Part shown: piece after piece, positions 1 to 64,000 of the stretch
Position numbering within the stretch: position 1 is the first letter of the stretch
Layout of the letters: each line of letters opens with the position of its first letter
NCBI GenBank assembly: GCA_020525365.1
Contig: JAIZOF010000001.1
Span: 889,456-953,455 of the forward strand
DNA from: Sulfurovum sp.
GTDB taxonomy: Bacteria; Campylobacterota; Campylobacteria; Campylobacterales; Sulfurovaceae
Direction: 5' to 3'
DNA length: 64,000 nt
Made by a program: the position numbers and the translations under genes
Notes under the pieces: generated by a model
The model's database searches: none
What the model was told of the DNA's origin: nothing
What the model saw: the letters and a program-made list of their open reading frames with translations, nothing else

Positions 1-78
1 TGAACTTTTTTGAAGTAGTACAGAAATAGTAATAGCAATAGCCAGTATTATTTGAATAATTAGTAATGTTGATGTCAT
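1..78 (-). CDS. secG: Preprotein translocase subunit SecG, first 26 codons only (gene runs off the left edge)
   Basis: Not in the ORF track because it is truncated. Reverse-strand ATG at 78 is preceded by AAAGAGGAAA. Translation MTSTLLIIQIILAIAITISVLLQKSS matches the typical SecG N-terminal TM helix followed by LLQ(K/R)(S/G). Confidence 0.55.
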   Translation of the reverse strand, partial: MTSTLLIIQIILAIAITISVLLQKSS

Positions 79-187
79 GATTTCCTCTTTAGGTGCTACT
101 GTAATAGAAGCAATAATTTGGGCGATTATATCTAAAGATTATTAAAAGAGTGATAAAGCCCTGCATATAGGGCTTTAGTGGAGGGAT

Positions 188-877
188 TTAGTCGTCACTT
201 CCAAAGATTCCAAGTAACTGAAGCATCGCAGTAAACATATTCAGAAAATCAATATAGAGTGATACGGCTGCGTCAACCGGAGAGTCATAGGCTCCATTTG
301 CGATATTCTGTGTATCATAGATGGTAAATAGACTAAAAAGAAGTAGTATTCCCGCAGTGATGATGATGTGCATTAGAGGGCTTTGAAGCAGAAAGTAGTT
401 TACCAATGAAGCAATGATGACTACAATCATTGTAATAAAAAGTGGTTTCCCCCAGCTAGAGTAATCACTTTTAGAGTTGATTGCAAAGAGGCTCAGTGCT
501 CCAAAAAGTACAGAGGTCATCAAGAATGCATTTCCAATAACACTACCCATTCCAGCACCAATAAAAGATGCCAAAAGTGGTACAAGTGAAACACCAGTAA
601 GAAATGTAAAAATGAAAAGCATTGCAAGATTAAGCCCAGGTTTCCCTTTGGTCAAGCTAAGCCCAAAAAAGAGTACAAGCAATTCTGCTCCAAAGATGAG
701 CCATTTGTATTGCATGATTTCCATCACATACGGCATAGTTACATAAGCGCCTGCTGCTGCAGCAATCATACTAGCAGCCAATAGTTGATATGTCTTTTTT
801 ATAAAGTCAACCGAAGCAATTTCTTGTGTATAGCCTGCCTGTTGAGCAGAGGCATAGTCTCTATCATATAAAGCCAT
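188..877 (-). CDS. Bax inhibitor-1 / YccA (TMBIM) family inner-membrane protein
   Basis: 229 aa with about seven hydrophobic helices. The overall pattern, including the C-terminal IYDTQNI...YIDFLNMF segment, is typical of the BI-1/YccA/YbhL family. Confidence 0.8.
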   Translation of the reverse strand: MALYDRDYASAQQAGYTQEIASVDFIKKTYQLLAASMIAAAAGAYVTMPYVMEIMQYKWLIFGAELLVLFFGLSLTKGKPGLNLAMLFIFTFLTGVSLVPLLASFIGAGMGSVIGNAFLMTSVLFGALSLFAINSKSDYSSWGKPLFITMIVVIIASLVNYFLLQSPLMHIIITAGILLLFSLFTIYDTQNIANGAYDSPVDAAVSLYIDFLNMFTAMLQLLGIFGSDD

Positions 878-952
878 TAATAATCCTTTTAATATGGGTT
901 TTTCTATACTATTGGAAGTATAATCGAGTGAGATTAATCTAAGGTTAATTCA

Positions 953-1147
953 TTACTTAAACTCAGATGGCGCCTCTTTTTGACGTCTCTTTTGCAGTAC
1001 AATATATTCAGCACGCGCTTTTTCAGCTTCAAGCTTATTTTCCCTAATAACAGTTTTTGCTATGATGCTTTGTTCAGATTGAGAGACAGGGGTATCAACG
1101 CAACCATTTAAAAATAAGAGAAAAATAAAAAAAGATATTCGCTTCAT
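953..1147 (-). CDS. Small lipoprotein, function unknown
   Basis: 64 aa. Signal peptide with lipobox LFLNGC, then a charged, probably helical tail (EAEKARAEYIVLQKRRQKE). Confidence 0.5.
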   Translation of the reverse strand: MKRISFFIFLLFLNGCVDTPVSQSEQSIIAKTVIRENKLEAEKARAEYIVLQKRRQKEAPSEFK

Positions 1148-1258
1148 TGTATCTTGTCTCCAAGTTTGTATAAAATTGCATCAAATAAAACAGTAGAATT
1201 ATATCGTATGGTTCTATCTATATAACTAATATAAGGTATTAGGTCAGGTGTTGTTTGG

Positions 1259-2080
1259 TTAATTAGGATTGACCAAAAAGTATGCCCCTACAGCAAATAC
1301 TAAGGCTATTACTCCACGTTTTATGATGACACCAATATTGTTTCCTATCTGACAGGAAGAGCATTGTTTGTACTGTTTTGCTTCATACTGAGCGTAGAAG
1401 AAAAACCCAATCATAAGTAGGATTATGGCTGGAAAGGTAATCTTGTCAAAAATGTAGATATTTTCTATGGTACTTTGATTCAAATTAAAAATTGGGGTTA
1501 GTAGCGAAAGACCCATAAAGAAGAGTAGTTTATCTGCAAAGCTAACAAAGTAATCTTTTTTGGAGAATGTAGGACAAACCTCATTGGTCTTGGGTGTAGA
1601 TTCTTTATTTTCAATTGTATCAAGAATATGTTGTCGTTGATCTGTATCTATACGGTCTAGCATGGTGCCACCTAGGGAGAAGTCCATCATTTGTTGAAAC
1701 ATAGTGGCAAAGTGCCTGTCGCTATCTACATTCATGTAGCAGGTCTTTCCATTTCGATCTTCATAAATAATTTTCATCTTTTCATAGCGTGGGACAATGG
1801 CTGTGATATTAGGGTAGTAGCTACTTTGCTCCTCTGCTTCAAAAAGTTTCTCTTTGGAAAGAATACTTGGGTTGGCAAACTCAATATACTCCCCCTCTTT
1901 TTTAACAATGAACATATTAAATGGGTGAGAGACCTGTATGGCGCTTAGTGCATCAAGTCCATAATGCTCCATAGTCTCTTTCATATCATTAAAGAGCCTA
2001 CCGACACTTTCATCGAAGCCACGTACATCACCACAAGCAAGAATGCGGTTATCAGGATAGACAATTACTTCTTTTATCAT
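1259..2080 (-). CDS. Peptide deformylase-like pseudoenzyme fused to a C-terminal three-helix membrane domain
   Basis: The track ORF is 1259..2122 from a TTG. I prefer the ATG at 2080 (MIKEVIVYPDNR...), which has an AAAGGA SD. The N-terminal ~150 aa are collinear with Def, but EGCLS is EEQSS and QHExDH is QQMMDF. The C-terminal ~100 aa form three hydrophobic helices. Confidence 0.6.
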   Translation of the reverse strand: MIKEVIVYPDNRILACGDVRGFDESVGRLFNDMKETMEHYGLDALSAIQVSHPFNMFIVKKEGEYIEFANPSILSKEKLFEAEEQSSYYPNITAIVPRYEKMKIIYEDRNGKTCYMNVDSDRHFATMFQQMMDFSLGGTMLDRIDTDQRQHILDTIENKESTPKTNEVCPTFSKKDYFVSFADKLLFFMGLSLLTPIFNLNQSTIENIYIFDKITFPAIILLMIGFFFYAQYEAKQYKQCSSCQIGNNIGVIIKRGVIALVFAVGAYFLVNPN

Positions 2081-2160
2081 TGGGTTTATCCTTTGTTGGG
2101 GTAAATGGTCAACCTTTTCCAAAGTATTTTAAGCTAAAAATTTTAGAAAGGGCTGATAGT

Positions 2161-2190
2161 AAAAAGAGGGTGTGGGCAAACGTGCCCACA
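2161..2190 (-). terminator. Rho-independent terminator downstream of sqr and the small ORF
   Basis: Reverse strand reads TGTGGGCA-CGTT-TGCCCACA followed by CCCTCTTTTT. This is a perfect 8-bp GC-rich stem with a 4-nt loop and a T-rich tail, beginning 8 nt after the small-ORF stop. Confidence 0.65.
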
Positions 2191-2197
2191 AGAAAAG

Positions 2198-2371
2198 TTA
2201 GTGGCTTTTTTGAACCACAAGAATCATCTTCACATTGATGATAATAAATCGGATACCCTGCCAAATAAGGCATGTTCTCATAAATTTAACAAATGGTGTT
2301 GGCACCATCGCTCCAAAGCTTGCCTCGTAAGGCTTGATATTTTCTTTAATTGAATGGTCTACGCTACCCAT
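2198..2371 (-). CDS. Untracked 57-aa small protein co-transcribed with sqr
   Basis: Hand translation gives MGSVDHSIKENIKPYEASFGAMVPTPFVKFMRTCLIWQGIRFIIINVKMILVVQKSH. The ATG at 2371 lies 22 nt after the sqr stop and has an AGGAG SD 7 nt upstream. It is followed by the terminator and has a hydrophobic/amphipathic C-terminus. Confidence 0.5.
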   Translation of the reverse strand: MGSVDHSIKENIKPYEASFGAMVPTPFVKFMRTCLIWQGIRFIIINVKMILVVQKSH

Positions 2372-2393
2372 GGTAATTCTCCTTTTTCTTTTT

Positions 2394-3863
2394 TTATTCA
2401 GGGATCAAAGTCCAGCCTGGCTTAAGTTTTGCTTTATAGATGAACATGTGGTGGAGGATATGTTTAATCCAGTGCCCTGCAAGTCCAATCTCACCAAATG
2501 TATAATCAAGATCACGTCCAATGCCTGGATACTTCTCAAAGTCTGGCACAATAGGGTAAACAGTCAATGCTGCAGCGGTACCGTTAGTTAAGCCCTTACC
2601 TGCAGAAGCAACACATGCTGCACCCATTTCTCCCATAGAAGCTTCATGTAGATGTGCACCAGAACCATTTTTAATAAGGTCACAGATAGAGTGTGCGACT
2701 GCTTTACCGATGATACCTGAAGGCATACCCGTTCTTGGTGGTGTTGGGTTAATTGGTGTACCATTTGGTGAGCTCATTGGCTTAGAGATGAGGTGTGGTG
2801 GTGCAAACGCAATACCACAAGCAAAGATATTACTATACTCAGGGTTCTGATAGGTTTTTGGCCAATCGCTTGCTTTCCACTCTTCGTATGGTTTTGGCGT
2901 ATAGTCTGCATCAACCTTAAGGAATCCATTTGGTGCGAAAATTTTATCTGTCATATCTTCGTCATCTTTATTATATGCTTTGAGTCCAACACCGGCAAAC
3001 GGAGGAATAAGCATTGCAAAGTCAAAGGTTTCTTCACCGGTTGTTCCATCAAGTAATTCATACTCAATCTTACCTTTCTTAACCTTACTGACATGTGCAC
3101 CAATCATCCACTTGACACCACGCTCAACAAAGAGAGACTCTGCAAAAAGCTTGGAGCTTGCTGCGTACATACCACGTTTGATGTGTAGTCCACCGATTCC
3201 AAAGTCACCAAGAAAGGATTCGTTAGATATCCATTGAATTTCAAGATTATCTCTAACACCCGCTCTTCTTGCTTCATGTTCGATATTAAAGATGTACTCG
3301 AATGCTGCACCCTGACAAGTACACATACCATGACCTGTACCTATGAGTACTTTTTGTTTCTCTGTTTTTGCCTTATTGAAAATTTTCTGTAGTTCAAGGT
3401 TTGCGTGAAGTGCATGGTCTGCAGTACATACAGAAACCGTATGATTCCCAATACCACCTTTGCCATCACCTAGTCCTGGTGTTGCATCAAAGTTTAGTTT
3501 TGGACCAGTTGCATTGATAAGATAATCATAAGTAACTTCCTCGGTTTGTCCTTCTTTACCTTGACCTGTGTATTCAATAGTGATATAAGGTGTATTACTA
3601 TCTGTTTTTCCTTCAGGATGAATAGAGACTGCTTTTGCCTGTCTATAATCAATACCCGCTTTTTTATATACTGGTGCAAGAGGGAATGTAACATCCTCTT
3701 TATTCATCTGGCCGACCCCTACCCAAATATTAGATGGGATCCAGTTCCACTGTGAGTTTGGTGTAACGACTACTACTTCATGTTCATTACCCAGCCATTT
3801 TTTTGCAAATGTTGCGGCAGTGTGTCCAGAGACACCACCACCCATTACTACTAATCGTGCCAT
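2394..3863 (-). CDS. sqr: Sulfide:quinone oxidoreductase (long form, FAD-dependent pyridine nucleotide-disulfide oxidoreductase family)
   Basis: 489 aa. N-terminal FAD Rossmann motif VVMGGGVSGHTAA. Candidate redox cysteines in VSVCTADH and IFACGIAFAPPH. Overall similarity to SQR; the subtype was not determined. Confidence 0.8.
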   Translation of the reverse strand: MARLVVMGGGVSGHTAATFAKKWLGNEHEVVVVTPNSQWNWIPSNIWVGVGQMNKEDVTFPLAPVYKKAGIDYRQAKAVSIHPEGKTDSNTPYITIEYTGQGKEGQTEEVTYDYLINATGPKLNFDATPGLGDGKGGIGNHTVSVCTADHALHANLELQKIFNKAKTEKQKVLIGTGHGMCTCQGAAFEYIFNIEHEARRAGVRDNLEIQWISNESFLGDFGIGGLHIKRGMYAASSKLFAESLFVERGVKWMIGAHVSKVKKGKIEYELLDGTTGEETFDFAMLIPPFAGVGLKAYNKDDEDMTDKIFAPNGFLKVDADYTPKPYEEWKASDWPKTYQNPEYSNIFACGIAFAPPHLISKPMSSPNGTPINPTPPRTGMPSGIIGKAVAHSICDLIKNGSGAHLHEASMGEMGAACVASAGKGLTNGTAAALTVYPIVPDFEKYPGIGRDLDYTFGEIGLAGHWIKHILHHMFIYKAKLKPGWTLIPE

Positions 3864-4126
3864 AGCCTTCCTTTTTGTTGAAATTTTTACAAGTTCATTT
3901 TAGAGTAACCTTTTTTAAAAACAAATTAAATTCTATTTTTTTTTCTTTAATTATTCTTTTTTGTTATAAAAACCCCATTTAAAAAGAAACTCTCAAGTAT
4001 TTATGTTCAAATAATTTGATGAAATAGAGTAATTTTCTATAGAATATCCTTTGAGCTACTCAATAGATAAGTTATGGTAAAATCAATTTAAATTAATATC
4101 TTAATAGTATTAAAGGCAGGGTTTAA

Positions 4127-6310
4127 TTGTTGTTCTATTTTTCTCGAAGCATACTTTTGTTTCTGCTGATGACACTATTGCTTCATGCATCAATTTGGAA
4201 TATGCCTTATGCCAAAGAAGAGGTTAAAAACAATACACTTTTTACTCTCTTTACCTCACCACCAAAACACTTTGACCCAGTACGTTCCTATAGTGCCAAT
4301 GAATGGATATTTTTGGGGCAAATCTATGAGCCACCACTGCAGTATAATTACTTAAAACGTCCTTACACACTAGAGCCTTTGACATTAACATCTCTGCCAG
4401 AAGTACTGTATTTAGATAAAAATATGTCTGTAGTTAATACGCAAGAGAAGAGGGTAGCCTATACTCGCTATCGCTTTTCTCTTAGAGATGACATAAGGTA
4501 CTATCCGCATGCAGCTTTTGTGAAAGACCATAAGGGAAGACTACTTTATGGTAGGCTAAATGAAGTACAGCTTTCAAGTGTTAAATCAGTCAAAGACTTC
4601 CCAAAGCAAAAGAGTCGATTACTATTGGCAGAAGATTATGTGTATGCCATTAAACGTATGGCAGTCAGGCAGTATCATTCTCCTATTCTTGATACAATGG
4701 CACAGTATATTGTTGGGTTGAAACAGTTTTCTCAAAAGATCACAAAAATTGCTAAGCAGATGTATCAAGCAAAGAAGAGACTTGATCTTCGAAACTATGA
4801 TGTCGAAGGTATCAGGGTGATAGATGGACACACTTTTGAAATTACTATTAAGGGAAAATACCCACAGTTTCTCTACTGGATGAGCATGAACTTTTTTGCC
4901 CCTATTCCTTGGGAGGTTGACCTCTTCTATCAGCAGGATGGTTTGAGGAAAAAAAATATCTCCTTAGATACTGCGCCGGTAGGAACAGGAGCATATTGCT
5001 TGGTAGAGAATAATCCCAATCAGAAGATAGTGCTTGGAAAAAACCCACTCTTTCATAAGGAATACTATCCATCATTGACTCCTGAAGAGATTAATTCGTC
5101 AGGAGTTTCTGTATCATTTTTGGATGATGCAGGAAAACTGTTACCCTTTATTGATAAAGCAGTCTATACACTAGAGAAAGAGAGTATTCCCTTATGGAAT
5201 AAGTTTTTGCAGGGCTACTATGATGCTTCAAGTATTAGTTCTGAAGTATTTGATCAGGCAGTACAGATAGGTTCTTCTGGCAATATGGGGTTAAGCAAGG
5301 AGATGAAAGCCAAGGGTATACAGATGCAAGGAACGGTACAGCCCTCTGTTTTCTATATGGCATTTAACATGGTTGATTCTGTAGTAGGCGGATACAGTGA
5401 AGCAGCAAAGAAACTACGCCAAGCGATCAGTATTGCCCAAGATCAAGAGGAGTATATCTCTATCTTTATGAATGAGCGTGGTGTTCCAGCACAAGGCCCT
5501 ATTCCTCCAGGAATATTTGGATATGAAAAAGATATAAAGGGAACCAATTTTGTAGTGTATGATTGGGTAGATGGTAAACGAGTAAGAAAAAGTATTACAA
5601 TAGCCAAAAAGCTACTTGCTGAAGCAGGCTATCCTAATGGTATTAGCACAGAAACAGGTAAGCGCCTCAAGCTCTATTATGATACGACTGCAATAGGTCC
5701 AGATGATAGAGCACTTATGGATTGGCGACGAAAGCAGTTTGAAAAATTGGGGATTGAACTGGTGATACGTGCAACGGATTATAATCGTTTTCAGGAGAAG
5801 GTACGTGAAGGTAGGGTGCAGATATTTAGTTGGGGCTGGAATGCAGACTATCCGGACCCTGAGAATTTTCTCTTTTTGCTTTATGGTCCCAATGCAACTG
5901 TCGATACAGGTGGCGTAGGAATCAATAGTGCAAACTACAAAAACCCATCTTTTGACCACCTTTTTGATGAGATAAAGACTATGGAAAACACCACAAAACG
6001 CTTAGAAAAGATAGAACAGATGTTACAGATTGTACGAGAAGATGCACCATGGGTTTGGGGTTTCTATCCCAAGTCACTTACACTGATGCATGAATGGTAT
6101 AAGAATGTCTTTCCTCATGCCATGGCAAACAATACACTCAAATATAAGCGTATTGACCCTAAGAATCGGGTAGAAAAACAACAGCAGTGGAATCAGCCAA
6201 TTACAGCACCACTCTACGGGTTTATTGTAATATTGCTACTTTTTTTTATTGGACTTTATAGGGCTTATCGAAAACAGCAGCATATAGTAATCAAAAAGGA
6301 GAAGATGTAA
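4127..6310 (+). CDS. ABC transporter substrate-binding protein, family 5 (peptide/nickel; OppA/DppA/YejA-type), with an extra C-terminal TM anchor
   Basis: 727 aa from a TTG start with an AAGGCAGG SD. It has an N-terminal signal peptide and family-5 SBP signatures (FFAPIPWEV, APVGTGAY). The C-terminal hydrophobic helix LYGFIVILLLFFIGLY is followed by RAYRKQQ. Confidence 0.8.
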   Translation: MLFYFSRSILLFLLMTLLLHASIWNMPYAKEEVKNNTLFTLFTSPPKHFDPVRSYSANEWIFLGQIYEPPLQYNYLKRPYTLEPLTLTSLPEVLYLDKNMSVVNTQEKRVAYTRYRFSLRDDIRYYPHAAFVKDHKGRLLYGRLNEVQLSSVKSVKDFPKQKSRLLLAEDYVYAIKRMAVRQYHSPILDTMAQYIVGLKQFSQKITKIAKQMYQAKKRLDLRNYDVEGIRVIDGHTFEITIKGKYPQFLYWMSMNFFAPIPWEVDLFYQQDGLRKKNISLDTAPVGTGAYCLVENNPNQKIVLGKNPLFHKEYYPSLTPEEINSSGVSVSFLDDAGKLLPFIDKAVYTLEKESIPLWNKFLQGYYDASSISSEVFDQAVQIGSSGNMGLSKEMKAKGIQMQGTVQPSVFYMAFNMVDSVVGGYSEAAKKLRQAISIAQDQEEYISIFMNERGVPAQGPIPPGIFGYEKDIKGTNFVVYDWVDGKRVRKSITIAKKLLAEAGYPNGISTETGKRLKLYYDTTAIGPDDRALMDWRRKQFEKLGIELVIRATDYNRFQEKVREGRVQIFSWGWNADYPDPENFLFLLYGPNATVDTGGVGINSANYKNPSFDHLFDEIKTMENTTKRLEKIEQMLQIVREDAPWVWGFYPKSLTLMHEWYKNVFPHAMANNTLKYKRIDPKNRVEKQQQWNQPITAPLYGFIVILLLFFIGLYRAYRKQQHIVIKKEKM

Positions 6311-7285
6311 ATGTTTGCATATATCATACGGCGTATCTTCTATGCCATCCCCATTCTTATTGGAGTAAACCTTATTACTTTTATACTCTTTTTTATGGTC
6401 AATACTCCTGATGATATGGCTCGTACACAGTTGAATGCCAAGCAGGTAACTCCACAGATGATAAAATCGTGGAAAGAGGAGCGAGGATATGATAAGCCAC
6501 TCTTTTATAATAGAAAACTAGAAGGAGTAGAGAGGTTTACTGACACACTCTTCTTCCATGAGTCGTTGAAGCTTTTTACTTTTGATTTTGGACGATCTGA
6601 TGCTAATCGTGATATTGGTGAAGATATTAAGATGCGTATGGGTCCTTCGCTATACATTGCTGTTCCAACATTTCTGATTGCGCTCATTACCAATATCTCA
6701 CTTGCACTATTGCTTGTTTTATTTCGTGGATCGGTATTTGATGCATCTATGATGGTAATTGCGGTGATGATTATGTCGGTTTCTGGACTTTTCTATATTA
6801 TTGCTGGTCAGGTACTCTTTTCTAAAATCTGGCATTGGGTACCCATTTCGGGTTACGAAGATGATTGGGGCGGCATAAAATTTATTATTCTGCCAGTCAT
6901 GATTGGTATTTTTGCTGGATTGGGAGCAGGAGTGCGCTGGTATCGTTCAATTTTTCTTGAACAGATAAATCAGGACTATGTGCGTACCGCTAGGGCTAAG
7001 GGGCTTTCTGAGTTGCACGTACTTTTTGGACATGTATTGCGAAATGGAATGCTTCCCATTTTGACAGGTGTGGTAGTGATAATTCCTTCTTTATTTATGG
7101 GTAGTCTCATTATGGAGTCTTTCTTTGGCATACCAGGTCTTGGTTCTTACACTATTGACGCAATCAATGCACAGGATTTTTCCATTGTAAAAGCAATGGT
7201 CTTTTTGGGCTCAGTACTTTATATTACAGGGCTCATTTTGACCGATATCTCTTACACACTTTTTGACCCAAGGGTGAAACTATGA
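6311..7285 (+). CDS. ABC transporter permease (YejB/DppB/OppB-type)
   Basis: 324 aa. The start abuts the SBP stop (TAAATG). Motifs include MFAYIIRRIFYAIP, ERGYDKP, FDFGRS and the EAA loop YVRTARAKGLSE. Confidence 0.9.
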   Translation: MFAYIIRRIFYAIPILIGVNLITFILFFMVNTPDDMARTQLNAKQVTPQMIKSWKEERGYDKPLFYNRKLEGVERFTDTLFFHESLKLFTFDFGRSDANRDIGEDIKMRMGPSLYIAVPTFLIALITNISLALLLVLFRGSVFDASMMVIAVMIMSVSGLFYIIAGQVLFSKIWHWVPISGYEDDWGGIKFIILPVMIGIFAGLGAGVRWYRSIFLEQINQDYVRTARAKGLSELHVLFGHVLRNGMLPILTGVVVIIPSLFMGSLIMESFFGIPGLGSYTIDAINAQDFSIVKAMVFLGSVLYITGLILTDISYTLFDPRVKL

Positions 7286-8637
7286 GACTTGCTTTATTGT
7301 GGACTGATATGTTGGTGTGGCTACTTGTTGTTATGGTTGGTGTATGGGGATGGAAGCTTTCACGTTTGGTAGAGGTAAGGCAAAAATGGTATGCTATTTT
7401 CCATTCCAAGATTGCTATGGCATCAGCAATCACACTTATTTTCTATATATTTTTTACACTGCTTGATTCTGTGCACTTTAAAGTGACAAAGGTGGAGCAA
7501 CATAAGGGGATATATACAGGAGAGATTATTTCACTTCTTGATATAGCGATGATACATCAAAAATCTTACAGTGAGCGTACATACTCTGCACCCTTTGCAA
7601 CCACAGAGTATGCCAAATCAATTATTGTAGGAAAGGATGGAGTAAGCAGACAGGAGAATTTACCACTTAGATATGTTTCCATGGAAGATCCATGGAAAAA
7701 GACTATTCCTGTATTGGAGATGGGTGTATTGTTTTCTATAATAGTCATATTATTGCATCTTCTTTGGACAAAAGAGGGTAGTCTCAAAGAGCATATCAGG
7801 GTTGTATGGCAGGGAGAGACAGTATTGCCATGGCGAACTGGGTATGGTATTTTTTCACTTTTTGTTATTGTCTTAACGTGGCTCTATATCATGAGTTTCT
7901 CCTACCATGTTCTAGGTACAGACAAGGTAGGTGGTGATGTGCTGTACGCTTCATTGAAAAGTATACGTACAGGGGTTCTTATTGGCATCTTGACTACACT
8001 GGTAATGCTACCACTTGCTATTTTTCTTGGAGTAAGTGCTGGGTACTTTAGGGGATGGGTAGATGACCTTATTCAGTACCTTTATACTACACTTAGTTCC
8101 ATTCCTGGGGTATTGCTTATTGCTGCTGGGGTATTGATGATGCAGGTGATGATGGAAAATCATACCGACTGGTTTGCCTCGACCGTAGAGCGTTCTGACT
8201 TACGACTACTCTTTCTTATTTTTATTCTTGGTATGACTAGCTGGACAGGACTCTGTCGTCTTTTGCGTGCAGAGACACTGCGCATCTCGCAAATGGACTA
8301 TGTTACTGCTGCTAAAGCTTTTGGGGTAAGTAGATGGTATATTATGGTGCGGCATATTGTGCCTAACCTTATGCATATTGTTCTTATATCAGTAGTATTG
8401 GATTTTTCAGGCTTAGTACTTTCTGAGGCGGTACTCTCTTATGTGGGGATTGGGGTTGATCCGACAATGTACAGTTGGGGAAATATGATTAACCAAGCAA
8501 GGTTAGAGATGGCAAGAGAACCGATGGTTTGGTGGTCGCTCTTCTCCTCTTTTATATTTATGTTCATCTTGGTGCTTGCAGCCAATCTATTATCGGATAG
8601 AGTACAACATGTACTTGACCCAAGAAATAGATTATAA
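7282..8637 (+). CDS. ABC transporter permease (YejE/OppC-type) with a long N-terminal extension
   Basis: 451 aa with an ATGA overlap onto the upstream permease. The C-terminal permease core carries the EAA loop YVTAAKAFGVS. Confidence 0.85.
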   Translation: MRLALLWTDMLVWLLVVMVGVWGWKLSRLVEVRQKWYAIFHSKIAMASAITLIFYIFFTLLDSVHFKVTKVEQHKGIYTGEIISLLDIAMIHQKSYSERTYSAPFATTEYAKSIIVGKDGVSRQENLPLRYVSMEDPWKKTIPVLEMGVLFSIIVILLHLLWTKEGSLKEHIRVVWQGETVLPWRTGYGIFSLFVIVLTWLYIMSFSYHVLGTDKVGGDVLYASLKSIRTGVLIGILTTLVMLPLAIFLGVSAGYFRGWVDDLIQYLYTTLSSIPGVLLIAAGVLMMQVMMENHTDWFASTVERSDLRLLFLIFILGMTSWTGLCRLLRAETLRISQMDYVTAAKAFGVSRWYIMVRHIVPNLMHIVLISVVLDFSGLVLSEAVLSYVGIGVDPTMYSWGNMINQARLEMAREPMVWWSLFSSFIFMFILVLAANLLSDRVQHVLDPRNRL

Positions 8638-8641
8638 GATT

Positions 8642-9187
8642 TTAGCGATCAATGATTGTTTCATCTGCATCAGAACCAGAGATGGGATTATCACGATAAT
8701 CTCTTTCAGACGATATTTTGTCTGATGGACCATTCCCTATGATGATTGGTATGGCAAAGTTTTTAATATCTGGGCTAGGTCGATTGGTTTGTACTTCAAT
8801 ATAGAGTCGAATATAGTACAAAGCATCCTTGTTGCTTGAAGCATCAACAGTAATAGGGAAATGTAACCCATAGGTATCATTTTGTTTTAATGTAAATTGC
8901 TTCCTCCGTTCAAATGTTTTTGGAGGAGATAAAGCTTCATCAAACGAGATATTAACTACTATATTTTCTTCTTCTACAGTATTGTCGACAAAGAACTGTA
9001 TATCAATATCACCTTGCGCACCTGGTTCCATAGAGACTGGTATTGTGTAGCGAATACCAATAGACGCACTCATAGGACTTGAGGTGTCAACAATGGTCTT
9101 TGAGACAGTATTAGAACCTCCACATGCAATTAAAAAGAGTACAATTAAAAAGAGTGTTATACGTACAATATATTTGATTAAGAACAA
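8642..9187 (-). CDS. Paralog 1 of a three-member family of ~180-aa secreted lipoproteins, unknown function
   Basis: 181 aa with lipobox LFLIAC-GG. It shares the core PG..D(I/V)DIQ.F...N(I/M).V...(I/L)DE.L...Q.FTL..N...LHF...L(Y/H)(Y/H)I.L...F.VP..G with ORFs 9298..9864 and 9946..10494. The alternating pattern suggests a beta-sandwich. Confidence 0.7.
   Translation of the reverse strand: MFLIKYIVRITLFLIVLFLIACGGSNTVSKTIVDTSSPMSASIGIRYTIPVSMEPGAQGDIDIQFFVDNTVEEENIVVNISFDEALSPPKTFERRKQFTLKQNDTYGLHFPITVDASSNKDALYYIRLYIEVQTNRPSPDIKNFAIPIIIGNGPSDKISSERDYRDNPISGSDADETIIDR
8678..8707 (-). repeat. 30-nt segment (codons for ERDYRDNPIS) near-identical to 9997..10026
   Basis: Plus-strand agagatgggattatcacgataatctctttc versus tgagatgggattatcacgatagtctctttc, 28 of 30 identical. 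The surrounding paralog DNA is much more diverged. Confidence 0.8.
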
Positions 9188-9297
9188 TATGGACCCCCTT
9201 AAAATTTACTTCATAAATTAAATATACTAAACATCATACTTTATTATATCTTAATCTCTAGTTTTTTAATGGTAGAGAATAAATTATAAGATCTTTT

Positions 9298-9864
9298 TTA
9301 GGGATTAGCAGTCTCCTCTTCAACTTCATTGGAAATACAGACATGCTTACCATTTTTACTAATAACTTTACACCATCCTGTATCTCCTGTATCATATCTT
9401 CCTACGCCAAATGGCACAACAAAACTATAAAAAAATCCAGAAGAATTTTTAATATCAAGACGTATATAATATAGACCGTCCGTATCAGATGTGGCAGTAA
9501 AATGTAATTGATGGGTACCATTTTGTTTTAGCGTAAACTGCTGTTTGGTGAGACTAAGTTGAAGTGTTCCTGTAGTAGATAGGTCTTCATCAATCTGAAG
9601 TTCAACCGTCATGTTTTCTTCTGTATTTTTTTCTATATAAAAATTGGGAAAAATTTGAATATCAATATTGCCATACATACCTGGTTTTGTAGAAGCTGGT
9701 ACTGTATAGTTAATATAGATAGGCGTATTCATTTTTGTATTGGTGCTCATGGCAATCATGCCATTTCTATTATTCGAGGAATTATCCATATTTCCACATG
9801 CAGATGAAAATAGTATAAACAACAAGAATAGTGTGCGTATGATATATGTGGTTGAAAGTAACAT
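9298..9864 (-). CDS. Paralog 2 of the lipoprotein family, with a divergent Cys-bracketed C-terminus
   Basis: 188 aa with lipobox LFSSAC-GN and the same conserved core. The C-terminus is ...GWCKVISKNGKHVCISNEVEEETANP instead of the ERDYRDNPIS tail. Confidence 0.7.
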   Translation of the reverse strand: MLLSTTYIIRTLFLLFILFSSACGNMDNSSNNRNGMIAMSTNTKMNTPIYINYTVPASTKPGMYGNIDIQIFPNFYIEKNTEENMTVELQIDEDLSTTGTLQLSLTKQQFTLKQNGTHQLHFTATSDTDGLYYIRLDIKNSSGFFYSFVVPFGVGRYDTGDTGWCKVISKNGKHVCISNEVEEETANP

Positions 9865-9945
9865 AAAGTAATCCTTTATTATAAATTGTTAAGTTACTAT
9901 ACTGTGTTCAATTTTCTTGACATTGACTAGTAACCTTTTTAAAAA

Positions 9946-10494
9946 TCAAAATGTAGTACCCGCTTGGTCGATAATCTTCTCTTCGGCATTAGAGCTTGAG
10001 ATGGGATTATCACGATAGTCTCTTTCAAGCGGTGCTTTATTTGATGGACCATCTCCTGAAATGATTGGTACGGCAAAGGACATAAAACCTTGATTTTTAA
10101 TTTTAGCAAGAAGGTGAATATGATGTAAAGCATTTCTGTCACTCGAAGGATCAACAATAATATTAAAATGTAGCTTATAAACACGATTTGGATTCAATGT
10201 AAAATATTGTTTAGGTTGAAATGTTCCTGAAATAAATAGACCTTCATCAAGTGAGATATCAACTACCATATTCCCATCTGTAATCTCGGTAAAAAGTTGA
10301 ATATCAACATCGACTCGCATACCTGGTTCTATGGGATTTGATAGTGCATAGGTGATATCAATAGGTGTACCAGTTTTATGGTAGGTGCCTATGGTGGTAC
10401 CTGTTATTGTTTTGGGTGTATATATTTTTTCTAGAAATGCCACAAGCATGAAAGTGCCTACAATCATCCCTAATGCAATTAGTTTTTGTTTCAT
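9946..10494 (-). CDS. Paralog 3 of the family, with a signal anchor or peptide but no lipobox Cys
   Basis: 182 aa. It starts 14 nt downstream of the protease stop and has a GGAG SD. It has the conserved core and a C-terminal tail ERDYRDNPISSSNAEEKIID nearly identical to paralog 1. Confidence 0.7.
   Translation of the reverse strand: MKQKLIALGMIVGTFMLVAFLEKIYTPKTITGTTIGTYHKTGTPIDITYALSNPIEPGMRVDVDIQLFTEITDGNMVVDISLDEGLFISGTFQPKQYFTLNPNRVYKLHFNIIVDPSSDRNALHHIHLLAKIKNQGFMSFAVPIISGDGPSNKAPLERDYRDNPISSSNAEEKIIDQAGTTF
9997..10026 (-). repeat. Partner copy of the 30-nt conserved tail segment at 8678..8707
   Basis: See the partner entry. Coordinates were derived from codon arithmetic on the track ORFs. 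Confidence 0.8.
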
Positions 10495-10508
10495 AATTTC
10501 TCCATTTT

Positions 10509-12119
10509 TTATCGTATAGTAATATTATATGTTCCGCTTGAAGGATTGTAATAGTGTCCTAGGTCTATAAGATAACTACCTCGTTTAAAAAAGTGTTCAA
10601 TACGTACTTGACTTGAAGAGCTTGTTTTTCCGACTATATATTTGAGCGAAGGTGTTATTTGGTAAAGGGTAATACCTAGACTATCACGATTTGAACCGTT
10701 GACCGTAATAGTATAATTACCATTTGTATTAATTTTGAATCGTATATAGCGACGGTTACCAAGTTTATTAGGGGTGCCATAACTTATACTAGTAGATACC
10801 CCCCTTGCACTTTGGTTATGCGATGATCCAGTAGTTTTGGTATAAGGATAACTGTTTTTATGATTGGTACGCTTGGCACCATCAAGACCACCAAAAATAT
10901 CAGTAATGCGTGCAATACTTTCATGTCTAACAATAGTATCAATGGCAGTTGCATCATCAGGTCTGGCTTTCTTGAGCAAGGTAATAAAAGAGAAGATACT
11001 AGTGAATGCGCCAACATTTTTTTCTGCCCCTGTCATCACTTGATGAATTGGACCAAACCCTAAAGAAAGTGTATCAAACGATTCGTCGGTGCCACTGTCA
11101 TATAAGTCATAAAGAATACCTTGTATTGAACTTTCGTTGAACCATCCAGGGTTTCTTATTGAGCTACGATCAATATTTACACTAAAGCCTCTTGATTGTT
11201 GTGATCCTGATGTATCATAGTAAACTGGGTCATTTAGAGCCATAGCAGAAAAGGCATTGCCCCATCCTTCACCAAAAGCAAGACGAATATCTAACATCTG
11301 TCCAAAACCATGACTACCCCCAATACTATCAGAACGAGAGAATTGATCTTCATAATAGTGTCCCCACTCATGGGCAATGACATGATCATCGTATTCATCT
11401 GTATCGTGATCGGCATCTCCAAGAATATATAGTTGACCACCATAATAAGAAGAAGTACCAATCTGACCAAGACTAATGGATCCCGAAGCTGCAACATTAT
11501 TTACAGACCAATTTACTTTCAAAAAAGGGAATGATATTGTTGGGTCGGCAGAAAGTACAAGTTGCATACAAGTATAAATAGTATCAAGCATAGCAAAAGG
11601 TGCTGCAGCTCTTTTTGAACTGTAGCTGTCTCCATCCCACCCTGAAGGGATATTTAGATTTCTTATTTGAGATGATGTTCCAATATGAGCCAATGAACCA
11701 TCTGAGACATAAAGTGCATCACCTCTGGTGTTATCCACAACCTGAACATGCCAATTTTGTTGGTAATTTTTGTATAGTTTTGCCAATACACGCACCTTAA
11801 TATCAGTATTTTCAGGCACTGTCGCACTATATCTTCCATTATTATCAGTTATGGTTGTTGCAACAGGTCGACCTTCTTTATTAAGGAGCTGTACAACAGT
11901 ACCACGCACTGGTTTTCGGGATATATTGTCATAATCAAGCCCTCTGGCTGACCCTGGTACAAAATCATAGGTAACTGTACCACTGATTTCTACTACAGGA
12001 CCTTTATTATCTTGGTTTTGAGGAGTCTTGGTTTCATTAATCCCTTCTCCACATGCAGATAAAAAGAATATAAGTAATGAGAAAACTATATATATGTTAT
12101 ATTTTACGTTAAATGGCAT
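10509..12119 (-). CDS. Lipoprotein zinc metalloprotease (gluzincin-like HExxH...E), with an N-terminal CarboxypepD_reg-like beta-sandwich and a C-terminal PPC-like beta domain
   Basis: 536 aa with lipobox FFLSAC-GE. VRGTVVQLLNKEGRPVATTITDNNGRYSATV resembles a carboxypeptidase-regulatory fold. HVIAHEWGHYY (HEWGH at nt 11358..11372) is followed 29 residues later by FGEGWGNAF. The C-terminal ~100 aa resemble a pre-peptidase C-terminal domain. Confidence 0.7.
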   Translation of the reverse strand: MPFNVKYNIYIVFSLLIFFLSACGEGINETKTPQNQDNKGPVVEISGTVTYDFVPGSARGLDYDNISRKPVRGTVVQLLNKEGRPVATTITDNNGRYSATVPENTDIKVRVLAKLYKNYQQNWHVQVVDNTRGDALYVSDGSLAHIGTSSQIRNLNIPSGWDGDSYSSKRAAAPFAMLDTIYTCMQLVLSADPTISFPFLKVNWSVNNVAASGSISLGQIGTSSYYGGQLYILGDADHDTDEYDDHVIAHEWGHYYEDQFSRSDSIGGSHGFGQMLDIRLAFGEGWGNAFSAMALNDPVYYDTSGSQQSRGFSVNIDRSSIRNPGWFNESSIQGILYDLYDSGTDESFDTLSLGFGPIHQVMTGAEKNVGAFTSIFSFITLLKKARPDDATAIDTIVRHESIARITDIFGGLDGAKRTNHKNSYPYTKTTGSSHNQSARGVSTSISYGTPNKLGNRRYIRFKINTNGNYTITVNGSNRDSLGITLYQITPSLKYIVGKTSSSSQVRIEHFFKRGSYLIDLGHYYNPSSGTYNITIR

Positions 12120-12270
12120 ATAAATATCCTTGTTATTACAATTAAATATAAAAACTATACTAGCTTTATCATAAAAATTTAATTAAAAAAGTGTAATATG
12201 ATTATTCAATTATAAAATATAAATAGATAGCACGGGATATAGATTTATCAAAAAACTATTGATAATATAT

Positions 12271-12276
12271 TATAAT
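12271..12276 (+). promoter_or_regulatory. Candidate -10 box (TATAAT) 6 nt upstream of the ATPase ATG; possible leaderless or very short-leader transcript
   Basis: tataat-ttggtt-ATG. There is no purine-rich SD before ATG 12283 or before TTG 12259. Confidence 0.25.
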
Positions 12277-12282
12277 TTGGTT

Positions 12283-13902
12283 ATGAAAACAGTAATTTTA
12301 GAGATACAAGATTTGTCTCTTGGTACCAAAAATAGAAGTATAGTCTCCCATGTTTCTTTACAGGCTAGACAAGGAGAGGTTTTTGCACTTATTGGAGAAA
12401 GTGGTAGTGGAAAATCACTTACCTCTTTGGCAATCATGCGGCTACTGCCACAAGCAATAAAAGTTTTAGGTGGAGATGTGTTACTTGGAGGTAAATCACT
12501 TTTTGCATTGCCCGAATATGCGATGCAAAAAATACGTGGAAAACATATTGCAATGATTTTTCAAGAACCAATGTCAGCACTCAATCCAGTGATAACCATT
12601 GGAGAGCAGGTGGCGGAAGTACTCAAATTACATTTAAGGCTCAGTAGCAAGGAGGCAAAAGAGCGGGTAATCTCACTTTTTGAAGAGGTAGCATTGCCTG
12701 ACGCTACAAAACGATATGACTGGTATCCTCATCAGCTTTCTGGTGGACAGAAACAGCGGGTAATGATTGCTATGGCACTAGCATGTGAGCCAGAGTTGCT
12801 TATTGCCGATGAACCAACCACTGCACTTGATGTGACTACACAAGCACAAATACTTTCTCTTTTGAACAAGATTAAAAAAGAGCGTCAACTTTCTATGATT
12901 TTTATTACCCACGATATGGCAGTGGTTGCACAAGTAGCAGATAGGATTGCAGTAATGCATGGTGGAGAGATTGTTGAAGAGGCAGACCGTGAGCACTTTT
13001 TTTCCTCCCCAGTGCACCCTTATACAAAAAAGCTACTACAAGATACAATAGGAGAAAAAGAAAGCAGGGAGTATGGAGTAGGAGAGAGGCTGCTTAAAAT
13101 CAATAATCTTAAGGTCTATTTTCCTATTAAAAAAGGATTTTTTCAGCGTACAACTAGGTATATTAAGGCGGTAGATAGAGTGACACTTGCTATTTCTAAA
13201 GGTAAAACTCTTGCACTTGTGGGAGAGTCTGGTAGTGGAAAGAGTACTTTGGGACAGGCAATTCTTTCTCTGGTACCAATTACTGCAGGCTGTATCCATT
13301 ACAAGGGTATAGATTTAACTATGCTTTCAGATAGAAAGAAGCAACATTACAGACAGAAGATACAGGTAATTTTTCAAGATCCTTTTTCTGCGCTTAACCC
13401 ACGTATGAACATTGCGGAGATACTTAGAGAAGGTATGGAAAGTTTACAAGTTGGTCCTAAAAAGAGAGAAACACAAGATATCTACATGAAGCAACTTTTA
13501 AAATCGGTAGAGATGGATCCCGAGATGATCTATCGTTATCCACATGAATTTTCTGGTGGACAACGACAACGTATTGGTATTGCGAGAGCATTGGCAGTTG
13601 AGCCCGAACTAATTATTTGTGATGAGCCAACCTCTGCACTTGATGTTTCGATACGATTAGAGATACTTTCATTACTAAGAAAGCTTCAGGCTGAAAGGGG
13701 AGTATCGTATCTGTTTATTACTCATGATCTCTCTATTGTCTCCTCTATTGCCGATGAAGTAGCGGTGATGAAGGAGGGGAAGATTGTTGAACAAGGAACA
13801 GTAGATCAGGTGATGCAGAAGCCAAAACATGCTTATACACAGACCTTACTTTCGTCAGTACCGACATTGATACAAAAGAGAAGATATGACCATACTATTT
13901 GA
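12283..13902 (+). CDS. Fused double ABC ATPase (YejF / DppD-DppF-type) of the peptide importer
   Basis: Two complete cassettes. Walker A GESGSGKS occurs twice. Signatures are LSGGQKQR and FSGGQRQR. Walker B motifs are [12 protein letters not shown] and [15 protein letters not shown] 12283 ([13 protein letters not shown]) is preferred over the track TTG at 12259. Confidence 0.9.
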
Positions 13903-14518
13903 TTTAGATGGTACATTAATTGATTCAACCGAAGCAATATTGGAGAGTTTTGAGGTGGCACTAAGTGCATTTGGTGAAGTGTTACCTGATGAAGCATCTA
14001 TTAAGGCGGAGATAGGGCATCCTCTTGATATAATGTTTCGAACATTGGGTGTCTCAGAAGAAAAGGTATGGGAGCATGTATCTGTTTATAAAGAACACTA
14101 TCAAATGGTTGCCAATACAAAAACAGTGTTGTTGCCTAGTGCACATGAAGCAATTGTGTTGGCAAAATTGCATGCAACACTTGGCATTGTGACAACAAAG
14201 ACAGCAGCATATTCTAAAGAGATGCTAGAGCATATGGGAATCATGCAATACTTTGATTTACTTATTGGTAGAGAGGATGTAACTCACCCCAAACCCCATC
14301 CTGAACCAATTTTAAAAGCTATATCAAAGTTAAATGCTGATAAAAAGAGGTGTTGGATGATTGGTGATACATCCATGGATATTCTTGCAGCAGAGGCAGC
14401 ACAGATACAGAGTATTGCAGTTACATGTGGATATGTTTCGTATAGAGAGTTATCACAATATACATCAAATCTTTCACCAAATGCACTTGAAGCTGTGAAG
14501 ATTATCATCGTATCATAA
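13886..14518 (+). CDS. HAD-superfamily hydrolase (phosphoglycolate phosphatase-like)
   Basis: 210 aa with motif [11 protein letters not shown] and a C-terminal GDTSMD. It overlaps the ATPase gene by 17 nt. Confidence 0.8.
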   Translation: MTILFDLDGTLIDSTEAILESFEVALSAFGEVLPDEASIKAEIGHPLDIMFRTLGVSEEKVWEHVSVYKEHYQMVANTKTVLLPSAHEAIVLAKLHATLGIVTTKTAAYSKEMLEHMGIMQYFDLLIGREDVTHPKPHPEPILKAISKLNADKKRCWMIGDTSMDILAAEAAQIQSIAVTCGYVSYRELSQYTSNLSPNALEAVKIIIVS

Positions 14519-14636
14519 TATGAAGTTAAAAAAAATGTAATTTCAAGCACAATTTAAGAGTGTCATCATTACAATGGGATACATTTAGTATTTTGGGTAT
14601 ATATTCAAACTACTTAACCACGATAGAGGAGAAATC

Positions 14637-15200
14637 ATGATAGAGATCAGATGGCACAGCCGTGCAGGTCAAGGTGCTGTTACCGGTGCAAAGAGTTTGG
14701 GTGATATTGTTGCTACTACAGGCAAAGAGGTTCAGGCTTTTGCACTTTACGGTTCAGCAAAAAGAGGAGCAGCACTGAGAGCATATAATAGGATTGATGA
14801 TAGCCCTATTATTACACACGAGAAGTTTATGTACCCAGACTATGTTTTGATTATAGATCCAGCACTGGCAATGACAGATGATATTACTATGAATGATAAA
14901 GAGACGACAAAATACATTATTACGACACACATGAGTAAAGAAGATGTCATAAAAGAGATTCCTGCACTTCAGGGCAAGGAGGCGAGAGTATTTGTTGTAG
15001 ATTGTATTCAGATTTCTCTTGATACAATTGGAAGATCTATTCCAAATGCCCCAATGCTTGGTGCATTTGTTAAGATTTCTGGAATGTTTGAATTGGACTA
15101 TTTTCTTGAGAATATGAAGAGGGTTCTTTCAAAATTTCCACAGAAGATTATTGATGGAAATATGCAAGCAATCACTAGAGCGTATAACGAAGTTAAGTAG
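14637..15200 (+). CDS. porC: Pyruvate:ferredoxin (flavodoxin) oxidoreductase gamma subunit
   Basis: 187 aa. IRWHSRAGQGAVTGAKSL is typical of the POR/KOR gamma subunit. It is first in a gamma-delta-alpha-beta operon, as in Helicobacter porCDAB. Confidence 0.85.
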   Translation: MIEIRWHSRAGQGAVTGAKSLGDIVATTGKEVQAFALYGSAKRGAALRAYNRIDDSPIITHEKFMYPDYVLIIDPALAMTDDITMNDKETTKYIITTHMSKEDVIKEIPALQGKEARVFVVDCIQISLDTIGRSIPNAPMLGAFVKISGMFELDYFLENMKRVLSKFPQKIIDGNMQAITRAYNEVK

Positions 15201-15211
15201 GAGAAGCAATA

Positions 15212-15670
15212 ATGCAAGATTTAAATTTATGTGCAACAGAAAAAAGAGGTCTTCACAAGCTGGAAGCTGGTAAAAACTTAATAGGATGGGATGAGGTAGT
15301 ACAGGGAAGCGTTCTTACTTCGTTTGAGGGAGATGCTTCTAGCGTTGCCCATCTAAAACAAGAAGAGAGAGACTATTCACACTTTAACTCTTACACAGCG
15401 ACAGTTGCTTCGTGGAGAGTGAAAAAGCCAGTATTTAATATTGATGTTTGTATTGATTGTCAGAACTGTTGGGTTTGGTGTCCAGACTCTTCAATTATCT
15501 CTAGAGATAAGCAGATGCTTGGAATTGATTATGACCACTGCAAAGGATGCGAAGTATGCGTAGAGGTATGTCCAACTAACCCAAAATCGCTTTTAATGTT
15601 TAGTGAGCAAGAAGACCTTGAGAACGCGCTATCTCAGTGGCCAGAAAAAAAGAAAAAAGAAAAGAAATAA
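15212..15670 (+). CDS. porD: Pyruvate:ferredoxin oxidoreductase delta subunit (2x[4Fe-4S])
   Basis: Two ferredoxin motifs, CIDCQNCWVWCP and CKGCEVCVEVCP. It ends in a Lys-rich tail. Confidence 0.85.
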   Translation: MQDLNLCATEKRGLHKLEAGKNLIGWDEVVQGSVLTSFEGDASSVAHLKQEERDYSHFNSYTATVASWRVKKPVFNIDVCIDCQNCWVWCPDSSIISRDKQMLGIDYDHCKGCEVCVEVCPTNPKSLLMFSEQEDLENALSQWPEKKKKEKK

Positions 15671-15679
15671 GGGACTGTT

Positions 15680-16912
15680 ATGGCAGAAAAATTTGATTTA
15701 CAAGAGAGAGAAGTTTGGGATGGGAACTATGCTGCTTCTCAAGCAATGAGACAAGCAAAGGTTGACGTAATGGCTGCCTATCCCATTACACCATCTACAC
15801 CGATTGTTGAAAACTATGGAGCCTATGTAGCTAATGGTTATATTGATGGCGAATTTGTTATGGTAGAGTCTGAGCATGCGGCAATGTCTGCATGTGTTGG
15901 TGCGTCTGCAGCAGGCGGTCGTGTGGCAACTGCAACCTCTTCACAAGGATTTGCATTGATGGTAGAGGTATTGTATCAAGCATCAGGCATGAGATTACCT
16001 ATTGTACTGAATGTTGTTAACCGAGCATTGGCCTCTCCGCTAAATGTACGAGGTGATCATGCTGATATGTATTTGGGATTGGATGCAGGGTGGATACAGT
16101 TTGGTGCCTTTAATGCTCAAGAGGCCTATGACCTCGCACTTTGTGCATTCAAGATTGGAGAGAATCACGATGTAAGACTTCCTGTTATGGTACATCAAGA
16201 TGGGTTTATTACTTCTCATACAGCACAAAATGTTTATCCACTTACAGACAAAGTTGCTTACAGTTTTGTAGGTGATATTGATCCAGTAGATGATATGTTG
16301 GATTTTTCCAGACCAGTTACATATGGTGCACAGACAGAAGAAGATTGGCACTTTGAACACAAGGCAAAACAACATAAAGCAATTATAGACTCCGTTCCTG
16401 TTATTGAAGAGGTATTTTCTGAATTTGAAAAAATAAGTGGTAGAAAATATAAACGTGTAGAGAGTTACATGATGGAAGATGCTGAGGTAGCAATTGTAGC
16501 ACTTGGTACGACAGTAGAAACTTCTCGAGTGGCTGCAATGAAAATGAGAGAGCAAGGGATAAAGGCAGGTGTTGTTGCACCAAGGGTCTTTAGACCATTT
16601 CCATTTAATCTCATTAGGGAGGCACTTGAAAATGTAAAATCAGTTGCAGTACTGGACCGCTCAAGTCCAGGTGGTGCGATGGGCGCACTCTTTAACGAAA
16701 TATCTGCAGCACTTTATACAACACCAAAAAGACCACTTGTAACTAACTATATTTATGGTCTTGGTGGACGTGACTTTGCTGTTCAGGATGCGATTGACAT
16801 CTATCACGATCAGAAAGCAAATGCCGATGTGGGTCATATTACAACAGATATTCAGCAGTTCTCGGGTCTTAGGGGTCCGAAGCTTGGATTTTTTCAGACT
16901 AAAAGGAGTTAA
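15680..16912 (+). CDS. porA: Pyruvate:ferredoxin oxidoreductase alpha subunit
   Basis: 410 aa. N-terminal GNYAASQAMRQAKVDVMAAYPITPST is typical of POR alpha. Confidence 0.9.
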   Translation: MAEKFDLQEREVWDGNYAASQAMRQAKVDVMAAYPITPSTPIVENYGAYVANGYIDGEFVMVESEHAAMSACVGASAAGGRVATATSSQGFALMVEVLYQASGMRLPIVLNVVNRALASPLNVRGDHADMYLGLDAGWIQFGAFNAQEAYDLALCAFKIGENHDVRLPVMVHQDGFITSHTAQNVYPLTDKVAYSFVGDIDPVDDMLDFSRPVTYGAQTEEDWHFEHKAKQHKAIIDSVPVIEEVFSEFEKISGRKYKRVESYMMEDAEVAIVALGTTVETSRVAAMKMREQGIKAGVVAPRVFRPFPFNLIREALENVKSVAVLDRSSPGGAMGALFNEISAALYTTPKRPLVTNYIYGLGGRDFAVQDAIDIYHDQKANADVGHITTDIQQFSGLRGPKLGFFQTKRS

Positions 16913-17865
16913 TGATGGCAATTACATCAGTTAAAAACCTAAAAGAATTTTCAACAGCAAATGATCGTTTTGAGGGAGCACATACACTCTGCCCTGGGTG
17001 TGCACACTCCATGATTGTAAGAGAGCTTATGAATTGTACCGATGATAATTTAGTTGTAACAGCCAATACAGGATGCCTTGAAGTTTCAACTGCGGTCTAT
17101 CCGTTTACTTCATGGGATACTTCATGGATACATATTGGATTTGAAAATGCTGCATCTGCTGCTAGTGGTGCAGAAGCAATGTATAAAGCACGTAAGAAAA
17201 GAGGTACCCTTAAAGATGATAAGCCAGTTAAGTTTGTATCTTTTGGTGGCGATGGTTCAACCTATGATATTGGTTTTCAGTGGATGTCTGGTGCATTTGA
17301 AAGAGGACATGACTTCACCTATATCTGTCTTGACAACGAGAACTATGCAAATACTGGAGGACAACGATCTTCTGCAACACCGATTGGTGCAACTACTTCT
17401 ACTGCACAAGCAGGTTCACACTCTTATGGTAAGAAAGAAAAGAAGAAAGATATTGTAGCAATCATGGCAGCACATGGTGCACCATATGTTGCACAGCTTG
17501 CTCCAAATAAGTGGAAGTCTATGGCAAAAGGGTTTCAGAAAGCACTTGAAACTGAAGGACCATGTTTTATTAATACAGTTTCCCCATGTTGTACTGAGTG
17601 GCGTTTTGATCCAAAAGATACTATCAATATCACTGATTTAGCAACAGATTCTTTAATGTTCCCAATCTATGAGATTGTTGATGGTCATGAATTAAATATT
17701 CTCTATAGACCAAAAAATATTCTCAAAGTTGAGGATTACCTTGCAGCTCAGGGGCGCTACAAACATCTCTTTAAGCCTGAGTATAGACATGTTATTGATG
17801 AGATTCAGAAAAATATTGATGAGTATTGGGAGATGCTACAGCGAAGAGAAGAGGCACGCATATAA
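16912..17865 (+). CDS. porB: Pyruvate:ferredoxin oxidoreductase beta subunit (TPP-binding)
   Basis: 317 aa. CPGCAH near the N-terminus and the TPP motif FGGDGSTYDIGFQ...NENYANTGGQ. Confidence 0.9.
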   Translation: MMAITSVKNLKEFSTANDRFEGAHTLCPGCAHSMIVRELMNCTDDNLVVTANTGCLEVSTAVYPFTSWDTSWIHIGFENAASAASGAEAMYKARKKRGTLKDDKPVKFVSFGGDGSTYDIGFQWMSGAFERGHDFTYICLDNENYANTGGQRSSATPIGATTSTAQAGSHSYGKKEKKKDIVAIMAAHGAPYVAQLAPNKWKSMAKGFQKALETEGPCFINTVSPCCTEWRFDPKDTINITDLATDSLMFPIYEIVDGHELNILYRPKNILKVEDYLAAQGRYKHLFKPEYRHVIDEIQKNIDEYWEMLQRREEARI

Positions 17866-18020
17866 AAGTTAGTTTCAAATAACCTCTCTTTGCATCGATC
17901 GACTTTGTACTATTTTTGGTCATATACCAATAGGTTACTCTTGTATTTATGTCGATCGAATCAATCTTCATTCTCCATTTTTCTATCATTCATTTAAAAA
18001 ATTATCAAAAAGGAAATATT

Positions 18021-18551
18021 ATGCCATTATTAGACAGTTTTACTGTTAATCACGTTAAGATGATTGCACCGGCAGTAAGAGTTGCAAAAATAATGTATTC
18101 TCCTAGTGGGGATCTTGTAACCGTATATGATTTACGATTTTGTGTACCCAACCAAGAACAATTATCTGCTAAAGGAATTCATACGTTAGAACATCTTTTT
18201 GCAGGATTCATGAGAGATCACCTAAATGATGAAATAACAGAAATTATTGATCTTTCTCCTATGGGATGCCGAACGGGATTTTATATGTCAGTACTAGGAA
18301 AACCAAAAGCAAAAAAAGTTGCAAAGGCATGGAAAAGAGCAATGAAAGATGTATTGAGCGTAAAGAGAGAGTCGGATATACCTGAACTTAATCTTTACCA
18401 ATGTGGTAGCTATAAAATGCACTCTCTTGATGAGGCAAAACATATTGCAAATAATGTACTGCAAAAGAAAATAGGAAAGATAAGTAATAAGAAAATTATA
18501 TTAAGTCAAGCAGAGCTGAAAAAAATTTCTAAAGAGGGAAATATATGCTGA
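18021..18551 (+). CDS. luxS: S-ribosylhomocysteine lyase LuxS
   Basis: [11 protein letters not shown]..., metal motif HTLEHL, and catalytic Cys in [13 protein letters not shown] 18021 with an AAAAAGGAAA SD is preferred over the track start at 17949. Confidence 0.9.
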
Positions 18552-18850
18552 TTTGGGTACCAGTATCGAGTGATAATGGCTTAAATTCAAAGATTACACC
18601 ACAAATAAAAGTAAGAAAATGGGCACTTATTGATTTTGATGCTGGAGAGATACGCTCAATACACTTTTATAATAGGAGAGAAGAAGCCAATGAGGTATGG
18701 ATTGATTTTGTCATTCTTGTTAATAAGTATGAAAACTATCTCGATTTTATGGATGAAGGGATGATGGTACTTGTGGTTCGTAAAGAGGAGACACTTGAAG
18801 ATATCATCAATGCGTTCAAGTTCAAAGAGCTTGATGAAATAGGGTTGTAG
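18545..18850 (+). CDS. Hypothetical 101-aa protein translationally coupled to luxS
   Basis: Its ATG overlaps the luxS 3' end by 7 nt. There is a weak NifX/NifB-like (dinitrogenase cofactor-binding fold) resemblance at the N-terminus ([17 protein letters not shown]...[10 protein letters not shown]), but no HFG motif. Confidence 0.5.
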
Positions 18851-18876
18851 TGTGGGTGCTTTTCTTCATTAAAATA

Positions 18877-19662
18877 ATGATATATAATGAAACTTTACGC
18901 AAAGAGAAAGAGACTATTATCACAAAAGACGGTAGTATAACGCTCTATTCTAAAGAATTTAATGAATCCTACCATTCTCCTAAAGATGGAGCACTTCATG
19001 AGAGCCTCCAAAAGCATGTTTTGCCTGCTTTTGATTTTCACCAAGATACAGTTGCTACCCAACTAACTATTCTTGATATATGTTACGGACTTGGTTACAA
19101 CACACTTGCAACCCTTTATTATGTCAAAAAGAATAACCTTGATATCAAATTGCACATCATCTCTCCAGAGTTTGATGCAGCACTAGTACATTCACTTAAA
19201 GATTTTGATTACCCAAGTGAGTTTGATGACTTCAGGTCTATTATCGAAGCCATCAGTGAAAATTTTTATTATGAAGATGAGCAGTTCAAGATTGAAGTTT
19301 TGATTGGTGATGCACGTCAAATTGTCCCCTCTCTTCATGAAGATGATATTCAATTTAATATTATATACCAAGATGCATTTTCCCCTAAGGTAAACCCTCT
19401 ACTTTGGACTTATGAATGGTTTGCTGATATTAAGAGACTCTGCGGGAATGCTATTGTGCTGACAACCTATTCAACAGCAACAGTAACCCGTATGGGATTA
19501 CATGAGAATAATTTTGTACTTCACTATTTTGAAGCACCTCATACTCGCCGATCACTTATTGCTTCTTTACAACGGATTGAAAGCCTAGAGTGGATTGATA
19601 TGATGTTGAAGATTGAGCGAAATCCAAATGGAAGGAGCCTAAGAGATGATGAAATTCAGTAA
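18877..19662 (+). CDS. mnmD: tRNA (mnm5s2U34) methyltransferase, stand-alone MnmC methyltransferase domain (MnmD/DUF752-type)
   Basis: Motifs TKDGSITLYSKEFNESYHS..GALHES, SAM motif ILDICYGLGYN and DAFSPKVNPLLWT. ATG 18877 is preferred over GTG 18850. Confidence 0.75.
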   Translation: MIYNETLRKEKETIITKDGSITLYSKEFNESYHSPKDGALHESLQKHVLPAFDFHQDTVATQLTILDICYGLGYNTLATLYYVKKNNLDIKLHIISPEFDAALVHSLKDFDYPSEFDDFRSIIEAISENFYYEDEQFKIEVLIGDARQIVPSLHEDDIQFNIIYQDAFSPKVNPLLWTYEWFADIKRLCGNAIVLTTYSTATVTRMGLHENNFVLHYFEAPHTRRSLIASLQRIESLEWIDMMLKIERNPNGRSLRDDEIQ

Positions 19663-20270
19663 CTCATCTGTATGGCATCAATCTCTTTCCATTCCGTTTG
19701 TTCTTTATTTTTGTGTGTCAGTATATGGTTAATATATCGTGCAAATAGGTCAGTTTCAATATTGACATTTGTACCTATTTTATAGGTTTTTATTAGAGTT
19801 TTTTCTAATGTATGAGGTATGATAGTTAATCTAAAACTATCGGTATAGACATCATTGATCGTTAAAGAGATACCATCAATGGTGATAGACCCTTTGGGGA
19901 CAATATAGACAATATATTTTGGGTTAACTTTGATAATGAAATCTGTACCATTTTCTCTTTTTGTGATGTACTTTACTGTACCAATAGCATCAATATGTCC
20001 TTGCACAATATGCCCTTCAAATCGGTTGTTTATCTGCATGGCAGGTTCAATATGTACTTTTCCACTGAACTTTTCAGAAGGTACAATATTGCGTGTTTCA
20101 TCTGCTACTTCCAAATCAAACCCATCAAAGTTAACCTTGATTACTGTTAGACAAACCCCGTTGATAGCAATGGAGTCACCAAGTTTTGCTTTGTGTTTTG
20201 ACTGTATGGTGAGGATGTTGTTTTGATAGTGCTTGACAGTAGCAATTTCGCGGATAAGTCCAGTGAACAT
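19656..20270 (-). CDS. ribE: Riboflavin synthase
   Basis: 204 aa starting MFTGLIREIA, with duplicated lumazine-binding halves. Its 3' end overlaps the convergent mnmD by 7 nt. Confidence 0.9.
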   Translation of the reverse strand: MFTGLIREIATVKHYQNNILTIQSKHKAKLGDSIAINGVCLTVIKVNFDGFDLEVADETRNIVPSEKFSGKVHIEPAMQINNRFEGHIVQGHIDAIGTVKYITKRENGTDFIIKVNPKYIVYIVPKGSITIDGISLTINDVYTDSFRLTIIPHTLEKTLIKTYKIGTNVNIETDLFARYINHILTHKNKEQTEWKEIDAIQMSY

Positions 20271-20371
20271 AATGCCTCAATTTATTTGGATATAATTCAC
20301 TTAATTATAGCAGAAAAGCGTTGAGTAGAGCTTGTTTCACGACCCATCGCTTTTTTAAAACGGAATTAAAA

Positions 20372-22240
20372 ATGAAATATGATGTTATTGTTATTGGTGG
20401 TGGACATGCAGGTATAGAGGCAGCACTTGCTTCTGCACGTATGGGCACAAAGACACTAATGATTACTATACTAGTAGAGCAAATAGGAGCAAGTTCATGC
20501 AATCCTGCTATTGGTGGACTTGCTAAAGGGCATTTAGTGCGTGAGATCGATGCATTAGGTGGAGAAATGGGTCTTTGTACTGATAAGACAGGCATACAGT
20601 TTCGTACACTCAATGCTTCTAAAGGACCAGCAGTTCGTGGAACTCGTGCACAGATTGATATGGATAATTATCGCGAGTATATGCGTACGGTTGTGCTCAA
20701 TACAGATAATCTTGACATAAAGCAAGAGATTGCCGATGGTTTAATTATTGAAGGAGGAACGATAAAAGGGGTTACTACGCAACTTGGAAACCGCTATTTT
20801 TCTTCTAAGGTTATTATTACAGCAGGTACTTTTCTTAATGGTTTGATTCATATTGGAGAAAAGCAACAGAAAGCTGGAAGACAAGGAGAGTTTTCTTCAG
20901 TTGAATTGGCGGAGTACTTGCGAGATCTGGGACTTAATATTGGCCGTCTTAAAACGGGTACTTGTGCACGTATTGATGCAAAGAGCATAGATATTTCAGT
21001 CATGGAGGTACAGCCAGGGGACACACCTGCTCCACCATTTTCTTTTAGAACAGATAGGAAAACATTTAACCCTAAACAGCTACCATGCTATGTAACCTAT
21101 ACCAATGAAAAGACTCATGAAATTATTGAGAGTAATTTTTATAGAGCACCCATGTTCAGTGGACAGATAGAAGGAGTGGGGCCACGCTACTGTCCAAGCA
21201 TAGAAGATAAGATTAATCGTTTTAGAGACAGACCACGCCATCAAATATTTGTTGAGCCACAAACAATGGACGAAACAGAGTATTATATTAATGGTATGAG
21301 CACCTCTTTGCCCACCGACGTACAGCTAGAGATGGTACGTTCTGTTAAGGGAATGGAGAATGCTAAGATTGTCCGTTATGGTTATGCAATTGAGTATGAT
21401 TATATTGATCCGCTGGAACTAAGGCATACGCTAGAGGTTAAAAAAATAGATGGACTCTATGCTGCTGGACAGATAAATGGCACAACGGGCTATGAAGAGG
21501 CTGCTGCTCAGGGGTTTATTGCTGGGGTAAATGCTGCCCTCTCTGTTAAAGGCGAAGAGCCATTTGTTTTGAGACATGATGAGGCCTATATTGGTGTTTT
21601 AATTAATGATTTGGTTACCAAGGGAACCAAAGAGCCTTACCGTATGTTTACCAGCCGCGCAGAGTATAGACTATTGTTGCGTGAAGACAATGCCGATAGA
21701 CGACTGCTACCACATGCTAAACGTTTGGGGCTTCTTGATACGGCATATTTAACGAAAGTTGAGGTAAGAGATATAGCAATTAACGAGGCAATGCAATTTC
21801 TTGAAGAGAATTATGCTACTCCAACCAAGGAATTTCTTACTAAACTTGACCAGATTGGTGCACAAAAGATTAATGACAAGACACTTTGGGTCGATGTCAT
21901 TGCACGTGGGGATTTTGATAGAGAAAAATTGGTCACTCTTTTACCAGAGTTTGATAAATATGATAATGAAGTAATGGAGCAAATCCTCATTGAGGCAAAG
22001 TATTACCGTTACATCGAGAAACAGGCTCAACAGATTGCACAGATGAAAGATATGCTCAAGATCAAGATTCCAAAAGAGTTTGATTTTACTAAAGTACAAG
22101 GGTTAAGCAATGAGGTTGTCGAGAAGCTTCAGCGGGTGACACCAAATACACTTTTTGCAGCATCTCAGATAAGTGGGGTAACACCAGCAGCACTAGAGAT
22201 TATCCATATCTATATTAAAATGGCACAGAAAGGAAAATAA
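20372..22240 (+). CDS. mnmG: tRNA uridine 5-carboxymethylaminomethyl modification enzyme MnmG (GidA)
   Basis: [18 protein letters not shown]... and the full-length GidA pattern. ATG 20372 is preferred over the track start at 20321. Confidence 0.95.
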
Positions 22241-22297
22241 TACCTTTCCCATTATCTATCCTGCGAATAAAAGAAATATATAATATAAGGAAAAAAG

Positions 22298-23146
22298 ATG
22301 TTGTACTACTATGCAAATACTGGACATAAGGTAGGACTGGAAAGAGTTAGACGTTGTATGGCAGTAATGAAAAAATTTTCAAAGCAAGATATTGAAATGC
22401 AGATACTTGTCAATGATTTTCGTGCAGGTGTAGCGATGAAAGAAGAGCAAGGACTTAAAGAATATGTCACAATTGAAACCATACAGGATATTGATGCAAT
22501 TGCCACAATGGGGGATAGTATTATTATTGACTCTAATGAAGATGATCACGGTAGATTGGTAAAATATATGAGTGATTTTAAACAGGTATGGCGTTTTGCA
22601 CATGACTATAAAGATAGGAGTGTACATGGTGAAACACTTTTGTGTTCAGAATGTGGAGAGAATGCTGCTATTGTTGATGAATACTATTTTAAGCATCACC
22701 CTAAAAAGGAGAGGGTACTCCTTTTTTTAAGAGACCATGATCATCAAAAAATCCTATTGAGTCACGATACCTTTTTTCAGTCTCTTAATATGGAGTTATT
22801 GTTGGGACACTATTTTTTTGTCAAATATGAGGATGAATTAGCAAAACGATTTTCAGTACTACATGAACCTGAGACATATATGGAGTTGATTTCTCAAAGC
22901 AGTACGCTGGTAACTGCTTCGTCTCAAGCTGCACTTGAAGCAAGAGTAGCTGGTGCAAAGGTAGTCTTTTTAAAGCTAAAGGAAGAGATACCGCTCTATC
23001 CGGTAGAATTATTATATAGGTATGGTGTGGAGATTGTGACAGAATTAAATACTAACACACTTCAGACAGCTTTAAAGAATGCAACATCAGAAAGATTGAC
23101 TAAACTTACACCTTTTGATGAATCAGAATTACTGAAATATTTCTAA
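22298..23146 (+). CDS. Divergent PseG-like (GT-B / Glyco_tran_28_C-like) protein, function unknown
   Basis: 282 aa. N-terminal YANTGHKVGLERVRR resembles the PseG (A/S)xxGxxIGxGHxxR motif. C-terminal LVTASSQAALEARVAGAKVV resembles the PseG/MurG C-terminal helix. The GxGH histidine position reads GLER. Confidence 0.4.
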   Translation: MLYYYANTGHKVGLERVRRCMAVMKKFSKQDIEMQILVNDFRAGVAMKEEQGLKEYVTIETIQDIDAIATMGDSIIIDSNEDDHGRLVKYMSDFKQVWRFAHDYKDRSVHGETLLCSECGENAAIVDEYYFKHHPKKERVLLFLRDHDHQKILLSHDTFFQSLNMELLLGHYFFVKYEDELAKRFSVLHEPETYMELISQSSTLVTASSQAALEARVAGAKVVFLKLKEEIPLYPVELLYRYGVEIVTELNTNTLQTALKNATSERLTKLTPFDESELLKYF

Positions 23147-23301
23147 TATCTTAAGATAAGGATAATCAAGATTATACTTATCTTCGTTTACCTAGGATAA
23201 TATTCGCCTAGAATGTCTTAATTTCTAATATAAATAATATTTTCTTAATATTTTTTTCCTATAATAAATAGTTTAAATTACTAATAAGAAAGGAAATTGT
23301 T

Positions 23302-23847
23302 ATGGCTAACAACAATAAAGATCGTAGAGACTTTATGGGGATGGCATTAGGTGGCTTTACGGCACTTGGTGGTGTTGGTGCGCTATATGCCATGAAATGT
23401 ACATGGGATGTGCTACCAAGTGTTAAGACAGCAGGATTTACGACATTAAATATGAAAGACTATAAAGAGAATGAGTTGGTAGTAGAAAAATGGAGAGGAA
23501 AACCTATTTTTGTACTCAAGCAGTCTCCAGAGATGGTTGAAAAATTAAAAAAAGAGAAGCCAGACGACCTAAAAAGACTCATTAAGGTGGGCAATGGATA
23601 CTATACTGTATGTATAGGACTCTGTACACATCTTGGTTGTATTCCTGGTTTTCGTCCTGAAACAAGTGACTTTCTTTGTGCATGTCATGGAGGACAGTAC
23701 GATGTTACAGCCCAGGTGACCAAAGCACCACCACCCAGAGGACTAGATGTTCCTCCTTTTAAAATAGAAGGTGAGAAGTTGGTGCTTGGCGAAGAGGGAC
23801 CAGAATACAAAAAGATGCTTGAAGATGGCATCACGATTCAGGCATAA
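23302..23847 (+). CDS. petA: Ubiquinol/menaquinol-cytochrome c reductase Rieske Fe-S subunit
   Basis: Tat signal RRDFMG and Rieske boxes CTHLGC and CACHGG. Confidence 0.9.
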   Translation: MANNNKDRRDFMGMALGGFTALGGVGALYAMKCTWDVLPSVKTAGFTTLNMKDYKENELVVEKWRGKPIFVLKQSPEMVEKLKKEKPDDLKRLIKVGNGYYTVCIGLCTHLGCIPGFRPETSDFLCACHGGQYDVTAQVTKAPPPRGLDVPPFKIEGEKLVLGEEGPEYKKMLEDGITIQA

Positions 23848-23857
23848 GGAGAAATAA

Positions 23858-25078
23858 ATGGCACATTTTGATGAAAATGTAAGACCATTCAGTAATGAAT
23901 GGCTCAATGAAAGACTCGCGATTGATAAACTTAAGTGTGTACTCTCTACAGAATATTGGATTCCAAAGAATATCAATTTTCTTTGGGCAATGGGTATGGT
24001 ATTGGCTGCAACATTTGCTCTTTTACTGATTTCTGGAATTTTTTTGCTGATGTATTATCAGCCAACTACAGAGTTGGCATTTGATTCAGTCAACTATACA
24101 ATTATGTCTGAAGTGCAGTATGGATGGCTCTGGAGGCATATTCATGGTGTAGGTGCATCGGTTGTTTTTCTGATTATCTATATTCATATGTTTACTGGTA
24201 TCTACTATGGCTCCTACAAAAGAGGAAGAGAGATTATTTGGCTTTCAGGAATGCTTCTTTTTGTACTTTTCTCCGCAGAAGCCTTTTCAGGTTATATGCT
24301 TCCATGGGGACAGATGAGTTACTGGGCAGGTATGGTTATTACTAACCTCTTCTCTGGTGGATCATTGCATGCAAATGCTTTGGTAGAATGGATTAGAGGA
24401 GACTATGTTCCTGGACAAGCATTCTTGAGTAGGTTTTTTATGTTACATGTGTTATTGGTGCCATTGGCAATTATAGGTGTGATTGTATTGCATTTTGGTG
24501 CACTGAGAATCCCTCATGTAAATAATCAAGATGGTGAAATATTTGATTTCGATGAGTCGGCTGAGCTTTACAAGGCAGGTAAAATCAAAGAGTCCAAAGT
24601 TATTCCATTCAAACCAGTATTTTTAAGTAAAGATATTTTTGTAATAGGTGTCTATTTTATACTCTTCTTCTATTTGGTATTTTATCATTTTGAGTTTGCA
24701 ATGGATCCAGTTAACTTTGATCCAGCAGATTCACTAAAGACACCGACACACATTTACCCTGAGTGGTATTTCCTGTGGAGCTATGAAGTGCTTAGACCAT
24801 TTTCAACAGATACAGGCCTTGTTGCATTTGGATTTGCGCAGGTGATTTTCTTTCTTCTTCCATTCCTTGATAGAAGTCCCAATGTGGCACCTGCAAGTAG
24901 ACGGGGACTTTTTAAGTACTGGTTTTGGGCACTTTTAATTGATATGATTATGTTGACCTTTATGGGAAAATTGCCTCCAGAAGGCATATGGAGCACAATT
25001 GGTTTTGTTGCGGCATCAATTTTCATTGCCTTATGGGTTGCATTTCCTATCATTACGGCAACAGAAAAGAAATTATAA
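23858..25078 (+). CDS. petB: Cytochrome b subunit of the bc1 complex
   Basis: 406 aa and multi-TM. WLWRHIHGVGAS and PEWYFLWSY are typical cytochrome b motifs. Confidence 0.9.
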   Translation: MAHFDENVRPFSNEWLNERLAIDKLKCVLSTEYWIPKNINFLWAMGMVLAATFALLLISGIFLLMYYQPTTELAFDSVNYTIMSEVQYGWLWRHIHGVGASVVFLIIYIHMFTGIYYGSYKRGREIIWLSGMLLFVLFSAEAFSGYMLPWGQMSYWAGMVITNLFSGGSLHANALVEWIRGDYVPGQAFLSRFFMLHVLLVPLAIIGVIVLHFGALRIPHVNNQDGEIFDFDESAELYKAGKIKESKVIPFKPVFLSKDIFVIGVYFILFFYLVFYHFEFAMDPVNFDPADSLKTPTHIYPEWYFLWSYEVLRPFSTDTGLVAFGFAQVIFFLLPFLDRSPNVAPASRRGLFKYWFWALLIDMIMLTFMGKLPPEGIWSTIGFVAASIFIALWVAFPIITATEKKL

Positions 25079-25090
25079 GGAGTAAAAGTC

Positions 25091-25993
25091 ATGAAAGAAT
25101 TAAAAATACTAGGAGTTGTAATTGTCTTTACTCTTACCCTTTATTGGGGTGTGGAACCATTTGCGCACTCTCAAATGCATAAGCATGTAGAGGGGAATGG
25201 ATTTACATATAGTGACTTCAAGCCAGTACCAAAAGGTAACGTACAAAAAGGCGAAACACTTGCTGCTTCTTGTGCAGGGTGTCATTCAATCAAAGTGAAG
25301 AATATACCTGCACCAATGGATCCAGTGATGTCTGCACAGGCATATGGTGTCAATCCTCCTGACTTGAGTCTTGCAGGAAAAGTGTTAGATGAGAAATTCT
25401 TTACACATTTTCTTCTTAATCCTGAAAAAGTAACAAAAGATAGACACTTTACAATGCCTCCAAGTGCTGATAATATTCAGGATGCGGCTGATATTGTAGC
25501 CTATTTTAAGTCTATTGCGCCCAAAGAGTCAACACCTAAAGAGGTATATGAGTTTGCTTGTGGAAGATGTCATGCTAACCGTTATGGTAAGTGGACACAG
25601 ATTGGTGATGTTCCCAAGACTAAGTCTAATATTAAAACAGGTGTAGACCTTGCCGCACTTGACTTTGAAAAGAAATTAGGTGAGTATCAGAATAAACTGG
25701 CTGATCATATGGGTAAATTGCCACCAGATCTCTCTATTATCATTAGAGCAAGAAGTAAGCATTTCCTTGAGACATTTATTGAAGATCCTCAATTACAGCT
25801 TCCAGGTACGATAATGCCAAAACTCGGACTCAAAAAAGAGGCAGTTGAAGAGGTGTTTGCATACCTTGAAGAGACAGGTGACCCAAGTAAGCCCAAAAGA
25901 GAAGCATTAGGATCTTGGGTACTACTTTTCTTCTTTGCCTTTACTGTGTTAGCATATTTATGGAAAAAATCTATGTGGAGAGATTGTCACTAA
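25091..25993 (+). CDS. petC: Dihaem cytochrome c1 subunit of the bc1 complex
   Basis: Signal peptide, two haem c sites (CAGCH and CGRCH) and a C-terminal TM anchor. The dihaem c1 is characteristic of epsilonproteobacteria. Confidence 0.85.
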   Translation: MKELKILGVVIVFTLTLYWGVEPFAHSQMHKHVEGNGFTYSDFKPVPKGNVQKGETLAASCAGCHSIKVKNIPAPMDPVMSAQAYGVNPPDLSLAGKVLDEKFFTHFLLNPEKVTKDRHFTMPPSADNIQDAADIVAYFKSIAPKESTPKEVYEFACGRCHANRYGKWTQIGDVPKTKSNIKTGVDLAALDFEKKLGEYQNKLADHMGKLPPDLSIIIRARSKHFLETFIEDPQLQLPGTIMPKLGLKKEAVEEVFAYLEETGDPSKPKREALGSWVLLFFFAFTVLAYLWKKSMWRDCH

Positions 25994-26272
25994 TTCTTTT
26001 GTGATATCTTTTCCACCTTTAGATAATGTGAGTATAGAGAGGATTGGCTTAACTAACCCAAGCAAGTCTCTCTTGCTCTGGATACTTAAATCTCTACAGT
26101 AAACTACTGCAAAGTTTATATTCTTCGGTTCTACAAAGATTGATATATGCCATTTTTTTCAATAGATTTTTTATAAAGAAGAAAGTTTTTTTAGGGAAGT
26201 TTAGGCAGAAAGTGTTTTTAACACCCAGCTTTCCATAGTAGAAAGTGGTTATTGTGAGGGTAGGGAGAAAAC

Positions 26273-28114
26273 TTATTCTTCAATATAATTTTTCAGTTTT
26301 CGTCCTACTTTTGGGTGTTTTAGTTTTTTGATTGCGGAGCTTTCAATCTGTCGAACACGTTCACGTGTAACATTGAGTTCTTTACCAATTTCTTCAAGTG
26401 TTCTATCACTTTCATCTTCAAGTAAACCAAAACGCATACGAACGACTGCCTTTTCTCTTTCATTGAGTTGGTCAAGTATCTCGTCAATTTGATTATTAAG
26501 GTCATCTTTGAGAATAGCATCGGTTGGGCTGAGCGTATTCTTGTCTTCAATAAAATCACCAAATCTTCCATCATCTTCATCACCTACAGGAGTTTCAAGC
26601 GAGACAGGTTCTTTGGTAATCTTGATAACGTTCTTAACCTTATCTATGGAGAGTCCCACCTCTTTAGCAATGGTGTCAAGGTCTGGTTCTCTCCCAGTCT
26701 CTTGAAGATATTTACGGATGATTTTATTGATACGGTTAATCGTTTCAATCATATGAATTGGGATACGGATGGTACGTGCTTGGTCAGCAATAGCTCTCGA
26801 AATTGCCTGACGTATCCACCATGTGGCATAGGTGGAAAACTTATATCCTTTTTCATACTCAAACTTATCAACCGCTTTCATGAGTCCAATGTTTCCTTCT
26901 TGAATGAGGTCAAGGAATGGTAAACCACGGTTGGTATAACGTTTAGCAATGGATACAACAAGTCTCAAGTTTGACTTCGCCATACGGGTCTTAGCTTTTT
27001 CAGACTTTGCTTTACCAATATGAATTTGATTGAGAATCTCTTGTAGTTTTTCTTCACTTAAGTCAAAGCCACCCTTGCTTGCTTCACGGGTTTCAAAAAG
27101 TTTTTTAATTTCAACATAGGTAGAAACCATGGTGGTCTCTGGTACAGCATCGATAATATCATCTTTTTCCATATGGATAATATTATCAAGAATCTTTTGG
27201 TGGTTAGCTTTGAGTATATCATTAAAAAGTGGAAGTTTATACTCTAAACGCTTAAGTTCTCTGTCGAAGCTGTCATCACTCTTGAGTGCTGTTTCCATTG
27301 CCTTGACCAACTCGTTGATAAGCTTTGAAGTTGGCCCAAGGTCAAGTAGAGCAGTTTTAAGCTGCCCCTTTTTGAAGGCAATCTTGAGACGCTCATGAAT
27401 AATTTTGACTGAATCAGTCTCATTTACTAAAAGCTTGTCAAGTCCTTCACGCGCTTTCATCCATCCCTTTTTAGATTTTTCTAAGTGTTTAAAGCTCTCT
27501 ACAACTTGTTCAATACGTTTATCATCCTTGGGAGTTTCAATTGTATCCTCTTCAGTTTCTGTTTTATCATTGTCTTCACTTTTATCGTCCTCAAAGCTTT
27601 TAAAAAGCTCTTTGACGCGCCTTTCTCGGTTAAGTAATGGTTTTTTATAATTGTGAATATAGTCAATAAGATAAGGTACTGAACAGATTGCATCGATAAT
27701 AATCTCTTCTCCCTCTTCAATTTGCTTGGAGAGCTCTACCTCCTCCTCTTTAGTTAGTAATGGGATTTTCCCCATCTCACGTAAATACATACGTACTGGA
27801 GAATCTGAACGACTCCATTCAAGTAACTCTTTTTCTTTATTTAAATCAAATTCATCTTCAATTCCACTATCTAGGGCACGTTTCCGTGCATTTTCTCGGC
27901 GCTTAGCCTCTTTTTCTGTGAGATACTTGGCATACTCTGAGGCAGAAATAATCTCTATTTTGGCATCTTCTGCAAGTTTAGCAATTTTTTTTGCTTGTAT
28001 AGCAGTGGGAGCCTTATTAAACTCTTTAGCAATATTCTCAAAGGTAATTACATCACCTTTCTTTTTAGATTTGAATAACACTTCTATACTTTTCATACTA
28101 TCTTTAGCAGCCAT
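26273..28114 (-). CDS. rpoD: RNA polymerase primary sigma factor RpoD
   Basis: Region 2 [10 protein letters not shown] and region 4.2 [22 protein letters not shown] 28114 (MAAKDS...) has an AAGGA SD and is preferred over the track GTG at 28138. Confidence 0.95.
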
Positions 28115-28284
28115 TAAAATCCTTTTATTATGATGCACGGGGAGAGGTTCTATTTTAAGTTTTATTGAAGGTGGATTATACCGAAATTTTCTTCATTCTG
28201 CATATCAAAATTTGTTAATTTCCATTTTTTTGGCTATAATCGCGAATATTTTTAACCGGCTGATTTCAGAATAAAGGATATAGT

Positions 28285-28782
28285 TTGCAAGGAAAAGTTT
28301 GGAAATTTGGCAATAATATTGATACCGATCTAATTATTGCTGCACGTTATCTCAATACATCAGAGCCAAGTGAACTGGCAAAACATGTTATGGAAGATGC
28401 AGATCCAAAGTTTGTCTCTAATATGAATGAAGGTGATATTATTGTTGCTGGCGAGAACTTTGGTTGTGGTTCAAGTCGTGAGCATGCCCCTATTGCACTT
28501 AAGGCAGCTGGAATTAATGCAATTATTGCACCAACTTTTGCACGTATCTTTTATAGAAATGCATTCAATATGGGGCTACCAATCTTTGAACTTAAAGAGG
28601 CTGATGAGATCAATGAAGGCGACACGGTACGTATTGAGATGAATGTAGGCGAGATTATTAATATTACACAAGCAAAGATTTATAAATTTACACCCATTCC
28701 AGCATTTATGCAAGAGCTTGTTGATGCAGGTGGTTTGATTCATTTTGCTAAACAAGAGATTGCCAAAGGAGTAATAATATGA
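28285..28782 (+). CDS. leuD: 3-isopropylmalate dehydratase small subunit
   Basis: 165 aa short-type LeuD starting [15 protein letters not shown], with [16 protein letters not shown] start with an AAGGAT SD. Confidence 0.9.
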
Positions 28783-29846
28783 AGAGTTATAGAATAGGTG
28801 TTATCAAAGGAGATGGTATTGGTCCTGAGATTATTGATGAAGCATTGAAGGTACTTGATGCAGTATCAGTTTCACAGGCTTTTAATCTCAAGTATGAAGA
28901 GATGCTACTTGGTGGTGCTGCTATTGATGAGACTGGTATACCGCTTCCCGAAGAAACTATCCAAGGAGTTAAGAAGTGTGATGCTGTACTTTTTGGAGCA
29001 ATTGGTGGTTCCAAGTGGGACAATCTCGAGCGGCATCTAAGACCTGAAACAGGGCTATTGGGACTTCGTAAAGAGATGGGGACTTTTGCTAATCTTAGAC
29101 CAGCAATAGTTTATGATGAACTAATCAATGCTTCTAGCCTTAAGCCAGGTGTGATTCGGGGTGTAGATATTATGGTTGTTCGCGAACTGACAGGCGGTAT
29201 CTACTTTGGTCAGCCCAGAGAACTATATGAAGATAAAGCTTTTAATACAATGGTTTATACCAAGGAAGAGGTTAGACGTATTGCTATGATTGCCTTTGAT
29301 ATCGCAATGAAGCGCAAAAAACGTATTTGTTCTGTAGATAAAGCCAATGTTCTCGAGGTCAGTCAATTCTGGAGAGAGACAGTTGAAGAGGTTGCCAAGG
29401 ACTATCCAGAAGTAGAGCTGAGCCATATGTATGTTGACAATGCTTCGATGCAACTTATTCGTGATCCCAAACAGTTTGATGTGATTTTAACTGGTAATAT
29501 TTTTGGCGATATTCTCTCGGATGCTGCTTCGATGCTTTCTGGCTCTATTGGGCTGTTGCCAAGTGCAAGTATAGGAAAAGGTATAGGGCTTTTTGAGCCT
29601 ATTCATGGTTCTGCACCAGATATTGCAGGGCAAGGTATTGCTAATCCGCTAGCAACTATCTCAAGTGCAAGTATGCTGCTTCGCTATGCACTTGATGAGC
29701 AAGAAGCAGCGGACTGTATCGATGAGGCAATTAAAAAAACACTAGCAGAAGGATATAGAACTGGAGATATTGGTGACTATGATGCCAAAGAGATTGTTAC
29801 CTGCTCAGAGATGGGAGATATCGTTGCCAACTATGCATCGAAATAG
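28779..29846 (+). CDS. leuB: 3-isopropylmalate dehydrogenase
   Basis: 355 aa with GDGIGPEI and NIFGDILSD motifs. 4-nt overlap with leuD. Confidence 0.95.
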
Positions 29847-29855
29847 AGACTAGCT

Positions 29856-29873
29856 CTATCAATATATTGATAG
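29856..29873. other. Perfect 18-bp palindrome CTATCAATATATTGATAG between leuB and purU
   Basis: Read directly from the sequence, 10 nt after the leuB stop. There is no T-tract, so it is not a convincing intrinsic terminator. Confidence 0.6.
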
Positions 29874-29909
29874 AAAGCAGTATAAGAGTTTTGAAAAGAA
29901 AGAGGAAGA

Positions 29910-30746
29910 ATGGAAACCAGAGTACGTGTACTCATTGACTGTCATGATGCCAAAGGGTTGGTTTATAAGATATCCAAGGTTTTTTATGACCGTAATTTAA
30001 ATATTGATTCTAACCGTGAATTTGTTGACCAAGAAAAAAAGAAATTTTTCATGCGTACTGTGGTAAGTGGAATATTTGAGATAGATGAACTCGATGCGGC
30101 ACTGCGTAAAGTTTCTCCTCATGATGCCCATATACGTGTTATTGCACCTTATGATAAGAAGATTGTATTATTGGCAACTAAGGAGTCCCATGCGCTTGGA
30201 GATATCCTTATTCGGCATGCAGCAGGAGAACTAGGAGCGACGATTGAGTGCGTTATTGCTAATCATGAAACCCTGCGTGATCTTGTAGAACGTTTCTGTA
30301 TTCCTTTTTATCATATTTCTACTGAGGGGCTTGAACGTGAAGCACATGAAGCCAAAGTGATGGAAAAAATAGATGAACATAATTTTGACTACATTGTTCT
30401 TGCAAAATATATGCGTATATTGACCCCATCATTTGTTTCTGCCTATCCTGAGCGCATTATTAATATCCACCACTCTTTCCTTCCAGCATTTATTGGTGCA
30501 AATCCCTATAAGCAGGCATATGAGAGAGGGGTAAAGATTATTGGTGCGACAGCACATTTTGTTACCAATGATCTTGATGAGGGTCCAATCATTGCACAAG
30601 ATGTCATCCCTGTTAACCATCGTTTTGGCTGGCATGACATGCAACGTGCAGGGCGTGATGTAGAAAAAATAGTATTGTCACGTGCACTCAATCTTGTATT
30701 GCATGATCGTATCTTTATTAATGGTAATAAAACAATCATTTTTTAG
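29910..30746 (+). CDS. purU: Formyltetrahydrofolate deformylase
   Basis: 278 aa. N-terminal ACT-like domain plus a formyltransferase core (INIHHSFLPAF, HFVTNDLDEGPII). Confidence 0.9.
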   Translation: METRVRVLIDCHDAKGLVYKISKVFYDRNLNIDSNREFVDQEKKKFFMRTVVSGIFEIDELDAALRKVSPHDAHIRVIAPYDKKIVLLATKESHALGDILIRHAAGELGATIECVIANHETLRDLVERFCIPFYHISTEGLEREAHEAKVMEKIDEHNFDYIVLAKYMRILTPSFVSAYPERIINIHHSFLPAFIGANPYKQAYERGVKIIGATAHFVTNDLDEGPIIAQDVIPVNHRFGWHDMQRAGRDVEKIVLSRALNLVLHDRIFINGNKTIIF

Positions 30747-30830
30747 TGAGATATGAAAAAATGAGAAATCAAAGAGAAGCTACATACTATTTTATAGAGT
30801 TTGTTTATTATTCTTTAGTTGGAAGTATCA

Positions 30831-31325
30831 ATGTTTAATGTAGTATTGGTTAAACCACAGATTCCTCAAAATACTGGCACGATTGGTCGCATTTGCGTTA
30901 ATCTTGGTGCAACACTACATTTGATTGAGCCACTTGGTTTCGATATAGATGATAAGGCTGTCAAGAGAGCTGGTTTAGACTACTGGAAAGAACTTGATTT
31001 AATTGTATGGGAGAGTTTTGATATGTTTCTTAAATCTCATCCTATTGGAAAGAATAGCTATATGGCAACAACCAAGACAGACAACCTCTACTTTTCTACC
31101 CCATTTCAAAAAGGAGATTTCATTCTTTTTGGTTCAGAGACTAAAGGAATTGATGAACACATACTTTTGAAGCATCCTCAACAATGCATCACTATTCCTA
31201 TGGGTTCTAAGGGTCGAAGTCTAAACCTTGGCGTAAGCGTAGGTGTAGTACTTTACGATGCAGTGCGCCAGAACTATAAGGGGTTTGAGAAAATCACTAT
31301 TCCCAATACCCTAAAGGAGACTTGA
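30831..31325 (+). CDS. trmL: tRNA (cytidine/uridine-2'-O)-methyltransferase TrmL (SpoU family)
   Basis: MFNVVLVKPQIPQNTGTIGR, FGSETKGI and SLNLGVSVGVVLY. ATG 30831 is preferred over TTG 30819. Confidence 0.85.
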   Translation: MFNVVLVKPQIPQNTGTIGRICVNLGATLHLIEPLGFDIDDKAVKRAGLDYWKELDLIVWESFDMFLKSHPIGKNSYMATTKTDNLYFSTPFQKGDFILFGSETKGIDEHILLKHPQQCITIPMGSKGRSLNLGVSVGVVLYDAVRQNYKGFEKITIPNTLKET

Positions 31326-31474
31326 TGTCATTTGGAGACTATGTCTATATTGTTGTGGCACTACTCTTTTCTTACATGACCCTCACAATTGTACGAAATA
31401 ATTTTTTATCTAAATTTGACAAAGAGGGAAACCGTAAAGACCTTGAAGAGAATAGGGTGAACAAAGAGAGCTAA
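31325..31474 (+). CDS. Untracked 49-aa single-TM small protein coupled to trmL
   Basis: Hand translation gives MSFGDYVYIVVALLFSYMTLTIVRNNFLSKFDKEGNRKDLEENRVNKES. Its ATG shares one nucleotide with the trmL TGA (TGATG). Confidence 0.4.
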   Translation: MSFGDYVYIVVALLFSYMTLTIVRNNFLSKFDKEGNRKDLEENRVNKES

Positions 31475-31535
31475 CCCCCTATTTACCAACATTTCGATAA
31501 AATAATCCCCATTATCTCCCAAGAGGATTATCAAA

Positions 31536-33584
31536 ATGACACAACCATTATTGATTGAGGTTGGGGTAGAGGAACTGCCTGCGATCCCATTGCTTAAGAT
31601 TGTCAAGAATATCGAAGTTTCATGGAAAAAAATACTCGATGAGTATAAGCTTAGTAGCGACTTTAGCTTTGTTTATACTCCAAGAAGATTAGTACTTCAA
31701 CACAAAGCTATACCCAAAAAACAAAAAGATAGCACTATTGAACTTATGGGACCCCCCATTACTACAGCATTTAGAGATGGAGAGCCAACGCAAGCAGCAT
31801 TAGGATTTGCAAGAAAATGTGGAGTAGACCTTTCTGTGTTAGGGTATAAAAAAAAAGGAGAAACTGAAGTACTCTATTTCAAAAAAGAGGAAAGAGGTGT
31901 AATAACTGAGAATCTGTTGGGCGAAATGGTAACTAAGTGGATTGCTTCAATGTCATTTGGAAAGATGATGCGCTGGGGAGAGAGAAGTGATGAATTTATT
32001 CGTCCTATACGTTGGCTTCAGGTACGTCTAGGGGAAACTTCTGTACCTGTAGAACTTTTTGGCATACAGAGTGATACTAAGACATATGTGCACCGCATGA
32101 TCAACTGTAATGCAGTAGAAATACCAACGATAGATATGTATGGGAGTGTACTTGAAGAAGGTGCAGTAATACTTGAGCCGGAAGTCCGTAAAAAGTTGAT
32201 ACTTGAGCAATTTGGTGTGCTTGAGGAGAAGTATAATATTGTTATTGAAAGAGACAATGCATTACTTGCTGAAATAGTTGCTATTACTGAAAACCCAAAG
32301 GCACTTATAGGAAATTTTGATGTTATGTTTCTCGAGCTTCCTCCTGAAGTAATCATCACTTCTATGAAGGAGCATCAGCGTTATTTCCCAGTTTTTGAGA
32401 ATGGTAATATTTCTAATAAATTTGTCGTGGTTTCCAATGCTTGCACCGATGATTACAGTAAAGTGATTTCGGGAAACGAAAGAGTACTAAGACCACGTCT
32501 GGCCGATGGACTCTTTTTCTATCATAATGATCTCAAAAAAGGACTTTCCGTAGAGGGGCTTGAGAAGGTACAGTTTATTGATGGACTAGGAATGCTTACA
32601 GACAAAATTAAACGTGAGAAGCATATTGCACTTAGGCTATTGGCACTCTATACGGATAGACTAGAAGCACTTACAGGCAAAGGTGCTATTGAGTTGGAAA
32701 AACTTATGGTCAGAGCAGTTGAACTTGCTAAAGCTGATTTGATGAGTGAAATGGTTTATGAGTTTACTGAACTTCAAGGGCTTATGGGTTACTACTATGC
32801 CAAAGCCCTTGGTGAAGACCCATTAATCTATAATGCTATCAAAGAACAATATATGCCAGTAGGTGAAGGTGCAGAACTTCCAAGCTCTCTTTTCTCTGCC
32901 ATTGTGGCGATGAGTATTAAACTTGATACACTACTAGGACTTTTTAGTGTAGGCAAGATTCCTACTGGCTCTAAAGACCCTTTTGCTCTCCGTCGTGCAG
33001 TTAATGGGATTATACGTATTGTAATCAATAATGATATCTCCTTTCATATTGACGATATGATTGAGTTACTCAAAGGAGAGTATGCTGAATTTGATACTAA
33101 ATTGCTCAAAGCTTTTATGATAGAGCGTATCAATAAGTTCCTTGATGTCAATCCTTCCGTTATTGCCGCAGTATTGGCAAGTGGTGAGTGTGATATTAAT
33201 GAGATTGCCAAGAAGGTTGTTGTGCTCAATGAGATTGTAACAGATGATGCATTTAAAGAGCAATTTAGTACCTTTAAACGTATAGCAAATATCTCCAAAG
33301 ATGTGAATCTAGAGAGCAACCTTATTGTTGACCCCTCTCTCTTTAAAGAAGATGCGGAGATACGTTTGTATAATGCCTACAATAGAGTGATTGATAGCAA
33401 CTATTTAGACTACAAAACAAGCCTTGAAGCACTCTTTGGACTCAAAGAAGAGCTTGAGAGCTACTTTAGCAACGTACTTGTTAATACAGAAGAGGAAGAG
33501 CTTAAGCAGAATAGATTATATATGATTGCTTTAATTTATAAGTCATTTAGGGATATTGCAGATATTAAGGAGATTGCGGTTTAG
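31536..33584 (+). CDS. glyS: Glycine-tRNA ligase beta subunit
   Basis: 682 aa. MTQPLLIEVGVEELP and the full-length GlyS pattern. Confidence 0.95.
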   Translation: MTQPLLIEVGVEELPAIPLLKIVKNIEVSWKKILDEYKLSSDFSFVYTPRRLVLQHKAIPKKQKDSTIELMGPPITTAFRDGEPTQAALGFARKCGVDLSVLGYKKKGETEVLYFKKEERGVITENLLGEMVTKWIASMSFGKMMRWGERSDEFIRPIRWLQVRLGETSVPVELFGIQSDTKTYVHRMINCNAVEIPTIDMYGSVLEEGAVILEPEVRKKLILEQFGVLEEKYNIVIERDNALLAEIVAITENPKALIGNFDVMFLELPPEVIITSMKEHQRYFPVFENGNISNKFVVVSNACTDDYSKVISGNERVLRPRLADGLFFYHNDLKKGLSVEGLEKVQFIDGLGMLTDKIKREKHIALRLLALYTDRLEALTGKGAIELEKLMVRAVELAKADLMSEMVYEFTELQGLMGYYYAKALGEDPLIYNAIKEQYMPVGEGAELPSSLFSAIVAMSIKLDTLLGLFSVGKIPTGSKDPFALRRAVNGIIRIVINNDISFHIDDMIELLKGEYAEFDTKLLKAFMIERINKFLDVNPSVIAAVLASGECDINEIAKKVVVLNEIVTDDAFKEQFSTFKRIANISKDVNLESNLIVDPSLFKEDAEIRLYNAYNRVIDSNYLDYKTSLEALFGLKEELESYFSNVLVNTEEEELKQNRLYMIALIYKSFRDIADIKEIAV

Positions 33585-33635
33585 TTGTACAAAAAGGGGA
33601 GTGTATGCTAAGCTTGAATACACAGCTTAAAAATA

Positions 33636-34769
33636 ATGTCTAAACTATACGATACTATTATTATTGGTGCAGGCATTACAGGGTGTTGTGCAGCATATGC
33701 TTTGCAACAAAAAGGACAAAAAGTATTACTAGTAGACCGTAGCAGTATGGCAGCAACAGGTGGTAGTGGAGCAGCAGGAGCATTTGTCTCTCCTAAAATT
33801 GGTAAAGGTGGGTCACTACAACAGTTGACCAATGAATCTTTTATCTATGCCAAAGAGTTCTATCAAAAGTATTTTCCAAACTACTTTCATCAAAGTGGTG
33901 TGATACGTATCCCTAAAGATGCAGAAGATGCTAAAAAGTTCAAAACCTATGAATATTACAATAATACTAGCTATCGATGGGTAAATTCTTCTAAACTTCA
34001 TATGCTAGGCATAAAAGAGAAGCATGATGCTTTTTTGTTCGAAGATGCAGGTGTATGTGATGCTCCTGAGCTTTGTAATGCCATTCTTCAGAAAGTACCC
34101 TTTAAACAGTTTAAAGTAGAGTATCTTACACACGATAAAATACGATGGCACCTTTTTGATACCAAACATCAAGTACTCAGCGCTACATATATTGTACTCT
34201 CCACTGGCTATGAAAATACTCTTTTAGATATGCGTTATATGGATGTACGTGGTACGTGGGGAAGTCGGGGTGATTACTTTTCTAAATTATCACTTAATGT
34301 GAGTATGCACAAAAAGATCTCCATTTCTGCCAATATTAATGGAATTATTAAATTGGGGGCAACACATGTTAAAGTTAAAGAACCTTGCATGGTATGTGAT
34401 GGCAAGCCATTGTATATACTAGAAGAGCAAGCCATGCAAATAGTTGATATATCTGATTTTGTACTTAAGGAGACCTTTTGCGGTATGCGTGCGGGAAGTA
34501 GGGATTATTTTCCACTGGTTGGTAAAGTGATTGATGTGCCTCATATGCTTAAACACTATCCTAATATTACTTATGGTGCCAAGCCTCTACTGAAATATTT
34601 TAAAAATCTATTTATTCTTAATGGAGTGGGAGGTCGTGGTTTTGTTTTTGCCCCATTGATGGCAAAATGGCTTTCTGAGTTAATTATAGAAGATAAAGAG
34701 ATAGATAAACGGGTTAATCCAGATAGATTATTTTTAAAATGGGCAAGAAAACTTAAGGGTACTCTCTAG
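33636..34769 (+). CDS. FAD-dependent (DAO-family) oxidoreductase, probably the stand-alone MnmC oxidoreductase domain
   Basis: 377 aa with Rossmann motif IIIGAGITGCCAAYAL. The C-terminal GVGGRGFVFAPLMAKWLSE...NPDRLFLKWARKLKG resembles, from memory, the C-terminus of E. coli MnmC. Confidence 0.6.
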   Translation: MSKLYDTIIIGAGITGCCAAYALQQKGQKVLLVDRSSMAATGGSGAAGAFVSPKIGKGGSLQQLTNESFIYAKEFYQKYFPNYFHQSGVIRIPKDAEDAKKFKTYEYYNNTSYRWVNSSKLHMLGIKEKHDAFLFEDAGVCDAPELCNAILQKVPFKQFKVEYLTHDKIRWHLFDTKHQVLSATYIVLSTGYENTLLDMRYMDVRGTWGSRGDYFSKLSLNVSMHKKISISANINGIIKLGATHVKVKEPCMVCDGKPLYILEEQAMQIVDISDFVLKETFCGMRAGSRDYFPLVGKVIDVPHMLKHYPNITYGAKPLLKYFKNLFILNGVGGRGFVFAPLMAKWLSELIIEDKEIDKRVNPDRLFLKWARKLKGTL

Positions 34770-34784
34770 AAATATTTTAAAAAT

Positions 34785-35540
34785 CTATTTCCATAGTTCC
34801 CACTCTGGTATTTCTGAAATATGAGGAAAACCATCAAGTATCTCTTGTGGTTGAAATTTGGACTTATAGGAAAAGGCTTTGCAGCCATCTACCCAGTAAC
34901 CAAGATAGATATAAGGTAGTTCAAGAATTTGTGCCAGTTTGATTTGGTAGAGTAAGGAATAGGTACCAAGCGATAAATGCCCATAGTCAGGGTTATAGTA
35001 GAAGTAGATGGCACTAATACCATCATCAAGAATATCGATAAGATCAACACCAATTAGCTTTTCATCAACGATATAAAGTATCTCTTTGCCAAAATCATGT
35101 GCGCCATCTACAAAGTTCTCATGGTATTCGCGATGTGAGATATTACGGTGGCTCCAGCCATCTTTTTGATGTTTGTAAGCATGGTATTTGTTGTAGAGGT
35201 CAAGGTGCGCTTGTGTTAAAGTTGGTTTTTGAATGATGATTTGTGTCTCTTTATTTTTTCGAATTACTTTGCGCTGTGATTTACTAAATATATAATTAGG
35301 TACATCAATTCGGATACTTTTACATGCATCACAACCATTACAGATAGGATGAAAGAAGTATTTTCCAAAACGTCTCCATCCTCTGGCAATGATAGCAGTA
35401 GTAAAAGTTTTGGAGGCGTTTTGAATATATTTATAATACATACGTACCAATTGGTTTGGAAGATAGGCACACTCATAGTCAAGCATAGAGAAATCTGTTG
35501 ATGGTGGGTTGAGTAAGTCCATATGTCGTTCTTCATTCAT
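34785..35540 (-). CDS. bpt: Arginyl/leucyl-tRNA-protein transferase (Bpt / ATE family)
   Basis: Motifs CAYLPNQ, RGWRRFGKYFFHP.C..C.AC and LGYWV. ATG at 35540 (MNEERHM...) is preferred. The track extension to 35816 overlaps the divergent gene. Confidence 0.85.
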   Translation of the reverse strand: MNEERHMDLLNPPSTDFSMLDYECAYLPNQLVRMYYKYIQNASKTFTTAIIARGWRRFGKYFFHPICNGCDACKSIRIDVPNYIFSKSQRKVIRKNKETQIIIQKPTLTQAHLDLYNKYHAYKHQKDGWSHRNISHREYHENFVDGAHDFGKEILYIVDEKLIGVDLIDILDDGISAIYFYYNPDYGHLSLGTYSLLYQIKLAQILELPYIYLGYWVDGCKAFSYKSKFQPQEILDGFPHISEIPEWELWK

Positions 35541-35607
35541 AATGGCGATTATACTCAAACTATTGTAAAATTTATAGACTTTTTCTTTAAAAAAGGAGAG
35601 AAACAAT

Positions 35608-36351
35608 ATGACATTTTTTATCCTCATTATTGGTAGTGAGATACTCAACAGACGACGCGCTGATGCACACTTCAATTTTGTGACCAAAACACTTGAATCC
35701 AAAGGCCATACTCTCTCTGGTTCCTTTGTTATTGCAGATAATCCAGCATTGATTGTTAATACCATCAAATTCATTGCTTCACATGCCAACCCTATACTCT
35801 TTAGTTTTGGTGGCATTGGCTCTACACCCGATGATTATACCAGACGATGTGTTGCTATTGCACTACGAAATGGAAAGATGAGAGTACACAAAGAGGCAAG
35901 ACGGATTATTAAAGAGACACTAGGAGAGCGTGCCTATCCATATTCCATTAAAATGGCAGAGCTTCCGCAGGGTGCAAAGCTACTTGGCAATCCAGTTAAT
36001 AATATGCCAGCATTTTATCTTGATGACCGGTACTTCTTTATGCCAGGATTTCCTGAGATGAGCCATCCAATGGTTAACTACATTTTAGAGAATATTTTGC
36101 CAGAAGATACACCCACTTATCGCTACACCCTTACTGCACAGTGTAGAGAGAATGAATTTATTGAATTAATGAAGAAGACGCCAGAGGAAGTTGAAGTTTC
36201 TTCTCTTCCAAAACTACATGACGGTAAAGGGTGGCAGGTAAGTCTCTCGGTTGCCTCCAAAGACGATATGCTTACTGCAAAAGTCTTCAGCGACTATGTT
36301 AATCTTCTTGAAAATAAAAAAATACCTTTTGTTCTCGAAGATGAAGCCTAA
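35608..36351 (+). CDS. CinA-like / MoCF-biosynthesis (molybdopterin-binding) domain protein
   Basis: 247 aa. IIGSEIL and FSFGGIGSTPDDYT motifs of the MoCF_biosynth/CinA N-terminal domain. Confidence 0.7.
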   Translation: MTFFILIIGSEILNRRRADAHFNFVTKTLESKGHTLSGSFVIADNPALIVNTIKFIASHANPILFSFGGIGSTPDDYTRRCVAIALRNGKMRVHKEARRIIKETLGERAYPYSIKMAELPQGAKLLGNPVNNMPAFYLDDRYFFMPGFPEMSHPMVNYILENILPEDTPTYRYTLTAQCRENEFIELMKKTPEEVEVSSLPKLHDGKGWQVSLSVASKDDMLTAKVFSDYVNLLENKKIPFVLEDEA

Positions 36352-36510
36352 TGTGTCATACTGTTGTATTGATAAAAACCCTGCCTATCTTTTTTCCCTT
36401 TATTTTATGGATCCAAAGTAAAATTTGATGAACTATTTATGGTTTTTATGCTACTATCTCCACACTAAAAATTTTTGAAGATTAATAATCTTCGTCCAAG
36501 GAGATACCCT

Positions 36511-37029
36511 ATGGATATTGCTAAAATTGGATCAGGAGAATGTCCAAATGCAGTTAAAGCTATTATAGAAGTGCCGCTTAATTCAAATATCAAATACGAA
36601 ATAGATAAAGACTCAGGTGCCGTCGAGGTGGATCGGGTGCTTTATTCTGCTATGCACTATCCTGCAAACTATGGATTTGTTGCCAACACACTTTCGGATG
36701 ATGGTGACCCAGCAGATGTATTGATTCTGTGCGATTATTCACTTCAGGCGGGTAGCTATATTAAATGTAGATTAGTTGGTGTTCTTATGACAGAAGATGA
36801 ATCAGGTGGAGATGAGAAATTACTTGCTGTTCCAACAGAGAAGATTGATCCAACCTATGCAAAAATACAGGATCTTAACGATGTACCTGAGCATACACTT
36901 AACCGTATCAAGAACTTCTTTGAAACTTACAAGATTCTTGAGCCCAATAAGTGGGTGAAGGTTAGTGGATTTAAAGACAAAGCTGCTGCAACTGAAATCT
37001 TAGAAAAAGCAATCAAGAATTATAAATAA
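36511..37029 (+). CDS. ppa: Inorganic pyrophosphatase
   Basis: Motifs IIEVPLNSNIKYEIDKDSG, YPANYGFV and DGDPADVLIL. ATG 36511 has an AAGGAG SD. Confidence 0.95.
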   Translation: MDIAKIGSGECPNAVKAIIEVPLNSNIKYEIDKDSGAVEVDRVLYSAMHYPANYGFVANTLSDDGDPADVLILCDYSLQAGSYIKCRLVGVLMTEDESGGDEKLLAVPTEKIDPTYAKIQDLNDVPEHTLNRIKNFFETYKILEPNKWVKVSGFKDKAAATEILEKAIKNYK

Positions 37030-37051
37030 TAGTTTGTTACCAATTATTTTT

Positions 37052-38245
37052 TTAGAGTTCTATCTCTCGTTTACGATTATTGAGATACCGCTGTATTCCT
37101 TCAGAAATTCCTTTGGCAATGAGTTCCTGATATTCAGATGTAAAAAGTCTTGCACGTTCTCTTGGATGAGAGAGGTATCCTACTTCTACAAGAATAGAAG
37201 GGCGGCTGGCACCTACTAGTACCCAAAAAGGTGCATGTCTCACACCGCCATCATTGATACCTTTATAGTGTGCCCTAAGATTGGCGAGTATGCGTTGCTG
37301 TACATCGATGGCAAGCTTATTACTCTCAATAATTTTTGGACCATTGAGTACCGAATCTATAATTACTCTTTTGCTCAAAGAGGTGCCTGCACCCTTGAGT
37401 ACTGCTCTGTTTTCACGTGCAGCAATACGTTGAGACTTGGCATCTCTGGTTTTTTGTAAATAAAATGTCTCTATACCGTGTATCTTGTTTCGTTTATTTC
37501 TAGGTACAGAGTTGGCATGAATGGAAACAAAAATACGTGCATTCTTTTTATCTGCAATATGTGTACGTTGTCTTAGCTTAAGAAATTTATCTATTCTTCT
37601 TGTCATATAAACTCTATAGCCATGCTTCTTAAGCTGTCTCTCTACACGTCTAGCAATTTGAAGTACAAGATCTTTTTCGCGTTTTCCACCACTTACAGCT
37701 CCTACATCATGTCCACCATGTCCTGCATCTATGACAATGAGCTCTTTTTTTCCCTTAGTATAAATATATTTGGGTGTATGAATCGTATAGGTCTTTGAAA
37801 TGGAAGTTCTTTTTTTCTTTTTTTCTTTTTTTCTTTTATGTGTTTTATGTTTCACCCTGAAGGAAGGAAGTGGGATATGGTAGACATTGTATGCAAAAAA
37901 TGAACGGTATGGCTTGCAGTTATACTTTTTTCCTGTTTCTAATGTGATTCGTACTGTATTTTTCTTATATTGGGAAATACGTATAGAGTAACAGTGTGGA
38001 CTAATTAGGTTTTTTCCAATATGACTATGTTTAAGTCTTGCATTGGGGATATCAAAGACTTCTCGATATGGATGTTTGAGTGTAAAGTGTCGTATCTTTC
38101 CCTTATCATAAGAGCCATTAAAATGGAGCTGAAGCTCCCTTTTTTTTAGCTCTGCTTTTTCCAATATGGCTATAGATGCAAAAGCCCATACTGTACCAAG
38201 AAACAAAAAAAATAAGAGGCGTTTCACGCTATTGTTCTTCTCCAT
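37052..38245 (-). CDS. amiA: N-acetylmuramoyl-L-alanine amidase
   Basis: 397 aa with a signal peptide and an Amidase_3 core (VIDAGHGGHDVGA...SIHANS). Synteny with NMO-tyrS-spoT matches Helicobacter. Confidence 0.85.
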   Translation of the reverse strand: MEKNNSVKRLLFFLFLGTVWAFASIAILEKAELKKRELQLHFNGSYDKGKIRHFTLKHPYREVFDIPNARLKHSHIGKNLISPHCYSIRISQYKKNTVRITLETGKKYNCKPYRSFFAYNVYHIPLPSFRVKHKTHKRKKEKKKKRTSISKTYTIHTPKYIYTKGKKELIVIDAGHGGHDVGAVSGGKREKDLVLQIARRVERQLKKHGYRVYMTRRIDKFLKLRQRTHIADKKNARIFVSIHANSVPRNKRNKIHGIETFYLQKTRDAKSQRIAARENRAVLKGAGTSLSKRVIIDSVLNGPKIIESNKLAIDVQQRILANLRAHYKGINDGGVRHAPFWVLVGASRPSILVEVGYLSHPRERARLFTSEYQELIAKGISEGIQRYLNNRKREIEL

Positions 38246-39338
38246 TCATTAGTTTTTCCATTAGCGCTTTGACAGTAATAATCTCTTTAAGACGATAGCC
38301 ATTAGCACCAGTGAAAAAGAGTCCTGTTTCTGCAATACCATCATAGGCATCAGAGAGACGATCAGCAATACAATACCCTACAATTTTTGCTTCTTCTCCA
38401 CGGTTACAGGGTGAGACACAGTTAGAGATACAGGCAACTTTAGGTGCTGTCCCTTTTTCAATACGGTGATGTAGCTCTGTTTTAACACCTCTTGCAGGAT
38501 ATCCAACAGGAGATTTAAAGAGTTTAATATCCTCTTCCTTTGCATTGATAATAATCTGTTTCATTGTATCAGATGCATCGCACTCTACGGTTCCAATGAA
38601 ACGAGTACCAAGCTGTACTCCACTTGCACCGAGTTCCATCATGCGTATAATATCATTATGATCCCAAATACCACCCGCTGCAATAATGGGCATATTGCCC
38701 CAATTTTTTGCCTCCTCCACTACAGGAGGAAGAATCACCTCAAGTTGGTTCTCAGGCAAAAAGCACTCCTCATACTTAAATCCTTGATGTCCACCACTAA
38801 GTGGACCTTCTACAATCACAGCATCAGGAAGTTTGTTGTGGGTTTTTTTCCAACGACGACAGAGAATACGCAATGCCTTTGCAGTGGAAACAATGGGTAC
38901 CAATGCTACATCAGGGTAGTCTTTGGCTGCATCAGGCATCGTTAACGGTAATCCTGCACCAGTGATAATAATGTTTGCACCTGCCTCACAAGCATCCTTT
39001 ACCACTCTATCATATTCGCTTTGTACATAGAGTATATTAGCTGCAAGAGGCTTATCGTTACAAATTTTCCGTGCATTTTCAAAGATCTTTTTGAGTGCTT
39101 TGAAAGCATAGAAGTTAATTGGATTGAGTGGACGATACTCTTTGCCCACCATCTCTTTGTCATCAAGGTAGCTTCTATTCTTGTATATACCTGTACCTAC
39201 GGCAGAAATGACTCCCAAGCCACCTTCTTTAGAAACGGTACCCGCAAGTTGATCCCAACTGATACCAACCCCCATACCTCCCTGTATAATTGGGTTTTCA
39301 ATTATATATTTTCCTATTTTAAATGGCTTGAATGTCAT
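38229..39338 (-). CDS. Nitronate monooxygenase / FabK-family FMN oxidoreductase
   Basis: 369 aa. PIIQGGMGVGISWDQLAGTVSKEGGLGVIS and AAGGIWD motifs of the NMO family. Confidence 0.8.
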   Translation of the reverse strand: MTFKPFKIGKYIIENPIIQGGMGVGISWDQLAGTVSKEGGLGVISAVGTGIYKNRSYLDDKEMVGKEYRPLNPINFYAFKALKKIFENARKICNDKPLAANILYVQSEYDRVVKDACEAGANIIITGAGLPLTMPDAAKDYPDVALVPIVSTAKALRILCRRWKKTHNKLPDAVIVEGPLSGGHQGFKYEECFLPENQLEVILPPVVEEAKNWGNMPIIAAGGIWDHNDIIRMMELGASGVQLGTRFIGTVECDASDTMKQIIINAKEEDIKLFKSPVGYPARGVKTELHHRIEKGTAPKVACISNCVSPCNRGEEAKIVGYCIADRLSDAYDGIAETGLFFTGANGYRLKEIITVKALMEKLMNGEEQ

Positions 39339-40540
39339 AACCCCACCTTTATTTTTATGAATTTACGTTTTCCTACCTGTAAGATATACTCCCCTTTAGA
39401 GAGTTTCATCTGCTGATCATGTATTTTCTGCTGATCAATGCGCACTGCACCCTGTTGGATATCGCGACGTGCCTGAGAGGTTGAAGGTTCAATGCCTGCA
39501 TCAACCATTGCTTTGCATATCCAAATATCTGCTTCTACAGTTACCTCAGGTATATTATCGGGGAGCTTATTGGCTTTAAATATCTGTTCGAACGCTACTT
39601 TAGCAGTCTGTGCTACTTCTTTATTGTAAAACCTTTCTACTAGCTCCAATGCAAGATTTTCTTTAACTGTTTTAGGATGTAGCATATTTGTAGAAACATC
39701 TTCTTTTATCTGTATAATTTCCTTGAGAGGTTTTTCACTAAGTAGCTCATAGTAGCGCCACATTAATTCGTCAGAAATAGAGAGTATCTTAGCATAAATA
39801 TCATTGGGTGTCTCAGTAATGCCAATATAATTGTTTAAAGACTTACTCATTTTCTGTACTCCATCAAGTCCTTCAAGAATTGGCATCATTAAGACTGCTT
39901 GCTCTTTACCTACATTATAAGTACGTTGTAGATGTCTGCCCATGAGTAGATTGAATTTTTGATCAGTTCCACCTATTTCAATATCAGACTTAAGTTCTAC
40001 TGAGTCATACCCTTGAAGTAGAGGATAGATAAATTCAGAGATAGAGATACTCTGTCCTGACTTGTATCGTTTTTCAAAATCATCACGCTCAAGCATGCGT
40101 GCAACATTAAATGTTGTAGTCAATGTCACCATACCTGAAGCACCAAGTGCTTCAAGCCATTTTGAATTAAAAACAATATCAGTCTTACTTTTATCAACAA
40201 TATTGAATACCTGATTAGTATAGGTTTTAGCATTTTTAAGGATAGTCTCCCTATCAAGCACATTGCGTGTCATACTTTTGCCTGTTGGGTCGCCAATAGT
40301 TGCAGTAAAGTCACCAATAAGAAGTTGTATGTGTCCACCATGGTTTTGAAAAATACGTAATTTTTGAAGTAGTACAGTATGCCCTAGATGCAAATCAGTA
40401 CCTGTAGGATCAAACCCTGCTTTCACGGTATAGGTTTCTCCTGTTTCATAAAATCTCTTTATTAGTACTTCAATGCGTTCCATGTCGATAATCTCGGCAG
40501 TTCCTCTGCATATCTCTTCTAGCGCTTGTTTGACTAGCAT
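39335..40540 (-). CDS. tyrS: Tyrosine-tRNA ligase
   Basis: HIGH-type motif DLHLGH, KMSKS, and a C-terminal S4 domain. Confidence 0.95.
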   Translation of the reverse strand: MLVKQALEEICRGTAEIIDMERIEVLIKRFYETGETYTVKAGFDPTGTDLHLGHTVLLQKLRIFQNHGGHIQLLIGDFTATIGDPTGKSMTRNVLDRETILKNAKTYTNQVFNIVDKSKTDIVFNSKWLEALGASGMVTLTTTFNVARMLERDDFEKRYKSGQSISISEFIYPLLQGYDSVELKSDIEIGGTDQKFNLLMGRHLQRTYNVGKEQAVLMMPILEGLDGVQKMSKSLNNYIGITETPNDIYAKILSISDELMWRYYELLSEKPLKEIIQIKEDVSTNMLHPKTVKENLALELVERFYNKEVAQTAKVAFEQIFKANKLPDNIPEVTVEADIWICKAMVDAGIEPSTSQARRDIQQGAVRIDQQKIHDQQMKLSKGEYILQVGKRKFIKIKVGL

Positions 40541-40559
40541 GCTTTTTTATCCTTTATTT

Positions 40560-42713
40560 CTATTTATTATAGGCATCATCTAGGCTAATCATCTCAATTA
40601 GTTTAAACCTTTGTGCAATTTTTTCTTCAAGCACAACCTTACGAGACTCTGAACTTTCAACTTCTATTTGACAATATTCAGCACTCTCAGAACTTTTAAT
40701 ACCAAGTTCAATGCTAATGACATTCATATTTAATACTGAAAGTTTTGCTAGCAAGTCAGCCAATACACCTTTTTGATTTTGTAAGCTAATAATAAGCCTA
40801 TAGCGGGAAAGTTTGGTACCTCTCCAGCTCACAAAGAGCATTGGTTTTCCTTCTAATATTTTTGTATAGGCTTTTTTGCACAATTTGTGGTGTATAATAG
40901 CCTTACTGTCCTTATAAAATGCAATGATTTGATCACCTACTTTGGGGTGACAGCAGTAATCGAATGTTACGCTATCCAATGGTTTGTTGATAAAGAATTG
41001 GAAATACTCTATCTTTTTGACCTGAGGTTTTTTGTAACCCTTTTTTAAAAGTTCCCAAAAACGAACCTCCTTGGTACCCATATAGGCAGCAAGTTTATGA
41101 ATAATTTTTTTGGAATAATCTAACTGAGTTGGTAACCTATAGATAGTCTCTGACATCCCCATATCTTCTATGCGTCTCTTGATACGTTCTGTAGTTTGGT
41201 TAAAAAATGTAGCAAGAATATTATAGGAAGAGAAGGTGTTTATCTCTTTAATACGAGCACGACAATGACTGCGTATACCCTCTTTAGCTTTGGATGTTTT
41301 GACTGTATCCTGCCATGAACAGTGCAGGTGTGGTTTTTCGTCTTTAATAATTTTGACAATATCCCCATTCTTGAGTACAGTAAGCAATGAGGATTTTTGT
41401 TTATTGATAAAGGCAGTGACTGCATGGGTTCCTACTTCAGAATGGATTGCATAGGCAAAATCAAGGACTATAGAGCCTTTAGGTAGTGTATAGTAGTCTC
41501 CTTTGGGAGAGAAGACAGTAATATCTTCTGAGAAAAGATCACCTTTTGCTAGCTCATAAAACTCCTCGATAGATTCATTTTGATAAGAGAGACTCTCAAG
41601 CCACTGGAGGTTGACGCTACTGTTACCCTCTTTATATTTCCAGTGTGCGGCAACTCCATACTCGGCTAGTTGATGCATTTGGTGTGTGCGTATTTGTGTT
41701 TCAATAATTCCCTCTTCATTAAAAAGTGTTGTATGAATGGTTTTGTACCCATTCTCTTTAGGAATAGCAATATAATCTTTAAAGCGAGAGATAAGTGGCC
41801 GGAAGTTTAGATGCATTAATCCTAGCACAGTATAGCACTCTAGAGGATTTTTAAGAATGATACGTATAGCAAGTAGATCAAGTATCTCCTCTATGCCCAC
41901 TCCTTTGCGGTGCATCTTCAAATAGATGGAGTAGTAATGTTTTACACGTCCAATAATGTTGAAGTGTTTATCTTCAAATCCATGTTGTTCCATCAGCTTG
42001 CGTACTTTCTGTATAAAAGCATTCAGTTTAAACTGAAGATTTTGAGCATTTTTTTTAATATAGTTATCTATTTTAGTATAATCTTCGGGGTAAATGTGAT
42101 AGAAGCTAAGGTCTTCAAGATAATTTTTTAATCGGGAGATACCTAGTTTATGTGCAATGGGCGCATAAACAACCAATGTCTCTTCAGCAATACGTTTACG
42201 TTTGTGTGGGAGTAGTGCATCAAGAGTCAACATGTTATGCATACGGTCACAGAGTTTAATGATTAGTACACGAATATCTTTAATGGAGGCAACGAGCATT
42301 TTGCGGAAGGTTAGTGCAGACGAGGCAAGTCTATTGTCTGAATCCAAAGAGACCATCTTTTCATCTTGAATCTCAACTATTTTGGTTAGTCCCTCAACTA
42401 TATGGGTTACATCTTCTCCAAATTCATGGGAGAGATCTTTGAGATCAAAATCAGTATCTTCAATTACATCATGTAGTAGTGCTGCTTGTACCATGGTTTC
42501 ATCATTGGAGATGGAGGCAGTAATGGCGGCAACAAGAATAGGATGTACAATATAAGGTTCTCCACTCTTGCGTTTTTGCCCATCATGAGCGGTCATGGCA
42601 AGATCAAGTGCCTTTTGTACTTGTGAGGAGTGCTTGGGGAGTTGTTCCCACAGAAGGGCTGTCGCTTTTTCTATCGTATGTATACCTTTGACTCTAAAAA
42701 GGAATGTATCCAA
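40560..42713 (-). CDS. spoT: Bifunctional (p)ppGpp synthetase/hydrolase (RelA/SpoT homologue)
   Basis: 717 aa with an HD domain (HDVIEDT), RelA_SpoT synthetase, TGS and ACT-like regions. Confidence 0.95.
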   Translation of the reverse strand: MDTFLFRVKGIHTIEKATALLWEQLPKHSSQVQKALDLAMTAHDGQKRKSGEPYIVHPILVAAITASISNDETMVQAALLHDVIEDTDFDLKDLSHEFGEDVTHIVEGLTKIVEIQDEKMVSLDSDNRLASSALTFRKMLVASIKDIRVLIIKLCDRMHNMLTLDALLPHKRKRIAEETLVVYAPIAHKLGISRLKNYLEDLSFYHIYPEDYTKIDNYIKKNAQNLQFKLNAFIQKVRKLMEQHGFEDKHFNIIGRVKHYYSIYLKMHRKGVGIEEILDLLAIRIILKNPLECYTVLGLMHLNFRPLISRFKDYIAIPKENGYKTIHTTLFNEEGIIETQIRTHQMHQLAEYGVAAHWKYKEGNSSVNLQWLESLSYQNESIEEFYELAKGDLFSEDITVFSPKGDYYTLPKGSIVLDFAYAIHSEVGTHAVTAFINKQKSSLLTVLKNGDIVKIIKDEKPHLHCSWQDTVKTSKAKEGIRSHCRARIKEINTFSSYNILATFFNQTTERIKRRIEDMGMSETIYRLPTQLDYSKKIIHKLAAYMGTKEVRFWELLKKGYKKPQVKKIEYFQFFINKPLDSVTFDYCCHPKVGDQIIAFYKDSKAIIHHKLCKKAYTKILEGKPMLFVSWRGTKLSRYRLIISLQNQKGVLADLLAKLSVLNMNVISIELGIKSSESAEYCQIEVESSESRKVVLEEKIAQRFKLIEMISLDDAYNK

Positions 42714-42719
42714 AAGGAA

Positions 42720-42926
42720 TTATCCTTTGAGGTCTACAATAAGCTTGCCTTCCGCAATTTCCTGTAGGGCAATATCTGTATGTTTTGTTATCTTTTGATC
42801 TATATCGACAAAAGGTTCTGCACCATTAGCAATCTCTTTGGCTCTTTTTCCTACCGCGTTTGCCAAAAGGTACTTATCGAAATTTACCCGCTCAAGTGCT
42901 TTTGCTGTTAGTTGTTCTGTTCTCAA
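42720..42926 (-). CDS. rpoZ: RNA polymerase omega subunit
   Basis: 68 aa. NFDKYLLANAVGKRAKEI is typical of RpoZ. It sits between pyrH and spoT. Confidence 0.85.
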   Translation of the reverse strand: MRTEQLTAKALERVNFDKYLLANAVGKRAKEIANGAEPFVDIDQKITKHTDIALQEIAEGKLIVDLKG

Positions 42927-42975
42927 TCTTAATTCCTTTATTTTTTGATCGCGTATTGCATATTAGGGGTATTTG

Positions 42976-43710
<735 letters not shown>

Positions 43711-43738
43711 TTATATCGAAAAAGTAGTTAGGAAGGGT

Positions 43739-45109
43739 TTAAACACGAATTAATTTAAGTGGATTAATATGCTTCGAATTCTTTGTTGCTTGAAACAGCA
43801 ATTTATGTTTAACTTTACCAATTACATACCCTTTTTTAATTTTTTTACCAACACGAATAGTGGGCGCAATTTTAGAGAGCCCTGCGTAGACAGTATGTAT
43901 TTTTCCTCTATGTCTAACAACCACAACTTTTCCTAGCATACTCGATTCTCCAGCAAAAACAATTTTTCCATTCAGTACATTTTTGACTTTTCCAGGAGAA
44001 GAAGGTGCCTTTAGAGTAATTGATTCATTAAATATCTTTATTTTATAGATAGGGTCAATATAGGTACCAAATTTCTTAATCAATTTTGCTCCTGTAATAG
44101 GAGAGATTGTCTTTTTGCCATGATAATGATATATGATCTCTTTTTTGTAAGAAGAGTTGATGTTGCGTACTTTTTGGCTCTCTTGAATAATATTCATTTT
44201 TGCTGTTGCTGCCGCCTCGGCCATTAGTTTTACTCTTTTACGATCTATTTTTGTTTTAGCGTGCTTAAGTGCTTCTTGGAATTTACGCTCTTTTTCTACA
44301 ATCTTCATTTTTGCTAGTCGAAGCTTACGTTTACGCTCTTTTTCTTTACGTAGCACCTCTTTGCGTATTGCTGCCCGCCTACGAGCCTCTTGAACCTCTT
44401 GTTTACGGAGAATATTAAGTTTGGCAAGTGTTGTTCGAAGTGCATTCTGCTTATCTGCAATCTTCTGTAGTCTAGCAGTATATTTTTCCTCATCCAGTAT
44501 AAGTTTTTTATGTAATTTCTCTTTCTTCTTCTTTTTTGTTGTATAAGATTCTCGTTTTTTTATAATTTTTTCTAACTGGTTTTTTATATGGTTTCTATGA
44601 GATTTTGCATTATCTTTTTTATATTTCAATTTATCAAGCTCTTTTTTAAGTTGTGCAAGTATCTGTGTATTGCGTCTTTTATAGATCTGATAAATCTCTT
44701 GATGTATAATTGAACTACGTGTTAATTCATATGCTTTTTCCATAGCAAAATTAACTGAAAACTGTTCAGAGAGAAGTTTGGTAAACTGTTTTTGTTTGTG
44801 TTCAAACTCTTTGTTTATTCTCTCTAGTTTGCTTTGAGACCCCCGAAGAGTTTTTCTTAAATGTGTATATGCCTTCTCTATTTTGTATTGATCTTTTTCA
44901 AGCTCAACAATCTTTTTATCAAGATAGACAATTTCTTCCTCTGCTGCCTTGATATCCTTGGCAATCTTGTCTAATTTTCGTGTAGTTTTCTGCTGCTGTC
45001 TTTGTATCAGACTCAAACTTTTTTTATTTGTCGATATTTTTTTTATGGTTGAGTTTGCACTATAAGTAAGTGATAGAGATATAAAGAGGTGGAGAATCAG
45101 TAGTCTCAC
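43739..45109 (-). CDS. EnvC-like coiled-coil protein with a degenerate LytM (M23) domain
   Basis: 456 aa with a signal peptide, long Lys/Glu-rich coiled coils and a C-terminal M23 fold. The Zn ligands are lost: HxxxD, YxH and HLHFE read ESITLKA, YAG and KLLFQ. It sits immediately downstream of ftsEX. Confidence 0.75.
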   Translation of the reverse strand: MRLLILHLFISLSLTYSANSTIKKISTNKKSLSLIQRQQQKTTRKLDKIAKDIKAAEEEIVYLDKKIVELEKDQYKIEKAYTHLRKTLRGSQSKLERINKEFEHKQKQFTKLLSEQFSVNFAMEKAYELTRSSIIHQEIYQIYKRRNTQILAQLKKELDKLKYKKDNAKSHRNHIKNQLEKIIKKRESYTTKKKKKEKLHKKLILDEEKYTARLQKIADKQNALRTTLAKLNILRKQEVQEARRRAAIRKEVLRKEKERKRKLRLAKMKIVEKERKFQEALKHAKTKIDRKRVKLMAEAAATAKMNIIQESQKVRNINSSYKKEIIYHYHGKKTISPITGAKLIKKFGTYIDPIYKIKIFNESITLKAPSSPGKVKNVLNGKIVFAGESSMLGKVVVVRHRGKIHTVYAGLSKIAPTIRVGKKIKKGYVIGKVKHKLLFQATKNSKHINPLKLIRV

Positions 45110-45921
45110 TCTTGTGCTCCCCGTGAACTCGTAACTACAGAATAGACTGCCATAACCACAAGGAGTAGTGCTATACCAAGCAAAATTATCATATCTGCTA
45201 CCTGAAAAAGTTCGTTTTGTTTATGAACAATCAGATTAATCCCACTCTGTGTTGCCCAAATAAATTTTACATAAAAGAAGATTCCAGAGACAAAAAATGT
45301 AGCAATGAATGCATCAGAAATTGCTACTTTAAATAATATACCTGAACGCAATATTAGTGGCGCACCAAAAATTTCCATTATTTCCATACGTTCTCTGTGA
45401 GTATATTTCCACACCTCTATCTGCTTGACAATAAGAAAAAGACTGACCATCCCCATAAAACCAATAAACACCTTTAAAAGAAATTTAATAAAAGAAAATA
45501 ATCTATAAGCAGAGCTATAGCTACTTCCAAAGGTCTCAACACGTTTAATGTTAGGGTCTTTTTCTAGACCATATTGAATCTGTTTGATTTGTAATGTACC
45601 AAGATAGCTGTCAAGTCCCACATTATAAAAGTAGGGTAATGCAGCAAGAATTTCTTTTTTGTTTTCCTTGCTTACCCCTTGAATTACCTCAGAGATAATT
45701 TGTTCACGTTCAATTGCTTTAATATTGGCAATATGCTTGTTGAGTACTTTGAGTTTTTGAAGTGTTACTGGTTTTTTAGTAACAACTAGCATAGTATAGC
45801 CCTCTTTTAGTGTTTTTTCATAGCTATCTGTTGTTCGATCAAAAACTAAATAAAATTCAACTCCAAGCAGTATTGCCATGAGTGGCAATATAAACATTAG
45901 ATGATTTTTAACAAACTTCAT
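45106..45921 (-). CDS. ftsX: Cell division ABC transporter permease-like protein FtsX
   Basis: Four TM helices with a large loop. ATG 45921 ([10 protein letters not shown]...) is preferred over the track start at 45993. It overlaps ftsE by 14 nt. Confidence 0.8.
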   Translation of the reverse strand: MKFVKNHLMFILPLMAILLGVEFYLVFDRTTDSYEKTLKEGYTMLVVTKKPVTLQKLKVLNKHIANIKAIEREQIISEVIQGVSKENKKEILAALPYFYNVGLDSYLGTLQIKQIQYGLEKDPNIKRVETFGSSYSSAYRLFSFIKFLLKVFIGFMGMVSLFLIVKQIEVWKYTHRERMEIMEIFGAPLILRSGILFKVAISDAFIATFFVSGIFFYVKFIWATQSGINLIVHKQNELFQVADMIILLGIALLLVVMAVYSVVTSSRGAQE

Positions 45922-46582
45922 AGATACCCTTATTTTCAATGATAAAATGACGATATGGTAGTGAAAAAATAGTTGGTATCTTGTGTGTAACAACTAGTAC
46001 TGTGGTTTCAAGTTGCTGACAAGCATTCTCCATAAGATCCCAAATGACATTAGAAGAGTAATCATCAAGATTTCCTGTAGGCTCATCTGCTAAAATGACT
46101 ACAGGATTTTTGGCTAAAGCCCGTGCAACTCCTACACGTTGCTGTTCTCCACCGCTAAGTTCCAATGGATACTTTTCGGCATATTCATTTAATTTAACAT
46201 GCTTTAGTAGTCTTTTTGCTTGTGCATTTTGTACATCAGCAGGATAGCCAGAAATCATTAGCGGCAGTATGACATTCTTGGCAACAGTCCACTCATTGAT
46301 TAACTTGTAATCTTGGAAAATAATTCCCATATGTGTACGAAGTTCCTGTAATTTGTATGGTTTGACGTTGAGAAGATTTACACCACCGACAGCAAGGTTT
46401 CCTCCTTTGGGTTTAAGTTCTCCATAAAGTGCTTTAAGTAGTGTTGATTTTCCAGAACCACTTGGTCCAGTAATAAAAATAAAGTCCCCTTTATGTATGT
46501 TAAAGCTGGCATTCTTAATAATTTCCTTACGTCCACCATCATACGCTAACGTAAGTTTCTTTGCGCTAATTACATTTGACAT
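45908..46582 (-). CDS. ftsE: Cell division ATP-binding protein FtsE
   Basis: 224 aa. Walker [10 protein letters not shown], signature LSGGEQQR and Walker [12 protein letters not shown]. Confidence 0.9.
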
Positions 46583-47747
46583 TGCTGAGCAACTCCATTA
46601 GTTTGAGGTGGGCTTTATGATTGGTATGACTCTTTACTGGAGAAGAAGCAACATAACGGCATTCCTCTTTAGTTAGAAGGATATATTTGTGTTCCGGTCT
46701 ATTAAAGCTACCGAAAGAACACTTCACTAGAAGCATCTTATCATTGCCCTTATAGACCCGTTCAATATGTACAAAATAATCCTCTTTTACCAATGTCTTT
46801 TTGGGAAGCCCCTCCCCTAAATATTTTCCATATTTTACAATATTAAAATTAAAGTCAGGTAATGCTTGTTGTGCTTGAGACTCTTCATTGCATACCACAT
46901 AGATATCATAGATATCTTTTTCCATTTTCAGCCATCGTGCCTCATATTTGCTGGTCACCTCCAATACTTTGTTTTTGTGTACCTCTATATGGGTCTTGGG
47001 TATAGCAAAGAAAACTTCCAGTGCGTACCAAAAGTAGTTTTTGCTGTCTGTTCTTAACTCAAGCCTACCCTCTTTTTTTAGTACACGCATCGATTCAGAA
47101 AGAAAGTTTAAACTGATAATGCGACGATGGGGCTTTTTATCCCATGGTACAGGGAAGTGAATAAAGATTTGTTCTAGTAAGTTGGAGGGTAGCATTTCTA
47201 AAAAAAGTCGTGCATCATAATTGACTATCCAGATATTTTTCAAATCTTGTAGTTCAATCTGTTTAAGTACCTGCTGAGCAGAAGGAGTGTGTATTTCCAA
47301 TCCAATAAAGAGTGTATTTGGGTGCTTTTTTGCCTGATAGAGCAGATGCCTTCCAGATCCAAACCCTATCTCTACAGAGACCTTTTTAAAAGAGAAACTA
47401 GCTGTATAGAAGTCTTCAATGGATTTTTCATACTTTGAAGCATAGTACGTATCTTTGTGTTGGGAAATATTGGAAGAAATTACTTCCAGTTTAAGCTCGT
47501 TTACAACATATTTGAGTGCCTTTTTAAGCAAGTTAACCTTGAGAGGACGGGTAATCTTATCATATTTGATAAGTACGCTGTCATCATAGTGCTTTACTTG
47601 AAGCAAGAACTCTTTATTTTCAAGCACTATACCCCACAGTTCATCGCCTTGATTGATAGCCGTAACCCTAAATTTTAATAATGTACTCTGTGAGATTTTT
47701 GTCTCAATCAGTGAAGTATCAAATGGTTTGACTTTAATATGTGGCAT
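46566..47747 (-). CDS. trmB: tRNA (guanine46-N7)-methyltransferase TrmB, long epsilonproteobacterial form
   Basis: 393 aa. The central core VEIGFGSGRHL...FIHFPVPWDKKPHRRI is flanked by N- and C-terminal extensions. Confidence 0.85.
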   Translation of the reverse strand: MPHIKVKPFDTSLIETKISQSTLLKFRVTAINQGDELWGIVLENKEFLLQVKHYDDSVLIKYDKITRPLKVNLLKKALKYVVNELKLEVISSNISQHKDTYYASKYEKSIEDFYTASFSFKKVSVEIGFGSGRHLLYQAKKHPNTLFIGLEIHTPSAQQVLKQIELQDLKNIWIVNYDARLFLEMLPSNLLEQIFIHFPVPWDKKPHRRIISLNFLSESMRVLKKEGRLELRTDSKNYFWYALEVFFAIPKTHIEVHKNKVLEVTSKYEARWLKMEKDIYDIYVVCNEESQAQQALPDFNFNIVKYGKYLGEGLPKKTLVKEDYFVHIERVYKGNDKMLLVKCSFGSFNRPEHKYILLTKEECRYVASSPVKSHTNHKAHLKLMELLSNVKCN

Positions 47748-47780
47748 GGATTCCCTTCCGTAGAACTTTGCATGCCTTAG

Positions 47781-48734
47781 TTATTCAAATTCCTTTTTCA
47801 GCATTTTTGGTTCAAGTTTTTTATGAACTGATACACGATCAAGATATTTCAATAAATAGTTATTCATATCATGAAAAAGTGGAGCAATAAACTCCATAAT
47901 CTTCCCAGTTACAGGATGGGTTAGATAGAGTAGATAGGCATGTAAGTAAACTCTTGGGATTTTATCTCTTTTGCTCTTAAATCCATATAAATGATCGCCT
48001 AAAATATGTCGTCCTAATGTATTGAGATGTACTCGTATTTGATGAGTGCGTCCAGTAAAGAGTTTTGCAACAATGAGCTCAGTGCCATACTCAGTTTCAA
48101 GCAGTTTTACAAAAGCAGTTTTTGCTTCCTTCCCATTGGGGACAACATCCATTTTAAGCCTATTTTTTGGATTACGTCCAATAGGTTTATTTACCACTGT
48201 ATCCTCTTTGAGTGGATGATCAATAAGTGCAAGATAATACCTTCCCATACTTTTATTCTGTAATTGTGCAGAAAGTTTTTCATGTACCTTATTATTCTTG
48301 GCAATTACCAATGCCCCAGTGGTCTCTTTGTCAATACGGTGTACAATGCCGTGTCGCTCCTCTCCACTGATAGTTGAGAGTGATATCCCACGTTGCACCA
48401 ACCAGTCAACCAATGTTGCTTCTTTAACCGAAGGTGCAGGGTGTACCACCAGTCCACTTGGCTTGTTGATAATCATGAGATATTTATCTTCATAGAGTAC
48501 CTCTATATTAAAATTTACTTTGATTGGTTCACGTTTTTGAGCCTCTTTAAACTTGTAGGTAATCTTATCGCCTTCTTTGACCTTGAAGCTTGGCTTTGTT
48601 ATCACTTTATTATTAACCAATACAAGCCTCTCTTTGATGAGCTTTTCAGTCTGATTGCGACTGACATTAAGGTGCAGGGCTAACACCTTATCAATACGAC
48701 CAAATATATTGACCAAAAATTGTTCATTTCTCAT
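47781..48734 (-). CDS. RluA/RluD-family 23S rRNA pseudouridine synthase
   Basis: 317 aa. N-terminal S4 domain and catalytic HRIDKETTGALV motif. Confidence 0.9.
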   Translation of the reverse strand: MRNEQFLVNIFGRIDKVLALHLNVSRNQTEKLIKERLVLVNNKVITKPSFKVKEGDKITYKFKEAQKREPIKVNFNIEVLYEDKYLMIINKPSGLVVHPAPSVKEATLVDWLVQRGISLSTISGEERHGIVHRIDKETTGALVIAKNNKVHEKLSAQLQNKSMGRYYLALIDHPLKEDTVVNKPIGRNPKNRLKMDVVPNGKEAKTAFVKLLETEYGTELIVAKLFTGRTHQIRVHLNTLGRHILGDHLYGFKSKRDKIPRVYLHAYLLYLTHPVTGKIMEFIAPLFHDMNNYLLKYLDRVSVHKKLEPKMLKKEFE

Positions 48735-49558
48735 TGCTTGCCGTATACTCCAATATCATTCCTATTCCATCTATCAGGGGCAAGAAATGTATCATCATGA
48801 ATATGTTTAAAAGAAGCCTTAATCATCTTAAAAAGTTCTTTATTCTCTTTCTCCATCCCTTGAAGCCATAACTTAGTAGAAGCCCGTGCATGAGGCATTT
48901 TAACATCCTTAAGCATAGCAGGACATGCCTCATCTCCAATAACCTCTAGTTTGTTTTCTTTAGCAAAAGCATGTAGTTGTTTCTCACGTACCTGAATAAG
49001 TGGACGTATAAGATGAAAGCCTTTGTCAGTCTTATAGATAGGTGCCATGGAGCGCATGGTACCATTATAGAACATGTTCATAAAAAAACTTTCAACTGCA
49101 TCATCAAAGTGGTGTCCCAGTGCTACTTTGGTAAATTTTCCCTCTTGTGCAAAGGTGTAAAGTGCACCACGTCGCATACGAGAAAAATAAGAGCAGAATG
49201 AAGAGTTTTTACGTATAGCCTCTTGTGAAATATCAAAAATACGTGTCTCATAAACAGTGTGTTTAATGCCATATTCCTTACAGTGTTCATTCAAATAATC
49301 ATAACGTTCACTGGGCATCCCATATTTGATTGTGCATGCCTCAAATTCAAAGTTGAAAGGTGCGTGTTTCTGAATATGCTTAAGTGCATGAATCAGTGCC
49401 AGTGAATCTTTGCCACCGCTCAGTCCTACAAGTACTTTATCATTCTCTTTAATGAGACGGAAGTCAGCATTGGTTTTGCCAATAATTTTAAGGAGTTTTC
49501 GACTTATAGGGATAGATTTCATTCCATCCTTATAGTATTTTTTTAAATTGTTACCCAT
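48731..49558 (-). CDS. PP-loop ATPase, TtcA-like tRNA thiolation family
   Basis: 275 aa. PP-loop GLSGGKDS and FCSYFSRMRRGALY, which is TtcA-like but has only one Cys of the first CxxC. Confidence 0.7.
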   Translation of the reverse strand: MGNNLKKYYKDGMKSIPISRKLLKIIGKTNADFRLIKENDKVLVGLSGGKDSLALIHALKHIQKHAPFNFEFEACTIKYGMPSERYDYLNEHCKEYGIKHTVYETRIFDISQEAIRKNSSFCSYFSRMRRGALYTFAQEGKFTKVALGHHFDDAVESFFMNMFYNGTMRSMAPIYKTDKGFHLIRPLIQVREKQLHAFAKENKLEVIGDEACPAMLKDVKMPHARASTKLWLQGMEKENKELFKMIKASFKHIHDDTFLAPDRWNRNDIGVYGKQ

Positions 49559-49623
49559 ACTACCCCCTATTTATTGACCAAGTGTACCCAATCTACATCT
49601 ATGCTATATTTTATGGTTATAGT

Positions 49624-50328
49624 CTACTGATTATATTGGTCGGTAATTTCTTTCATCATAGATAGAATAAAATCTGCACTAATCTTTGCTGAGTTTTCAA
49701 GAAAGGTATCAAAGTCAAAACCCGCATCCATGTCGGCACTATCAGAAATAGCACGTAGAATAAAAAAAGGTACATTGAGTGCGTTGCAGACTACGGCAAC
49801 ACTTGCTCCTTCCATTTCTAATGCATCTGCACTAAAGGTTTTTCCTATCCATACTTTTTGCTCAGGATTGGCTATAAACTGATCACCAGTAGCGATGATA
49901 CCCTCTTTGAGTGCAATACCTTTGCGTGAGGCCACTCTTTTGGCTATTTGCCGTAGGTAATTATCTGGAGTAATATATATTTCTCCTTCAGGAACATACC
50001 CATGTGGATGCCCAAATGCTGTAATGTCTAGGTCATGCTGACATAAACCATTCGCAATGACAAGATCACCAATCTTTAAATGGTTTGAGATTGCCCCAGC
50101 TACACCAGAAAAGAGAAGCTGTTTGCATTTAAACCTCTCAATAAGAACTGTTACAGTCAATGATGCAAAGATCTTTCCTATTTTTGAGTAGGCAACCACC
50201 ACTTCTTGACCATTGTAAAGACCTTCATAATATTTATTTTTTGCATAAATTGTTATGGTAACATTGTTAAGTTTTTCAATGATCGGTTTAATCTCTTCGG
50301 GCATAGCACCCATAATACCTATTTTCAT
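49624..50328 (-). CDS. mtnN: 5'-methylthioadenosine/S-adenosylhomocysteine (aminodeoxyfutalosine) nucleosidase
   Basis: 234 aa. MKIGIMGAMPEE, LEMEGASVA and the full-length Pfs pattern. Confidence 0.9.
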   Translation of the reverse strand: MKIGIMGAMPEEIKPIIEKLNNVTITIYAKNKYYEGLYNGQEVVVAYSKIGKIFASLTVTVLIERFKCKQLLFSGVAGAISNHLKIGDLVIANGLCQHDLDITAFGHPHGYVPEGEIYITPDNYLRQIAKRVASRKGIALKEGIIATGDQFIANPEQKVWIGKTFSADALEMEGASVAVVCNALNVPFFILRAISDSADMDAGFDFDTFLENSAKISADFILSMMKEITDQYNQ

Positions 50329-50329
50329 T

Positions 50330-51271
50330 CTATTTTAATTTTGTTATCTCTTCGATAGTGTTTGCCAATGATTGCATATCAGAAACCACAAAGTGTGGTT
50401 TCTGAGTTGTTTTTCTATTGAGACCTTTGAGTACACCACCATGTCCAAATTCAACATAACAGTCAATTTGATTGTCAAATTTAGTAATAGACTGCTTGTA
50501 GAGTACAGGGGAGACAAGTTGTTTAGGCAGTAGCTTAAGTGCTTCAGCTTTTGTATTGTATGTTTCAGCAGTTACATTGGAGACTACAGGCGCTATAAAC
50601 TCATCTTTAAGTACTTCTTTGAGTTTTTCAACCAAAGGAGTCGTTGCACTTTCAAGTAGTGGACAGTGGCTTGCGATAGACATATTTAGTAGCATAGCAC
50701 GTCTTGCTTTTGCTTTTTTAAGGATTGGCTCAAGCTTCTGAAGGTCAGGTTTTGCACCAGCAATAACAATCTGTCCTTGTGCATTATAGTTAACCGGCCA
50801 TACTTTCATACCAAGTTCTCTTTGTTCGGTACAAATTTTCTCTACCGTTTCATCATCTAAGCCTAAAGAGACAAGCATTCCTACATCCTGTCCTTCGCAT
50901 GCTTGTGTCATTAGTTTGCCACGAAGATTAACCAATTTGATAGCATCAATGGTATTAAGCGCACCTACGGCCATTAGTGCAGAAAACTCTCCCAAAGAGT
51001 GCCCAAGCGTAAATAGTGGTCTAATAGACATCTCATTCTCGAATAGTTTATGGGCAATAGCAGAGACTAATAAAATAGCTGGTTGTGTAAATTCTGTCTT
51101 TTCAAGATTGCTATTCTCTGTAAAAAGTAGTGTTTCAAAATCAATTCCTGTATGTTCACTTGCATCAGCAATCATCTGTTTGGCAATATTGGAATTATGA
51201 GAGAAATCCTCTCCCATACCAACAGTCTGAGAACCCTGTCCAGGAAAGAGGAATGCACATTTGACTGACAT
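50330..51271 (-). CDS. fabD: Malonyl-CoA:ACP transacylase
   Basis: FLFPGQGSQ and active-site GHSLGEFSAL. ATG 51271 has an AAGGAT SD and is preferred over the track start at 51316. Confidence 0.95.
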   Translation of the reverse strand: MSVKCAFLFPGQGSQTVGMGEDFSHNSNIAKQMIADASEHTGIDFETLLFTENSNLEKTEFTQPAILLVSAIAHKLFENEMSIRPLFTLGHSLGEFSALMAVGALNTIDAIKLVNLRGKLMTQACEGQDVGMLVSLGLDDETVEKICTEQRELGMKVWPVNYNAQGQIVIAGAKPDLQKLEPILKKAKARRAMLLNMSIASHCPLLESATTPLVEKLKEVLKDEFIAPVVSNVTAETYNTKAEALKLLPKQLVSPVLYKQSITKFDNQIDCYVEFGHGGVLKGLNRKTTQKPHFVVSDMQSLANTIEEITKLK

Positions 51272-51479
51272 AGTAATCCTTTTGTTAGAAAAATTATAGA
51301 TGTGATATTTTACCATTTAAACCCAAAATCTATATAACTTTTACAGCAATACCAAGGAGATACTTTAAAGTTTAGATATTTTTTGATTTTCTATAAATTA
51401 CCAAAAAGGTTTAAGGGAGGAAGATAATCAAACCTATGCTACACTACTCTTTAAAAGACATGAATTTTCCTATATTTGT

Positions 51480-52262
51480 ATGCTTGACAAAAATTTTAAT
51501 GCTTTGATAAGATGGAAATCATGTAGTTTTTTCGATTATTTTTTTGGAGCATATGTGTTTTTGTATCAACCTATATCTGGTTACTGCTACAACAGTGATT
51601 CAATTTTTCTTTATGATTTTATTACACAGTTTAAACCCAAAGGAAAACTACTCGATATTGGATGTGGGGTAGGAATCATCTCTTTGTTGTTGACACGTGA
51701 TTTTGAGACTCAAACATATATTATTGATAAACAGAAGAGAATGCTTGATTATGCAGTACACAACTTTCTAATAAATGGATTGAAGGTAACACCTTATTTT
51801 GATGACTTTACTCAATTTCAGACAAAAGATCGGTTTGATTTCATTGTTTCCAATCCGCCCTTTTATGATCCCATGGTGACGCAGAGCAAAGATACGTATA
51901 TAAATATTGCACGCTACACACATCATCTTCCCATAGGGAAATTGATAAAACAGGTCAAAACTTTTTTGAAGCCAAGGGGATGGTTTGTCTTCTGTTATGA
52001 TGCCAAACAGATAGATCTACTAATGCAGTATTTAAGAGAGTATGGCATTAATCCTGAAAAGATACGTTTTGTCCATTCCAAAATTGACAGAGAATCAAAA
52101 TTAGTGATGATCGCAGCACGCAATAACTCCAAGTCAATGACGCAAGTACTACCTCCATTGGTGATATTTGATGAACAAAGTAATTATTTATTTGAGGCAA
52201 TACAGGCATTTGGGAAAGCAAGAACGCATAGCATCAAAGGAGATTTTGGGAATGAAGAATGA
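51480..52262 (+). CDS. SAM-dependent N6-adenine methyltransferase (TrmN6/YfiC-like)
   Basis: 260 aa. Motif I LDIGCGVGIISL and motif IV SNPPFY. Confidence 0.7.
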   Translation: MLDKNFNALIRWKSCSFFDYFFGAYVFLYQPISGYCYNSDSIFLYDFITQFKPKGKLLDIGCGVGIISLLLTRDFETQTYIIDKQKRMLDYAVHNFLINGLKVTPYFDDFTQFQTKDRFDFIVSNPPFYDPMVTQSKDTYINIARYTHHLPIGKLIKQVKTFLKPRGWFVFCYDAKQIDLLMQYLREYGINPEKIRFVHSKIDRESKLVMIAARNNSKSMTQVLPPLVIFDEQSNYLFEAIQAFGKARTHSIKGDFGNEE

Positions 52263-52271
52263 GGATATTTT

Positions 52272-52652
52272 ATGAAAAATCAGTTAATAGAAAAAGAGAG
52301 CTATAGTTTTAAGTTTAATCCTTCTTCTTGTGAAGCATGTGGAGGGTGTTGTTGCACAGGAGAGAGTGGTTACATTTGGGTAAAGTATGATGAAATTGTT
52401 AATATGGCAACATTTATTAATCTTTCAATGGAAGAATTTGTTACAATGTATTTAAAGAAAGTAAAACATCGCTATTCATTGGTTGAGAAGCAACTGGCAC
52501 CTGATAATTTTGCCTGTATTTTTTTTGATGATATAAAACAACATTGTACTATCTATCCAGTACGACCTTCGCAATGTCGTACCTTTCCTTTTTGGGAACA
52601 GTTTAAACATAATGAAGATGAGGTAAGAAAAGAGTGTCCTGGTATCGTATGA
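52272..52652 (+). CDS. YkgJ-family (UPF0153) CxxCxxCC zinc/iron-chelating protein
   Basis: 126 aa. CEACGGCCC plus downstream C...C...C residues. Confidence 0.7.
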   Translation: MKNQLIEKESYSFKFNPSSCEACGGCCCTGESGYIWVKYDEIVNMATFINLSMEEFVTMYLKKVKHRYSLVEKQLAPDNFACIFFDDIKQHCTIYPVRPSQCRTFPFWEQFKHNEDEVRKECPGIV

Positions 52653-53890
52653 TTTTAGTAGTATTGGTTACCTTTGTATTGACTAGCAACAGTATTGTAG
52701 CAAAGGAGCCACCAGTAATCAATGAAGATGAAATGATTGTTCGTGGATTATTCTGTATAGAATATAGGGCTTATGAAGATAGCTGGAGGATATTTAAAAA
52801 CCTCTATGATACGACTGGTGAAGGGGAGTATCTTTTTCAAGAGATAATTTCTTCTTTGCTTGGTAAAATACATATTACCGAGAGTATTGAGCGTCTAGAA
52901 CTCTTTGACAGGAAGCACCCTAATATGCTAAGAGTTAAGCGACTTCTTGTTTCGCTTTATTTAACAAATCAGCAAATTAACAAAGCAAAAAATGAAGCAT
53001 CTTTTTTAATTGCACACTCCAATGAAGCTTCAGACATGGATCTTGTTTCTAGGTCCTATCTTTATGCGGGGGAGCCCAAGAAGGCAGTTGCGTTATTGCA
53101 GCATGCCTACGAAAAGTCCAATAACAAAGATATACTTTTACGCCTAGTATCCGTTATGGATGCATACACAAATCAACGTAAACGTGCTATTCAATTGCTA
53201 GAGACATATCAACGAACAAATACTGCTCCTAGTCGAGATATCTATTTTAAGCTTTTGACGCTATATGTTAAAGAGAATGATACAAATGGTATTTTAAATG
53301 TTTATCTATCGTTCTATAAAAATGATAAAAATGATAAGCATTTTGAGAATATTGTTAATGCATATATTGTTCAAAAAGATATTGACGGGGCTATTATTTT
53401 TTTAGAAAAAAATCATGCTAGATTAAAAATGCTCTACCAACTCTATGTTTATAAGAGATTTTTTTCCAAAGCATTGAAACTGGCACATAAGTTTTACAAA
53501 GAGAATCATAATCCACGTTGGTTGGCAGAAATTGCCATTTTAACCTACGAACAGGTAAAGGATAAAAATGATCAAAAAATAATTGGAAATATAGTTAAGA
53601 TATTTGATAAGGCAATGATGCAAGGGGTGAATGATAGTGTCTATCTTAATTACTATGGCTATATGCTTATTAACAACAATATAAATATAGAAAAAGGGAT
53701 ACGTATTCTTAGAGATGCCTTGAGTCAGCAACCAGACAACACCTACTATCTTGACTCTCTTGCTTGGGGTTATTACAAGGAGGGTAAGTGCAAAAAAGCA
53801 TATGATTTGATGAGAAAAGTGGTAAAACGAGAGGGACTAAAAGAGCCTGAAATAGCTCAACACTGGGATGCCATACAGAAATGTAAATAG
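52649..53890 (+). CDS. Periplasmic TPR-repeat protein
   Basis: Signal peptide MILVVLVTFVLTSNSIVA followed by TPR-like helical repeats. ATG 52649 forms an ATGA overlap with the ykgJ-like stop. The track start 52634 is a GTG. Confidence 0.6.
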   Translation: MILVVLVTFVLTSNSIVAKEPPVINEDEMIVRGLFCIEYRAYEDSWRIFKNLYDTTGEGEYLFQEIISSLLGKIHITESIERLELFDRKHPNMLRVKRLLVSLYLTNQQINKAKNEASFLIAHSNEASDMDLVSRSYLYAGEPKKAVALLQHAYEKSNNKDILLRLVSVMDAYTNQRKRAIQLLETYQRTNTAPSRDIYFKLLTLYVKENDTNGILNVYLSFYKNDKNDKHFENIVNAYIVQKDIDGAIIFLEKNHARLKMLYQLYVYKRFFSKALKLAHKFYKENHNPRWLAEIAILTYEQVKDKNDQKIIGNIVKIFDKAMMQGVNDSVYLNYYGYMLINNNINIEKGIRILRDALSQQPDNTYYLDSLAWGYYKEGKCKKAYDLMRKVVKREGLKEPEIAQHWDAIQKCK

Positions 53891-53956
53891 CGTTCAGCGT
53901 TCAATATTGAGCCTTCGGGTATAATTCGATAAAATTTTTAAATATAAAGAAGTATC

Positions 53957-54757
53957 ATGGCACAGATATTAGATGAGATCATTAAGAAGACTAAAGAGGA
54001 TCTTGAAAAGAGAAAAGTAGACTATCCGGTAGAATGGTTAGGGAGATCTTTGGCATTCAATCCTTTTGTTCCAAAAGATGTTCAAAAAGCATTACGTTCC
54101 ACACCAGAAAATCCTTACCGTATTATTGCTGAAGTGAAAAAAGCAAGTCCAAGTAAGGGAATAATTTGTAAAAATTTTGATCCCATTGCTATTGCACAGG
54201 CATATGAAAAAGGTGGTGCCGACTCCCTTTCTATTTTAACTGAACCTCACTTCTTTCAGGGAGATAAAGAGTATCTTGGTATGGTGCGTCGCTATGTAAG
54301 TATTCCATTGTTGCGTAAAGACTTTATTGTTGACAAGTATCAAATTGTTGAGGCATTGGCATTTGGGGCAGATTATATTTTACTCATTGCCAAAGCACTT
54401 TCTCGTAAAGAACTCAAAGAACTTTATGATTATGCTTTGCATCTTGGATTAGAGGTTTTGGTAGAGATACATGATAAGACAGATCTTGTTAAAGCAATGT
54501 TTGCTGGAGCAACGATTGTCGGCATTAATCACCGAAACTTAGAGACTTTTGAGATGGATATGCATCTAACGGAAAAGCTCATACCACTTATTCCTAACAA
54601 TAAAATTATTGTCGCAGAATCGGGTATTGATGATCATGAAACAGTTGTAGAGATTGCTAAGATGGGGGCAGATTCTTTTCTTGTCGGCGAGTACTTCATG
54701 AGACAGGATGATATTACTGCAGCAATTAGAGAAGTGAAATATGGAGATAATAGATAA
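53957..54757 (+). CDS. trpC: Indole-3-glycerol phosphate synthase
   Basis: 266 aa. [19 protein letters not shown] and INHRNL motifs. Confidence 0.95.
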
Positions 54758-54788
54758 AGACAAGAATGACCTAGGGGGTTTCTATCGT

Positions 54789-55232
54789 TTATGAGAGTAA
54801 GCTCTTTGCAATCTGATTGATTCTTCTGCCATCTGCACGACTACCAACTTTTATTTTTGCTATACTCATTACTTTTCCCATATCTTTTATTCCCAAAGCA
54901 TCTATCTCACCAATAATTTCCTTAAGGATACTACTAAGTTCTTCATCACTTAAAGGTTCAGGTAGATAGTTTTTTACAATGGAAAGTTCGGTCTCTTCTT
55001 TGATGACAAGGTCATTGCGTCCTGCATTAGAAAACTGTGTCTTTGCATCTTCGCGCTGTTTAGCATACCTCATGAGTACTGCTTCAATATCAGTATCATT
55101 TAGCTCTTTTTGTTCGTCAATTTCTATTTGCTTGATAGCAGCTTGAAGGTTTCGAAGAGTATCTCTCTTTTGTGTCTCCTTGGCACGCATGGCTTCCTTG
55201 ACGTCATTTTTGATACGCTCTTTTAGTGTCAT
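54789..55232 (-). CDS. GatB/YqeY domain protein
   Basis: 147 aa. The pattern MTLKERIKNDVKEAMRAK...RDTLR..QAAIKQ is typical of YqeY. Confidence 0.8.
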   Translation of the reverse strand: MTLKERIKNDVKEAMRAKETQKRDTLRNLQAAIKQIEIDEQKELNDTDIEAVLMRYAKQREDAKTQFSNAGRNDLVIKEETELSIVKNYLPEPLSDEELSSILKEIIGEIDALGIKDMGKVMSIAKIKVGSRADGRRINQIAKSLLS

Positions 55233-55278
55233 TATCCTATCCTCTTATAGTTTAATGGAATTATACTATAATTAATGT

Positions 55279-55560
55279 ATGATAGTTATCATACAAGATA
55301 AACAATTTGACACAAAAGATATTACACGGCTATACCCAGCAGCAGTGATTAAGACGGGCCATAAAAATGAGACTACACAGGCAAGCTTGGAGTGGCTCGA
55401 TATGGAGTCTAAGGGAAAAGTTGAAGTGGTTGGCTATGGTATTTTTGTTCATCTGGGTGAAAAAAAGATGGAGAGTTTTATCTTTGAGACACGAGAAGAG
55501 ATGGATACAGAGGTTGGGTGCATTGCAGCCCAAGTGCAGAAGCAGAAAGGAAGAGAATGA
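55279..55560 (+). CDS. Hypothetical 93-aa cytoplasmic protein
   Basis: No recognisable motif. Its stop overlaps the next gene's ATG (ATGA). Confidence 0.5.
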   Translation: MIVIIQDKQFDTKDITRLYPAAVIKTGHKNETTQASLEWLDMESKGKVEVVGYGIFVHLGEKKMESFIFETREEMDTEVGCIAAQVQKQKGRE

Positions 55561-56360
55561 AATGGACAATAGGTGTAGTACTGGGGATATTTTTGCTGGA
55601 AAGTACGGGATTCGCTAAAAGCCCAAAATATGACGTTTCACGCTACAAGTATATAGGAGTATTTAGTAAAGTTAAAGCTTCTCAGCAAATGGTTGCAACT
55701 ATGGAGCTGAGGCAGATACGCAAACAGATCAAACAGGCGTGGCAGAAGGGTAATGATATTAAAGAGCTCAAATATGGAAATGGTCATTGGGTTGGTGTGT
55801 TTGAAAAAGGAGATGCAAGAAGCCATCAGACCTATTTAGTCGCTTCACGCTGGAGTGCCATAGATCACATTGTAGAAGATTACTGGAAACAGGGCTATTT
55901 CATTACTAACATAGAGCATGGTCTTGCTGAGTGGGTAGTAGTATTCGAAAAGAATACAGGGTTTCTTAATCAGGCATATGAAAGAAGAGCCAAGCGTGAT
56001 GCGTTCATCGAAGTGGTGAATCAACGATGGAAGCAGGGGTATGATTTGATAGACTTTGAGTATGGAGAGGGGCATTATACTGGTATTTTTACCGAAAGAA
56101 AAACAAAAGAGTCACAGGCATTGGTAGTACGTTCCACTTGGTTTAATTCCTCAAAAGCAATTACTGAATATTGGCATAAAGGTTACCGTATTAAGAATAT
56201 TGAGTACACCCTTGGTAGATGGATGATTCTTTTTGGTAGAAACAGTAAAGATAGCAAGCAGGGATTTGAAACAGCACATGATATTGAAACATTTAAAACT
56301 ATTTTTGAAAAGCGCCAGAAAGAGGGATATGTATTGATTGACCTTGCCGAAGGGTGGTAA
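55557..56360 (+). CDS. Secreted repeat protein with 48-residue repeats, propeller-like
   Basis: ATG 55557 gives the signal peptide MKWTIGVVLGIFLLESTGFA. The motif W(K/H)(Q/K)GY.I..(I/F)EYG.G.W..(V/I)F.(K/R) recurs at residues 62, 110, 158, 206 and 254. Confidence 0.65.
   Translation: MKWTIGVVLGIFLLESTGFAKSPKYDVSRYKYIGVFSKVKASQQMVATMELRQIRKQIKQAWQKGNDIKELKYGNGHWVGVFEKGDARSHQTYLVASRWSAIDHIVEDYWKQGYFITNIEHGLAEWVVVFEKNTGFLNQAYERRAKRDAFIEVVNQRWKQGYDLIDFEYGEGHYTGIFTERKTKESQALVVRSTWFNSSKAITEYWHKGYRIKNIEYTLGRWMILFGRNSKDSKQGFETAHDIETFKTIFEKRQKEGYVLIDLAEGW
55644..56357 (+). repeat. About 4.5 tandem protein-level repeats with a period of exactly 48 codons (144 nt)
   Basis: The repeat-initial Trp/Lys codons fall at nt 55740, 55884, 56028, 56172 and 56316. 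The N-terminal YKYIGVFSK matches the second half of the repeat, and the C-terminal EGYVLIDLAEGW matches the first half. Confidence 0.75.
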
Positions 56361-56418
56361 ATTTCTTTAGCTTTAAGGTGTATTATCCTATTATTTCTCA
56401 TAAACTTTTGGAGGTTGT

Positions 56419-57063
56419 ATGACAACATTTCAACTTTTTCTACTTATTGTTGCAGGTGGTATTTTCTACCTCTTTTTTAAACAGCTTTTTTTAGGGAATT
56501 ACCCAAAAAGAGGTGTTGATTTTGAAGCAAAAATACCTGATGAGCACATAGGTAGTATCAATCGTCCAGATAAGATATTTTCCGAATCTTCTTTACCAAT
56601 ATCACGTATAGAACAGTTGATAGAAATGACAGATGAAGCAATTACAAAAGGTGATTTACTTGAAGCACGTAAGGCGGTGCAGAGTGCATTAGTAATTGAT
56701 AAAAATAATATTGAAGTATTACGAAGAGAAGGATATCTTCTTCTTGAAGATGGAGAGTACAAAGAGGCTAAAAATATTTATAAGAAGATTCTATCTCTTG
56801 ATTCCAATGATGACATTGCTCATAATTCGCTTGCTAATATATTGCACAAGCTTGGAGAAAATGATTTAGCACAGAGTCATCACCATAAGGCAATTGAACT
56901 TGATTCTAAATATGCACCACACTATTTCAATTATGCGAACACACTGTATGATATGAACTTAAAAAAAGATGCATTGGCGAACTACAAAAAAGCCTATGAG
57001 CTTGATTGTAGTATTAAGGAGGCAAAGAAAATGATAGAAGAAATAGAGGAGAAAAGTCTATGA
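56419..57063 (+). CDS. Membrane-anchored TPR-repeat protein
   Basis: 214 aa. N-terminal TM FQLFLLIVAGGIFYLFF followed by about three TPR motifs (e.g. AHNSLANILHKLGENDLAQSHHHKAIELD). Confidence 0.6.
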   Translation: MTTFQLFLLIVAGGIFYLFFKQLFLGNYPKRGVDFEAKIPDEHIGSINRPDKIFSESSLPISRIEQLIEMTDEAITKGDLLEARKAVQSALVIDKNNIEVLRREGYLLLEDGEYKEAKNIYKKILSLDSNDDIAHNSLANILHKLGENDLAQSHHHKAIELDSKYAPHYFNYANTLYDMNLKKDALANYKKAYELDCSIKEAKKMIEEIEEKSL

Positions 57064-57290
57064 GCCATAGTGCCTGTTTTGTCACCCAAATTGCTACAAA
57101 AGATATTTTGTTACGTGTTACTAATGTTTGTGGCGAGTGCTATGACGATCTCAATGAAGGTGATATTATCCATTACGATATGCAAAATTACCGTTTTTTA
57201 TGTGATTGTTGCCAACAGAAGCTCTGTTCTAAAATGAATGAAGAGTGTGAGATTATTTATGATGAAGCAGATCCAACACTTTTCTGTTAA
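57060..57290 (+). CDS. Cys-rich 76-aa protein, putative zinc ribbon
   Basis: ATGA overlap with the TPR gene. Nine Cys residues, including CGEC and CDCC...C...C. Confidence 0.45.
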   Translation: MSHSACFVTQIATKDILLRVTNVCGECYDDLNEGDIIHYDMQNYRFLCDCCQQKLCSKMNEECEIIYDEADPTLFC

Positions 57291-57309
57291 AGAGAGATGC
57301 GAATATCCA

Positions 57310-58266
57310 TTATCTGTTATCTACTATATATCTGATTGCATTTAAGTAACTTAATCTATTTAATTCTATGCCTTTCTTATAGGCGATATCAAATGCTGTT
57401 CCATGGTCGACTGATGTTCGTAGTATTGGTAAGTTTAAACTTACATTGATTCCTTCGTCAAAATAGAGAGCCTTAAGTGGTGCAAGCCCTTGATCGTGAT
57501 ATATCGCTACATAGTGAGTATAGTGCTTACGTACATTTGGGGTAAAAGCAACATCTGGTACCATGGGTTTAGTAAAAAGTAAAGAGTGATGAGTAGAGAG
57601 TGAAGGATTAGATCTTTTGATAATGAATGTGGCATTGTCAATAGCTTTTGATATAATTTTTTCTTCATTTCCTAGTACACCATTGTCACCTGCATGAGGA
57701 TTAAGTCCAAGTACAGCAATAGTTGATTTGGGTTTGGCAGTTTTATAAAAATTAACCAAGAAGCATGTTAGCTTTTTTTCCTCAATGCTACCTGCTACTT
57801 CTCCAAGTGGGATATGTTCAGTAAAGAGTCCTACATACATTTTTGGACATCCTAACATCATGATTGCTTCAGTGTTGAAAAAGTGACGCAGGGCATCGGT
57901 ATGCCCTTTGTATTTTATGCCTGAAAGCTCCCATGACTTTTTGTGGATTGGAAGAGTGGTAAGGGCACCAATTTCATCATTTTTTGCCATTTTGACAGCT
58001 TTAACAAATGAGGCATAGGCGTAAGTACCACTCTCTTTTGTAATTTTTCCTGGTTTAATCTCAAAGTGGGGAGCAACATCTTCAATAGTTTGAAAATTAT
58101 TTGGTATAGAGAGATTTAATTTATCTGCTGCTTGTTTAAGCATGCTTTGATCAATACAGTAAATCGGTGTAACTATTTTTTTCACATACTGGTGGTTCTC
58201 AAGGGCGAGTTGGATACCAATACCGTTAAGGTCACCAATAGATATGGCAACTTTTTTCTTTTTCAT
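57310..58266 (-). CDS. pdxA: 4-hydroxythreonine-4-phosphate dehydrogenase
   Basis: 318 aa. GDLNGIGIQLAL, HTD and SVDHGTAFDIA motifs. Confidence 0.9.
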   Translation of the reverse strand: MKKKKVAISIGDLNGIGIQLALENHQYVKKIVTPIYCIDQSMLKQAADKLNLSIPNNFQTIEDVAPHFEIKPGKITKESGTYAYASFVKAVKMAKNDEIGALTTLPIHKKSWELSGIKYKGHTDALRHFFNTEAIMMLGCPKMYVGLFTEHIPLGEVAGSIEEKKLTCFLVNFYKTAKPKSTIAVLGLNPHAGDNGVLGNEEKIISKAIDNATFIIKRSNPSLSTHHSLLFTKPMVPDVAFTPNVRKHYTHYVAIYHDQGLAPLKALYFDEGINVSLNLPILRTSVDHGTAFDIAYKKGIELNRLSYLNAIRYIVDNR

Positions 58267-58269
58267 TTT

Positions 58270-59052
58270 TTACCTAATCATTTTTGCTTTCATATCTAAA
58301 ATTGCTTTTTCTAGCCCAGTAAAGATTGAACGAGCAATAATACTCTGCCCTATATTGAGTTCTTCAATGGTATTTATTTTTGCAATAGCATCAACATTTT
58401 GGTAGTTAAGTCCATGTCCTGCTGCGACCCTGAGCCCTAATTTGATTGCATCACGACTAAGCGATCTGAGGTTATGCAGTTCATCTTCGTACATCTGCTT
58501 GAGTACTTTGCGTGGTAGATTGAGTTTGGAGATAGTATGGTGGGTCTTGGAGAGGTTTCCATAGAGCATAGCATCAATATTGGCATACTTTCCAGTGTGG
58601 AACTCTACCCACTCTACATTTAAATCAATTGAAGCTTTGACTGCTTCGAGAGTAGGGTCGATAAAAAGAGAGACCTCTATCTCCTTCTCTTGAAGGTATT
58701 GGATTGCTTCTTTGAGTCTATTTTGATCTTCTGTGACTATTAGCCCACCTTCTGTTGTAACCTCTTCACGTTTTTCTGGTACAAGAGTAACGCGATGAGG
58801 ACGCATCTTGCAAGCAATATTGATCATACTTGGCTCAATAGCACATTCGAGATTGACTGGTAGTGCCGAGAGACGAATAATATGTGTGACATCAGTATCT
58901 TGAATATGTCGTCTATCTTCACGCAGATGAATGGTGATCTGATCGGCTCCAGCACGTTTGCATATACTGAGTGCATCAAGTGGATCAGGATCTGCGATGC
59001 GTCTTGCCTCTCTTAATATGGCAATATGGTCAATATTAACGCCCAGTAGCAT
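58270..59052 (-). CDS. pdxJ: Pyridoxine 5'-phosphate synthase
   Basis: 260 aa. MLLGVNIDHIAILREAR, ITIHLREDRRHI and EFHTG motifs. Confidence 0.95.
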   Translation of the reverse strand: MLLGVNIDHIAILREARRIADPDPLDALSICKRAGADQITIHLREDRRHIQDTDVTHIIRLSALPVNLECAIEPSMINIACKMRPHRVTLVPEKREEVTTEGGLIVTEDQNRLKEAIQYLQEKEIEVSLFIDPTLEAVKASIDLNVEWVEFHTGKYANIDAMLYGNLSKTHHTISKLNLPRKVLKQMYEDELHNLRSLSRDAIKLGLRVAAGHGLNYQNVDAIAKINTIEELNIGQSIIARSIFTGLEKAILDMKAKMIR

Positions 59053-59300
59053 ATATTAAACTCCTCATGCGACATGATTAAATTCAATTATAGCAAAAGC
59101 TATGTATGGTTTTCCCAAGGAAATCCTATTTAATTATGAATACCTATATGAAAGGAAGTAAATACTATATAATATTAATTTTTCAAGTAGAGGTTTTTTA
59201 TGATCTTTTTAACACATATTAAGTCTCCTTTAGATATAATCGCGTCCACAATTATAGTAATAATATAGTAAAAAAATAATAGACAAAAGGTCCTTTTAAA

Positions 59301-59435
59301 ATGAAAAGAACATATCAACCACATAATACACCAAGAAAAAGAACACATGGTTTTAGAGTAAGAATGAAAACAAAAAATGGAAGAAAAGTAATTGCTGCAA
59401 GAAGAGCAAAAGGAAGAAAAAGATTGGCAGCATAA
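59301..59435 (+). CDS. rpmH: 50S ribosomal protein L34
   Basis: Not in the track at 44 aa. Hand translation gives [44 protein letters not shown]. Confidence 0.95.
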
Positions 59436-59775
59436 TATTATCGCTAAAATTAAACATTTTATTCGGATTAAGACCAGTAAAGAGTTTGATGGAGTTTATG
59501 GTCACTCCACAAAGGTTTGGCACACCCCTTACTTTGTACTTTTCTATCAACGGTTAAATAGTTTTAAGGTGGGTTTTGTTGCCAGCAAGAAAATGGGAAA
59601 TGCGGTACACAGAAATAGGGCAAAACGTTTACTTAGGGCGCATTTTATTGAAAATATTGATTGCCTTAAAAGTGGTTCTTATGTGCTTGTTGCTAAATCG
59701 GCACTTTTGAATGAATCATACTTGGTAATCCGTAAAGCCTATTTGCATACGCTTAAAAAATGTACTGCGCTGTAA
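59392..59775 (+). CDS. rnpA: Ribonuclease P protein component (start codon uncertain)
   Basis: [11 protein letters not shown]...[21 protein letters not shown] is the RnpA signature. There is no in-frame ATG or GTG before the conserved core. The candidate start is TTG 59392, inside rpmH and out of frame with it. Confidence 0.8.
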
Positions 59776-59836
59776 TACATCCCGATTAAAACAGAATTTA
59801 ACACAGTTAAGACTATACTGTGAGCATCACAATTAA

Positions 59837-61480
59837 TTGACTAAAGGTACAATTTTGGAACAACAAGATTTAAATAAACGATTACTTTTGGCCCTCGCTC
59901 TCTCCTTCCTTGTATTTACAGGCTACAGTTATCTCTTTGTGCCACAAAAATCACTATCTTCTTCCAAGCAGACACAGGTGGTATCAAAAGTGGTACCATC
60001 ACCGGTACTTTCTTCTACAAAAAAAGTACCTAGTACTGTACAATCTACCTCAGATAAAACAATTAAGAATATACCTGTGATTACATCAAATATATTGTTA
60101 ACAATTGTTTCCAATACATTCAAAATGGATATTGATAAGCTTGGACGTATTGTACAGTTTGAGCTTTTGGAGAAAAAATATCAAAATACAGAGGGACATA
60201 ACCTTCAAATATTAGGTAAAGATAAGGCAAAACCACTTGAAATCCGTTTTACTGACACAGCATTAAATGAAGAAGCATTTAAAACACCCTATATCCCATC
60301 TGTAGATGGTGTACAGGATGCTAGAAATAAAGCAGTGACAGTGACATTGACACAGACACTTTCCAAGGTTACTGTGACCAAAAAACTAACAGTACAACCT
60401 AGCGGTGCCTATAGATTAGAGGTTAAGCTGAGCAATCCAGTATCTTATTTTGTTACACCAGGACACAGACCTATGGCAGATACATCTATGTATATGCTCG
60501 TGCGTGGTGCGTTGGTCAAGACGCCCGATGGTGTTGTTAAGACTATAGAGGATGGTGATGCCAAGGGAGATGAAGTATTTAGAAATGCTCTCATTGCTTC
60601 GGCATTTGATCGCTATGTGACAACAATGTTTTATAGCTTTGAGAAGAAGATGAATGTTTCTATTTTAAAAGAGGGAGAGGGAGAACCATTAATTTTTATA
60701 GCAGGAAAACCAGAATTGATATTGGGTGGATATATTGGTCCCAAAGAGTATAAAACCCTTGAAGCAATTAATCCTGAGTTGACAGACGCAATTGAGTTTG
60801 GATGGTTTACTTTCCTTTCAAAACCGTTTTTTAAAGTACTCTTGTGGATTCATAACCATATTGGTAACTGGGGATGGGCAATCATTCTTTTTACATTGCT
60901 GGTTAAACTGATACTTTTTCCTCTTTCTTATAAAGGGATGATGTCAATGCAGAAGCTTAAAGATTTGGCACCAAAGATGAAAGAGATTAGAGAGAAGTAT
61001 AAAGATGATTCAGCAAAACTTAATATGAAGATGATGGAGATGTACAAGAAGCATGGCGCTAATCCAATGGGTGGATGTCTACCAATGTTATTACAAATTC
61101 CAGTCTTTTTTGCCCTCTATCGTGTACTTCTTAATGCCAATGAACTTCAAGGTGCTGTATGGATTCCAGCATGGATAGAAAATCTTGCTACAGCTGATCC
61201 TTATTATATTCTTCCTATTTTAATGGGTTTTTCAATGTGGTTTCAGCAAAAGATTACACCAAATAACTTTACAGATCCACTACAGGAGAAGATTTTCCAA
61301 TTCTTTCCTGTATTAATGGCGTTAATGTTTATCATCATGCCTTTTCCTTCAGGGTTAGTGCTCTATTGGGTGGTTAATAATATCTTTACTATCGGACAAC
61401 AGTATGTGATTAATAATGCATATCAGAAGCAGAAAGTATCTGTGGTTGTAGCAGACAAGAAAAGAGGAGAACTCAAATGA
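59837..61480 (+). CDS. yidC: Membrane protein insertase YidC
   Basis: 547 aa. N-terminal TM, a large periplasmic domain and a C-terminal 60-kDa IMP core (GCLPMLLQIPVFFALY). The start is TTG 59837 or the TTG at 59855. Confidence 0.9.
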   Translation: MTKGTILEQQDLNKRLLLALALSFLVFTGYSYLFVPQKSLSSSKQTQVVSKVVPSPVLSSTKKVPSTVQSTSDKTIKNIPVITSNILLTIVSNTFKMDIDKLGRIVQFELLEKKYQNTEGHNLQILGKDKAKPLEIRFTDTALNEEAFKTPYIPSVDGVQDARNKAVTVTLTQTLSKVTVTKKLTVQPSGAYRLEVKLSNPVSYFVTPGHRPMADTSMYMLVRGALVKTPDGVVKTIEDGDAKGDEVFRNALIASAFDRYVTTMFYSFEKKMNVSILKEGEGEPLIFIAGKPELILGGYIGPKEYKTLEAINPELTDAIEFGWFTFLSKPFFKVLLWIHNHIGNWGWAIILFTLLVKLILFPLSYKGMMSMQKLKDLAPKMKEIREKYKDDSAKLNMKMMEMYKKHGANPMGGCLPMLLQIPVFFALYRVLLNANELQGAVWIPAWIENLATADPYYILPILMGFSMWFQQKITPNNFTDPLQEKIFQFFPVLMALMFIIMPFPSGLVLYWVVNNIFTIGQQYVINNAYQKQKVSVVVADKKRGELK

Positions 61481-62262
61481 CAAAGGTTGAAGCATCAACC
61501 CTTGAGGAGGCATATAGGCTTGTGGCCACAAAGCTCTCCTGTTCTGTGACAGAACTTCAATATGAGGTGATACAGTATCCCTCTAAAGGTCTCTTTGGGC
61601 TTTTCAAAAAGCAAGCAATTGTTGTTGCTACAAGAAAGAAGATATTAGATGATACAAATATTACTTCAGTAGCAACAGAGAAACTTTCTAGTAGAAGCAC
61701 CAACAGGAAAAAGAGTGCTCAGGAAGATATAATACCTATAGTAAAAAGTAATACTATTGTGGAAAATTTTTTTAATACAGATAATGCTGCTACTGATGTT
61801 GGGTTGGCACAGAGTATTGAAAAGAGCCTAAAGTATCTTATGAAGATATCTTGCTTTGATATAGATGTGGTGGAAGTAGATGTGGTGGATAGTACAGCAC
61901 TCATTTTTATTGATGGTGAGGATGCAGCACTGCTTATAGGCAAAGAAGGGTATCGTTATAATGCACTATCCTATATGCTCTCTAATTGGCTTCATACAAA
62001 ATATCAGTTTTATGTTAAGTTAGAGATTGCAGAATTTTTAACCTCTCAACAGGAAATGATTCGTAATTATATTCAACCAGTCATTGAGAATGTGCGGAAG
62101 TATGGCAAAGGAAAGACTCGTTTTTTCGATGGTATTTTAGTACAGATTGCACTTGAACAACTACGTGAAGCATTTCCAGACAAATATGTGGCAATTAAAA
62201 TTGGCAAATCAGGAAAACGTTTTGTTGTTGTCAATGAGTTCCACACAAAGTCTTATGACTGA
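61477..62262 (+). CDS. Jag/KhpB RNA-binding protein (Jag_N + KH)
   Basis: 261 aa. N-terminal Jag_N-like segment and KH GxxG (LLIGKEGYRYNAL). It occupies the conserved position between yidC and mnmE. Confidence 0.75.
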   Translation: MTKVEASTLEEAYRLVATKLSCSVTELQYEVIQYPSKGLFGLFKKQAIVVATRKKILDDTNITSVATEKLSSRSTNRKKSAQEDIIPIVKSNTIVENFFNTDNAATDVGLAQSIEKSLKYLMKISCFDIDVVEVDVVDSTALIFIDGEDAALLIGKEGYRYNALSYMLSNWLHTKYQFYVKLEIAEFLTSQQEMIRNYIQPVIENVRKYGKGKTRFFDGILVQIALEQLREAFPDKYVAIKIGKSGKRFVVVNEFHTKSYD

Positions 62263-63595
62263 TACTATTGCAGCTATTGCAACAGCCAATGGCATCTCCT
62301 CTATCTCTATCATACGTCTCAGTGGTGAGTATGCACTTGAAATTGCACAAAAGATTTCATCTTGTAAGAAGATTGTTCCAAGAAATGCACATTTGACTTC
62401 ACTTTATAATCAGCACAATAAGTTGATTGACCAAGCTATTTTAATCTATTTTGTTGCACCTCATAGTTTTACTGGAGAAGATATTGTTGAGTTTCAGTGT
62501 CATGGCGGCATGATTGTTGCACAAGAGATACTTGATACAGCTTGTTCTTTTGGTGCGCGACTTGCTAGACCTGGAGAATTTTCTAAACGAGCATTTCTTA
62601 ACGGCAAGATAGACCTTACTGAAGCAGAAGCAATCTCTAAACTGATTGAAGCCAAGAGCGTTAATGCTGCAAAGATATTGGTAAAGCAGATGAAGGGAGA
62701 GCTAAAGCAATTTGTAGAAGAGAGCAGAGAAGCATTGTTTCGCCTACTTGCTTACTCTGAAGTGATGATTGATTATGCTGAAGAGGATATTCCTGATGAT
62801 ACTACACTTAGTATTGCTTCTCAACTTGAAAATCTTATTGATAAAATAGAATATGTTGTTGACACTAGCCATCGAAGAAGAGGGCTTATCGAGGGTTTTA
62901 AGGTAGCAATTATTGGTAAGCCTAATGTAGGAAAGAGTTCTTTGCTTAATGCACTACTCTCTTATGAGCGTGCCATTGTTAGTGATATTGCAGGAACAAC
63001 ACGTGATACCATTGAGGAGCAAATACGCATTGGATCACATATTGTTCGCTTTGTTGATACAGCGGGAATACGTGAATCAAAGGATACTATTGAAAAAATT
63101 GGTATTGAGCGTTCAATGAATTCAGTTGAAGATGCTGACATTATCATTGCACTTTTTGATGGTTCAAGGTCTTTTGATATAGAAGATGAAAAAATTCTTT
63201 CTATCGTAGCAAATAGGAAAGAGAAGCACGCTATAATAGCAATTAACAAGTCTGATCTTAAACAGAAACTTCAAAAGGATATATTTAAAGATTTTGTCCC
63301 AATTGAGATAAGCACAAAGAGAGGTTTTAAAAAGCTTACAGAAGCATTAGAGCACTTTTTTGATTCCGTTGGAGAAGATGAGGAGTTGATGCTTATCTCT
63401 GCACGACAGATAGAGGCAGTAAAGAGAGCCAAAGATGCTATTCTTAAAGCGAAACAGCCATTAATAATGGGTGAATTAGAGTTTTTCTCTTATTATCTTC
63501 AAGAAGCCGTTAGAGCGATCTCATCAATTTCAAAACCCTATGATAATGAAGAAATACTAGATAAAATGTTTGGAGAATTCTGTCTTGGGAAGTAG
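62255..63595 (+). CDS. mnmE: tRNA modification GTPase MnmE
   Basis: MTDTIAAIATA..., G1 motif GKPNVGKSSLLNAL and C-terminal CLGK. ATG 62255 overlaps the jag stop. The track start 62147 is an upstream extension. Confidence 0.95.
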   Translation: MTDTIAAIATANGISSISIIRLSGEYALEIAQKISSCKKIVPRNAHLTSLYNQHNKLIDQAILIYFVAPHSFTGEDIVEFQCHGGMIVAQEILDTACSFGARLARPGEFSKRAFLNGKIDLTEAEAISKLIEAKSVNAAKILVKQMKGELKQFVEESREALFRLLAYSEVMIDYAEEDIPDDTTLSIASQLENLIDKIEYVVDTSHRRRGLIEGFKVAIIGKPNVGKSSLLNALLSYERAIVSDIAGTTRDTIEEQIRIGSHIVRFVDTAGIRESKDTIEKIGIERSMNSVEDADIIIALFDGSRSFDIEDEKILSIVANRKEKHAIIAINKSDLKQKLQKDIFKDFVPIEISTKRGFKKLTEALEHFFDSVGEDEELMLISARQIEAVKRAKDAILKAKQPLIMGELEFFSYYLQEAVRAISSISKPYDNEEILDKMFGEFCLGK

Positions 63596-63738
63596 AATTT
63601 TTAAAGGTAATACTCGCAGACAACAAAGAGGAAAAATTTTGTATAGAGGTTTTTTCAGTATTATGAAAAGATACCTAAAAGGAACTTGATTAAAGCTACT
63701 ATTGTATAATATGATACAATTTAGGAAGGATATAAGCA

Positions 63739-64000
63739 ATGAAAGCAATCTATAGGCTATTGATGATTTCTCTTGTTTTGTTTTGGTTCATGGCTGGGTG
63801 TACGCAACAAAAGACGCCACAGCTTTCGGGAGATCAGAATAGGTATGGACAGGACAGGTGGGGCAATAGCAGTAAAGAGGATGAGGAGAATATTGATATC
63901 TCTGATATTGACCAGATTCTAATTGAAAGTGGTACAGCAATAAATGATGAGACAGAAAAGGTTGCCCGTATTTCATTTCCTATGGATGAGTATAGCCTTC
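63739..64000 (+). CDS. Lipoprotein, N-terminal fragment (runs off the right edge)
   Basis: Hand translation gives MKAIYRLLMISLVLFWFMAGCTQQK... with lipobox FMAGC and an AGGAAGGA SD. The frame stays open to the window end. Confidence 0.5.
   Translation, partial: MKAIYRLLMISLVLFWFMAGCTQQKTPQLSGDQNRYGQDRWGNSSKEDEENIDISDIDQILIESGTAINDETEKVARISFPMDEYSL

Follow-up and report, generated by a model that had tools for sequence, protein, structure and literature searches.

A widespread two-gene envelope module of a predicted thermolysin-like lipoprotein and a small Ig-like partner, expanded in a Sulfurovum lineage

The four-gene cassette described here, located in the window (the whole 64,000-nucleotide stretch of Sulfurovum sp. 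DNA that was analyzed), represents an expanded, lineage-specific form of a two-gene envelope module that is itself widespread and unannotated. Its first gene encodes a predicted lipid-anchored gluzincin, modelled as a thermolysin/M4-M36-like core between two beta-sandwich domains, and is followed by three paralogs (A, B and C) of a small exported partner. Protease and partner very probably constitute a conserved functional module. The reading preferred here, at a probability of about 0.4, makes the partner a protein that binds the protease and either maintains its latency or assists its maturation.

Gene layout and flanking genes

The preliminary description, made from the sequence alone, had reported four co-oriented open reading frames, and all four were recovered on the minus strand at the same positions and lengths (Table 1). 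The stop codon of the protease and the start codon of A are 14 nt apart, as reported, and each of A, B and C has a Shine-Dalgarno sequence (GGAG or AAGG type) ahead of it. The same layout, at 99% identity, occurs in the Sulfurovum MAG GCA_020525305.1, where the differences are mostly synonymous (12 nt and 3 aa in the protease, 10 nt and 2 aa in A).

The flanking genes encode an Opp/Dpp/Nik/Yej-type importer composed of a family-5 binding protein, two BPD_transp_1 permeases and an oligo_HPY-type ATPase. The ATPase scored 583 bits against the NCBIfam YejF model (cut-off 834 bits). None of the flanking ABC genes reached an NCBIfam equivalog cut-off among the substrate classes considered (peptide, nickel, opine), and the importer substrate was therefore left unassigned between them. 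The ABC genes run on the opposite strand to the cassette, which therefore interrupts their cluster without being co-transcribed with it. Of the earlier statement that the cassette is embedded in a peptide-uptake operon, the flanking ABC genes stand, but neither the shared operon nor the assignment to peptides does. The divergent AT-rich region between the protease and ATPase genes gave promoter-like matches at consensus level only and is presumed to hold the promoters of both.

Table 1. Coordinates of the cassette, its motifs and the flanking genes within the window
Feature	Position	Strand	Details	Basis
Protease gene	10509..12119	-	536 aa	ORF list
Protease lipobox LSAC	12051..12062	-	aa 20-23; Cys23, then Gly	motif match
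Protease HEWGH zinc-binding/catalytic motif	11358..11372	-	aa 250-254; H250, E251, H254	motif match
Protease GEGWGNAFS	11247..11273	-	aa 283-291; includes E284 and N288	motif match
Partner paralog A	9946..10494	-	182 aa	ORF list
A C-terminal tail motif NPISSSNAEEKIID	9967..10008	-		fits family consensus GENISVSxAxETI
Partner paralog B	9298..9864	-	188 aa	ORF list
B lipobox SSAC	9796-9807	-	aa 20-23	motif match
B variant tail VCISNEVEEE	9313-9342	-	two Cys	sequence read-out
Partner paralog C	8642..9187	-	181 aa, TTG start	ORF list
C lipobox LIAC	9122-9133	-	aa 19-22	motif match
C tail NPISGSDADETIID	8648-8689	-		sequence read-out
Family-5 solute-binding protein	4127-6310	+	flanking context only	
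Two ABC permeases	6311-7285 and 7282-8637	+	flanking context only	
Fused double ABC ATPase	12259..13902	+	flanking context only	best match YejF, E 3.5e-175
Divergent AT-rich intergenic region	12120..12258	.	between protease and YejF-like ATPase genes	

The protease

The protease begins with a signal peptide and lipobox, the Cys23 of which is conserved among 62 aligned homologues at a level of 90% or more, followed by a linker of ∼20 aa. The AlphaFold model (pLDDT 83.9, pTM 0.86) comprises an N-terminal CarboxypepD_reg-like beta-sandwich at about aa 42-157, a thermolysin-like catalytic domain at about aa 173-400 and a C-terminal PPC-like beta-sandwich at about aa 426-535. The HEWGH residues were invariant across the 62 homologues and lie on model helix 245-260; E284, G285 and N288 were likewise invariant and lie on helix 278-295. 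By analogy with gluzincins, E284 would be the third zinc ligand, with N288 four residues past it. The first assignment as a lipoprotein zinc metalloprotease agrees with the lipobox, HEWGH and the downstream Glu, and the invariance of HEWGH, E284 and N288 together with the modelled M4-like fold supports the identity of the enzyme as a protease.

Foldseek matched the model to the M4 enzymes vibriolysin MCP-02, ProA and LasB (TMt 0.51-0.61, probability 1.0), the entries being 3nqx and 3nqz (TMt 0.57-0.61), 6ya1 and 9h0x, with 9fqd and 8cr7 for LasB. The C-terminus matched the collagen-binding domains of ColG and ColH as well as PPC domains (probability 1.0), among them 5sv5 of B. anthracis (TMt 0.73), and the Pfam PPC model had no match in the protease. 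At E ≤ 1 the Pfam matches of the protease were to beta-sandwich domains only, including a weak CarboxypepD_reg match at aa 67-131, with neither Peptidase_M4 nor Peptidase_M4_C among them. PDB sequence searches with the single protease sequence and with a profile gave no match. The M36 (fungalysin) model NF038111 matched locally at aa 240-295 with an E value of 0.0014, and membership of M36 was rejected on a score of 16 bits against a cut-off of 1700 bits.

In M4 and M36 enzymes the propeptide serves folding and latency. No FTP/PepSY propeptide was found in the protease by Pfam search, and in the model a beta-sandwich follows straight after the lipobox linker. This is unlike M4 precursors, in which the usual order is signal peptide, propeptide, catalytic domain and PPC domain (PMC3327674). 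Latency could also come from the protease's own N-terminal sandwich. A total of 4079 protease homologues were obtained with E ≤ 0.001, and the best 120 of these were 45-59% identical, besides one same-species copy at 99%; a set with one genome per species contained at least 557 matching stretches.

The small partner proteins

A, B and C were described from the start as paralogs, in agreement with BLASTP E values of 1e-16 to 1e-40 among them, identities of 42% (A/C) and 30% (A/B) and 35 columns invariant in all three. The shared core motif first written down is present, but its spacing was slightly off: the final element should read F-x-(V/I)-P-x-x-x-G, and C has KQFTL where Q.FTL had been given. 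A fails the lipoprotein test for want of a Cys in its hydrophobic N-terminus, which is a signal peptide or signal anchor. The lipoboxes reported for B and C are present; against the pattern [LVI][ASTVI][GAS]C the sites of the protease and C fit, and that of B is looser and acceptable. A is the closest of the three to the single partner of other genomes, and B and C matched the partner profile with E values of 8.9e-36 and 5.2e-38. At the DNA level the 3′ half of C is far closer to A than the 5′ half.

The AlphaFold model of A (pLDDT 88.7) shows a nine-strand beta-sandwich (aa 28-146) preceded by an N-terminal helix and followed by an extended tail, as the earlier guess of a beta-sandwich had anticipated. 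Foldseek returned generic Ig, MG, GAE and FixG-like folds only; by this search the fold of A is unlike any known protease-inhibitor fold. Across the family the conserved body elements are a KPGAP loop and the GLYYIRL and FAVPVYVG strands, sequences vary just past the signal peptide, and a variable basic (Lys-rich) linker precedes the conserved C-terminal peptide. This tail follows the motif h-h-S-h-x-A-x-E-E/T-h across phyla, and among 71 complete partners, drawn from several phyla, 61 have A-x-E, its median distance to the C-terminus being 5 residues. In the monomer model of A the tail has a pLDDT of 78-88 and forms beta-bridges; conservation of the tail could be structural rather than that of an interface.

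The partner alignment contained no conserved His or Cys, and a role as metallochaperone was for that reason considered unlikely. The partner is present as one copy in most genomes, and in Campylobacterota it is usually a soluble periplasmic-type protein. It evolves faster than the protease, with identities of ∼30% versus ∼50% within Campylobacterota. Pfam, NCBIfam, PADLOC and PDB sequence searches returned nothing that covers the catalytic domain or the paralogs, and a literature search found no relevant paper on the cassette, in keeping with its initial presentation as an undescribed envelope system.

Conservation of the pair across phyla

Of 80 usable loci, ∼76 (∼95%) have one homologue of the small proteins as the next gene downstream of the protease and on its strand; they belong to Campylobacterota, Gamma- and Alphaproteobacteria, Nitrospirota and Desulfobacterota. 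Because of this arrangement across phyla the protease and the small proteins are taken to be functionally linked. A first partner profile placed the partner there in 74 of 86 loci and an enriched profile added three more; the loci still without a partner after both profiles were mostly contig ends. The gap between the two genes has a median of 14 nt and is 30 nt or less in 54 of 66 cases. When neighboring genes were clustered, the partner occurred in 73 of 83 loci and the next cluster in 20, with no conserved neighbor besides the partner across these loci. In the reverse direction, a protease was found directly upstream of all three divergent partners.

The co-occurrence of protease and paralogs suggested by the preliminary description is thus general, but the three-partner cassette is not the unit: the pair is a two-gene one, and three partners per protease were found in this Sulfurovum lineage only. 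About 19 loci have two proteases with one partner. Such variable stoichiometry is no less compatible with an adaptor than with a specific inhibitor. At one locus of the sister MAG (L089) the pair has decayed together: the protease copy is frameshifted and without HExxH and the Glu motif, and the adjacent partner-like gene has lost both the lipobox Cys and the tail.

The transporter is outside the conserved module. An orthologue of the YejF-like ATPase adjoins the protease in all seven members of one Sulfurovaceae subclade, and only there; at one or more of these loci (L039) the adjacency is accompanied by other shared synteny (HAD and POR genes), and at another (L029) the ATPase has no adjoining permease. 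Among ∼70 other pair-bearing loci most were without any ABC match and none had a binding-protein or permease match, with six giving a weak generic ABC ATPase match only (E 1e-15 to 1e-22).

Proposed role of the partner

Of the three roles that had been offered for the small proteins, cognate inhibitor ranks as the most plausible. In the mechanism proposed here, genes 1 and 2 would share one transcript and the partner would bind the protease one-to-one in the periplasm, serving as a separately encoded prodomain. The protease would thereby be kept latent, and possibly be helped to fold, until it reaches its site of action. The tail may lie in the active-site cleft, with the conserved Glu or the C-terminus near the zinc. 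Several points count against this mechanism: the Foldseek matches of A include no known inhibitor fold, the tail may owe its conservation to the structure of the monomer, latency may come from the N-terminal sandwich of the protease, and the ratios of protease to partner vary. After triplication in this Sulfurovum, A would have remained soluble or attached to the inner membrane, as the partners in its closest relatives are, and B and C, having gained lipoboxes, would share a membrane face with the protease. A bolder version is put forward tentatively, as possible at best: that the pair represents two new families, a propeptide-less lipid-anchored thermolysin-like peptidase and an Ig-fold regulator in trans, the A-x-E tail of which plugs the active site in place of a covalent prodomain, and that the Sulfurovum regulator exists as one soluble and two lipid-anchored versions controlling the protease in different envelope compartments.

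The main rival, less likely but serious and absent from the preliminary description, is that the partner is an adaptor or activator, the tail docking the protease and the more variable sandwich recruiting substrates or positioning the enzyme; with three diverged paralogs, a single protease could then serve three sets of substrates or three locations. The strict synteny and tight spacing of the pair agree with an adaptor, as do the 1:3 and 2:1 ratios, the faster divergence of the partner and the much better conservation between A and C of the tail and 3′ half than of the body. However, besides the tail the best-kept positions of the family sit within the sandwich (KPGAP, GLYYIRL and FAVPVYVG), which is unexpected for a body that diversifies to bind cargo, and an adaptor leaves unexplained how a propeptide-less thermolysin-like enzyme is harmless in the periplasm. 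That products of these genes do not act together at all, and are adjacent by descent only, is very improbable indeed, given that in five phyla the two genes stay adjacent, on one strand and with a median gap of 14 nt while every other neighbor changes, and that the pair decays together at L089.

The two remaining roles of the preliminary description fared less well. As substrates or pro-proteins, the small proteins would be cut by the protease, for example in the Lys-rich linker, and the peptide or tail imported by the ABC importer. The position of the cassette between ABC permease and ATPase genes, the ATPase adjacency in the seven subclade members and the variable basic linker followed by a conserved C-terminal peptide are in favor of this produce-process-import scheme. 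It is nonetheless weakened, because the transporter is not conserved with the pair and here the ABC genes run on the other strand; the subclade adjacency comes with other shared synteny at L039 and without a permease at L029, the importer has no assigned substrate by NCBIfam cut-offs, and a folded 120-aa domain with a tail conserved across phyla is unlike the precursor of a signalling peptide. We consider it improbable. Still less probable is that the paralogs are adhesin, S-layer or envelope scaffold subunits at the surface, with the protease responsible for their maturation or anchoring. An Ig-like fold, export and the lipid anchors of B and C would suit such components, but the proteins are single small domains without repeats or any anchoring or polymerisation signal besides the lipobox, are mostly single copy and in Campylobacterota usually soluble, and have no hint of a surface-assembly pathway in their neighborhood.

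Relation to known protease-partner systems

The protease shares with M4 and M36 enzymes an HExxH motif and, on the next helix of the model, a Glu with E-x-x-x-N/D spacing; it resembles M4 enzymes in its modelled thermolysin-like catalytic fold and in a C-terminal domain modelled as PPC-like, many marine members having such a domain (PMC3327674). It differs from both families in being lipid-anchored rather than secreted, in the missing FTP/PepSY propeptide, in its N-terminal CarboxypepD_reg-like sandwich, in being nearly always accompanied by the small downstream gene, and in matching no Pfam M4 or M36 model, the local NF038111 hit aside.

NlpI-Prc and LbcA-CtpA are TPR lipoprotein adaptors with soluble serine proteases. 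They likewise pair an envelope protease with a dedicated partner controlling its substrates, which fits the variable stoichiometry seen here, but in the present pair the protease is the lipoprotein and the partner an Ig-like domain. A Listeria metzincin is reportedly paired with a TIMP-like lipoprotein (PMC8235301). Protealysin, an M4-type protease, is said to be encoded in a bicistronic operon with the small protein inhibitor emfourin, the system being intracellular and the inhibitor without a signal peptide; no similarity between protealysin/emfourin and the cassette was detected.

The KLIKK peptidases of Tannerella forsythia have neighboring, co-transcribed small exported potempins, often lipoproteins, which are beta-barrels of 98-132 aa (OB fold or eight-stranded up-and-down) that inhibit through loops and have their genes on the upstream side of the peptidase gene (PMC9890683). 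The partner here is instead a ∼150-aa Ig-like sandwich with a C-terminal tail. Identity with potempins was rejected, the nine-strand sandwich being encoded downstream and having neither sequence nor fold similarity to them. The gene for the serralysin AprA adjoins that for AprI/Inh, a small periplasmic inhibitor with a signal peptide, a beta-barrel that binds at the active site and whose processed N-terminus reaches and contacts the zinc (PMC4070987). In both systems a small exported protein is encoded next to a metalloprotease; AprA is a metzincin and the protease here a gluzincin, and the partner has a variable N-terminus after the signal peptide and a conserved C-terminal tail. An AprI/Inh-type inhibitor was rejected on the different fold and the variable N-terminus. 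The cassette is best viewed as a variant of the arrangement of a protease with its cognate partner, for which AprA/AprI, KLIKK/potempins and the Listeria pair are precedents with a small exported inhibitor.

Organization of the cassette

The cassette comprises a protease gene and three paralogs of a small exported partner protein (A, B and C). These four co-oriented genes were recovered as ORFs at precisely the coordinates of the preliminary description, with the 14-nt gap that it gave between the protease and A and with a Shine-Dalgarno sequence before each of A, B and C. The lipoboxes proposed there were found in the protease, B and C, whereas A has a hydrophobic N-terminus without a Cys.

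Cassette and transporter genes in the window (nucleotide positions)
Feature	Position	Strand	Description
Protease	10509-12119	minus	ORF, 536 aa; lipobox LSAC
Paralog A	9946-10494	minus	ORF, 182 aa; hydrophobic N-terminus, no Cys
Paralog B	9298-9864	minus	ORF, 188 aa; lipobox SSAC
Paralog C	8642-9187	minus	ORF, 181 aa; lipobox LIAC
Family-5 binding protein + two permeases	4127-8637	plus	ABC importer
Family-5 solute-binding protein	4127-6310	plus	727 aa
Second permease	7282-8637	plus	OppC/NikC-type permease match
Fused YejF-like ATPase	12259-13902	plus	ABC importer

A, B and C were confirmed as homologs (30-42% identity, 35 invariant columns). Among all partners retrieved their nearest relatives are one another, which indicates that they probably arose by duplication within the lineage. 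The DNA of A and C is far more alike across the 3′ halves than across the 5′ halves; the similar stretch runs from FAVPII to the tail, takes in the lineage-specific ERDYRDNPIS linker, and suggests partial gene conversion or strong shared constraint. The same locus is carried by Sulfurovum MAG GCA_020525305.1 at 99% identity, with few differences, mostly synonymous. No tRNA or Rfam elements were found in the 64-kb window, and promoter and terminator scans within the cassette gave results no better than shuffled sequence.

Protease family and structure

The catalytic region of the protease was covered by no Pfam or NCBIfam model; the scans returned only a local M36 match of 16 bits around the HExxH and, toward the N-terminus, a weak CarboxypepD_reg match. 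Searches of PDB sequences with the single protease sequence and with a profile were empty. In a 62-sequence alignment H250, E251, H254, E284, G285 and N288 are invariant and the lipobox Cys is kept in at least 90% of sequences. In an AlphaFold model (pLDDT 83.9, pTM 0.86) a helical catalytic domain, which carries HEWGH on helix 245-260 and E284 on helix 278-295, lies between two beta-sandwiches, one N-terminal (∼aa 42-157) and one C-terminal (∼aa 426-535). Foldseek matched the core to the M4 enzymes vibriolysin MCP-02, ProA and LasB (probability 1.0, TMt 0.51-0.61) and the C-terminal domain to PPC and collagen-binding domains. From the invariant motif, the model and the M4 matches, the protease is predicted to be a divergent clan MA(E) gluzincin of thermolysin-like fold that falls outside M4 and M36 at the level of sequence. 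A typical M4 precursor consists of signal peptide, propeptide, catalytic domain and PPC (PMC3327674); unlike the M4 and M36 enzymes, the window protease is without their propeptide.

Homologs with E ≤ 0.001 numbered 4079 among 8000 scored candidates, and at least 557 stretches of a one-genome-per-species collection match the protease. The family extends over Campylobacterota, Gammaproteobacteria (Kangiella, Psychrosphaera, Thiothrix), Alphaproteobacteria (Hellea, Hirschia), Nitrospirota and Desulfobacterota, and its source annotations are just "hypothetical" or the names of Ig, PKD and cadherin domains. Two divergent members (L086:2224-3936 and L087:77-1786, loci from other genomes) have a PPC-like domain ahead of the N-terminal sandwich and catalytic domain, a permutation relative to the window protease.

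Conservation of the protease-partner pair

Six-frame ORFs of 86 loci collected around protease homologs were searched with profiles of the protease and partner families. This survey of protease-paralog co-occurrence recovered the pairing in most loci and in several phyla. With the first profile, 74 of the 86 loci showed a partner as the next gene after the protease and in the same orientation; an enriched partner profile added three, and most of the rest stop at a contig boundary. The gap between the two genes has a median of 14 nt (≤30 nt in 54/66 gaps). When neighboring ORFs were clustered the partner was the sole conserved neighbor, present in 73/83 loci, the next cluster occurring in 20. 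In the reverse direction, three partners taken from among the most divergent each had a protease homolog as the upstream gene (3/3). No natural fusion of protease and partner was seen among 173 retrieved proteins. The protease and partner very probably form a conserved, evidently co-transcribed two-gene unit, for which synteny is the decisive evidence.

The linkage of protease and partner in the preliminary description thus stood, but three tandem partners are not a feature of the module: among the loci searched, one protease with three partners occurred only in this species. The opposite stoichiometry, two tandem protease paralogs with a single partner, was observed in ∼19/80 species-level loci (L011, L016, L021, L022, L024, L026, L028, L030-L032, L038, L040, L042, L059, L068, L074, L080 and others).

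A second copy of the module is present in the sister MAG GCA_020525255.1 (L089:1800-4236). A frameshift divides its protease, in which YEWGM stands in place of HExxH and NGGW in place of the Glu motif GEGW, and the adjacent partner-like protein (210 aa) has neither lipobox Cys nor tail. This looks like co-decay of protease and partner, in a single case. Flanking this copy are two small genes, paralogs of each other, with a YGNYYQWGRPADGHE motif.

Partner family

Scans of all four cassette proteins against Pfam, NCBIfam and PADLOC placed neither the catalytic domain nor the paralogs in a family, in agreement with the earlier view that the paralogs could not be assigned. A Pfam scan of 47 aligned partner homologs gave no credible family, and PDB sequence searches with single partners and profiles gave no meaningful match. 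Word-indexed searches were insufficient, recovering the same-species copy only with paralog C and 9 proteins only with the 47-sequence profile; the family was found only by exhaustive profile search, which gave 53 representative clusters, all of ∼160-190 aa.

Conservation was read from the family alignment and a wider 73-sequence set. Partners share a signal peptide, a KPGAPVDIxY loop and strand, and GLYYIRL and RAFAVPVYVG strands, and end in a variable basic linker followed by a tail of consensus G-E-N-I-S-V-S-x-A-x-E-T-I. The tail core A-x-E is present in 61/71 complete partners from several phyla, with a median distance of 5 residues to the C-terminus. An AlphaFold model of A (pLDDT 88.7) is a nine-strand sandwich with an extended tail, bearing out the predicted beta-sandwich; Foldseek returned generic Ig-like, MG, GAE and FixG-related matches only. 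Derivation of the partner from the protease's own sandwich domains was rejected (profile-profile probability 2.6%). The absence of any conserved His, Cys or Met spoke against a metallochaperone role, and the absence of a PADLOC match against a role in a defense system; both were rejected.

Partner signals are mostly of signal-peptidase-I type in Campylobacterota and mostly lipoboxes in Gamma- and Alphaproteobacteria and Nitrospirota. A single partner usually has a lipobox outside Campylobacterota and a cleavable non-lipoprotein signal inside, a contrast that concerns the partner genes of L037, L047, L048, L057, L058, L061, L063, L066, L068, L071-L074, L077, L081 and L083. Since Campylobacterota partners are usually non-lipoproteins, the lipoboxes of B and C are probably a secondary gain within that phylum.

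Transporter neighborhood

The cassette had been described as embedded in a peptide-uptake operon. It is flanked by ABC importer genes and splits their set, but it lies antisense to them, and adjacency is limited to a subclade. All ABC genes of the window missed the NCBIfam equivalog cut-offs and no substrate can be assigned from the scores. In six Sulfurovaceae loci (L014, L029, L039, L041, L046, L056) an ortholog of the YejF-like ATPase is directly upstream of the protease-partner pair and co-directional with it, and in a neighbor-joining protease tree these six group with the window in a single seven-member clade. The order in L039 is ATPase, protease, partner, HAD, POR; in the window it is binding protein, permease, permease, inverted cassette (C, B, A, protease), ATPase, HAD, POR. 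Relative to L039 the cassette has been inverted and relocated to the opposite flank of the ATPase. Upstream of the ATPase L029 has amtB and glnB and no permeases. The clade and these gene orders point to ATPase adjacency as subclade synteny, rearranged in the window. It is absent from most remaining loci, six others having weak generic ABC ATPase matches, and loci outside the subclade gave no binding-protein or permease matches. The proposed module, in which the partner would be cut by the protease and its peptide re-imported, therefore gained little support, and the link of the cassette to peptide import is weak.

At the C-terminal end of the solute-binding protein, basic residues come after a hydrophobic segment (LYGFIVILLLFFIGLY), and this end may anchor the protein in the membrane. 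Ahead of its family match the second permease is extended at the N-terminus by ∼200 aa. A second ORF of 547 aa, at 59837-61480, was considered as a relative of the ATPase and rejected as unrelated.

Possible roles of the partner

The way in which the protease and partner products would act jointly is an inference. An envelope-tethered thermolysin-type enzyme without a prodomain would need some control of latency; this need and the known exported inhibitors encoded beside proteases favor, tentatively (probability about 0.4), a partner that acts in trans as a prodomain-like inhibitor or chaperone, its conserved C-terminal tail being a candidate plug of the active site. Against the tail as plug, its position in the monomer model of A is predicted with fair confidence and it may just lie against the domain to which it belongs, and by Foldseek the partner fold resembles no known inhibitor. 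The main rival, that the partner is an adaptor or activator of the protease, is somewhat less likely; it fits both the 1:3 and the 2:1 protease:partner ratios, and between A and C the tail is better conserved than the body. A substrate or pro-protein is improbable, its support being small, and a structural subunit slightly more so, with likewise small support; little was found in favor of the surface-layer or adhesin role proposed for the paralogs.

Comparison with known systems

If the partner is a dedicated regulator, the pair would represent a new peptidase family with a new inhibitor or adaptor family, and thermolysin-type latency by another route, without a covalent propeptide. Both families are frequent in Gram-negative bacteria of marine, sulfidic and host-associated origin, and their current annotation goes no further than hypothetical or Ig/PKD-domain protein. 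The three paralogs and the transporter setting are, on comparison of loci, lineage-specific features; the widespread two-gene module holds more interest than they do. The triplicated locus would offer a natural experiment on diversification of such a regulator.

No relevant paper was retrieved by literature searches on lipoprotein metalloproteases of Sulfurovum or on the HEWGH motif. Small exported inhibitors encoded beside proteases are well known, as in AprA/AprI (PMC4070987) and the KLIKK peptidases and potempins (PMC9890683); a further case is a TIMP-like lipoprotein encoded beside a metzincin in Listeria (PMC8235301). The cassette is no new category of system: a protease with a dedicated small partner is already known. 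Both families here appear uncharacterized and unannotated. From the described inhibitors the partner differs in its fold and its tail.
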